Assembly (NCBI GenBank): GCA_951406725.2 | Contig: OX597821.1 | Coordinates: forward strand, 29,698,001-29,762,000 | Source: Octopus vulgaris | Lineage: Eukaryota | DNA: 64,000 nt | Direction of reading: 5' to 3' | Shown: in pieces, positions 1-64,000 of the stretch | Layout of the letters: each line of letters opens with the position of its first letter | Position numbering within the stretch: the first letter of the stretch is position 1 | Notes under the pieces: generated by a model | What the model saw: only the letters and a program-made list of their open reading frames with translations | What the model was told of the DNA's origin: nothing | Databases searched by the model: none | Program-made: the position numbers and the translations under genes

Positions 1-689
1 ATTGTTTTGTCACCTTACGATTGCAGTCACGCATAAAATGAGAGCTTCGAAATCCTATTTTCTGACTGGATAAAAATGATCAAACTTCAGACTTACGTAA
101 CTTTAAAAAAGAAAAAAAATTCTGGAACAAGTGAATTAGCCTCCGAGATTCAGCGTGAAAAATTACATCAATACACCAAATTAGAAAATTTTCATTTAAT
201 CTTAGAATTTCAAAATGTGCAGCCAAACAGGAAAAAATCTCCGATGCGTTGTGTTATGCAAGAGATTCTTGTGTCGATATTCGGTGTCTGTGAAAGAAAA
301 TTCACCGAAATGTCAGAACAGACAGACTGACAGATGGGCAAACGGACAGAAAGTAATCGAAAAGAAGGAAAGAAAGAAAAGGGAAAGGAAAGTGAAAGAT
401 GAGGCGTGCAGAAGAAGTAGAAGGTATGTAGATTTCTTGATATATATACGTAAGTAGATATACCAGTTTGGATGGCTACCTGATAGGAAACTAAAGGCAG
501 AATATAAACACACAGGTTCACAAAGTTGTATGTGTACAAGAAATACACATACATATACGAATTTACATATGTATATACATATACAGACATATATAACTAC
601 ACGCTGACTTACATTCACACACACACACATACATATACAAACGTAATACCTACACACACACACATAGCTATATATATATATTTTTATAT

Positions 690-1194
<505 letters not shown>

Positions 1195-1232
1195 TATACA
1201 TATATATATATCTAAACACACACACACACAAA

Positions 1233-1375
<143 letters not shown>

Positions 1376-1713
1376 GCATTGCCAGCGTTTGCAATCAAGA
1401 TTGACTTGATGTCAGCATGTTCCAAGCTTACGCTAATTCTTTCAGGTGCCCGTGTACTCACTATCTTGCCCTTGACTCAGCAAAATTTCGAGGATGTAAT
1501 ATTTGGAGGCGGGTGAGGCCTGCGCTAGCACCCGTCTGGTATTTCGTTCTCTAGACACCAAAAAAGAGGAAAGGCAATGTCACAGAGAGCTGGAACGAAT
1601 ATCGCACTGAATTCTATCCGACTCTCTGACAACATAACTGGCAACCGAATAAAGATAAGCGTACTCTTTCTCACCCCTGTCTCTATTTCTCGCTCTAACT
1701 GTATGTGTGTATG

Positions 1714-1748
<35 letters not shown>

Positions 1749-1807
1749 GCTAATGTATAAAGAGAGAAAGGAAAAGGTGGGAGAAAGACAGGACTAGAAA
1801 ATTCTAT

Positions 1808-1870
<63 letters not shown>

Positions 1871-1935
1871 CATGTTCAGATAGTAAGCCACATAGATATA
1901 TGGCGTGATAGATGAATAAAACGTAATATATATAC

Positions 1936-2031
<96 letters not shown>

Positions 2032-2037
2032 TGTGTA

Positions 2038-2096
<59 letters not shown>

Positions 2097-2188
2097 CTAT
2101 ATATATATGTATATATATATATATACATAGTATATATATATATGTATATATATTTGTATGTATATATATATATATACATATGTATGTA

Positions 2189-2256
<68 letters not shown>

Positions 2257-3279
2257 TGGGAGAGTGAGGTAAAAGAGAAATAGGATGCAGCAGACCACAT
2301 TGTTTCTTTTTACATGAATTTCAAACTGGTTGAGGATAATCAACATATGCAGAGTCTATCCGATTTGGATGATTTACGCGCGACCGCACACATACACTAA
2401 AAACAAACAAACAAGAAACATACACGTACAAGCACACTCTCTCTGACACACACTCAGTCTGTCTCACGCACACACAAACACTCACACTGACCCATGATAA
2501 AACAGAAACATAGATGAAGATATTATTGAAAAACAAACCTCGTTTCTTCGAAAGTAGTGATTAGATATGCAAACACGGACACACAACCTCGTTAAAAATG
2601 AACCTTGTCAACCTCGTTAAAACGGACACGGTTAGCCTTGTTAAAATGGACCCTGTCAGCTAGATACCTGAATTAAAAGGGTGGCATTCAATATTAACTT
2701 TTATCACCATGTTTGGTTACCAGTATCGTTAGCCCGCAAGTTTCTATACTTTGAGTGCATAGCCTTTGCATCTGAGGCACCCGCATTTTATTTCAAGTAC
2801 CATACTATTGCAACCAATTTTGGGGATATATCTCCTCATTTGATTACAAATCTGCTACAAATTGTGGAAGCTTAGCCTTGTCTTCTAGAAAGCATTGTTC
2901 GTATTCACGCCAACTTTTATAAGGACAGAATCGATGTTGTTATAGAATACGGTCTTAGTTCTAAGAATGTGTTACGTAAGCTTTCGGACCAACTGATGTC
3001 TTGCGATTGCCTCATGAACTTTAGTGAGTGTTGCTTGAATTACCATTTTCTTTCACCTTTTATTTTGCTGATAAAGCTTCGTCTCTAGAACCTCAACATT
3101 GACAGTAAGAAGCGTAGGGGTGAGGGAGTTTATACATAGGATCTGTCGTTTTTCTGAAATATAGATGTTAAAACTTGTCTGCTTTGAATAAATGTTTAGT
3201 CTATCAGTTTTACCAGCAGATAGTCTCTATTATTTAGGAGAAGGCTACCAGGTTATTCGCATAGTCAAAATCTTCTTAA

Positions 3280-3565
3280 AAAGGGTCTCAAGCACTGGGC
3301 CGCGGACCAGTACCGAACCATGAATCATTTGGTACCGGGTCGTACAGAAAGAATAAATTTCAAAGTTTTATTTCTCCTCTATTGGCTTTCGCTGTGAACA
3401 AGGTATCTTGCATTATTTAGGTATTATATATGTATTATATAAGTAATAATTAAATTATGTGTTATGCACTTGATTGTGCTTTGTAATGCACGCGATTTTG
3501 CTGTCCCTGGAAAAATGATCTCGCATGAAACCGGTCTGTGATGCAAAATGGGTTGGAGACCGTTG
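3280..3565. mobile_element. hAT (Charlie/MER1-like) MITE, diverged
   Basis: Ends gggtctc...gggccgcggaccagtaccg and ggaaaaatgatctcgcatgaaaccggtc...gcaaaatgggttggagaccgttg resemble Charlie-type termini. Confidence 0.65.
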
Positions 3566-4008
3566 TTATAAAAGATAGAAATGCGTCCACTGGATGCTCC
3601 TGTGCTTATCTGATAGCATCTTATACATAATTCGCTCGGTGATAACTGGGAAGGGGATTTGTGAAAGGATGCAATTTTGTCGTACATCTTATTCCACTGA
3701 AACCCCATCCAGAGCTTGTGTTGTAGTCAATGGTCTCACTGTAGTCGCAATAGCCATAAATCAGTTATACACTTCTAAGTTATTAATATGGCATAATGAC
3801 CAGAGTGACAGAGATTCCTTATTTTTCTAGCTACTTTGGCTGATTTTGAAAACTCATTGGTGAATGCACTTGGACTATTATTATTATTGCAAGATGTGAA
3901 GGTTTAACATATATATATAGGGAGATTTTACGAAAAAAACAAAAGATGAAGACAGGTGGTGTACAAAACAAACAGATGTATTAGTATAACGCTCGGGAAT
4001 AGAAAAAG

Positions 4009-4046
4009 TCTTTTACGTTTCGAGACTACGCTCTTCTACAGAAAGG
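4009..4046 (-). ncRNA. Hammerhead-like motif, CUGUAGA core (same family as 35161)
   Basis: Minus strand reads cttt-CTGTAGA-a-gagc gtag tctc-GAAA-cg-TA-aaag, within a ~170-bp dispersed repeat (3920-4085). Confidence 0.55.
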
Positions 4047-4130
4047 GACACAGAAACAAGGAGAGAAACACGGAGAGAAAAAATGTGTATATATATATAT
4101 ATATATATGAATATATATAATGTGTATAAA

Positions 4131-4225
<95 letters not shown>

Positions 4226-4581
4226 GAATGGTTTTTCTCACGTTTCATTCTTTCAATTTGTTAAAAGCGAGATGATGTCCTAAACTTTCTGCTGACGAGG
4301 AGAAAGCGCTACTAATTTTGGACAATACATGCGCTCACTCGCTTGCCAGTAATGAAGGTAAAATAAGATGTATTCTCATGCCACCTAATGCTACATCTAT
4401 GGCGCAACGAATGCTTTGAGACATAATTGTAGCCAGCAAGAGATTATATCTATGTATGGCTACATTTCCAGTATCCTATATGCATGCAATATTGATCCCT
4501 ACCATTGGTTAAGTCGGACGGTCCTTCACACTACTAGGATGTTTTAACGAGGAGGTGCATAACACATAATTTAATTATAAC

Positions 4582-4612
<31 letters not shown>

Positions 4613-5654
4613 TGTATGTATGTATGTATGTATATAAACGTGCATGCCTACTTACATACTTGTTCCTTCCAGGTAATTTTGATAGTAATAATATTGCCGG
4701 CGAACAAGCAGCTGGAAAGAAAGAATTTAGGTTATGTACAGTACAACCCTTGATAGCAGAACTGTTATCAGAGATGTTGCCACATAGGAGGAACTTGCTT
4801 ACGGTCTGGTTGGATTATAAGAAAGCATTTGATTCTGCTCCTCATTCGTGAATGTTAAAATCCCTTCGACTTACTAAATTTCCATGTATCGTTATCAAAG
4901 TCATAGACAACCTGACTTCATCCTTGTTCACCATTTTGAAGTAAAATACAGGAAGTGATTTTATTGTTATTGCAGAATATATTTCAAAGAAAAATCCTTC
5001 TATGATACTGTTTATACTCTCAGTAAGCCCTCTGACATTTCTGTAAAAGAAACCTGAAAGATAAGCAGTTAGCTCTCACGAAGAACGAAACACCAACCGA
5101 AGACATCACTTCTTGGTGGCCGATCTGAAAATATATGCCAAGGATATATACTGAATGAAGGTATAATATTGGGATGGAGTTTGGCCAGGATAAATATTTT
5201 TATATGATTGTAAAACAAGCAAGATTTACATTGTTATCTACTAACATTACTATCAATGATGAAGAATGCTACAGATATTTAGGAATATATGAAAATATTT
5301 TCTACGAGATAACTTGTGGTAAGGAGCATCAAACCAAATGATATGACACAAAGATAAAGAAAATATCGCCCTCAGAATTTTTCACATGCAGTAAATCAAC
5401 AGCATACGATATATTTCCCGTACTTGTGTTCATACGAACACTTGAACATTTCGAGTGGACGCTAGATGAGGCCCGGTCTATTGATGATAAAACCCTCAAA
5501 TTGTTAGCTCCTACTCGACATTTCCACATCAACAACGTTGTATTTAGATCGCCTATACATACAACAAAACTATTTGCAAAGCTTAACATAGATCCAAACA
5601 ACCTTTGAATATTGCTTTATATCCTTTCGACAACATTTACTAACTATCAAATAT

Positions 5655-5866
5655 TGGTTCCAAATTTTAGCACATAGCCAGCAAGTTCGGAGAAAGAAAT
5701 GGGTCGGTTATATCGACCGTGCTGAACTGATACTTATTTTATCGACCCCGAAAGGATGAAAAGCAAAGTTGACCTCGGCGGAATATGAACTCAGAACGTA
5801 AGGATGGACAAAATGCCGCTAAGCATTTTGGTCGTTGTGCTAACGATTCTGCTAGCTCGTCGCCTT
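5655..5866 (-). mobile_element. SINE family B
   Basis: atcgaccccgaaaggatgaaaagcaaagttgacctcggcggaat...gctagctcgtcgcc. Confidence 0.8.
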
Positions 5867-6224
5867 CTAACTGATAACTATTGAAGTCATGCAAATGGAT
5901 CAAGTTTGCTAGCATGAAGCCGATAACATTACGAGAATTGGAAAAGAGCCTCTCAGAAAGTATTCCCTGACTGATTCTACACTAAACTTAGTTGCACATT
6001 TCTACTGCTACAACTTATCAGAAGTAAAGCAGCATAAATAATAGCAAATATGAAGCATATCTATATTCCCAGAAGGCTCCAAAATGACTGCAACAATGAC
6101 AAACGGGATAGTCTGTTCGGAACTAACGACTAGGATATTGGCAAAATACCTGATGCACAAGACGAAGACAGGTGTATAAACAACAAGCAGGTATATTAGT
6201 TTGACACTCGGGAAAATGAGTAAG

Positions 6225-6265
6225 TCTTTCACGTTTCGAGCCTACACTCTTCAACAGACAGAAAG
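6225..6265 (-). ncRNA. Hammerhead-like motif, CUGUUGA core, degenerate
   Basis: Minus strand reads CTGTTGA-a-gagt gtag gctc-GAAA-cg-TG-aaaga. The repeat spans ~6160-6290. Confidence 0.45.
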
Positions 6266-6405
6266 GAACACGAGGAAATAAACAGAGATTCAGGTAAATC
6301 ACATAGATGCGACAACCGACGCAGGCTCTGTGAAATTAATACTGAGAATGTCACACCGTAAGTAGCATCCCGAAAATATCCTCATGATATTGCTTCAATA
6401 AGACA

Positions 6406-6712
6406 TTCTTTGTTGTTTGTTCCTTCTCGAGCCATACCTGGCTCATAAGGGCCGGTTTCCCGGTTTCTTGGCGTTCCCCACCTGGACGGGACTCCGGTCC
6501 GTCGCAGGTGAGCTGCAAGATGCAGGGGGAAAGAGTGAGAGAAAGTTGTGGCGAAAGAATCAGCAGAAGTTTCGCCATTACCTTCTGCCGGAGCTGCGTG
6601 GAGCTTAGGTGTTTCGCTCATAAACACACACACGTCACCTGGTCTGAGATTCGAACCCGCGATCCCTCGACCGCGAGTCCGCTACTCTAACCACTAGGCC
6701 ATGTGCCTCCAC
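6406..6712 (-). mobile_element. SINE family C variant with 26-bp target-site duplication
   Basis: Same head type. TSD cctcatgatattgcttcaat(a/t)agaca at 6380-6405 and 6713-6738. Confidence 0.88.
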
Positions 6713-7454
6713 CCTCATGATATTGCTTCAATTAGACACTGTGTCATGACTAGAACGTTATTTGACGAAATCCATAGAAAGGATAATTCTAACGAGAGAA
6801 ATATAAACAACTACATTCATATGAATCGCACATCCAGACACAAATTGAAAAGCATACAGGTTTAATGACACCTTCGAAACTTCAGTAAAATGCAAGCACA
6901 ATCGTCCAATCATAATGATGTGGGACGAAGAAATGAAATTGTACACTATAGCTGAAATTACTTGCCCGCTGGTATCAGCGTATTGTGAAAGATTAGTGAA
7001 AAGAAAACATCTATAGCAAACTGATTAGAAACCTGTAGTTGCTGCATCCAGACTATAGCATTAGGTTTCTCCCAACAATTACTGGTGTATTTGGTTACGT
7101 AGCCAATTGTTTCAGTATCAATCTTGAGAAGACAGGAGTTACAAAACCAGAAAAAAAAACACGTCTAATCGGAAGATTAGAGCAACAAGTTGCCAAGGAT
7201 ATTGTTTAAATATGTAGAACGTGAACTTTAGCATGTTATAAGATACATGTATGTAATACCGTTCATGCCTGAGACCTATGTATGGATGTACTTATACATG
7301 TATACATATACATATATATGCTTACTTATATTTGAACATGTATATATATGCATATATAGTATTTAATCATATCAAAGGGAAATGGAAATTAATTAAAATT
7401 TACACTTCCAATGGTCCAACGTGCAAAAAAATCTAGTCAAAAAGACCATACATC

Positions 7455-7751
7455 AGTCATACGATATAGTGTATATTTAAACACATAAGGAATTCACTTA
7501 TAGGGATTCTACATGCTAGAAACAACAGCTAGATTCTATAACCACAAAAATTAGGGATAAAATTTGACAGGAATAAATTTAGAAATGAGAAACAGGAAAC
7601 TGGATAGTAAATGTTTTTCATTTCAAAATTTATTCCTGTCAAATTTTATCCCTAATTTTTGTGGTTATAGAACCTAGCTGTTGTTTCTAGCATGTAGAAC
7701 CCCTATAAGTGGATTCCTTATGTGTTTAAATATACACTATATCGTATGACT
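7455..7751. repeat. Fold-back inverted repeat (~140-bp arms, 17-nt spacer)
   Basis: agtcatacgatatagtgtatatttaaacac...gagaaaca / tgtttttca...gtgtttaaatatacactatatcgtatgact, with few mismatches. Confidence 0.92.
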
Positions 7752-8486
7752 AATATATAAGTATGTTCATACGTGCTTACATATGTACGTACGCAAGTAA
7801 GGACAGATGACAGTACAAGGATGTATGCATGTATGTATGTATGTATGTATGTATGTATGTATGTATGTATGTATGTATGTATGTATGTATGTATGTATGT
7901 ATGTATGTATGCATGTACGTATGTATGTATGCATGCATGTATGTATGTATGTATGCATGAATGTATGTATGTATGTATGTATGTATGTATCTATGTATAT
8001 ATGTATATATGCATGTATGAATGCATGCATGTATATGTGTGAATGTATGTATATAGGTAAATGTGTTAATATATGCCCGTATGTACGTACGCATGCATGT
8101 ATATATGTTTGTATGTGCTTGCGTGTATGCATGTATGTATGTATGTATGTATGTATCTATGTATATATGTATATATGCATGTATGTATGCATGCATTGCA
8201 TGTATATGTGTGAATGTATGTATATATGTAAATGTGTTAATATATGCACGTATGTACGTACGCATGCATGTATATATGTTTGTATGTGCTTGCGTGTATG
8301 TTTGTATGTATGTATGTATGTATGTATGCATGTATATGTGTATGTATTGATGTACGTCTGTATGTATGCATGTGTGAATATGCGCAAGCGTATTATGTGG
8401 TTATGGTCTGAAGGATTACGACTATAATTTATGTAACTCTGAGAGCAGAAACTAAGTGAATCACCAACTGTTTTCCCCTTACACAC

Positions 8487-8556
<70 letters not shown>

Positions 8557-8743
8557 TTACACCAACACAAACAAAGCACACGACAGCTCGCAAAACATGA
8601 TAGAACAGAAAGCGCAACAGCTGTGAAATGTAAAATGCAAACTGCACGAATACAAACAATAGCTTGACAGATTGCAATAATTCTTTTAAGCTCAGAGTAA
8701 AAAAGCATTGTTTCATTGTTTAACTTACTGAACAGTGGGAATT

Positions 8744-8837
<94 letters not shown>

Positions 8838-8968
8838 GTATGTATAAACTGCTCACTTATATACACGAGTTTTCATACGTAAACTCCTATGTAAGCACTC
8901 GCACGAACATCTGTGCATGTATGTGTCAGGTCTGAGTTATATGTAGGTAGGTAGGTAGGTAGGTAGGA

Positions 8969-9385
8969 AGGCGGCGAGCTGGCAGAAACGTTAGCACACC
9001 GGGCGAAAAGCTTAGCGGTATTTCGTCTGCCGCTACGTTCTGAGTTCAAATTCCGCCGAGGTCGACTTTGCCTTTCATCCTTTCGGGGTCGATAAATTAA
9101 GTACCAGTTACGCACTAGGGTCGATGTAATCGACTTAATCCGTATGTCTGTCCTTGTTTGTCCTCTCTGTGTTTAGCCCCTTGTGGGTAGTAAAGAAATA
9201 GGTATTTCCCCTGTCTTTGTGTTCTGAGTTGAAATTCCGCCGAGGACGACTTTGCCTTTCATCTTTTCGGGATCGATAAATTAAGTACCAGTTACGCACT
9301 GGGGTCGATATTATCGACTTAATCCGTGTGTCTGTCCTTGTTTGTCCTCCCTGTGTTTAGCTCCTTGTGGGTAGTAAAGAAATAG
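8969..9385 (+). mobile_element. Nin/Deu-domain SINE family B, dimeric
   Basis: Head ggcggcgagctggcagaaacgttagc, box B gagttcaaattcc, Nin-like core gcctttcatcctttcggggtcgataaattaagtacc, and a second ~184-bp unit. Confidence 0.88.
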
Positions 9386-9734
9386 GTAGGTAGGAAGGTA
9401 AGTAAGTAGATAGGTAGGTACATGCGTAAAGATACGCATGTGTGTACGTGAGTACGTAAATATATACGTGTGTGTACGCCTCGTCCGCCCCGAGTTCACA
9501 TCTCGCAGAGGAATGTTAACATCATCTTTACTATCACCAGTCTACAGCCGGAGTCTATTTTCTCTCTCTCTTCTTCTGTGGAAGAAATCGAGCGTGTTAT
9601 AATGACCTAAAGAGGGATGAGCCTTGCCAGGTGTAAAATACTCACGAAACATCGTGAGTCGTAACAGCGTTTCTGCGACTCCATCATGTGCTAAGCATGT
9701 ACATAGGTACACTTGCGTATATTTCTATCTATCT

Positions 9735-10218
9735 ATGTATGTATGTATGTATGTATGTATGTATGTATGTATGTATGTATGTATGTATGTATGTATGTAT
9801 GTATGTATGTATGTATGTATGTATGTATGTATGTATGTATGTATGTATGTATGTATGTATGTATGTATGTATGTATGTATGTATGTATGTATGTATGTAT
9901 GTATGTATGTATGTATGTATGTATGTATGTATGTATGTATGTATGTATGTATGTATGTATGTATGTATGTATGTATGTATGTATGTATGTATGTATGTAT
10001 GTATGTATGTATGTATGTATGTATGTATGTATGTATGTATGTATGTATGTATGTATGTATGTATGTATGTATGTATGTATGTATGTATGTATGTATGTAT
10101 GTATGTATGTATGTATGTATGTATGTATGTATGTATGTATGTATGTATGTATGTATGTATGTATGTATGTATGTATGTATGTATGTATGTATGTATGTAT
10201 GTATGTATGTATGTATGT
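9735..10218. repeat. Pure (ATGT)n microsatellite, ~480 bp
   Basis: Uninterrupted tetranucleotide run. Confidence 0.98.
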
Positions 10219-10543
10219 ACTCAAGAGTCATCTTTGTAGTCATAAAGCGGGACAGATGAGTGACAACCTGGCCACTGGTGGTGGTGTAACATACCATACT
10301 AATCATATCAGTCGGGCATGTGGAAGAGAGTGTAATTCGGCAGGAGGAGTTAAACGACATGCGAAGGTACATGAAGCCTAGTTACAACTACAGCCGGCTA
10401 TTACCGGTAAAGGTTTTAGTTGCCAATTCTGTACAAGACATTGTAGATCTTTAGCTGGGCTAAAAAGTCACATTCGATTAGAGCACAAGTAATAGATAAG
10501 CTTCGTGCAATGGCCATACTCGATTACGAGGGGGCAGCCATAA
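10219..10543 (+). mobile_element. 3' fragment of an RTE-type LINE (C-terminal C2H2-like fingers and short 3' UTR)
   Basis: LKSHLCSH...ACGRECNSAGGVKRHAKVH...FSCQFCTRHCRSLAGLKSHIRLEHK*, then atggccatactcgattacgagggggcagccat, flanked by (ATGT)n. Confidence 0.65.
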
Positions 10544-10930
10544 TGTATGTATGTATGTATGTATGTATGTATGTATGTATGTATGTATGTATGTATGTAT
10601 GTATGTATTTATGTATGTATGTATTTATGTATGTATGTATGTATGTATGTATTTATGTATGTATGTATGTATGTATGTATGTATATATGTACGTATGTAT
10701 GTAGGTATGGATGAATGGATGGATGGATGGCTGGAGTAATACATGCATGAAAGCATGCAGCCATATTAGTAGGTATGCATAGTTGTGTTCATAACTGTAA
10801 GCAAAATGTTATTGTGTGTGTATCAGTATACATACATACATGCATACATACATACATACATACATACATACATACATACATACATACATACATACATACA
10901 TACATACATACATACATACAAACATAGATA

Positions 10931-11113
10931 CATCGAGAGTTACACAAATACTAGAACTGGGCGCCACTGCATAGTGCCAAGGACTCCAAATTTGCCATCA
11001 AGATGTAGGACAAGATACCGTGATAGCCTGGGCTTCAGAGTTCCACAGCTCTTCAATATCCTCCCGACGGACCTGGGAAACCTGCATGGGGTGGATGCAG
11101 ATGTCTTTAAAAT
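10931..11113 (+). mobile_element. Internal fragment of the same LINE family as 13435-13925
   Basis: Highly similar to 13540-13722 (atcgagagttacacaaat...atgtctttaaaata). Confidence 0.85.
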
Positions 11114-11166
11114 ACATACATACATACATACACATATACACATACATACACATATACATATACATA

Positions 11167-11479
11167 CCGTATTTGATGGCCTATAAGACGGGCCTGATTT
11201 TTTCACGAAAATGGCTTTAAAATCTCACCTGCGCCTAATACCCTCAATATAAGCTCAAGACTCGCGACGTGTGCTGCCATCTGTTGATGAACAATCACCT
11301 ACGGTAAGTTTATATCGAATGGGAATGAAATAAATTGCTTATAATTACTGGTAATAATATAAAGTTACACAGGTAAGTGGTGGAATTGAAACGTTATTTT
11401 AGCGGTAATATATTTTAAAAGAATTATTGACTAGGGTGCGTTCTATGCACTCGTGCGTCTTATAGGCCATCAAATACGG
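11167..11479. mobile_element. Tc1/mariner-superfamily MITE
   Basis: Perfect TIR ccgtatttgatggcctataagacg / cgtcttataggccatcaaatacgg, with TA on both sides. Confidence 0.9.
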
Positions 11480-11845
11480 TATATATGTATGTATGTATAT
11501 ACATATATGTACGTACGTATGTATGTATGTATGTATGTATGTATGTATGTATGTATGTATGTATGTATGTATGTATGTATGTATGTATGTATGTATGTAC
11601 ATATATGTACGTACGTATGTATGTATGTATGTATGTATGCATGAATGAATGTATGTATATACATATATATATGTATGTATGAATGTATGTATGTGTGTGT
11701 GTATGTATGTATGTATGTATGCATGCATGCATGTATGTATGTGTGTGTGTATGTATGTATGTATGAATGTATGTATCTATATTCTAAACAAAACTGTCCG
11801 GTATTCGTGTACTATTTTCCCACCTTGTTTCGCATTTATGTCCTA

Positions 11846-11931
<86 letters not shown>

Positions 11932-12134
11932 TGTGTGTGTATGTATATATATGTATATATATATATTACCTTCGAAACACGCATTGAGTCGAAACAGGGG
12001 CAGCTGATGAAGGGGAATATTCCTTGTATTTGTCTTGTACTCTGTTTTTTCGTTGTTAAAAAAAGTCCATTACCTTGTTTGATTTTATGTTTTCGTTTCT
12101 CGTTGTGTTCTACGTTTATTTGTGGTGTCCTGTA

Positions 12135-12187
<53 letters not shown>

Positions 12188-12476
12188 GCTTTCATATATG
12201 AATTGATGGTTGTTTCTATGTTCAGTTATAATAGTAAATTTTTACATTAAACTGAAGTATTCTTCAATTTTTTTTAGCAGAATACCAAAACACACCATCA
12301 ATCCAATTGTGGATTAGCTGGCCGAAAATTCAAAGTCACTGTCAATAGTTTTCTTATTAAATAATAATAATAATAATGATTATAATAATAATAATAATAC
12401 ACACAAGTATAAGACGAAGACAGGTGTATAAACAACAAGGAGGTATATTAGTTTGACTCTCGGTAAAATGAGAAAG

Positions 12477-12514
12477 TCTTTCACGTTTCGAGCCTACGCT
12501 CTTCAACAGAAAGA
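12477..12514 (-). ncRNA. Hammerhead-like motif, CUGUUGA core
   Basis: Minus strand reads tcttt-CTGTTGA-a-gagc gtag gctc-GAAA-cg-TG-aaaga. The repeat spans ~12400-12545. Confidence 0.5.
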
Positions 12515-12611
12515 AACATGAGGAAATAAGCAGAGAGAAAAAAAGAAAAAACTTTTGGAGTTAGCGGTCAATATGCATACATAGATTATATATATACATA
12601 CACACACACAC

Positions 12612-12675
<64 letters not shown>

Positions 12676-12829
12676 CGTGGGCACACAGACACACACGTGG
12701 ATTTGATATGTGGAAACTGAATGAAATCCGTCGTGTATGTGCGTATGTGCATGGGTGAGTGCTTGTGTGTGTATGTATATATATATATAAACCTTCACAA
12801 ATAAATAACGTGAAATACACGAAGGGACG

Positions 12830-12860
<31 letters not shown>

Positions 12861-13345
12861 GTATATATATATATACATATACATGCACATACGAACATAT
12901 ACCACGTGCTTCATTTCGTTTCCACATATAAAATCCACTCACAAGGCATTTCTCGGCCCAGATCTATAGCGGAGGACACATGTTCAAGGTGCTGCGCTGT
13001 GTGGGAACCCAAGACATCAACGTAGGGAAGCAATCCTCTTAACGACACAGCGACGCTTTGTATATTTTTCGACGAAGGCAAAAACCACTGAGGAATAAAT
13101 TCACATTGGTGTGTACAGACATTTCTGATGGGATCTTTGGAACATGTGTACGTGGGAGTCAGTGCCTGTACGTGAATGTGAACTTGAGTGGTTTATGAAT
13201 TAGCTGCTATAAATACGTACATGTGGGTATGAGATAAATATGTTAATAAATAATGTACCACAATATCATGAATGGTAGTTATATATACATATATACACGC
13301 AAAAAATATAGAGCCAGCCACTATATATACATATACGTACTTATA

Positions 13346-13382
<37 letters not shown>

Positions 13383-13434
13383 CTATACGAAGCTACACGA
13401 AGAAGATAGCCTCTGTGCAGCATATAAGCTATTG

Positions 13435-13925
13435 GGAATGACTCAAGAGATTAAGACTCTATTCCTTAGAACGTAGGTGAGAAAGATATGCCATAATATA
13501 CATCTGGAAGATCCTGGAAGGACTTGTCCCAAACTTTGGCATCGAGAGTTACACAAATAATAGAACTGGGCGGCACTGCATAGTGCCAAGGACTCCAAAT
13601 TTGCCATCAAGATGTAGGGCAAGATACTGTGATAGCCTGGGCTTCGGAGGTCCACAGCTCTTCAATATCCTCCCGAGGGACCTGAGAGACCTGCATGGGG
13701 TGGACGCTTATGTCTTTAAAATAAAACTGGATCTCTTCATGTCAGGTGTCCCAGATGAACCAACTTCACGGCAGGAGGTGCAGATGAGGGCAGCTGCATT
13801 AAACTCTCTCATGCACCAATCGGCAATTGCTAAAAAGCATTCGTGAAGTAAAATCATGTAGCAACACCGAATGGCGGTGCCCCAGCATAGCCACAGCTCG
13901 TGAGCTGAAACTAGATAAGAATTAA
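13435..13925 (+). mobile_element. 3' end of a CR1/L2-group LINE
   Basis: LYSLERR*ERYAIIYIWKILEGLVPNF...SLGFGGPQLFNILP...FKIKLDLFMSGVPDEP, then tail ggcggtgccccagcatagccacagctcgtgagctgaaac. Confidence 0.85.
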
Positions 13926-13945
13926 AATATATATATATATGTATA

Positions 13946-13996
<51 letters not shown>

Positions 13997-14161
13997 GTGG
14001 ATATGTATGACATGTGTGTGTCCGTGTGTGCGTATAAATGCCCATATATAAAAGCGTGTGTGCATGTGTGCGCGCGCGCGCGCGTATATATATATATATA
14101 AATATACATATACATATATATGCGCGCGCACACGCATACACACGCATTTATATATATACAG

Positions 14162-14193
<32 letters not shown>

Positions 14194-15422
14194 GTATAAA
14201 AAATATATATAAAAATACAAAATGGGACAAGAACGCAAAATACTCAAATAAACGACACAAAAAACGGACGGGTCATTTGAAGCCTCTAATCTTTAGTCAA
14301 GAACCGGATCATCCTCGCAATTTCGGCATACATGCGAGGCTGCAGTACAAGACACTCGACCTAGGTGCCATGCAGTGGGACTGATCCCGAAACCATGTGG
14401 TTGGTAAGCAAGCTACTTAGCAGACACGCACAGACGCGCGTGTGCACACGCTCACGCATATATACATGTACGCATATATTTATACACACTTACATACTTG
14501 CATGTATACCGAAATTGTGAGGGTGAACCGGTTCTTGACTAAAGATTAGAGGTAGAGCTTCCGTCTACCAAATCCACAAACAAGGCTTTGGTCGGCCCGA
14601 AGATATAATAGAAAACTCTTGCTCAAGATGCCACGCAGCGGGACTGAACTCGGGACCATGCGATTGGTACTTACCACACAGCTACTCCTGCGTATTAAAT
14701 TGATGTATGTATATAATATGTATTTAGGTGTGTGTGTGAGAGAGAGAGAGTGATCGTGTGTATACGTGTGCGTGTGTGTGTGTGTGTGTTTGGGTTTCAA
14801 TGAATATGACGTATGTCTTTAGTCAACACTTATTTTTGCATGAGATTCGGAGACGTGAAACTGGGAATTACGAAATGTGAAGTATTGGATTCAATCATTT
14901 TAAATTTTGAGACAGACAGATAGACAGACAGACAGATAGACAGACAGACAGATAGACAGACAGACAGATAGACAGACAGACAGACACACACACTCACACA
15001 TACTGTCACACACGCACAGGCGCACACATCAATGAAAAACAACCGACTGGTAAATGATGTCAGCTAACTTGGTAGATACATCCATACACAGATATAGAGA
15101 GAGTGATCCAGAGGCTCACAAAACCATCGCTTGTTGATTAAGCCAAGAATCAGATCTACAAAAAAATAACGTTGCTCAAATACGTCATCTTTCTTTCATC
15201 GTTTCAGTTCTTCTTTGAATTACCGAGATACTTCCGATGAGGCCTGGATTTCAACGCTGGAATTTAGATAACGATAATGGTGAATGAGAAAATTCTTGTA
15301 ATTATTACAGTTCTTCCTCTTGATTTTATTTATATGTTTTAACTGAGGAGCTTTCTTTCCTAAGAGAAAACCGCGTAAAACAAAACTCATTTTGAGGTAA
15401 TATATACACGTACATATACACG

Positions 15423-15526
<104 letters not shown>

Positions 15527-16033
15527 TGTATGTATGTATATATATATGTATATATGTATGTATCATATATACACGATCATATATACACGCACATATACAC
15601 GTATATATATATGTATGTATATATATATATGTGTGTATGTATATATCATATATACACGATCATATATACACGCACATGTACACGTATATATATATATATA
15701 TTTATATGTATATATATATGTGTGTATATATGTATGTATGTATGTATATATGTATGTATGTGTGTATGTATGTATGTATGTTTGTATGTATGTATATATG
15801 TATGTATGTATATCTTAGGCAACACAGAAGGGAAAAGCTTTAACAAATGTTGTATTAGTTTCACGCTTGAAAAGAAGGGAAATAATACTGACGCATGGGA
15901 TGCAAGACCATCATCAGAAAATAAACGAATGTGGAGAGATGGCGAGAAGAAAAGAGAAGAATAAGAATAGTAGTTGAGAAAAAGGAAGGTTAGGGGGGGG
16001 CCTTGTGAGATCGTATATATGAGTGTGTGTGTG

Positions 16034-16084
<51 letters not shown>

Positions 16085-16085
<1 letters not shown>

Positions 16086-16770
16086 TTATTTATTTCTGTT
16101 ATTTGACTGCAGGCATGTTGGAACACCACCTTACACACACACACACACACGTCTTTTGTCTGTTACTTGTTTCATCCCTAGTACTTATTTGTTTTTAAAG
16201 CCTGGCATCTAGCCTAACGGACCCTTCTGTCGAACCGCCTTGTTTACAGGGATATACAAGCACCAACATCCGTTGTCAAGCAGTAGTGGAGGACGAACAC
16301 ACGTCCATACACGACGGGTTTCCTCCAGTGTCCGTCTAACAAATCCATTCACAAGTTCTTGATCATTCAGAAGCTATAGTAGAAGATACTTGCTCAAGTT
16401 CTCATGCAGTGGGAATGAACCAGGACCATGTTTTTGAGAAGCAAACTTCTTACCACAAAGTCACATATGTGTGTACGTATGAGTTTGTGTGTTTGCGTGT
16501 GTGTGTGTATGTTGAATTTATAATATATATATATATATATATTATTTTATTTATTTTATCTAGTTTCAGCTCACGAGCTGGGGCACCGCCATTATATATA
16601 TATATATATACACACATATACGACGGATTTCTTTCAGTTTCCGTCTACCAAATCCACTCACAAGTCTTTGGTCGGACCGAGGCTATAGCAGAAGGTGCCA
16701 CGAAGTGGGACTGAACCCGGAACCATGTGGTTCGTAAGCAAGCTACTTACCACACAGCCACTCCCACGCC
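16085..16770 (-). mobile_element. Two diverged or partial SINE family A copies plus a LINE tail remnant (16555-16592)
   Basis: Family A motifs on the minus strand; ctagtttcagctcacgagctggggcaccgccat is the reverse complement of the LINE tail. Confidence 0.7.
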
Positions 16771-17684
16771 TAAAGTTGTAAAGGAGAGTATCTTGTTTTA
16801 ACCAACATCCTTTAAACTTTAAGAAGGACTTGCAGATTTTTATTGTTCGATGTATACTGAATATTTGTAGCATATGCAATAAGGATTTGTATTCTCTCCC
16901 CAATATTCCTGTCTGTATGCATGTATGTATGTATGTATGTATGTATGTATGTATGTATGTATGTATGTATGTATGTATGTATGTATGTATGTATGCATGT
17001 ATATGTATGCATGCTTATATGTGTGTATGCATGTATGTATGCATGTATGCATGTATGTCTGTATGTATGTGTGTACATTATGCATGCATGCAAGTGTGTA
17101 TGTATGTCCGTATGTATGAATGTATGCAGGTATCTATATATGTATGCTGTATGTAAGTATGTATGTATGCATGTATGTAAATATGTATGTGTGTGTAGGT
17201 ATGTAAGTATACATGTATGTATATATATGTATGTACGTTGTATGTATCTATGTATGTATGTGCGATTGTACGTATGCATGTGTTTGTATGTAATATATGA
17301 ATATATGTAGGTATGTATGCATATGTGTTTGTATGTAATGCATGTATGAATGTACGTATCTATGTAAGTATATATTTGTATATATATATATATATATATC
17401 TGTATGTGTGCGTATCTATGTATTATGTATGTATGTGTATGTATGTATGTATGTATGTATGTATGTATGTATGTATGTATGTATGTATGTATGTATGTAT
17501 GTATGTATGTGTGTATGTATCTATGTTTGTATGTAACATGGGAAATCGTTACGCGTCCAGTTTATCTCCGCTGATCACTCTCGCTGCTTGCACACCATCT
17601 AGCAGAAGAAAACAAATCTTGCGCGCTGGAATCGAATCGAAAAACAAAAAAAGGTGTGTGTGTGTATTCTTCTGTGTGTACCTT

Positions 17685-17764
<80 letters not shown>

Positions 17765-18080
17765 TGTGTGTGTGTGTACATGTAATAGAATCTCCCAGGA
17801 ACTGATAACATTTTTATGTGGATGAAAAGCATGTGCGTGTGTGCCCGTGGCAGCGAAAGGAAAAGTGAAAGTATTTGAGTAATAGGGAAGGCGGGATATA
17901 TATGGGCTGAAACAAGCGTAGGTAGGTAGGTAGATACTGTGGGCATCTCTACGTATATATACAGATATGTATACGTATATATATATATATATATATAGCT
18001 TCCGTTTAATCCATGTCAGGCTCTGTACGTATGTGTCCCCTTTTGTATGCGAGTCATGACGTATATATATATGTACAGAG

Positions 18081-18111
<31 letters not shown>

Positions 18112-18250
18112 GAGGGTGGAGAGAAGGAGAGAGAGAGAGAAAGAGAGTCTTGAAATTAGAGTCGTACACAAGCTTTGCAAAGTCGTACCATGTGTATACA
18201 TACATACATACATACCTAAATACATACATAAATATATATGTATATGCATA

Positions 18251-18428
<178 letters not shown>

Positions 18429-18466
18429 TATAGATATATTTGTGTGTATATACATATATATTATAT

Positions 18467-18506
<40 letters not shown>

Positions 18507-18575
18507 GTGTATATACATATATATTATATATGTATGTATATGTATGTGTATGTGTATATATATATTTGCAGGCAT

Positions 18576-18613
<38 letters not shown>

Positions 18614-19809
18614 ATGTATACATACGTATATGAGTGAATGTATATTATATATGCAGGTATATAATACAGAGATTACTAATACATACCTGTTTTCCACTCC
18701 GATGCCAAGTAAAATCCTACATGAATTTGCGGTAGGGGTATCCACGATATTTCACAGACTTATATGTTCACGTTTGAAGTATTTTTTGTTTTGTGTGTGA
18801 TATACGAGTGATTGCCTGACTGTTGCGTGTGACGTGTGCATCTAAGAGCATATCTTCATGAATTTACATTCTATGCATGGTAATATATACGCATATAGGT
18901 GTATATGTAAATGTGTATGTGTATGTATAGATGTATGTATATGTCCGTGTCCTGTGTATGTGTGTATGTGTGTGTGTGTGTGTGTGTATTTATTGGTCTC
19001 GTTCGTTCGTTTGTTTGATCAAATAGATATTAATCAAGATAGATTGATTGGTAGATTTAAATTGAGCAGGGATAATTGAAGATATTAAAATGGAAATGAA
19101 GAACAAAAAAAAGAAGAGCAAGTAGATGATGTTGATGAAGTAAGATGTATCTCGGTTTCCATAGTAACAATGCTTTCTAAAATAAAGAGTAAAACAACAT
19201 CAACAACAAAAAAAAATCACATAGAAAATAACAAAACAAAACAAAAGAACAACTGAAACTACGAGGGAAAGAAAAATATATTGAAAAATTATGGTTTGAA
19301 ACGGTAGCACTGCAGCGTGTGAGAAGAAAATGAAATTCTGGTGTTTTCGTGGTTGTTCTTAGCTTGTTTTTGTTTCTTTTTTCCCCTTTAGTCAATATCT
19401 TTTGTTACATTTGGAACAGTACTAACACATATATGCATGTACACACACACACACTTATACACACTCATCTATATATATATATACATATATATATATGAAT
19501 ATCCTTATATATATATTTGAATATAAGTAATTAATTATGTGTTTTGCGAATGTGCATTTCTTATGTATATATATATGCGTATACTTTGGTGTATGTACAC
19601 ACATATATATATATATATGTGTGTATATATGTATATATATATATATTTGTGTTTGTGTGTATATCTGTATTTCTCCTTGGTTCTTCCGGTTGGTAAAATA
19701 AAAATTGGTTTATAAAAGCAAAGGAGAGAGCTGCCAGGTAAGTGAAGGATAATGCAGCAAGCACAACTAATCTCTCTCTCTTTCTCTCTCCCTCTTCTTC
19801 TCTCTCGCT

Positions 19810-19852
<43 letters not shown>

Positions 19853-19930
19853 GTTATCTGTGTCTCTCTTTCACTTATGAGTGTGTGTGTATGTATGTAT
19901 GTATGTATGCATATATATATATATATATAT

Positions 19931-19976
<46 letters not shown>

Positions 19977-20208
19977 GTATATATGTATATTATATGTATG
20001 TATATATGTATATATATATAAAAAGTCCGTTTTCTTGTTTGTTTTTATGTTTTCGTTTCTCGTTGTTTTCTACGTTTATTTGTGTGTCCTGTACTCATAT
20101 ATATATATATGCATGTATATATACATATAGATGTAGGTATGTACATATATGTATGTATGTATGCATGCATATGTTGTATTTGTTAAATTATTAGTATATA
20201 TATATATT

Positions 20209-20241
<33 letters not shown>

Positions 20242-20673
20242 GTATGTATGCATGTATGTGTTTCTTACACTCTCACGTGTAGTCGATAAGTAGATTTGTA
20301 ATTGCAGTAGGCCTCATACAGTCAAAATCGCATTGATGAAAGAAATGAGGCGAAGATGTAGAGGCAAAAAGATGAAGAATAAATGAAGGAGAGATGCTCA
20401 TGCCCTTTTGCTTTAAGACACGTTAATTGGCATGACTAGGAAATCACCTGAAACGAAACGAGAACATTGTTGATTGAAATTAATAAATCATCGAGTAAAT
20501 AAAATTATACAGGTACCCAAGAAAATCGAAACCCTCAACGCAAGTTTAAACTATTCGAAGTTCTTATGAGTTTATTTCCGTATTTTTTATTGTCTACTCC
20601 ACTTCATATATCACAATGTTTTAAACCAGACATACACACACACACGTACGTACGTACGTACATAGATAGATAA

Positions 20674-20708
<35 letters not shown>

Positions 20709-20734
20709 CATACATACATACATACATACATACA

Positions 20735-20767
<33 letters not shown>

Positions 20768-20885
20768 GTATGCATACATGGGCCAGACGCCCATCCTATA
20801 CATGAGAATGGGGTTGTGTAGTGTTTATGGCATGCTCAGAAATAAGCATTTATTTACCAACCTCGTAACGTACGGGAAGCAACAG

Positions 20886-21420
20886 GTAGTAGTAGTAGTA
20901 GTAGTGGTAGTGGTGGTGGTGGTGGTGGTGGTGGTGGTGATGGTGGTGGTGATGGTGGTGGTGCTTGTGGTGCTTGTGGTGCTTGTGGTTGTGGTGGTGG
21001 TGGTTGTGGTTGTGGTGGTGGTGGTGGTGGTGATAGTTGTGGTGGTGGTGGTGGTGGTTGTGGTGGTATTGGTGGTTGTGGTTGTGGTGGTTGTTGTGGT
21101 GGTGGTGGTGGTAGTGGTGGTTGTGGTGGTGGTGGTGGTTGTGGTGGTTGTTGTGGTGGTGGTGGAGGTGGTGGTGGTTGTGGTGATGGTTGTGGTGGTG
21201 GTGGTGGTGGTTGTGGTGGTGGTTGTGGTGGTGGTGGTGGTTGTGGTGGTGGTGGTGGTGGTGGTGGTGGTGGTGGTGGTGGTGGTTGTGGTGGTGGTTG
21301 TGGTGGTGGTGGTTGTGATGGTGGTGTTGGTGGTGGTTGTGGTGGTGGTTGTGGTTGTGATGGTGGTGGTGGTGGTATTTGAGATGGTAGTAGTTGCTGT
21401 TATTGTAGCCGTGGTTGTTT
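20886..21420. repeat. (GTG/GTT/GTA)n compound triplet repeat
   Basis: Direct inspection. Confidence 0.95.
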
Positions 21421-21591
21421 AGCCACTGGTCAGTCCTGTTCTAGGATATCCACGACTACGCAATGGAATGTGCGCTATATTTTTCATTTCTTTTCATTTT
21501 TTTTTTTTATTTAAAAGTTGAAAATATAATTCATGAAAAAATTTAGCTGCTATTTCTTGTAAATTACTGCGACTATGTAGAGAGAAAGAGT

Positions 21592-21623
<32 letters not shown>

Positions 21624-21724
21624 CAGGCAGATAGACATGCAGAGAAAGAGAAAGAGAGAGAAGACACGGTGAAGACATTCCATCGAACTGACTGAGGTGA
21701 CAAACGCCAATATAATGATGTTAA

Positions 21725-22382
21725 TAATTTTGGCACAAGGCCAGAAATTTTGAGGGGAAGGGCAAAACAATAACGTTGATCCTAGTCTTCAACTGGTACT
21801 TATTTTATTAACTCCGAAATGACTGAAAGGAAATGCTGACCTCGGCGGAATTTGAACTCAGAACGTCCAGTCGGAGGAAATGCCGCCAAGTACTTTGTCC
21901 GGCGTGCTTAACAATTTTGCCAGTTCGTCGCCTGAAGGAAAATAATAATCCTTTCTACTATAGGCATAAGGTCTGTATTTTCGGGGTGGGGGTCCTAGTC
22001 GATTACATCAATCCCAGTGCTAAACTGGTACTTGTTTTCTCGTCCCCGAAAGGATGAAAGGCAAAATCGACCTCGGTGGAATTTGAACTCAGAACGTAAA
22101 AAGCGGACGAAATACCTCGAAGCTAATAATTCTGTCAGCTCGCTGCCTTGACGATAATGAAAATAATAATGGTTTCAAATTTTGGCACGTGAGCAGCAGG
22201 TTTTGAGGGGAGGGATACATCGATTTTATCGACCACAGTACTTGACTGATACATGTTTTATCGACCCTTAAAAAAAAAAAAAATAAAAGGTAAAGTTCGA
22301 CCTCGGCCGAATTTGAACTCACAACTAATGACGGACGAAATTCCGATAAGCATTTTGTCCGGCGTTCTTTCAGCTCGCCCCC

Positions 22383-22434
<52 letters not shown>

Positions 22435-22660
22435 TAATAATAGTCCTTTCCACTATAGGCTCAAAGCATAAAACTTTGTGGAAGGGGGCTAGTCGATTAC
22501 ATCGACCCCAGTGCTCCACTGGTACTTATTTTATTGACCCTGAAAAGAAGAAAGGCAAAGTCGACCTTGGCGGAATTTGAGCTCAAAACGTAAGGACGAG
22601 GAAATAATACTGCTAAGCATTTTATTCGGCATGTTAACGATTTTGCCAGCTCGCCGCCTT
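21725..22660 (-). mobile_element. Four head-to-tail diverged SINE family B copies separated by (AAT)n
   Basis: Repeated ctcggcggaatttgaactc / cagctcgccgcctt motifs at ~21840, 22070, 22300 and 22565. Confidence 0.8.
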
Positions 22661-22956
22661 AATGATGATGATGATGATGATGAAGAAGACGACGACGATG
22701 ATGACTTCTTTAATCTACCACAGCGACATCATATGAAATATTCTTGCACAGGACCGAATCGAAAACGTGTCGAATCGAAATCGAATTAAGATCGAAATAG
22801 GTATCGATTCAGCAGATTGATTTATCTTGGTCTTATCATTATTTTTTTGTCTTTATTTATTATTATTTTTTTTTGCTGGTAGGGCGTAGCTTAGATAGAT
22901 AGTTTGACAACGAGATAGATGATGATAACACGCTGTATATACATATACATACATAT

Positions 22957-23519
<563 letters not shown>

Positions 23520-23738
23520 CACATATACATGCATGTGTTATGAATCAACGTGGCGAAGGCGGCGGCGCTGAGTTGTAAATCGATCATTCGATGAATCATT
23601 CAATAATTAACTAAATTAATCGAAGTGAGAAAGGAAGGAATGCGTAGGGTAACGTAGTTCAGCTACAGAAAAAAAAAAAAAAGAAATTAATAAAATGAAT
23701 GCGCGTTCGCTTCGCGTCGCCGGCATGTGGTTGTAATA

Positions 23739-23740
<2 letters not shown>

Positions 23741-23772
<32 letters not shown>

Positions 23773-23824
23773 GTTGCTACTACTACTGCTACTGCTGCTG
23801 CTGCTGCTGCTACTACTACTACTG

Positions 23825-23859
<35 letters not shown>

Positions 23860-23860
23860 G

Positions 23861-23951
<91 letters not shown>

Positions 23952-24059
23952 CGCTGCTGCCGCTCACTCTACTGTTGCTGATACTTCTGCTGCTATGTTT
24001 TCTGCAGCTGCTGCTGTTGCTACTGTTGCGACTGCTGTTGCTGCAACTGCTGCTGCGAG

Positions 24060-24102
<43 letters not shown>
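23741..24102. repeat. (CTA/CTG)n compound triplet repeat
   Basis: Direct inspection. Confidence 0.95.
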
Positions 24103-24327
24103 GGAAGAGTGAGAGAAGATGGGAGAGAGAAAGAAAGAGAGAATAGGTAAAGAAGAGAACAAGGGAGGATGAAAGAAAGAAAGGAAGAAAGAAAAAGGAG
24201 AGAGAGAGGGAGAGAGAGAGAGAGAGAAAAGGAAAGAGACAAAGTTTGGTTTAAAGTCGCGTTTAGGTAAATGGATTACTAGGGTACGCATGATACAACG
24301 TTGTACGTTGGTGACGACGACGATGAC

Positions 24328-24376
<49 letters not shown>

Positions 24377-24420
24377 TTTTACTAAGACACTAACGACACT
24401 ATTATTGATGATGATAGGTT

Positions 24421-24480
<60 letters not shown>

Positions 24481-24511
24481 GTAACAATGATAATAATAAT
24501 CATAATAGTAA

Positions 24512-24713
24512 CAATCTTTTCTACTAAAAGCACAAGGCCTGAAAATTTTTTTTGTGGGGGAAGGGACGACTAGTCGATTACATCACTGGTGCTTCATTTA
24601 TCGATCCCCGACAGGATGAAAGGCAAAGCCGACTTCAGCGTAGAGATAGAGACAGACGGGATGCCGCTAAGCATTTATCACGGCTTGCTAACGGTTCTTT
24701 CTAGCTCGCCGCC

Positions 24714-24715
<2 letters not shown>
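24512..24715 (-). mobile_element. SINE family B, diverged
   Basis: atcgatccccgacaggatgaaaggcaaagcc...ctagctcgccgcctt. Confidence 0.75.
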
Positions 24716-24756
<41 letters not shown>

Positions 24757-24809
24757 TAATAATAATAATTATAACAATAATAATAATAATAATAATAATG
24801 ATAATAATA

Positions 24810-24865
<56 letters not shown>

Positions 24866-25049
24866 ACAGTTCTATATTTAAGAGATGAGGAATTATGTAC
24901 ATTATTTACATTTGACGGATATTTGTCCTCATCTTGTTTGTTGTCAACACAACGTTTCGGCTGATATACCCTCCAGTCTTCATCAGGTGTCTTGGGGAAA
25001 TTTCGAACCTGGGCTCTCATTCCTAAGGTATTTTTCGATGTTGCTATGG

Positions 25050-25081
<32 letters not shown>

Positions 25082-25138
25082 CTTGTTGTTGTTCTTGTTG
25101 TTGTTGTTGTTGTTGTTGTTCTTCTTCTTCTTCTTCTT

Positions 25139-25169
<31 letters not shown>

Positions 25170-25171
25170 TT

Positions 25172-25202
<31 letters not shown>

Positions 25203-25293
25203 TTATTATTATTCATGTCACTGTCTGGAATCAAACTCGGAATCTTGGGGTTAGTAGCCCGCGTTTTTAACCACTACGCCATATGCCCGTGGG
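24866..25293 (-). mobile_element. SINE-like element: tRNA-derived head + triplet microsatellite linker + hammerhead-bearing tail
   Basis: Head gggcatatggcgtagtggttaa...gggctactaaccc...gagtttgattcc (box A, anticodon-like arm, box B) at 25214-25293. This is followed by (AAT)/(AAG)/(AAC)n, then the hammerhead at 24946-24991, ending against a triplet repeat. Confidence 0.65.
24946..24991 (-). ncRNA. Minimal type I hammerhead ribozyme (canonical core)
   Basis: Minus strand reads gacac-CTGATGA-a-gactg gagggtatat cagcc-GAAA-cg-TT-gtgtt. Stem II has one mismatch. Confidence 0.8.
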
Positions 25294-25347
25294 CACTACA
25301 CCGCCCCCACGGGCATATGGCGTAGTGGTTAAGAACGCGGGCTACTA
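25252..25347. repeat. Inverted repeat of the tRNA-like head (42-bp arms, 12-nt spacer)
   Basis: tagtagcccgcg...atatgcccgtggg / cccacgggcatat...cgcgggctacta, one mismatch. Confidence 0.9.
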
Positions 25348-25779
25348 TACATCCATACACCCATCCATTCATCCATCCATCCATCTATCCATCCATCCAG
25401 CCATCCAGCCATCCAGCCATACATAGATACATGCGTACATACATACATACAACTGCTTCGAAGTCTCCAGCTTCTATATCCAGATTATGATTCTCAGTTA
25501 CGCATATCAATAATAATTGATACACTTCGTTTTGTTGTTAAGTGCCCAAGGACACTCTGGATAAGTTTGGGTTTTCAGGAAAGGAAATCATGTCAACCAA
25601 CTCGGAAAACTACAAAAACAATCTTGTGGAACATGTAAGACTTTTTTTCAAGTTTAAAATGTGACGTTGCTTTTTTTTTTTTTATCTACATTCCAACGGT
25701 GGAGCTGCTTTGTATCTTCGTTAGAAACCAGCTCCTTCTTCACACGAATATTAAAAAAAAATCAAAAACAGAAGAGAAT

Positions 25780-25823
<44 letters not shown>

Positions 25824-25954
25824 ACACACACACACAAACACACAAACACACACAAACGCACACACACACACACACACGCACGCATTCATTTATGAAAATA
25901 CATTTTTCTTAAGAAGAAAATGGGTCCATGTTGTTTATAATGAGATTCACGAGG

Positions 25955-26072
<118 letters not shown>

Positions 26073-26378
26073 CCTCGACAACCGATGATAGCGTGTTTTC
26101 ATCTCTGTAATCTATCGGTTCAGCAAAAGAGATTGATAGAATAAGTATCTGGCTTACAAAGAATAAGTCCTAGGGTTAATTTCTTCGATTAAACACCTTT
26201 AATGCAGTGCTCCAGCATAGTCGTAGTCAAATGAGTGAAATGAATAAGTGCATCTATGTATCTCGGTTAGTCTCTCACCGGTCGCTTACAGTTTCCCGGT
26301 CATTCTGTTTTTTTATATTGTCTCAGTATATCCGTCTCACTATCGTCTGCTTTCTCACTCAATGTATTTGCTTGCTCA

Positions 26379-26945
26379 AAGCGGCGAGCTGGCAGAATCA
26401 CTAGCACGCCGGGCGAAATGCTTAGCAGTATTTCGTCTGCCGCTACGTTCTGAGTTCAAATTCCGCCGAGGTCGACTTTACCTTTCATCCTTTCGGGGTC
26501 GATTAAATACTGTACCAGATATGCATTGGGGTCGATGTAATCGATTTTATCCCTTTGTCTGTCTTTGTTTGTCCCCTCTATGTCTGTCCCCTTGTGGGCA
26601 ATAAAGAAATAAATATTTCGTCTGTCGCTACGTTCTGAGTTCAAATTCTGCCGAGGTCGACTTTACATTTCATCCTTTCGAGGTCGATAAATAAATACCA
26701 GTTATGCATTGGGGTCGATGTAATCGATTTTATCCCTTTGTCTGTCCTTGCTTGTCCCCTCTATGCCTGTCCCCTTGTGGGCAATAAAGAAATAAATATT
26801 TCGTCTGTCTTTACGTTATGAGTTCAAATTCCACCGAGGTCGACATTACCTTTCATCGTTTTGGGGCCGATAAATTAATAGCAGTTGCGTACTGATGTCG
26901 ATCTAGTCAACTGACCCCCTCTCCCAAAATTTCGGGCCTTGTGCC
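26379..26945 (+). mobile_element. Nin/Deu-domain SINE family B, trimeric
   Basis: One head followed by three ~184-bp units. Confidence 0.88.
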
Positions 26946-27411
26946 TTTGCTTGCTCGTTCATACATTTTCTCACCCAGCTACTTAACTACCCTCATACAC
27001 CTTAGCCTCAGTCCCTCACTCATTCGCCTTCTCTCTTACTCAACCATTTACTCATTTCCTCGCTCAAACGCTCACTCATTTGCTCATTCCCTGACTCATT
27101 CCATCATGCATACCCTGACTTAACGTTGACTTTCCTTCTTAAACTTACTTCTCCGTTTTTCATTTCGTTTCTCTTCTTTCTTCGTCCAACATCTTCCTCT
27201 TCTCTCTCTACACATACACACACACTCTCTCTCTCTCTGTCTGTCTCTCACACACACACTGGAAATGCTTTCACTTGTAGACTTAGCCAACACTTATCTC
27301 TCAATATTTTTCTTTCTCCGTCTGTAAGTCTCCTGGTCCATGTAAATCTATCTACGATTCTGTTACTTTCCTCTCTGACAACATCATTTCTCGCCGCGTT
27401 CGCTTTACTTA

Positions 27412-27442
<31 letters not shown>

Positions 27443-27584
27443 TTACTCATCCTCTTACTATCTTTCACTCGCTTTCAGATGTGGTAAACTCTTTTTAAAG
27501 ATATTCCCTATTTTACCTTACTCTCCCGCCCCTCACTTCCAATGTTCACCCCCTCACTCACTCACTCACTCACTCACTCACTCA

Positions 27585-27615
<31 letters not shown>

Positions 27616-27892
27616 GCTCTCTCGTCTTCTCATTAATCGTATCTTCAATCATTCTGTTATCCTTGCTTACACCCTTTTTCATCTTCGTCTGCATCCGCAA
27701 TGCTCTTTCTCTCCCATTCGAGATTCACTTTGTTTTTGCGCCTCTCTCTAGCTCTGTCTTATCCTACTCATAACGTGCCGTCCCGTTCTTTATAAATATT
27801 TCTAGCTATTTATCTTCTCCCTTTTTATACATACATGTGCGTGTATGTGTGCGTGTGTGTATGTGTATGTGTGCGTGTGTGTATGTATCTAA

Positions 27893-28110
27893 AGGCGGCG
27901 AGCTGGCAGAAACGTTAGCACGCCGGGCGAAATGCATAGCCGTATTTCGTCTGTCGTTACGTTCTGGGTTCAAATTCCGCCGAGGTCGACTTTGCCTTTC
28001 ATCCTTTCGAGGTCGATAAATTAAGTACCAGTTACGTACTGGGGTCGATGTAATCGACTTAATCCGTTTGTCTGTCCTTGTTTGTCTCCTCTGTGGGTAG
28101 TAAAGAAATA
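27893..28110 (+). mobile_element. Nin/Deu-domain SINE family B, monomer
   Basis: Same head, core and tail. Confidence 0.88.
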
Positions 28111-28392
28111 TGTATGTATGTGTGTTTGTATACAGAGAGATAGAGGGAGTAAAGGGGAGTTGGGAGGGCAAGGATTATTGTAGATTTAAGCATTACAAAG
28201 CTTCACTGCGAGTTAAATGTAAACATATTCATCGTACGCTATTGATATATATTAATGTATGGGAAAATGACGATGAAAATCTCCTGACGGACCGATTTAC
28301 GGTTTGTTGGGCGTTCTTCACAGAAGGCGTACTCAGGTTCCCTCTCGAATGAAAAGCACTGATAAGCTGAATATAAACAGTCATAAGTATGG

Positions 28393-28773
28393 AAGCACTC
28401 CGTCGGTTACGACGACGAGGGTTCCAGTTGATCCGAATCAACGGAACAGCCTGCTCGTGAAATTAACGTGTAAGTGGCTGAGCACTCCACAGACACGTGT
28501 ACCCTTAACGTAGTTCTCGGGGATATTCAGCGTGACACAGAGAGTGACAAGGCCGGCCCTTTGAAATACAGGTACAACAGAAACAGGAAGTAAGAGTGAG
28601 AGAAAGTTGTGGTGAAAGAGTACAGCAGGGATTACCACCATCCCCTGCCGGAGCCTCGTGGAGCTTTAGGTGTTTTCGCTCAATAAACACTCACAACGCC
28701 TGGTCTGGGAATCGAAACCGCGATCCTATGACCGCGAGTCCGCTGCCCTAACCACTGGGCCATTGCGCCTCCA
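28393..28773 (-). mobile_element. tRNA(Arg)-like SINE family C, full length
   Basis: Head ggaggcgcaatggcccagtggttagggcagcggactcgcggtc...ggtttcgattccc, with flanking near-duplication agtcataa(g/a)tat. Confidence 0.88.
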
Positions 28774-29056
28774 TAGTCATAAATATAGCTAGCACTTCAA
28801 GGATAGCCTGATTTCTATATTTTTCGCTTTGAGTGTTCGTGATTAATTTACACAATAAATATTTCATGTATAACGAAGCGTAATTCATATATCTAAGCTC
28901 GAAACATAACAGACTTTTCCATTTTTCTCGAGTGTTAAACTAATACACCTGCTTGTTGTTCCTACACCTGTCTTTGTCTTTTCTTTTGTGTAAATTTGAA
29001 CTATATATATAATCAAAGCCAGTAGTAGTGACAAGAAAAAGAATATTTATTCTGTT

Positions 29057-29197
29057 TGTCTACAGCTGTTTCGGAATTCGTACTCAGTTACATCATTAAC
29101 GCCGCTAAAGCGCTGTACATACATTTAAGCGTACATATATATAGTCGTGCACATATAGCTGTAAGTAACATTATGAGCAGGATTATTCTTCAGAACA
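29057..29197 (-). ncRNA. Hammerhead-like motif with long stem II insertion
   Basis: Minus strand reads tgtt-CTGAAGA-[~110 nt, partly self-complementary: gctca..tgagt, gttac..gtaac]-GAAA-cagctg-TA-gaca. Confidence 0.5.
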
Positions 29198-29332
29198 TTT
29201 TATCGGCATTGAAAATTTAATTCTCTGAAACTTCTCCTGTATACACAAAACTACACCCTTCTAGCGTTATCTCTTTATTTTCGTATGTGTGTATACGCTT
29301 ACACACATAACCTTTTTTTATCTATCTGTCTG

Positions 29333-29413
<81 letters not shown>

Positions 29414-29475
29414 TTATCTCTCTCTCTCACTCTCTCTCTCTATCTATCTATCTATCTATTTATCTCTCTCTCTCA

Positions 29476-29514
<39 letters not shown>

Positions 29515-30717
29515 CATTTGTCCGTCTGTCAGCTTGTCAGTCTCTATCCGCATATCTATTAATCTAACTCCTACCTCCCCACCAACTTTACCACCCACTC
29601 TCGCAAACCTCCCTCCCACCTTCTCTCCCTCCATATCTACCTACATACCTACCTACCTACCTCTGTTCCTCTCCCTGCCTTTTATATCTTTAATCAGTGT
29701 TTTCCATTTCTTCTTTATAGCAACGTGGATTATCTTACGGTCAAATAATACTCACATTGTATTTGCGCTTTATTTTAGTCTTATAAAAGACAGCAAAGCA
29801 AAGTAGAAAAAATTCCATTAAAAAAAAGACTAAATCATTCTCCCTCCTCTCAACAGCCGAAGGCCTAAGTAATGAAAGTATAAAAAAAAAGTCTTCATTC
29901 ATAAAATTCCGACACGCCTAACTGTAATCAACAGTAGATATAGCATAACATATCATGTACTTTAATCCCATACAGGCGCACACATGCAGACAGACACAGA
30001 AACACACACACACACACACAATACGTCATTCAAATATGGCGTAAAACACAGTACCTCACTCATACATACATGTGTGTGTGTGTGTGTGTGTGTCTGTGTG
30101 GGTGTGTGTGTGTTTGTGTGTGTGCTTGCGTGTGTATGGGTATCTATGCATGCATATTGAGCTTAAAACTCTCAGATATTTAACAGGGATGTGGGTTCGT
30201 GTCCCACGCACAGCCTCCGATCTTATCTATCCAAACTGTTTTTAATCCGTATTTACTCGCTATGATTTATATCTTTATTTGCTTCGAGATACATCGTTCC
30301 TAAAAGAATTATTTTGCGTTGAGATCAACCTCCGCAAAAAAATCCCAAATTTTGTTTAATTTGCTTTGCGGGAAGGAACTGTTTTAACGAAGTCGTGTCT
30401 TGCCCCTACCTTAGAAACACGGAGTAGATAAAATAGGGGACAACTGATGAAGGGAATGTTCCTTATGTTACCTGTCTCGTTTCTCTATTTGTTTCTTTCA
30501 TTGTTTCGAAAAAAGTTCGTTTTCCATACTTTTGTTTTTTATGTTCTCGTTTTTCCTTTTGTTCACGTTTTTTGACGTCATGTACCCATATATACACCCA
30601 GTTACATTTCAGTAGAACATTCATCATGTTAACACAGCCCAACATCCATCTACAAATATAAAGTGTGAAGTTTCCCATTTCCGAAAGTTGTTTCCAATTT
30701 CACATCATTGTGAAGGC

Positions 30718-31122
30718 GCGTGGTAAGTAGCTTGCTAACCAGCCACATGGTTCCGGGTTCAGTCCCACTGCGTGGCATCTTGGGCAGGTGTCTTCTGCTA
30801 TAGCCCCGGACCGACCAATGCCTTGTGAGTGGATTTGGTAGACGGAAACTGAAAGAAGCCTGTCGTATATATGTATATATATATATATATATGTGTGTAT
30901 GTGTGTGTGTTTGTCCCCCTAACATTGCTTGACAACCGATGCTGGTGTGTTTAAGTCCCCGTCACTTAGCGGTTCGTCAAAAAGAGACCGATAGAATAAG
31001 TACTGGGCTTACAAAGAATAAGTCCCGGGGTCGATTTGCTCGACTAAAGGCGGTGCTCCAGCATGACCGCAGTCAAATGACTGAAACAAGTAAAAGAGTA
31101 AAAGAGTAAAAGAGTAAAGAGT
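30718..31122 (+). mobile_element. SINE family A
   Basis: Near full-length copy with repeat tail. Confidence 0.9.
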
Positions 31123-32424
31123 ATATATTTCACACACAAATTTTATTAAATACACAACAAGCGTAAGTTTTACTAAGTGGTAGTGAGTTAGGTGGTAGTA
31201 ACAGTGGGAGCATAGAAAGGATAGGAATAAATGAGATTATGTGAAGTTTTTGTTTCACACACTCGCGCGCGGTGATATATGTGCATGTGTGTATGTGTGT
31301 GTGAATGTATGTAAAAGAACACTCTTATCGTAAACAAAACGGACGTTGCCATTACTACAAACAACAAAATGTCGCGAGGGTTTTTGCCCTTCGTGTAGTT
31401 GTAGCAGCAGATAAATTGTTCATTGCCATTGTGTTGTTAGCTACTGTTAGCCGTCTCTGTTGGTTAACTCCTACAGTGTCTGTCAATGCTCTCTCTGCTG
31501 CCTTCCAAATCTGTCTGACTAGTAGTCACGGTGTGTCGACTTTTATACTAGTCGATAGGCTCAGAAGGAAGCGCGGCAAAAGAAACGATAGTTGTTGAAG
31601 CCTATTCAACGCAAAGTCGTGATCAGTCAGATTTTGTTGTTCATGTGGGCAATATTCCAGCGCATCGTGACATTGTTGCATATTTCCGCTACATACACAC
31701 ACATTAAAATGTTGTGTGGTTTAATGATATAACACGAATATATTTATACTTAGAAAACAAAATGAAAATGCACTGAGAATTCTATCATGAATGAAAGGAA
31801 GTACTGTTTATCATTTTATCATGCTTTTTAGCACCCTTATCAAAATATGCTACCGGTTTCAAGTTCTTAAAAAGACGATTTAGTCATGCTGAAATAAAAG
31901 GGAAAATTAAGTGAAAGAAATTAAATTAAATTCATCTTTTATGATATCAGTTGTGGAAGTACTCATGATTATCTTACAAAAATCACCTGATGCTGAAATT
32001 TCATTTTCTTCTGATTGTTAGTGGGTAGTACTAGCAGCGGCAGCAATAAAAAGAGTGGCTACTAGCCGCAACTGTGGCAGCAATGCGAGCAGCGGCTGTT
32101 TAGTCTAACTGTTAGCAGTAGTAATAGTGGTAACCTCAGCAAGACTTGTAGTAGTGTTGGCGGTAGTTATCTCCCTTTCTTTCTCATATCTATTTAGACG
32201 AGGTCGGTGTTCAGCTGTAAAGATTGTTTCTTTGTTGATGCACTGTGTCACCGCTTGTCTCCAAATATCAATCTAGCGATCAAACAGAACTGATATCACA
32301 AAAGATTAACTTAATTTTCTTTATTTCGATTAAATTTCCATTTCATTCTTGCATGACGGAATTGCCTTTATAAGCGATTGAAATAGTGGCATATTTTGAA
32401 ATAAACATAAATACCTTCTTACTT

Positions 32425-32523
<99 letters not shown>

Positions 32524-32689
32524 ATTATTATTTGAGTGAATAAAATCCAAACTTACAAGGAAAAAAGCTAAATTTAGAAATACTAAATCAAATTTCACAC
32601 AATATAATATATATAAAAAAAATTAGAAAAAACCCCACCTTTTATCAATTCAAAATGAATAATTAAATTACACCATCAAGAAAATTACA

Positions 32690-34430
32690 TATAATAGACG
32701 ATGGAAAATGGAAGTTCTCTTTCATGCATTTCCTTAGTGAACCACATGGAGTCATGAATGCTTTTACCTTTTACCTTTTACCTGGCTCAGTGGTTAGAGC
32801 GTAGAGCTTATGATCGTGATGTTGTGAGTTCGATTCCCGGACCGGGCTGTCTTGAGCAAGACACTTTATTTCACGTTGCTCCAGTTAACTCAGCTGCAGA
32901 AATGGGTTGCGACATCACTGGTGCCGAGCTGTATCGGCCCCTATGCCTTTCCCTTGGATAATATCAGTGGTGTGGAGAGGGGAGGCTGGTATGCATAGGC
33001 GACTACTAGCCTTCCACAAACAACCTTGCCCTGACTTGTGCCTCGGAGGGTTACTTTCTAGGTGCAGTCCCATGGTCATTCATGACCGAAGGGAGTCTTC
33101 CCCTCCCCCCCTTCATTACCTTTTATTTGTTGCAAAGGAATCTTGTAAGGTCTTCCTTACTTTTGTTCCAGAATATGAAGCATTCATCTAGGGATATTTT
33201 CCTGGTTTTTCAATAAAATTGGAAACGTTTATCAAAAATAATTCCGCAAAGGGAATATATTTTCCATTAAGGAATCCCATTAATAGTGTTCCAAACACTG
33301 GTGCAACATTTGTGCTCCTTACTGTCCCTAGGATTTAAAAGTAATATTACCAGAGAACAAGTAGTTGTTTCCTAGCACCAATAGTAAACCTTCAAATATA
33401 AATCCTTTTACGAATCTCTCCTGAATTCTGTGTAACTAGTTGCTAAGCCAGAATCTCCCTGTTTCTTATTCTAATGCATGGGGAAGATTTGAGTAGAGGC
33501 TGGTCACGTCGAAACTAATGAGGAACATCTCAACGTTAAATCTTTCCGGAACATCATTTTGGAAGTTTATGCCATGTCTGATGAAATTAGGATACAATTT
33601 GCACAATGGTTTCAAAATTATGCCAAATAAATTGTTTAATCGTTGAGTGTTTCACGTTGGTTCCACAACAATTAGACATAAGTTTGAGTCAGACAGTTTG
33701 GAAATCTGTACATAAAATATATAGAGGTTATGGATTTCTTTAGATTCAGGAACTTTGGATGCTCCATAAAATTTGCTTGTTTTTACCTCAAAATTAGTTA
33801 AGAAATCCAGCTCTTCTCCCGTTAAATTGTTTCAGTGTTTGTCTGTCAACGTACCAATTTTCTATATTGCTTATCTGGAGTGAATTTTAGTATTTTGTAG
33901 AAATAGTGGCCATGTAATAGTTCTAAGACCATTTCCTCCTCTAATGGGTCATGCCCATTATAACAATGGTTCATTCCTTATCAGCTACTTTAATGACTAT
34001 GGAGATTAATCATTCCGTTGACATTCCAATGTGTTCGCACTTCATTCCTAATATTTCTTGGAATGTTTGGGTTTGCCAGTCTTTTCAGACACATTATGTA
34101 TTACTGAAAGTGCTTATTCCTCTTCACTAGAGATTTTATTCTAGTTTATTTATTTATCTATTTATTCATTTAAGTTTTAGTAGACGTGAAGGATCTTCGG
34201 TGTGCTTCTTTTGGAAGAACAACCAAAGTTACAAAGTTTTCCACAACATTTTTCCGTATCATTTATAAGATCTGTTGTGCCAGTTTTAGTAGCTGGTATG
34301 AATTTAAATCTTTTATTGCGAAAGTTGTATTAGATTTTAAGCGAGGTTTCGTTGTGATCAATTTATTACTAATAGATAAGTTTGTTCAGTATTTTTGGGA
34401 ACTTTTGTGTCAGTCAATAGTGTTTTCTTT
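32690..34430 (-). pseudogene. Decayed Penelope-like RT fragment, interrupted by a SINE
   Basis: Minus-strand translations include IVIKVADK (~33985), FYGASKVP-like (~33760), LISFDVTSLYSNLPH (~33480-33520) and ERELPF (~32710), with stops and frameshifts. Confidence 0.75.
32782..33100 (+). mobile_element. tRNA-derived SINE (fourth type) inserted in the decayed PLE
   Basis: Box A tggctcagtggttagagc, box B gagttcgattcc, body cttgagcaagacactttatttcacgttgctccag. Confidence 0.8.
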
Positions 34431-34431
34431 G

Positions 34432-34566
<135 letters not shown>

Positions 34567-34567
34567 T

Positions 34568-34752
34568 TTACATTACTCGGTAGTCAAGATAAAACTCTGA
34601 GTTTCAGATGCCGAAGTGGAAATCCACAACACCATCTCTTCGGTTATCTGGCTATTTCCAGATAATAGCCAGATAACCGAAGAGATGGTGTTGTGGATTT
34701 CCACTTCGGCATCTGAAACTCAGAGTTTTATCTTGACTACCGAGTAATGTAA
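34568..34752. repeat. Perfect inverted repeat (89-bp arms, 7-nt spacer); each arm carries a hammerhead-like motif
   Basis: Arms at 34568-34656 and 34664-34752. The plus-strand arm reads agataa-CCGAAGA-gatg...catc-t-GAAA-ctcagag-TT-ttatct. Confidence 0.9.
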
Positions 34753-35160
34753 CATATTGTATAGATAAATTTCCTCTATTTACATAATATTGAGGTCTCT
34801 TTCTTTCTTTTGTTATCTTACCGTTTTATCAATATATATATATATATATATATATATCCCCTTACCTTCCCCTCTCCCCCTCATCTCCTCTCTCTACACT
34901 ACACCATCCGATTTTACACATCACATCATATATACATACACACGTCCAGACCTCTCATACGCACTACATACCCTCTCATACACACACACACTCTTATGTT
35001 GGGGCGAGGTCATTTAACCCTATTATCTCCCCTAATTTCGCTCTTGCGTCTCACGTTTGATCTTTGACTTCTGACCGAAATCAGATCGCCATGTTGATTC
35101 GCTAACCTCTGCACGCATTTTTTTCTCTCCTTGTTTCTTTCTGTGTTTCTTTTCTGTGTA

Positions 35161-35198
35161 TCTTTCTGTTGAAGAGCGTAGGCTCGAAACGTAAAAGA
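35161..35198 (+). ncRNA. Hammerhead-like motif, CUGUUGA core
   Basis: tcttt-CTGTTGA-a-gagc gtag gctc-GAAA-cg-TA-aaaga, with perfect stems I and II. Confidence 0.65.
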
Positions 35199-35294
35199 CT
35201 TGTTTTATTTATATTCCTGAGCGCCATACTAATACAATTGTTTGTTTGTACTCCACCTGCCTTCGTCTTTTGTTTATTTTCATAAAGCTTCCCG

Positions 35295-35374
<80 letters not shown>

Positions 35375-35983
35375 TATATTTATATATAATTATATATTTA
35401 TATATATATATGTATTTAAGCATATATACGGATTACGACAGTGATTATGTTTTTGGGCGGGGTAAGAACATCAAGTGGAGTTACGCACCTTTATACTAAC
35501 TAAAAAAAAAAAAGTAAACATGGCCAATCGATAAAGAGAATTTAGTTAAATAAAAACGTTTTGCACTCAAATTAATATTCAGATTGGTTTGAACATCTAA
35601 ATCTTTTGAAGATAATGCTGTGTATGAAAACGATCGAAAACAGTTAAAAAAAAAAACACACACACACACACACACACGCACCCAGACATGCATATGCGCA
35701 CGCACACACACACATCGATTTAGTGGTACAAACGGGAGTAGCAGAACTCACCTTGTAAAAGCGGAGAATATAACATCTATCGTGTAAACTTAGGTTTAAA
35801 ACTACATAAATCAACTGTAAAGCTTTACGTCTAAATAATATATACTTGTGTGTGTTTGTGTGTGTGCATACATACATGCAAATGTATATGTATCTGTACA
35901 TATATATATATAGACATACATATATTCATATATATGTATGAAGGTGTATATATATATGTATGTATATATATATACATACATAC

Positions 35984-36038
<55 letters not shown>

Positions 36039-36066
36039 TACCTATATATATCTGTCTATATATATG

Positions 36067-36129
<63 letters not shown>

Positions 36130-36231
36130 GTACATATATATACATATATACCTATATATATCTCTATCTATATATATGTATGTCTATATATATACATATA
36201 TATATATGGATATATATATGTGTGTGTACAT

Positions 36232-36308
<77 letters not shown>

Positions 36309-36775
36309 TATGAATATATATATGTATGTCTGTATATATATATATATATACAATTGATCTTTACTTGAATAAATCTTGGGGTCTGCTATCTCTGCTAACG
36401 ACGTGTTTATTAAAATTAGCTTTCTACTTATTTATGAGAAGTGGGTGTACTTTCTTACTTTCCATCTTTGTTTACCGTTGATTTATTGGAATCCTGCACT
36501 ATTTTAATGTATTTCACTAATGTGTTTTGTTCAGGTAATTTTGTGGAAATCTGGGAAAAGAGAAACATATGTTTCTTCCCTGCAAAGGTAATTGTTATTT
36601 GGAAGCTGTTTATGTGTTTATGTTTTTGTGCTTTTAAGATTATAACACACACACACACACACATATACACGCACACATGCAACTATAAAAGCATACATAC
36701 GTGCACATACACAAACGTATTCATGTATGTATGCATGTATGTATGTATGTATATAAGCGTGTATATATATATACA

Positions 36776-36808
<33 letters not shown>

Positions 36809-36899
36809 TCAAGTGGGGTATTTCGTAGAGTAGATACCTGGCACCATCTATCTTTAAAGAACACGTATACATATACATACACAGTCACACACATGATCC

Positions 36900-36980
<81 letters not shown>

Positions 36981-37912
36981 ATATATGCATATATACATAC
37001 GTATATGTACATACCTACATCTATATGTATATATATATGTTTTATTATGTGAATATATACATAGTCTAAGAATACGAATTGATATATTATATAATATTCA
37101 TATACATACATACGCGTAGACACACGCATTTATTTATCACGCATACACATAAAATCTGCTATTCCCTAATACTAAGAGTTGGATATTTTAAGCATTACAA
37201 AGTACTTTCACTCTATTATGTGGTGAAATCTACTCTGACTCATGTGTAACAGTATTCTCGAGATATTTCTTCAGGTTGTTTATAATATCTCTTTTTCCCC
37301 ACCCTAAATTGGACAGGTAATTAGGGTTATTGTTTAGGAGTTAGTGATAGGGTGAAAGGCTATTGGTTAGAGGGTTAAGATGTAGGCTTGGTGGTATTAG
37401 AGTTCATCTGTGTTTACAGTTTCTATCGAAGCCTGGGTTTCTCTCTTCAACACAGTAATTATTTGAACAGTAACGTTATATGTTCGTTTGTGTATGTATA
37501 TGTGTATGTATGTATATATGTCTCCATGCATTTACATATGCATGCACATATGTCTACATATACATACATGTGTATGCATATATATATGTAAGTATATTCA
37601 TTCATACATGCATATATATATTTATATATAAACACACGTGTATGCACACATGAATTGATGAATGCTTACATACATAGGTGCAGTGTGGCCGAATGGTTAA
37701 GAAATTCTCTTTGCAACCACGAGATACTGGGTTCGATCTCATTCGGTGGCATTCATTCAAATGTTTGTCGAATGAATTTTACCTCGATTTAATGGTACAT
37801 CCCTGCTCTGCCCAGTATTCTGTTGACTCCGACTGCGAGTTACGTTGTTCGAACCCCTGACTGAATCCTCATCATTGAAAGCAACGGAAATGCAAGTGTG
37901 TGTGTGTGTGGG

Positions 37913-38344
37913 GGTATCTTTTCGGTTTCAACGGCAGTTTTTTTCTAGCGGTGTCATATGAAATTGTCACCCATAATTATGACCCTAGTATCGATCTATT
38001 GCATTTCAATCTATTTTAGTGTTAGGTTAGTTAGGGTTAGGGTTAGGGTTAGGGTGGGGGGAAGGGTATATTTGTTGTTTTTTTCTTCAATTTCTGCAAT
38101 TTCAACCAATCAAATACGTCTATTGAGGTAAAAAACTTTCTGTGTTGTATGCATATGTCCCTCGTTTAAGAAACAGATTGAGTTTATTTACATTTGTGAA
38201 GAAAAAATATACCCTTCCCCCCACCCCTAACCCTAACCCTAAAAGTGATTGAAATGCAATAGATCGATACTAGGGTCATAATTATGGGTGACAATTTCAT
38301 ATGACAGCGCTAGAAAAAAACTGCCGTTCAAACCGAAAGTATCC
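37913..38344. mobile_element. Rearranged copy of the Merlin-like MITE with two right ends
   Basis: The left ~155 bp is the reverse complement of the family's right end, including (TTAGGG)n. No TSD. Confidence 0.85.
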
Positions 38345-38476
38345 CTACTCATTTCTTTCCAGCTGAGTGGACTGAAGCAACGTGAAATAAGTGTTTTTCT
38401 CAAGGACACCACGCACCTCCGTGTAATCGAACTCTCGATAGTGAGCTGATTAACCTAACCACAAAGACACGCGTCA

Positions 38477-38577
<101 letters not shown>

Positions 38578-39333
38578 GAGGGGAAGCGACAGACTAACCA
38601 CGTCACTTTATGAGGACCTGCTTTACGAAACCCCGGGTTTACGAGTTTTATTTTTCTAGCACATGGTTGAAATTTTAAACGAACTGCCAATGTTTTTACT
38701 ACCATTTGATTTCCGCGTGTCACCGAGAAATTTATAGAGAAATTTACAGAGAACGAAATAAAGCTTCTAAGCAAATAACTCTAGACTGTTTTTTTTAAAA
38801 AGAAACCTACAAATCTGTCTACGAGTGCTTGTGAATCGGCGATCGCGTCTACAAGTGATGGTATGCACGAATTTAGTGCGAGTAAAAGTAATTCAGAAAG
38901 CGATTATAATAATAATATTTTTTATCATATATGATATTGACGTTACTTTTAGTTAATATGAAATATTCTTTACATTCTACTGTTGTTTTATTGCCATTTA
39001 TTTACCAGTATTATAAATTTGATTCGTAAAATATTTTTCTGGGAACGAATTACGATTTATAGCATTGCTACTATGGGAAATTATTGCTCTGCTTTACGAG
39101 TTTTTCGCTTGTATTTCGAGGCATTACTGCAGTCTGCAGGAAGAAATTAACTTGTATTTCGAGGCATTACTGCGCGGACAAACAGATACACGCGCGCGCG
39201 TGTGTCTGTATCTGTCTGTCCGCGCCTGTCAAATACTTTAGATATGTTCGAATTCTTTTTTTTTTTGTGTGTGTGTTTCACTGCAGATTATTGTAGAGAA
39301 AATAAAATGCTCGCTTTAGGTAAAAAGGCGAAT

Positions 39334-39473
39334 GAAACACCATTGTCAGGGTAAATTGCCGTCGGTTGATTGATAGATGCATGTTTAGCTTGATAGCTGT
39401 CTTTCAGTATTGAAGACAAGTTAGAAATGCATCTGTCAGTCCACAGAGGGCGCTTTACACTGACAATGGTTTC
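39334..39473 (+). ncRNA. Candidate structured RNA: long imperfect hairpin
   Basis: gaaacaccattgtcagggtaaattgcc pairs with gggcgctttacactgacaatggtttc, and gattgatagatgcatgtttagcttg pairs with caagttagaaatgcatctgtcagtc. Five G-U pairs and no A-C mismatches on the plus strand. Confidence 0.5.
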
Positions 39474-39837
39474 TCTTCTTACACCTTTTAACCAAAAGCG
39501 GGAACGTTTTTTCTTCACGATAAATTGCGGTGAAATAAATAGCCTTTGCAGTTTGAAATATATCGCAATCGTATGTGAACTTCCCTGAGGTTTGTTAATT
39601 TTCCATGCGCAACTATACACACGCATGCACACAGTACACGCACACACACACACAATTCCGTGCGCACACACGCATACTTCCATGCGCGCACATACACACA
39701 CATGCACGCACACACACACACACACATACATACGCACTGAATGACAGGGGCTGCGGGCGGTACTTGAGGACAATTAAATGTCGGTGTATTGCTCACCTCA
39801 AACCAGTTAAAAAGCCTTTATTTTATTCAGATCTCTG

Positions 39838-40045
39838 ATGGCAGATAAAATGCTAGCAGAAGAACTTAAAAAATATGCAGTCAGTACCATCTGTGCTGTG
39901 TACAACGGTTTAGAAGTTGCCAACTTTGTAAATATTGCAGGAACTTTTTTCTACACAAAGATCGGATGGAGTTCAAAATCTTTGAGGAGAATGTTTCAGC
40001 TGTATCAAAAAGAAGAAAACAAAAAATACAAAAGCGTTCTTATCT
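39838..40045 (+). pseudogene. Possible N-terminal HTH fragment of a Tc1/mariner transposase
   Basis: MADKMLAEELKKYAVSTICAVYNGLEVANFVNIAGTFF resembles transposase paired-like N-termini and is cut off by a SINE. Confidence 0.4.
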
Positions 40046-40046
40046 A

Positions 40047-41102
<1,056 letters not shown>

Positions 41103-41200
41103 GGAGGTGCAATGGCCTAGTGGTTAGGGCAGCGGACTCGCGGTCGCAGGATCGCGGTTTCGATTCTCAGACCGGGCGTTGTGAGTGTTTATTGAACGAA
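41103..41200 (+). mobile_element. SINE family C head only
   Basis: ggaggtgcaatggcctagtggttagggcagcggactcgcgg... Confidence 0.8.
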
Positions 41201-41310
41201 TCGGACTGATTTCTGGATTGATCCACAATTTTTTTCCTTTGCTCTTATTTATAATTGTTTATAATTTTCACCTTGAAAGGTATTTTAACATGCTAGCCAC
41301 TATCCTGAAG

Positions 41311-41700
41311 GGCGCAGGTGTGGCTGTGTGCTAAGTAGCTATCTTACCAACCACATGTTTCCGGGGTCAGTCCCACTGCGTAGCACCTCGGGCAGTTGTC
41401 TTCTGTAATAGCCTGGGCTGACCAAAGCCTTGTGAGTGGATTTGGTAGACGGCAACTGATAAAAGGCCGCCGTATATATAAATTTGTGTGTGTGTGTATG
41501 TTTTGTGTGTCAGTGTTTGTCGATGGTGGTGAGTTTACATCACCGTAACCTAGCGGTTCAGCAAAAGAGGCCGATAGAATAAGTACTAGGCTTACGAAGA
41601 GTAAGTCCTGGCGTCGATTTGCTCGCCTAAAGGCGGTGCTCCAGTATGGCCGCGGTCAAATGACTGAAACAAATAAAAGAATAAAAGTAAGAAAAAGTAT
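41311..41700 (+). mobile_element. SINE family A
   Basis: Full-length, moderately diverged copy. Confidence 0.88.
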
Positions 41701-41778
41701 TATATTAGAAGTATATATATATATATATATGAAAAAACAAGTAAAAAATAGAAAATGCTAAAATAATTTTATAGTGAA

Positions 41779-41826
41779 CATTTCAGTACCGGTTTCGGTC
41801 ATTTTGAGACCTTTTCAACTGTAACG
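41779..41826 (-). ncRNA. Minimal type I hammerhead ribozyme, U3-A8 core variant
   Basis: Minus strand reads cgttacag-TTGAAAA-ggtc tcaaaat gacc-GAAA-ccgg-TA-ctgaaatg. This gives stem I, a 4-bp stem II, palindromic stem III and a GUA cleavage triplet. Confidence 0.8.
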
Positions 41827-42523
41827 ATTAAATAATTAAATTTAGAAAAATTAGAAGAAAAGTTTTTTTAAAAGAATATTTCTATAGTAGTGTTCAGATT
41901 TAAGTGGCATTCTGCCTTTCTCTGACTCCCTTGTTTGCACTTGTGTGTTCGAGGTAGTTGTGAGTTCTTGGTAGGGTAGTAGAGGGAAGGCTGGTGAGGA
42001 AAGGGGGTGGGAGAATCTGGGAGTGCCCTGATGGTCGTATTTTGAATGGTCAGTGGCGGCTGGCAGTCTCAGTTCAATTCAGGATTGTTTATAGAATTAG
42101 CGTAGGTGTTATACTAAAAAACATTAGTGACAAACTTAAGGGGTAGGGGGTGGAGAAGAAGAAGAAGAAGAAGAAGAAGAAGAAGGAGAAGGAGAAGATG
42201 ATGGTGATGGTGGTGATGATTATGACGACGATGATGATGATAACGATGATGATGAAGAAGAAGAAGAAGAAGAAGAAGAAGAAGAAGAAGAAGAAGAAGA
42301 AGGAGAAGGAGAAGATGGTGGTGATGATGGTGGTGATGATGATGACGCCGATGATGATGATAACGATGATGATGAAGAAGAAGAAGAAGAAAAAAACAGA
42401 GAAGGGAGAATATGAATGGGTGTAAATATAGCTATGAAGGGGCTGATTAGTAATGGATTCTATGGAGTGTAGTATTTGTGTGTGTATATATATTTTTTTC
42501 TTTTATTCTAAAGTTGAGGTATA

Positions 42524-44449
42524 TTAATTGTTTGTCGTAGACCCGTTAAGAAGTGGCTTGTATTTTGTAATAAAGAGATTTTCTTTACTTATTCTTTGTC
42601 TCGAGGTTGTATCGTCCCTAAATTGGTAGAGGGGGAAAATTCTGAAGTTTGGTGTTTTTTTGTTGGCGCAAGTATCTATGTGTTGGCTAAAAGCTATTTT
42701 TCTGTTTTGGGGAATTTTTATCTGGGATCTGTGCAGGGCCATTCGTTTACGCAAACCATTTTTTGTTTGGCCTATGTACTGCTCTTGACACCCGGAGCAG
42801 GTTAGTGAGTATATTAGGTTCTCCGAAGCACATGTGAAGTTGCTTTTCACTGTAAACCGTTGTCCCTGTTTGAAGGAGAACTCCGAACCCTCGATTAGAT
42901 AGTCGCATATCCCGCAATTGGGTCTTCCACATTTTTTTACTGTCGGCTTCTGTGTTGAAGAGTGAATTCGGGCTTGTGTAAGGAGACTTTTCATGGATCT
43001 AGGCTGTCTTTTGCTTTTTATGATCGTGTGTGTTTGGAGGATTGTGTTCATTCTGTGGTCTTTTTTTAGGAGGGGTATGTTGTGGAGGATGGTGTCGAAG
43101 GCTTCGTTATTGAGAGGGTTGTGTGTGGAGATGTATGGTAAGGCTTTTGGTTGTAAGTTTTTCTTTGATTTGGGATGTCTCAGTTCCTTGATGTTAAGTT
43201 GAAGGGCACGTTGAATGCACTTGTCAATAAGTGAAGGTGGATAGTTCCTGGTGATTAGGGTATCTTTTAGTTCTTGTAGTCGTGTGTCTCTGGTGTTTGC
43301 GTTAGAGACTATAGTGCATATCCTTTTTGCTAGATTGAAGGGGATATTCATCCTGGTGTGTCTGGGGTGGCATGAATTGAATGGAAGATATTGCTTAGAG
43401 TCTGTAGGCTTATAGTATATGTCTGTTTCTATTATATTATTAGCTTTCTTAATGAGGATATCGAGGAAGGGGAGTTGTTGTTGGCTATATTCCATCGTGA
43501 ATTGGATGTTTACGTCCAGTCCGTTTAAAATTTTCTGGAATTCTATGAGTTTTTCTATATTTTTATGCCAAAGGATGAAACAGTCATCTAGATATCTCTT
43601 CCAGTTGTTTTCTATGTAGATGGAGAAAGGGCTGCCATATCTTTCTAGAACCTTACGATACAGACTGATCTCTAGGTATCCTATGACTAGGTTGGCAAAG
43701 GAGGGGGCCATTCGTGTACCCATCGCAGTCCCCGATTTTTGTCGGTAGAAGTTGTCATTGAAGGCGAAGAAGTTATTTTCCAGGATGAATTTAACCCCTT
43801 CTATCACAAATTCTTTTTTGATGCGGTGTGGTAGTTCGTTGGCGTGATTCTCTAGCCAGAATTGGATTGCCTCTAGTCCTAGGTTGTGGGGGATATTGGA
43901 GTAGAGGTTGACTACATCGAAGGATACCAGTATGGTGTTTTTGTTTATAGTATTCGGTAGGTGATTGAGCATATCTAAGTCGTCCCTTATATAGCTTTTG
44001 ACATGTTTGAGGAGTGGTTTTAACAGGGTGTCTAAAAAGTTACTGAGGCGGTGGGTTTCGCATGCGGGACCTGCTATTATGGGTCTCAATTTGAGGTCAT
44101 TAGGATTAGGGACTTTAATTATTTTGTCTGTAGCTATCTTGCATGCGTTGCTTATTTTTTCACTTTTGTGGATCTTAGGTATACCGTAGAATTGGCTAGT
44201 TTTACTTGTGAAATTGGTCATATAATCATATTCTTTGTCGGTGAGCCCTGCTTTGTATGGGTTTAATATGGATTTTAGTTCCCTCATTATTTTTTGTTGA
44301 CTGTAGTTTTGTGCCTTTTCATAGTATGTTGTGTCTTCCAGCATAGAAAGTACCAAAGTTATGTAAAATGTCGTATCCATTAAGACAACAGCACTCCCTT
44401 TATCGGCCTCTTTGATTGTTATTGTTTTATCTAGTTTTAATTTGTTCAA
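42524..44449 (-). CDS. Penelope-like element polyprotein (reverse transcriptase + zinc-finger linker + GIY-YIG endonuclease), 5'-truncated, Neptune-like
   Basis: Uninterrupted 641-aa ORF with PLE RT motifs IKEADKG, FYGIPKIHK, LRPII, SFDVVNLYSNIP, GTAMGTRMAPSFANL, WKRYLDDCF and LPFLDI, thumb YYKPTDSKQYLPFNSCHP, linker CGRPNCGIC, and GIY-YIG NLIYSLTCSGCQEQYIGQT...RKR...KE...PLLN. It starts at TTG next to a (TA)n tract, so the N-terminus is missing. Confidence 0.96.
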   Translation of the reverse strand: MNKLKLDKTITIKEADKGSAVVLMDTTFYITLVLSMLEDTTYYEKAQNYSQQKIMRELKSILNPYKAGLTDKEYDYMTNFTSKTSQFYGIPKIHKSEKISNACKIATDKIIKVPNPNDLKLRPIIAGPACETHRLSNFLDTLLKPLLKHVKSYIRDDLDMLNHLPNTINKNTILVSFDVVNLYSNIPHNLGLEAIQFWLENHANELPHRIKKEFVIEGVKFILENNFFAFNDNFYRQKSGTAMGTRMAPSFANLVIGYLEISLYRKVLERYGSPFSIYIENNWKRYLDDCFILWHKNIEKLIEFQKILNGLDVNIQFTMEYSQQQLPFLDILIKKANNIIETDIYYKPTDSKQYLPFNSCHPRHTRMNIPFNLAKRICTIVSNANTRDTRLQELKDTLITRNYPPSLIDKCIQRALQLNIKELRHPKSKKNLQPKALPYISTHNPLNNEAFDTILHNIPLLKKDHRMNTILQTHTIIKSKRQPRSMKSLLTQARIHSSTQKPTVKKCGRPNCGICDYLIEGSEFSFKQGQRFTVKSNFTCASENLIYSLTCSGCQEQYIGQTKNGLRKRMALHRSQIKIPQNRKIAFSQHIDTCANKKTPNFRIFPLYQFRDDTTSRQRISKENLFITKYKPLLNGSTTNN

Positions 44450-44475
44450 CTCAGCCCATTCTTTTTTGCTTTATA

Positions 44476-44537
<62 letters not shown>

Positions 44538-44837
44538 GTGTTTGTGTGTGTATGTGAAGAGCTTCTTTCAGTTTCCTTCTAGTAAATCAACGTACAAGGC
44601 TTTGGTAAGTCCGAGGCTATAGAAGAAGACACTTGGCCAAGGTGCCACGCAGTGGGACAGACCACGGACCCATATGGTTGGGAACCAAGTTTCTTATCGC
44701 ACTCCCTGTCTCTCTCTTGCATTTCATTTTCTCTAAATTCTAATCGGTCTCCTTCAGCCATTCTTAATACTCCTTTCATCTCTGATTTAAAACTGCCTTT
44801 TTTGTTTTCTTTCTCTTGTTATAGCTGCTGTATCTAT

Positions 44838-46670
<1,833 letters not shown>

Positions 46671-47059
46671 ACGGATAATGTACCCGTTTCTTTTGCCTTT
46701 GTTATTTTCCTTCATTTCTATGGTCCTAGGTCAGTCCCGATCGACCAGGCTTGTTATTCAAACACATTGCCCTTTGTCAGGGGCTTTACTTTGTATTACA
46801 TTATTATGTAATGTGTGTTCTTGCTTTTCATTAGACACCGGGATCTGTATCTCAGAAGATATATTTGCTATTTCTAGCAGACAGAGTGCGCAGAAAGGCG
46901 CTCCTGTCGGATTATCGCTATCACCCTGTAGTTGTGAAGAAGCAAACGTTATCAAAGATATTCCAAACGTGACCATCCTGTTTTTTTTGTTTTTTTCTTT
47001 CTTTCTTATTCTTATGTCCATTCGCCAACGTGTCCTGTTTTAAGACACCGATGTGAGTT

Positions 47060-47530
47060 TTGAAGATTTGGCTGTTGTTTCTAACATGCTGGAAGACTGC
47101 ATCGAAGCGTCTTCTATTGTTATTACTACAGTTGTAGTTGTTTAGTCATTTGTAAGCTTTGCCCGAAGAGACAGTTAATCAAAGAAACTCCAGCCACGAC
47201 TATCCTGTCTTTGTGCTATGAGCAGAGACCATCCGGTCCCATTATTCAACGTATTTTGAGTTATGCCTCTGAAGTGTGATTTGAAGATTTGGCTGTTGTT
47301 TCTAACATGCTGGAAGACTGCATCGAAGCGTCTTCTATTGTTATTACTACAGTTGTAGTTGTTTAGTCATTTGTAAGCTTTGCCCGAAGAGACAGTTAAT
47401 CAAAGAAACTCCAGCCACGACTATCCTGTCTTTGTGCTATGAGCAGAGACCTTCCGGTCCCATTATTCAACGTATTTTGAGTTATGCCTTTGAAGTGTGA
47501 TTTGAAGATTTGACTGTTGTTTCTAACATG
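47060..47530. repeat. Tandem duplication, 221-bp unit, ~2.1 copies
   Basis: tgaagatttg(g/a)ctgttgtttctaacatg recurs at 47061, 47282 and 47503, with near-identical units. Confidence 0.92.
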
Positions 47531-47997
47531 CAGTGACCACCTAGAGAACCACTTTTGCTAGCTTACCGACTGTTGCTTTCGTTGTTGCTGTTGTTCCTAC
47601 TCTTGTTCCTGCTGCTGCTGCTGCTGCTGCTGCTACAATGTATTGCTAGTGCTACTACCGCTGCAACAACTAATGCATATGCACTATCGTTGCACCTTCT
47701 ACCGCCACTGTCACCATGCGTGTCACCAGTGGCCTTGTCTGCTGATATTATTGCCATCTTGCCAAGGTTGCATATGCAAATGATACAGATAGATGTTGCT
47801 GCTATAGCTGTTGATGACGGTGATGCTGATGGCTGTAATAGTGATAGTGATGGTGGTAGTTAGCTTTTTGGTCCATATTATTGTTGTTGTTGTAGTTGAT
47901 GTCTCTTCCAGCGCCAGCTCTGTCTGATCAAGCAGTTCTATATTCTAAGTCAGTCTCGCTTTTGCCATTCTGTTTATGTCTATCAAGGACTACTCTA

Positions 47998-48442
47998 GGA
48001 TCTTTTCGGTTTGAACGGCAGTTTTTAACATAATTTCTAGGTAACTAAAACATTTTAAACTTCGTGTACAGGTAGAATGTGTTTATAAAACATCTTTTTC
48101 TCTTGGTTTTATTGAAAAAATTCTATGGTTTGTAAGATATTTGTTGTTTTTTTCTTCAATTTCTTCAATTTCAACCAATCACTAACGTCTATTGAGGTAA
48201 AAAGCATTCTGTGCCGTATGAATATGTCCCTCATTTAAGAAACAGATTGGGTTTATTTACATTTGTGAAGAAAAAAAGATACCCTTCTCCCACCACTAAC
48301 CTTAACCCTAACTAACCGTAAATAACCGTAACTATCCCCAAAAGAGATTGAAATGCAATAGATCGATACTAGGGTCATAATTATGGGTGACAATTTCATA
48401 TGACACCGCTAGTAAAAACTGCCGTTCAAACCGAAAAGATCC
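47998..48442. mobile_element. Non-autonomous DNA transposon (Merlin-like MITE)
   Basis: TIR ggatcttttcggtttgaacggcagttttt / aaaaactgccgttcaaaccgaaaagatcc, with perfect 8-bp TSD ctactcta and GG...CC termini. Confidence 0.9.
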
Positions 48443-48740
48443 CTACTCTAACCTATGATCAAAGGAATTCCGGTGGTGACCACCCTGTCTGTGTATATCT
48501 GGGACTCCATTGACCTGTAATCGAAAGTGACCATCGCGTCTGTCTGCCAAGGACTACACAGATTTATGACCAAAGTACGACTGGATGGACCTTATACTCA
48601 AAAGATTTTCAGAGATAACCATCCTGTCTGTGTACCTCTAGGATAACATTGAGCAATGAGTAAAGGTGACTATTTTGTACACGTATATCTAGGACTACAC
48701 TGACCAGTATTCAAAGACATCCCAATGGTGACCAACCCGT

Positions 48741-48784
<44 letters not shown>

Positions 48785-49070
48785 GTATGTGTGTGTGTGT
48801 GTTTATATGCATACATATATATATAAAATAGGATAAAATGTTTATAAGAATTTATTAAGTAGTTAGCGTCAAAAACCTCATAAGGGAAAATTTTATTAAT
48901 TATTCCCTTTAAATAAATTTATTTATATTAAAGGTATTACTATGCATAAATGCCTCACACTAGGAGAGACTCTTAAAGTCAAAAACTACCATAATAAACA
49001 CATTGTACCGAACGCGAGGGAATGCAATTCTCGAAGCGAGCCTTTTAAACACACACACACACACACACAC

Positions 49071-49532
<462 letters not shown>

Positions 49533-49657
49533 TGGATCTAAGCCTGCATTAGCCTGTGTCCCAAAATATTCCATTGGTGACGATCCTGTCTGTATATTTC
49601 ACCATCGACTCTACCACCACCACCAACTCCACCACCACCATCACCACAACCACAACC

Positions 49658-49689
<32 letters not shown>

Positions 49690-50020
49690 CGGCACTATTA
49701 CCGTCATTATATATATATTACCATCACCACTATCGCTATCAGTAACTCATCACTATTATACAAATGAAAGATAATATTTTTCAATATTATCTATATTATC
49801 AAGGCGGCGAGATGGTAGAAACATTAGCATCCTGGGTGAAATGATTAACGGTATTTCGTCTGTCTTTAAGCTCAGCGGTGGTGCCCCAGCATGGCCGCGG
49901 CCTTCGGACTAAAACATTTTAAAGGATTTTAAGGATTTATATATTATCACTGTAGCTTCAGTTAATTTGTTAATTTTAGAACAAGGTGTATATTATTCTG
50001 GTTTTTATTATTCTGATGAT

Positions 50021-52494
50021 AAGAACTCGAACGAGTCATATGGAGTGGTCATGGCAGTTTTCGGGACGTGTGCTGGGTCCACTGGTATTTAGTGGTATGC
50101 ACATACCAAGTAAATCTTGGAAAAAACGGTGCATCCATGTAAAGCAGACGAAAACATCCTGAAGGACGGGTAAAGGATATCTGTCAGGGATAGTGATAGC
50201 ATTGAGGCATCTGAAATCCCCAACTGATCGGAAGTCTGCAGTACATTTTTTTGTTTGCCATGTGTAAAGGAGACGCCTATGAGCATATGTTCAAATTCAG
50301 CTCGAGCTGCCTCAAGCTTGTCCGGTGCCAACCGCTGCGGACGGGAAAAAATAGGAGGTCCCTTTGTGGAGATGAAATATCGCGTTGAGTGAACAGGCTC
50401 GGTTAGATTAAACAACAAATCAGTAAGCTCTGGAAAAGAAGCAGGCAATGCGTGATACGGCAACGAAGAAAGAAGGATTTACAGGAGCGACAGTATAGAA
50501 TTATTCGTAGGAATTGATAAGGAGGTGGTATCATCGAGAAGCCGCTGCCTTCTTACATCAACCAATAATGAGTAATGGGTAGAAAATCTGCACCCAATGT
50601 TGGATAAGGCAGATCCGCGATGACGAAAATCCATTTGAAATCTCTACGTAGAGACAAATTTACAGATTAGGAAATCTGTCCGTAAGTCCAGATAGTAGAG
50701 TGGTTAACAGCATACAAAGAAATATCGAAGGTTGAGGCCTTGTCGAGGTGAAACGTAAGGGCTAAATACTGATGCTGGCTTCCGTGTCGACCATGAAATG
50801 CTTAGAGGAGTTGACGTCTCTTACAAAAAATGCACGATGCAGAGTAGAACGAAGGACGGGGACAGCTGACGTACTCAGGGTCTCCCGGTCTAGTTGCCCC
50901 GTAGTGATTAAGAGCAAGGCTGTCTACACTGACGTGCCTTATCCCCGAATCGTCGATGGTACCAACATGGCGTATTGGACGAAGTGATAGCACGCTGGCG
51001 AGAAGAAGAACGATGCCTAAAACGATCCCAGGAAGACGATCAGGAAAAAGAGGAACGCACATGACACAACCGCGAAACTTGTTGCGCCAAGCCCTTAATT
51101 GCCTTCAGGGTTTCTGCTTGTGATGCCACATCGTCCGATGAAGAATCCCAGGTATCTGTAGACGAAGTGATAGCTACATCCTCATCAGCGGACGAGGTAG
51201 ACCTGGAGAATTCCAGTACCTCTTTGTTCCAACGTAGCTATTTGTTCCAGCGAGCTACGCTCTTTCATAAGATGGACTGGGCATTAGATGGCGACCGACA
51301 GAAAAATAGTTACTTCATGAATTTTCTTCTGTTGAACTGTCGGCCAAACGCGAATTCTGCGTAAAAATTCTCTTAGGGTTCTATCTCTCAAATGTTCGTT
51401 CTCCAAGAGATTTAGTATTCCTGCGAAGGAATCTGCTTTTGTTCTGTCGTAGGAAGCATCTGGTGGTGTGTCTGTGATTAGGTCTTTGACGGTGAGCACT
51501 AACGGCGAAGGAATCCCACTCAGTACGATGTGCAATCTCTGATGAGCCGACTGAATGTTATTGGATACAAAGTATGATTTCAGCTGGGCAAATCACATCT
51601 TAGGACAGCGATAATAACGGCGTAGAGGGATGTGACTCATCTTCGGCGGGAAAACGTAAAACGCCTCTAGAAAAAGGGAAAACGAGCTAGACGTGACCAA
51701 AAACCTGAAAATATACGTCGAAGAAAATTCCACATGTGGTCGCAAGAAAACAGAATAACGTCCTCCAACGAGAAAATGTCAGGAGACAAGGACAAGGACA
51801 AAAGAAAATGCAAAGTCGTACCTGACAAAGGAAAAAAATTATCACGCAGTGAAATAGGGAGTTCGCAACAGAAAACGTTCACGTGGGTCGAACACATAGA
51901 CACAGTTGTTTAGCAGCTATCGAACACACGAACACATTAGGAGAAAATTCAACGCAGAGAAAAATGAACGTAAAAGCTATCGTTCGTTGGTCAAAGAAAT
52001 ATTCCATGGAGAAATTCCACGCATCGGGCAGTTTCAATGAGTGGTCTACCCAAGTTATGCATTTCTTCTCGTAAAACATCATCGCGCCATTTCTGTTTCA
52101 GGGGGAACCTTCCCCTCCCAAAGATGGAGTAGAAACTTTCTCATAACCAAGAGATATGTCCTTTTTTTCTGACCGGGTTCACTACTGTAGCCAGTTGGTC
52201 ACTGGTGTAGAACTTGACCGTTGAAAAAAATTCATAGCTTTCCACACATGATAGAGCTGGTAATGTAGAGGCAATCATGAAGTTGAACGACGTGATCATA
52301 TAGCAGGCAATGGTTGTTGAAGCGAAGTCTGGAGATATTTTTAGATTGGGTCCCCACTCTTTAGCGAGGGATCATGGATGCGTGTTCTAAGTCGGGTTAT
52401 CCCTTTAATAATTGGTCTGAGTCATTAATCTAATGGCTGGGAAATGCCTCTGGTGCAGTAAGTGACAGCAACACACCATGTTTGAAGTAGTACA
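50021..52494 (-). mobile_element. Decayed, 3'-truncated Ty3/Gypsy LTR retrotransposon (candidate 5' LTR, PBS, gag, protease, start of RT)
   Basis: Gag-like FAQLKSYFVSNNI...VKDLITDTP (ATG at 51640), protease-like FMVDTEASIS (~50770-50800), and RT PIFSRPQRLAPDKLEAARAEFEHML and FSKIYLVCAYH*IPVDPAHVPKTAMTTPYDSFEF. Candidate LTR TGTAC...CTACA at 52494-52186, followed by a degenerate tRNA-Trp-type PBS (tagtgaacccg). Confidence 0.85.
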
Positions 52495-52502
52495 AAGATT
52501 TC

Positions 52503-52674
52503 ATATATTAAGAAATAAAACGGTAGTCAGGATTTGGATAAAAACTATTTATTTAAAGCTTTCGTTCCTTTAAGATATTCACCATGGTTCATGATGAATG
52601 CCTGAGAGGGACGAAAGCGCTAAATAAATAGGTTTTATTTAAATCCTGGCTACCTTCTCTATTCGTAATATATA
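52503..52674. repeat. Diverged inverted repeat containing hammerhead-like remnants (ATGATGA...GAAA-gcgc-TA)
   Basis: ggtagtcaggattt...ctttcgttcc...tattcaccatg / catgatgaatg...ggacgaaagcgc...aaatcctggctacc. Confidence 0.75.
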
Positions 52675-52845
52675 TGTATCTGTGTGTGTATATTTATATA
52701 TATGTACATATTTATATGTATATACACACATATATAATCATATATAACACACACATCTATCTCTTTCAGTCTGCCTATCTGTTTATTTAGCTAACTATAT
52801 ACTTAAACACGCACATACAAGTGCACACGCATAAGGGCACGCACG

Positions 52846-52877
<32 letters not shown>

Positions 52878-53620
52878 CACACACAAACATGCACACATAT
52901 ACACGCACTCATATACACACGCGAACACACATACACGTACACACATTCACATATACATGGTTATCGAATTATATGCATGTCAAATAGTTAATTCCTCATT
53001 TGTATATATATTAAAATTGCTATAAGCAACTAATCTTCGTCTGTGGAGAGAAAATAGGTATTCATTTTCTAATTAACTTTCTAATGATGTTTTAATGAAT
53101 CTGGAAATTAATCATACGAAACTACATGTTTTCTGTTGAAGGAGACACAGAAATTTAAAATGAAACCAGTTTGGTTATGTTCCGTAGTGGGGCAAAATTG
53201 TTTGTTAATTTACATTTGTATTATTTCAAAATGTGTTCTACACAATGAACTAATACATAAACGTTTGTTTAAAGCGCATTTTCATGTGAATTAGATGATT
53301 AACTTGGCAAAATCAAAGTATCTAAATCATTAAACAGCTATAAGCTACAGATGTTTGCAAAGCGAGACTATGAGAATTCTTGGTCAGATTTGATAAAGAT
53401 CTGACGAGACTAGAAACCAGTCACTCACACATTCTCCTCACCATGTCGATACTATGTTTTCTTTTAACTTTTCTCACCAGATCGATGCTCTTATTTCTGT
53501 CTTGTCTTTGTTTCTTTTTCATAGCGAGTCTAAAATGGTAAGTAAGCACTATATGTCTATATGATGTACTTTCTCAAGACGAATACCACATTGTTGTGGC
53601 TTTCTTACAGTGTGTCTCCG

Positions 53621-53928
53621 TTAAGTAAGAAAACAGCACAGCTCCCATGACTTTCGGAAACATTTTTTCACGCTAAGAGTTGCTGAAACATGGAACAAAC
53701 TGCCGGCATCAGTTGTTAGTTGTCGGAGCACTGCATCCTTCAAAACTTCCCTGCTTCCTGAGATTCGCCAACACTACACCTGATTTTCTCCCCTCCATAC
53801 ACACGCAAGTTTCTATCTGACTCATACACTGTTCACTTCCCAGACATTTGTACATTACTGCATATGCTTTATACGCACTTTCGACAAGTTGCGGTGCACC
53901 TGAGCACTATATACAATAATTTCATTAT
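53621..53928 (+). mobile_element. 3' end of a CR1-type LINE
   Basis: RKQHSSHDFRKHFFTLRVAETWNKLPASVVSCRSTASFKTSL matches the typical CR1 ORF2 C-terminus (FFS.RVV..WN.LP..VV). Confidence 0.8.
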
Positions 53929-54851
53929 ATATATATATACAGAATGTTATTTTGAATTAATACAACATTCGTCGCTAATATTAAATTTTTACCCAGCTAT
54001 TTACGACACCAGTGACTTGTTAATAATTGTTTTTCTATATCAAGAGAGACGAAATACATACACTGATGACGTGCAAATATGCAGAAATCCCGGATCTAGC
54101 AATTCCATCGCCGGTACTGGTCACTTTTCGTTTGCTACTGATACTGCTGTGATCATCCAGTCTTTTTTTAAACATATAGATTATTTTAGACAGTTTATTT
54201 TATGATATGGCAGACTGTCATATGCGGACGAAATATTGGTCACATGGCTGAGAAGATCGTTTCACAATCACGAAATCTTGGTTTTAATCTTGAGCAAGTG
54301 TCTTTTACCACAACCTCATGTCAATCTTGACCTGTAGGGTACTACTGGATAGATGTGAACTGTGTGGAAGCCCGTCACATGGACTATACCTGTAATTTAA
54401 AGGTCCAAACTTGTCACTGTATTGTGCTGACTCTTCCTAAGAACTACGTTAAGGGCATCCGTTTTTGCGGTATATGGTATAATCAAGAAATAATACGTGA
54501 ATTCAAAGAGCAGATAGTTAATTTAGCAACTAAATACTAAAACAACGGAGATCCATTACGAATAATACCAAGTTGAGTAAAACAGACAGGTTTGATTTAT
54601 CCATGAAAAGATTTGTAGGTTTTACTTATTTATACTGTTTATAACCTTGCACTCATTTAAAGTGATCGGTCTAAATTGTATAAGAGCTGATGCACTGAAA
54701 TGCTGCATTAATTAATTCCTAGTGTTAGTCAACAAGAAGCATTTCAGGGAAGACTATCTCATCTTCTTTAGAGGTATATAAGACTTCCCTTTTCAATTAA
54801 ATAAGTCGTATACGTATTTAAGATGCCGGAGTGTGACTTGAGTCACACTCT

Positions 54852-55268
54852 GGCGGCGAGCTAGCAGAAACATTAGCACGCTGGGCGAAATGCTAAGCGG
54901 TATTTCGTCTGCCGCTACGCTCTGAGTTCAAATTCCGCCGAGGTCGACTTTGCCTTTCATCCTTCCGGGATCGATTAAATAAGTACCAGTTACGCACTGG
55001 TGTCGATATAATCGACTTAATCCGTTTGTCTGTCCTTGTTTGTCCTCTCTGTGTTTAGCCCCTTGTGGGTAGTAAAGAAATAGATATTTCGTCTGTCGTT
55101 ACGTTCTGAGTTCAAATTCCGCCGAGGTTGACTTTGCCTTTCATCCTTTCGGGGTCGATAAATTAAGTACCAGTTACGCACTGGAGTCTATGTAATCGAC
55201 TTGATCCCTTTGTCTGTCCTTGTTTGTTCCCTTTATATGTAGCCCCTTGTGGGCAATAAGGAAATAAG
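54852..55268 (+). mobile_element. Nin/Deu-domain SINE family B, dimeric
   Basis: Two units, flanked by duplicated gagtgtgacttgagt(c/a)aca. Confidence 0.88.
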
Positions 55269-56885
55269 AGTGTGACTTGAGTAACATTTGGCCATTAATT
55301 TCATTTGCTGTTGTTATATAAGTGCTATGTATAGGGATACTTCTCATGTCTGTAGGGAGCAGAAGCGTTGCATAAATCAGTGGCTACCAGCGACAAATAT
55401 CTACCACACCAAAATAATGGAAACATTTTTGCCCTTCCACCATTTTTTTTTATTCATGCGAAAGCAAACAGAGCACATACGCATGTAATTTACCTATCTC
55501 CGTCGAACATTTTAAAAAACGTTTAAATCTATCTCGTTCAATTAAACATGGCTATTCACCTGCACCATTTCAATCATCACAGCCCTAATTTCTATGGGCA
55601 AAATAGGTATAAATCCCAGGTCTTTCAGTTGTTCTTGTTGACGTTGTTTCAGTACCATTTCAGCCTGGCCTCCTATATATTGACTTTGTATAAATCTGGT
55701 GACAGTGGTGAAACAATATTACTATGCAGGAAGGAAGTTGATTTCCATTGGGTTTACTCTAGAAATCTCCACTACATCTTGCATTCACCTAGTATAACAC
55801 AGCAAAATCATGAGCAGCAGGTCGAGCAAGTATTATATACGCAGACCAGTAAGCGAATACTTCATCTTCACTTTTTTTTCTATTCTAACAGTTTATATTA
55901 AAATATTAGACGTAAAGGTATAAGTTTTTCATATTTTGAAGATACATTTTCATCATAAATATCGAACTGAAGTATGATACTTGGGTATATAGAAAGCAGT
56001 AAGATACATATCTGCCGGAGGCTGAGCCACTTGCAGATTATAAAATAGATGACATATTCACGGAAACAGAAGTGCTATATTATACTAGTAAAAAATTTAT
56101 AGTGAAATTTAGTTGAATCAAGCAGCTGTTCTTCTATAGTTTAATCGAAAAAGAGTCGCACAGATGGCGGTAAATAGTTGATTTGAGTTCCTAGGGTAAC
56201 ACAATCCTTCTCTCTCTGTCTCTTGTACATACATACATACATACATACATACATACATACATACATACATACATACATACATACATACGCACGCGCGCAC
56301 ACACACACAGACACGCACATAAACCTGCACTGTTCTCGAGTTCGTTTACGAAAGAAAAACAAAAACTGACTGAGGTACCCTACGGAGGGATCGAATCCGC
56401 AGCGGGTCAATCATCATGAGCAACCCAGTCATAATCGCGCCATGTTTTTCTGTCTCTTGGGCTACATCGTTCCTTTCAATATTTAAGACGATAGTACAAT
56501 GAAACATACCACTTGTCTGTCCGTCGGTATGTACACATGTACACAATGTATAATGTGTGTAAATAAATAAACACACATAAATATATGAATATACACATAC
56601 ATATACATATGCGTAGAGAAATCGCTTTTTTGTTTTTGGTGGTGGTGTAAAATTTACACCCCGCAAAAAGGGAAATTACCTCCCCTTATATTAATTCACA
56701 TACCGGTTCATTTACGAACAAACTCTCATGTAACCAAGATGGCCTAAAAAAATCCTTAAGATGCTACGAAATTTTAACGAATTTCCCAGTCATGATTAGC
56801 AAAACGTGAAACCGGTAGACTATATAAATATTCTATCTCATAAAATATATAAAAAATATATGAATTGTATGCATTTTCTTTCTGT

Positions 56886-56931
<46 letters not shown>

Positions 56932-57645
56932 ATGTGTTTGTGTGTGTGTATGTGTGTTTAGTTACTATGCTCACGTTCTTTCCTGGTTTTCATTCCTTCT
57001 CTCTTTCTCAAATAGTTAAACACAACCCACTATTGAGATTTCTACTAATTTTCTCGCTCCCTCTCTCTTTCTTTCTCTCTCTGTCTCTCGGTCTGTCTGT
57101 TACTCACTCACTCACTCACTATTTCTCTTCTCTTTCCTAATCTTTCTTTCACTCCGACTCTCGCCGCTCTTTCGATTTCAACTCCAATCAACGTGTCTGT
57201 TTAATATTTAACAACCTTGATAAACACTAATTTTAAGATCGAAATAAAAAGAAGAAACCCATTGGCTTGGAATGGACCCATGTATCTCACATTAGCTTGG
57301 CGAACGTGTTACAAGATTGATCCAATACGCTTCACTGAGTTTGCCTTAGCGAATTAGTTTCACTTTCACTATAAATATCTCTCTACGTCTCTCTTTCTCC
57401 CCTCCACGCTCCTCCTCCGCACTATATATACACACACAAATATATATATCTGATATGTATGTATGTATAGATTGATAGACAGATATTTTATGAAGCTATA
57501 TGTACATATAGATATGTATCGATATACATACATACATATATATATATATGTATGCATATGTATGTGTATGTATGTATGTACATAGATTGAGAGATAGATA
57601 CTTTATGAAGCCATACATATATATAGATATAAATTCATATGCATA

Positions 57646-57709
<64 letters not shown>

Positions 57710-57942
57710 CAGCCAGCATGTATGTGTGTATATATGTATGTTTGTATGTATGTATGTTTGAATGAATGACTGTAAGAATTGTTATGTAGTTAAGAAAATC
57801 GACTTGTAGCCATATGGTTTCAAGCTCATTCCTTAGCGCGGAAGCTTGGGTGTTTTTTATTTTTACTGTAGCTCCAGGCCAACCCGTTTATCTTTGCAAT
57901 TCACTCTTTCGTTTGTCAACCCGTATTTCTCTCCCTTGGCAG

Positions 57943-58061
<119 letters not shown>

Positions 58062-58662
58062 CCGGTTGATATTTAATGCTTTTCTCCTCACTATGAATTC
58101 GTAGTACGCATTGTTTGTTAGTATGTATCTGCATTCACTGCGTTAACTCTACAGCTGTTATATATTTTGTTTAAGTGTGGGTGATACGCACCATTCCAAA
58201 ACCCTCTGTTAACACCAACACACACTAACCCTCAAACCCGTCGCTTCAGGCAAGCTGTTTAATAGCATACATTTGATAGTCATTTTTTCTCTTCACCACC
58301 TCTCATTAAAAAAGAAAAGAAAAATAACCCTCAAAGCTAGGCTAAATATATATTTACACAAAAATGAAAAGATTCATATGCCCAATTAACGACCGTCATC
58401 CATGTTTCTTGTTTTAGTTTTGATTTAAACACAACACAGCACAACATTTGCTATGTATCATAAACAAATATTAAAGAGCTAAAAGAAGGTTATTCGTTGC
58501 TGTAAGAGCACATGTTCGTTTTATTAGGTTTACTGGGGGGTAAAAGCATGATTTCAAAAAGCGATTTAAAATTGCAATATTCTAGTCGGTAGGACTGTGA
58601 TATCTTTAATTTCATCTTTTTGTTTTGTACTCAGACACGCTTTGCAAAATAACAATGTTTAC

Positions 58663-59245
<583 letters not shown>

Positions 59246-59850
59246 AGATTAACAAATACACGCACACACACACACACGCGCGCGCGCGCATGCATTCACA
59301 CACACAACCAGCACCACCATCATTATCATCATCACCACATTAGTGTCCACTTTCCAAGCTCCCAGAATTCCTCGGGACAGATTATCTACGACCGGATGCC
59401 CTTCTCGTTACCAATCATCTCTACTTCAAAGCATATGAAGCTTTCGTCAGGACCAGTCGTTTTCATAGAAGACTGAAAATAATGATACCGCTTGTATGAG
59501 GATGATACTCGTTTACAACTAATAAGCGTTGTCAAGACGAAGAAGCACAAATGCACGCTCACACACACATATATATCCATGCACACACTCACACACACAT
59601 ATATATATCCACATACACACACATGCACACACTCACACATGATAGGGTTCTTTTGTTAATCATATCTACTCCCAAGGCTTTCGACAGCGGGGCTATAGTA
59701 GAAGATACATGCGCAAGGCGCCACGCAGTGGAACTGAACTCAAACCCGCTAAATTGGAAAGTAAACTCCTTTACTACAGCTATTCCGGCACCTATGAAGA
59801 ACCATGCCTGCTCATTCCCGCGTGTACACACGCGCGTGCGTGAATATATA

Positions 59851-60371
59851 CCGTAAATGCTCGGGTATAATCCGCACTATTTTTTCCCAAAATATAAAGT
59901 TTAAAATCCCTAGTGCGTACTATATCCGAGGTTAAAAATGAAAAATATTTTCTAAGCAATGTCCGAGTCTATATTTTCTGTCCGGCAATGTTTATTCAGA
60001 CGCATTTTGTGATGTCAGGCTAAAATACATTAAGCTAAGTCTGATAGCAATGAAGTCATAAAAGAATCATCCATAACTTGCAGTAAGCAACATTTATTAA
60101 AATAAAAGTATTCAGAACACAGAATAACATGTAACAAAAACTATTTGCAAACATATTTACATTCTCATATAACAGTTAAGAACATCACCATTATTGTATT
60201 ACGCATGCGCAGAAGTGTTTGTTCGACTAGGTGCTGCTGGCTTAATTACGCACGACTCAAGTTAGAGAATGGGTGCATATTATACACAAGGTTTAGGTTT
60301 TTCAGAGGTACAGCCCCCTAAAACCCCCTGCGTATTATACTCAGGGGTAGACTATACTCGAGGATTTACGG
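59851..60371. mobile_element. Tc1/mariner-superfamily MITE
   Basis: TIR ccgtaaatgctcgggtataatccgc / gtagactatactcgaggatttacgg, TA/CA flanks, and subterminal repeats tgcgtactatat / tgcgtattatac. Confidence 0.8.
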
Positions 60372-60647
60372 CATATACATAAAATATTACAGATATACAA
60401 ACTCCATCGGTTATGACAGCGAGGTGTCCAGTTGTCCGATGAATGGTACGGCCTGCTCATGAAATTAATGTGCAAGTGGTTGAGTATTCCAAAATCATGC
60501 AGAATGTGACAAGGCTAGCCCTTTGAAATGCAGGTACTACTTATTTTTACCAGCTGTTTTTGAGTAGACTTAAGCAACGTGAAATAAGAGTCTTGCTGAA
60601 GTGAACCAAATTCCCAGGCCGCTAAGCCACATTCCTTCACTGTCTAA

Positions 60648-60860
60648 TACTCTTTTACTCTTTTACTTGTTTCAGTCATTTGACTGCGGCCATGCTGGAG
60701 CACCGCCTTTAATCGAGCAACTCGACCCTGGGACTTATTCTTTGTAAGCCCAGTACTTATTCTATCGGTCTCTTTTTGCCGAACCGCTAAGTGACAGGGA
60801 CATAAACAGACCAGCATCGGTTGTCAAGCAATGATAGGGGGGACAAACACAGACACATAA

Positions 60861-60895
<35 letters not shown>

Positions 60896-61050
60896 CGACG
60901 GGCTTCTTTCAGTTTCCGTCTACCAAATCCACTCACAAGGCTTTGGTCAGCCCGAGCTATAGTAGAAGACACTTGCCCAAGGTACCACGCAGTGGGACTG
61001 AACCCGGAACCATGTGGCTGGTAAACAAGCTACTTACCACACAGCCACTC
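60648..61050 (-). mobile_element. SINE family A
   Basis: Reverse-complement, near full-length copy. Confidence 0.9.
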
Positions 61051-61737
61051 TTATATATATATATATACACAACATATAATATATATATATATATACACAC
61101 AAACATACACATATCTGCGTATGCGTTTGTGTGTGTGTGTATGTGAATATGTGTGTGTGAGTATGTTTGTCTGTGCATGTGTGTGTGTACGTATGTGTGT
61201 GAGTATGTATGTGTATGTGAGCCAAATTCCCGGGCCACTAAGCCACGCTCCATCACTAATATATATACATATATACACACAAACATACACTTATCTGCGT
61301 ATACGTTTGTGCATGTGTGTATGTGTGTGTGTGCATGTGTGAGTGTGTGTACGTGTGTGTGCTGGTGTGTGAATCTGTGTAATTTAAATGAATATTCACG
61401 TGTGAGTGTGTGTATGTTTGTGTGTGACTATGTATGTGTATGTATGCGTGTGTGTGTATGTGTGTGTATGCGTACTACACGTGTGTGCGTGTGTATGCGT
61501 GTGTGTGCGTGCTTGTGCGTGAATGCGTGTAATCTAAATGAATATTTACTTTGGTAGACGTGTAAGCCGTAACAGATAAGACTATGGATTGGTAGAATCG
61601 TTAGACATTTAGACACTTAAGCGATCTCACTCTTTTTGATTTGAGTTCAAATCTTGCTGAGGTAAATCTTAACTTACATCTTTTCGGATTCAGTAAATAA
61701 ATTACCTGTCGTAAAGTCAGTTTCTTTTCCTCTAGAT

Positions 61738-61956
61738 CAGTGGTTTTCAACCAGAGTTCTACGGAACCTTAGGGTTCCGCCAGTACAGTCCAGGGGTTCC
61801 ACAAGAAGTTACAAAAATGCTAAAATCGACAGTAATTTTTAATTCTCCTGTGTAGATATGTGTGCATAAGACAATTAAATTATTGCACAGGGGTTCCTCT
61901 AGCCAGTGAAATGTTTTCTTGGGTTTTCGCTCCAGCAAAAAGGTTGAAAAGCACGG
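61738..61956. mobile_element. hAT (Charlie-like) MITE
   Basis: TIR cagtggttttcaacc / ggttgaaaagcacgg, with 8-bp TSD ctctagat/ttctagat fitting the NTCTAGAN target. Confidence 0.85.
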
Positions 61957-63200
61957 TTCTAGATTGTACCTATAAACTCTAAGGCCTATCCTTGTCACAA
62001 TGTCTCATACTGTTTCGGCCCGGAATGACATCAAGAGCAAACATACGTGAGTATCAGAGAACGCTCAGTCATTTCATCTTAATTTCAATTGGTTATTCTT
62101 CAACTAGTCGAACCACTGTTTGTTCATCGTCGAAACCGACGTAGAACTCAACATTTTGTACAAACAAATCAAATAGTACTTCGGTACTTTCCTATTTTGT
62201 ATTCAAATCCTGATGGGTTTAACGTTTCTTCTCCTTATTATCGTAAAACCGATCTCAGTAATATATTACGCTATATTATTTCTTCTAAAATCTTTGGTCA
62301 TTATTTTTGTCACATTGCTTTGATTTTGCTCAGATGAAAATTCTTAAGATGTATTGTTGTATTCCGATGAAATATGATTCTTAACTGTAGTCAACCGTAA
62401 CTTTAAAAAGAATAAATTTAACCATATCGGATTTCGAGCTCGAAGGACCTGTGAAGTCTATGATCGTAACTTCTTTACTCCAGGACAATCTGCTCCCACT
62501 CTAGCCCTCACCCACAAAAAATAAAAATAAAACCAACTAAATTCGAACATAAGACGTAATAGGAAGTAAAAGCCACCCGATATTAGTTCGATGCTATCTA
62601 TTTCAGAAGCTTCACTTCCATATGCTAATGAAATCTAAAATAATTTCAGTCAAACTTCGCTTATCTGGACATCAATTATCCAAATACAATCTCAAGATCA
62701 CATAAATATTTATTAATCACATTCTGTGTAACTGAAACCCGAGAATTATACTTACGCAACCGTTTCCTTTTTGTTGACGGTGATTAAAAGTGAATTCGTA
62801 TAACTAAAGAATATGTAAAAATGTTACATCAAAGAAGTATTACTGAAATTGATGTAATGACCACGTCTGTTATTTTACAATTATTAAAGTACCATGTGTC
62901 GATACGGTCTGTTAGTTTCATCTCAATCGATCACTTTAAACGTTGTGTAAATAAGTTAACAATAAAGTTTATAGAAAATCTGAAAGATTTAACTGAGTGG
63001 AAAAAAAAAAAAAATCAGCAGGGTTCTTCCTGAGTATATATATTTCTAACAAATAATCGAATTTCCAGCTGTTATTATGATCGCGAAAATAAAGCGAACG
63101 CAAATATTCGTATGCTCAGGATTCAATGAAGGTAAAACAAATCACATTTTATTGCAGAAACCCTCCTTCGTAATTCCTCTGGTTATTAATGTCAGCTAAC

Positions 63201-63615
63201 GGATCTTTTCGGTTTGAACGGCAGTTTTTAACATAATTTCCAGGTAACTAAAAAATTTTAAACTTCGTATACTGGTAGAATGTGTTTATAAAACATCTTT
63301 TTCTCTTGGCTTTATTGAGAAAATTTTATAGTTTATAAGATATTTGTGTTTTTTTTTCTTCAATTTCTGCAATTTCAACCAATCAGTGACGTCTATTGAG
63401 TTAAAAAGCATTCTGTGCCGTATGAATATGTCCCTCGTTTAAGAAACAGATCGGGTTTATTTACATTTCTGAAGAAAAAAAAGATATCCTTCCCTCACCC
63501 CTAACCCTAACCCTAAAACAGATTGAAATGCAATAGATCGATACTAGGGTCACAATTATGGGTGACAATTTCATATGACACCGCTAAAAAACTGCCGTTC
63601 AAACCGAAAAGATCC
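63201..63615. mobile_element. Non-autonomous DNA transposon (Merlin-like MITE), same family
   Basis: Same TIRs, perfect 8-bp TSD cagctaac, internal (CCCTAA)3. Confidence 0.92.
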
Positions 63616-64000
63616 CAGCTAACTTGAAGGAGCTCCAGTAGTTCCATTTTCCTTCCAGTTCCCAAATTCGTGTCGCTTATGCACAGCCGTAATGTTGGCA
63701 ATATGATCGTCAGAAAAGCTACTAATTACACAGTCGATAAGTTCTCTCACCTCAAAGATTTCAGCCCATCTTCTGGTTCTTTGCTTATGAGATTTCGGCT
63801 TTTGCAGAATCCCCCAACTTAAGATGACTTGATAAATACCACTCCTGCTTGCTGTTGTAGCAATTCATAAAGTGAATATTAGAGGGCGATATAACATCGA
63901 ATTGTGTCATATTTTACAACGGTCTGGCAACAAAGACACTTTTACCTGTCCGCTTAATCTAACAAGAAGTAACAGCAAGATTTTCATTAAATTACATCCT

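What the first reader, a model, noticed from the sequence alone, without database searches (positions are those of the whole stretch)
41779..41826. U3-A8 covariant hammerhead in the 3' UTR of an intact-ORF Penelope-like element
Seen: cgttacag-TTGAAAA-ggtctcaaaatgacc-GAAA-ccgg-TA-ctgaaatg, about 700 nt downstream of the RT-GIY-YIG stop on the same strand and about 50 nt from the element end. The canonical CUGANGA is replaced by UUGAAAA, so both partners of the C3-G8 tertiary pair changed together. Established: the 3-8 pair tolerates compensatory swaps, and palindromic stem III (A-CCGG-U) is typical of PLE hammerheads that fold as dimers. Inference: a functional variant that standard CUGANGA motif searches would miss.
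Basis: partly seen in the sequence, partly recalled or inferred. Interest (0 to 1): 0.75.

Follow-up and report, generated by a model that had tools for sequence, protein, structure and literature searches.

The report
Known variant hammerhead in Penelope retroelement
This 48-base motif is one of about 1,800 identical copies at the tail of a young Penelope-type jumping gene; it is predicted to fold as a self-cutting hammerhead ribozyme with a base-pair swap that is already in print, so it is real but largely ordinary, and cutting is untested.

Summary
The motif is there (minus strand, 41826 to 41779) and is not chance: 1,820 exact copies in the genome against 0 for the control; only 9 copies differ at core positions 3 or 8. 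U3-A8 is fixed in this family and recurs in other Penelope-like (PLE) families of the genome (5,813 further matches, control 60), where stem I covaries and position 17 is never G (0 of 55). It is therefore very likely a selected type I hammerhead of the dimer-folding kind. It is not new: natural U3-A8 cores (Perreault 2011) and U3-A8 PLE hammerheads (Cervera 2014, about 1,300 in Schistosoma) are published. Correction: the ORF is stop-free but 5'-truncated; this copy holds 2.75 kb of a 4.41 kb unit, has one hammerhead and no upstream repeat. Insertions almost always read through the uncut site, and the 5' and 3' repeats of one insertion share private variants. That fits a cut-and-religated circular template, but also an uncut template with a strand jump. 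Side findings: full units have two ORFs joined by a conserved candidate -1 frameshift, and a sister family spread with U3-G8. Cleavage was not testable. Interest low to moderate.

The parts
41779..41826 (-). Type I hammerhead motif with U3-A8 core: stem I (3 bp, A.A mismatch, 4 bp), UUGAAAA, 4-bp stem II with 7-nt loop, GAA, palindromic ACCGGU, A17; predicted cut between 41787 and 41786
   Evidence: Sequence; copies; covariation and folding; Rfam HH9 alignment
41723..42523 (-). 3' UTR / pseudo-LTR of the element, with an internal (TTC)n/(TCA)n microsatellite; ends 63 nt after the predicted cut, without the optional tail of about 34 nt
   Evidence: of 30 sibling ends 16 lack the tail, 13 have it, 1 runs on into the next unit
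42524..44470 (-). 5'-truncated, stop-free ORF2 fragment (648 aa): DKG motif, RT (YLDD), CX4CXXC linker, GIY-YIG endonuclease; 637 of 648 residues identical to the open frame of L188
44471..44525 (.). (TA)n run at the truncated 5' junction (target microsatellite)
41706..41722 (.). (TA)n run at the 3' junction (target microsatellite)

Best explanation
The motif is the hammerhead of the 3' pseudo-LTR of a young, high-copy Penelope-like retroelement, with the known U3-A8 swap fixed in the family, and it is predicted to be inactive alone and to cut only as a dimer formed through its palindromic ACCGGU. Shown: sequence, copy number, fixation, covariation across families, element anatomy. Inferred mechanism: in tandem or partial-tandem donors two hammerheads 4.4 kb apart on one transcript (or two transcripts) pair through ACCGGU and cut slowly, probably helped by the element's protein; this would release a unit-length RNA that is likely re-ligated, restoring the site; reverse transcription would start internally 63 or about 97 nt past the site, primed at a nicked (TA)n target, and run for less or more than one unit. 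This copy itself is a 5'-truncated product with one hammerhead and no upstream repeat, so it most likely does nothing on its own.
For: 1,820 exact copies, 9 variants at positions 3 or 8. With GAAACCGGT as anchor: U3-A8 5,813 further matches (control 60), C3-G8 328 (40), C3-A8 321 (52), U3-G8 392 (56). In 55 distinct U3-A8 contexts, features not in the search pattern fit a hammerhead: N17 A27/U20/C8/G0, N7 free, stem I 2.45 of 3 Watson-Crick pairs against 1.33 +/- 0.12 in shuffles (0 of 5,000) and 0.45-0.89 when slid, with G-C/U-A, A-U/U-A and C-G/A-U exchanges. Monomer fold lacks stem III (-9.1 kcal/mol); the dimer minimum (-25.7) has the double-hammerhead topology. Head-to-tail arrays of 2-4 hammerheads exist. 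5' and 3' repeats of one insertion are identical in 10 of 16 loci against 15 of 240 cross pairs (0 of 10,000 permutations). U3-A8 cores were shown active in vitro according to Perreault 2011; the anole PLE hammerhead cuts with protein help and RT starts at two internal sites.
Against: No cleavage or ligation was measured. Insertions do not mark the cut: 0 of 15 candidates end at it; of 31 copies that reach the ORF1 start, 30 run upstream across it and 1 begins at +105; 5 stubs begin at -2..0, more than in three upstream 3-nt windows (1, 1 locus, 1) but fewer than at +3..+5 (12 rows, 10 loci), so no specific peak. A sister family has U3-G8 and a 2-bp stem II in 99 of 100 listed of 111 copies. 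In the anole element hammerhead mutants did not affect insertion in vitro and no RNA-seq ends were found at the site. Same-strand pairs are rare (4 of 74 clusters in the first 100 matches; 20 are inverted pairs, 50 single). The 55 contexts come from a handful of families and 37 of the 57 loci were hand-picked, so they count as few independent events. Repeat identity within insertions is also explained by a strand jump on a linear RNA or by gene conversion.
Confidence: 0.6

Rival explanations
1. The fold is conserved but cutting is marginal or dispensable: uncut read-through RNA from partial-tandem donors is the template, and the motif serves mainly as a protein-binding or RNA-dimerisation element, or regulates translation of the ORF1 that starts about 125 nt downstream; repeat identity comes from a strand jump.
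For: Nearly all insertions cross the intact site; U3-G8 sister family; a 6,005-match repeat with a hammerhead-like A6U core; anole data that uncut RNA is the dominant substrate; low in vitro rates of PLE hammerheads.
Against: N17 never G and the 3-8 pair kept as Watson-Crick in more than 7,600 of about 8,700 anchored matches point to selection on catalytic features, although these counts are dominated by a few amplified families.
Confidence: 0.3
2. The CAG just before U3 is a spliceosomal 3' splice site, as at helix I of Drosophila virilis Penelope, so that splicing switches stem I and gates the ribozyme.
For: U-rich tract and CAG directly 5' of U3; precedent in D. virilis.
Against: No joint at that position in contigs of 8 laid runs (contigs, so weak). 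Related families have CUU or AAU in place of CAG, compensated on the other strand of stem I, which is what pairing, not splicing, predicts.
Confidence: 0.06
3. A decayed canonical hammerhead or a chance look-alike (two private C-to-T and G-to-A changes).
For: Both changes are common transitions in an AT-rich genome; weak Rfam score; folding z -0.55; one C3-G8 copy exists in the family.
Against: Fixed in 1,820 copies; shared by other families, two of them with ORF2 about 57% identical or partial ORF2 hits beside the motif; stem I covariation.
Confidence: 0.04

Closest known systems
U3-A8 hammerheads of Schistosoma mansoni Cercyon PLEs (Cervera and de la Pena 2014, PMC4209133; read parts 1-2 of 4 of the text, searched 2 supplementary files)
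   Same: Type I hammerhead in the pseudo-LTR, U3-A8 core, palindromic 15.2-16.2, U-rich 5' and AU-rich 3' flanks, proposed dimer action and circular template.
   Different: Here a 4-bp stem II without the extra base between 9 and 10.1 and a 2-nt palindromic loop 3 (their 'small palindromic Helix III' group); near-zero sequence heterogeneity (1,820 identical), as for D. virilis rather than Schistosoma.
Natural U3-A8 core variants (Perreault et al. 2011, PMC3088659; read section 8 and passages)
   Same: Same 3-8 covariation; that paper also notes 2-bp stems II and U10.1-U11.1, seen here in related families.
   Different: There a few examples from a broad survey; here the swap is the majority state among ACCGGU-type motifs of one genome.
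Poseidon element of Anolis carolinensis (Frangieh et al. 2024, PMC11167929; read parts 1-2 of 4)
   Same: Hammerhead in the pseudo-LTR, two 3' ends that define a tail, AT-rich targets, insertions crossing the uncut site.
   Different: Canonical C3-G8 and a single ORF that starts inside the ribozyme; here the ATG lies about 125 nt past the cut and there are two ORFs.
Neptune/Nematis EN+ PLEs (Craig et al. 2021, PMC8557442; passages and a supplement search, figure not seen)
   Same: C-terminal GIY-YIG, DKG motif, CX2-5CxxC linker, (TA)n targets, partial tandems, inverted 5' copies, 30-40 bp tail.
   Different: Two ORFs with a candidate -1 frameshift; the paper's Fig. 1 legend allows an ORF1 with frameshift and pseudoknot, but I could not see for which clade, and family A shows no stable downstream structure.
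Small dimer-cleaving PLE hammerhead variants (Lunse, Weinberg and Breaker 2017)
   Same: By its title and the review passage: PLE-associated variants that cleave as dimers.
   Different: Not readable here; whether it lists this family or tests U3-A8 is unknown to me.

Membership tests
Type I hammerhead ribozyme, dimer-folding PLE kind | Core 3-9 and G12-A13-A14 with a Watson-Crick 3-8 pair | tested here: met
   UUGAAAA and GAA present; U3-A8 fixed
Type I hammerhead ribozyme, dimer-folding PLE kind | Stems I and II, supported by covariation | tested here: met
   Stem I exchanges across families, 2.45 of 3 pairs against 1.33 shuffled; G10.1-C11.1 to A-U in family B
Type I hammerhead ribozyme, dimer-folding PLE kind | A15.1-U16.1, palindromic stem III, N17 not G | tested here: met
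   ACCGGU then A17; 0 of 55 contexts have G17; dimer minimum-energy fold. The palindrome was part of the search anchor, so its conservation across families is not an independent test.
Type I hammerhead ribozyme, dimer-folding PLE kind | Site-specific self-cleavage | not testable with these tools
   No assay; only assembled contigs available
Rfam Hammerhead_HH9 (RF02275) | Score at or above the gathering threshold (52 bits) | tested here: not met
   19.7 bits; not filed under this Rfam family
Minimal hammerhead (min-HHR) in the narrow sense of Cervera 2014 | Long stem II, extra base between 9 and 10.1, no loop 3 | tested here: not met
   4-bp stem II, no extra base, 2-nt loop 3; fits the paper's palindromic-Helix-III variants instead
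Endonuclease-bearing Penelope-like element | RT followed by a C-terminal GIY-YIG domain | tested here: met
   RVT_1 34.5 bits (cut-off 29.6); GIY-YIG E 3.5e-4, 21.2 bits, just under the 22.6 cut-off; DKG, YLDD and YIG motifs
Endonuclease-bearing Penelope-like element | Pseudo-LTR partial tandems, inverted 5' copies, optional tail | tested here: met
Endonuclease-bearing Penelope-like element | Single ORF (an optional frameshifted ORF1 is allowed for some types) | tested here: inconclusive
   Two overlapping ORFs in three families; the figure that assigns ORF1 to clades was not visible
Neptune clade | CX2-5CxxC linker before the endonuclease and microsatellite targets | tested here: met
   CGRPNCGIC at residue 514; (TA)n junctions. 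The linker is shared with Nematis.
Neptune clade | Placement in an RT tree with reference elements | not tested
   No reference PLE sequences were fetched; Neptune-like is inferred from motifs only

The most novel reading that the evidence does not exclude
This is an autonomous, very recently active, two-ORF Penelope-like element that replicates through a 4.4-kb RNA circle made by its U3-A8 double hammerhead: the cut is always healed in insertions, both repeats of an insertion come from one template copy, arrays of 3-4 units are rolling copies, RT is made by a -1 frameshift, and the same ACCGGU palindrome lets the genome's 359-nt retrozymes use the machinery. With about 100 ORF1-bearing candidates it would be a direct natural test of the untested circular-template model for PLEs.
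Probability: 0.3. Interest if true: 0.6.

Novelty: new member of a known kind. Interest (0 to 1): 0.27.

Why it matters
The motif itself adds little: the variant, its PLE setting and the dimer model are published. Two points have some value. First, CUGANGA searches would miss most ACCGGU-type hammerheads of this genome (more than 7,600 U3-A8 against 328 C3-G8), which matters for annotation. Second, the role of PLE hammerheads is an open question, and this young, homogeneous family with natural U3-A8, U3-G8 and C3-G8 relatives gives ready material to test whether cutting and a circular template are needed.

Tried and rejected
Splice-acceptor idea: no joint at the CAG in 8 laid runs. RNA evidence: no RNA holder listed on record; all runs are contigs and cannot show ends, strand or level, so nothing is concluded on expression. 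Footprint of cleavage in insertion ends: none at 3' ends (0 of 15); 5' stubs at the cut 5, against 1, 2 rows (1 locus), 1 upstream and 12 rows (10 loci) just downstream, where AT-rich microhomology with (TA)n confounds the count: inconclusive. One search counted one chimeric unit wrongly as identical and missed three 5' units; it was replaced, which leaves out locus L062 and has one locus (O) with a single usable unit. output was cut. Rfam gives only a sub-threshold match. Folding z-score is uninformative. Pfam found nothing for ORF1 (best E 0.093). No stable structure after the slippery site in family A (-0.2 kcal/mol; family E -10.5; family C not folded because the script pattern missed it). 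Literature: 'hammerhead' + 'U3-A8' gave 1 paper; 'hammerhead' + 'octopus' gave no report of this family in the 15 of 51 listed; C3U + G8A gave 0; two frameshift searches gave only Craig 2021 and one unrelated paper. Lunse 2017 and Arkhipova 2017 were not held, Arkhipova 2006 was not read, and one supplementary file of Cervera 2014 was not searched; any of these may already describe this family or its frameshift.

Full report
Observation. The quoted 48 nt lie on the minus strand at 41826 to 41779. They read as stem I 5' strand, U3-U4-G5-A6-A7-A8-A9, a 4-bp stem II with a 7-nt loop, G12-A13-A14, the palindrome ACCGGU, A17 (41787) and the stem I 3' strand. A 648-codon stop-free frame ends at 42524 on the same strand and carries RT and GIY-YIG domains with DKG, YLDD, CX4CXXC and YIG motifs. 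The element ends at 41723 in (TA)n. Rfam finds only a weak Hammerhead_HH9 match (19.7 bits, cut-off 52) and the folding z-score is -0.55, so the case rests on comparison, not on the single copy. The host looks like an octopus (2.8-Gb, microsatellite-rich genome; my inference, also stated in unchecked earlier notes); no call names it.

The element. Siblings show a 4,412-bp unit. The window copy covers only its last 2.75 kb and starts at a (TA)n run; longer siblings continue 136 codons further in frame. So 'intact ORF' is wrong: this is a 5'-truncated copy with one hammerhead and no upstream repeat. The family shows the anatomy described for PLEs: partial tandems, inverted 5' copies (20 inverted pairs, 4 clusters with a same-strand pair and 50 singles among 74 clusters of the first 100 matches), and two 3' ends, at +63 and about +97 from the predicted cut (16 without tail, 13 with, 1 running on, of 30). 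The linker and the targets point to the Neptune (or Nematis) type; no tree was made.

Is U3-A8 fixed? Yes. The exact 32-nt core occurs 1,820 times, control 0. Allowing other bases gives 5 copies without U3 (3 C3-A8, 1 G3-A8, 1 C3-G8) and 4 with U3 but not A8; these two patterns carry three extra 5' letters, so the comparison is slightly uneven. With GAAACCGGT as anchor the genome holds 5,813 further U3-A8 matches from other families (control 60), 328 C3-G8 (40), 321 C3-A8 (52) and 392 U3-G8 (56); spacer ranges differ by one base between these searches. PLE ORF2 hits lie beside the motif in 5 of 20 long loci from these families. In 55 distinct U3-A8 contexts (57 loci out of the first 100 listed of 5,813; 20 taken in order, 37 hand-picked) position 7 varies, position 17 is never G, and stem I pairs (2.45 of 3) far above shuffled (1.33, 0 of 5,000) and slid controls, with exchanged pair types. 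None of these features was in the pattern. They come from a handful of families, so they are a few evolutionary events, not 55. In contigs of four other runs, three of them labelled as other organisms, no other letter was listed at positions 3 or 8 (threshold 3%, presence only).

How it likely works. A single motif cannot form stem III (monomer -9.1 kcal/mol with stems I and II only); two copies fold at -25.7 kcal/mol into the double-hammerhead topology. Head-to-tail arrays with 2-4 hammerheads about 4.4 kb apart exist. Insertions almost never mark the cut: 0 of 15 candidates end there; 30 of 31 copies that reach the ORF1 start run upstream across it, 21 with 5' ends spread from -78 to -1271 and 9 beyond the locus edge, and 1 begins at +105. 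Five short stubs begin at -2..0, three exactly at the cut, against 1, 1 and 1 loci in three upstream windows and 10 loci at +3..+5: no clear peak. The 5' and 3' repeats of one insertion share private variants: identical in 10 of 16 loci (10 differences in 4,586 sites) against 15 of 240 cross pairs (952 in 68,790; 0 of 10,000 permutations). So one template copy of the repeat is read twice, or the repeats are homogenised afterwards. My preferred reading (inference) is slow, probably protein-assisted dimer cleavage of tandem transcripts, re-ligation to a unit circle, and internal priming at two sites, as proposed by Cervera and de la Pena, with RtcB-type ligation shown for animal retrozymes and two internal RT starts shown for the anole element. 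The main rival is an uncut linear template with a strand jump, where the fold matters but cutting hardly does; the anole data and the U3-G8 sister family (111 copies) support it. I give the first 0.6 as a whole (hammerhead fold about 0.95, some catalytic role about 0.7, the circle step about 0.4) and the second 0.3.

Comparison with what is known. Natural U3-A8 cores were reported in 2011, with earlier in vitro proof of activity cited there. U3-A8 hammerheads in PLE pseudo-LTRs were reported in 2014, about 1,300 in S. mansoni, found with a dedicated descriptor; the same paper gives palindromic stem III, dimers and low rates. The finding is thus a new member of a known kind. I found no paper on this family, but Lunse 2017 and Arkhipova 2017 could not be read and Arkhipova 2006 was not read. 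Earlier notes of this scan report the same variant in many genomes (43 findings in at least 10 genomes); they are unchecked and are not counted as support.

Side results. Full units have an ORF1 (ATG about 125 nt after the cut) that overlaps ORF2 in the -1 frame at U UUU UUA; the heptamer sits at the same junction in three families whose ORF2 proteins are about 57% identical, and 25 of 26 family-A junctions read keep it unchanged. A frameshifted ORF1 is mentioned for some PLEs. The statement that U3-A8 is the majority holds only for ACCGGU-type motifs: a separate repeat with a hammerhead-like C3-G8, A6U core has 6,005 matches.

Verdict. Observation confirmed with one correction; interpretation right in kind, overstated in novelty, untested in function. 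Interest 0.27.

Noticed in passing
L061:1947-3128 and 3068-4153; L141, L181, L184, L188: Full-length units have two ORFs; ORF2 (784 codons, no ATG before residue 68) overlaps ORF1 in the -1 frame at U UUU UUA, kept in three families about 57% identical: candidate programmed frameshift; no stable downstream structure in family A.
   Followed up: partly
L081-L100 (e.g. G000:C1:70848757-70852763): Sister PLE family, 111 copies, with U3-G8, a 2-bp stem II and a U.U first pair of stem I, fixed in 99 of 100 listed copies: a seemingly weakened hammerhead that still spread.
   Followed up: partly
L062 / L083 (G000:C1:70852734-70852854): Chimeric tandem: a family-A element inserted just upstream of the sister family's hammerhead, placing two different ACCGGU hammerheads about 95 nt apart on one strand; seen at 1 of 20 loci.
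   Followed up: no
window 12470-12520 (-) and about 6220-6265 (-): Repeat with a hammerhead-like fold and an A6U core (CUGUUGA), 4-bp stem II, palindromic ACGU and 5-bp stem I; 6,005 pattern matches in the genome, control 0; A6 in only 2 of 100 listed. Both window copies have G17.
   Followed up: partly
window about 24945-24990 (-): Copy of another repeat family with a canonical C3-G8 core, bulged base and long stem II; no PLE ORF hit in 6 loci tested.
   Followed up: partly
L125-L131, L186 (G000:C1:20002279-20004541): Tandem 359-nt retrozyme-like units with a canonical C3-G8 hammerhead and the same ACCGGU palindrome, in a partly inverted array like the PLE insertions; some related units have C3-A8.
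   Followed up: partly
L178, L179: Recurrent repeat with CUGAUAA ... GAAACCGGU but no obvious stem II, a large share of the C3-A8 matches.
   Followed up: no
window 37920-38340: Inverted-repeat element of about 420 bp with short telomere-like TTAGGG runs in its arms, MITE-like (seen directly).
   Followed up: no
window 42110-42400: The element carries its own (TTC)n/(TCA)n microsatellite in the 3' UTR, whose length varies between copies.
   Followed up: no
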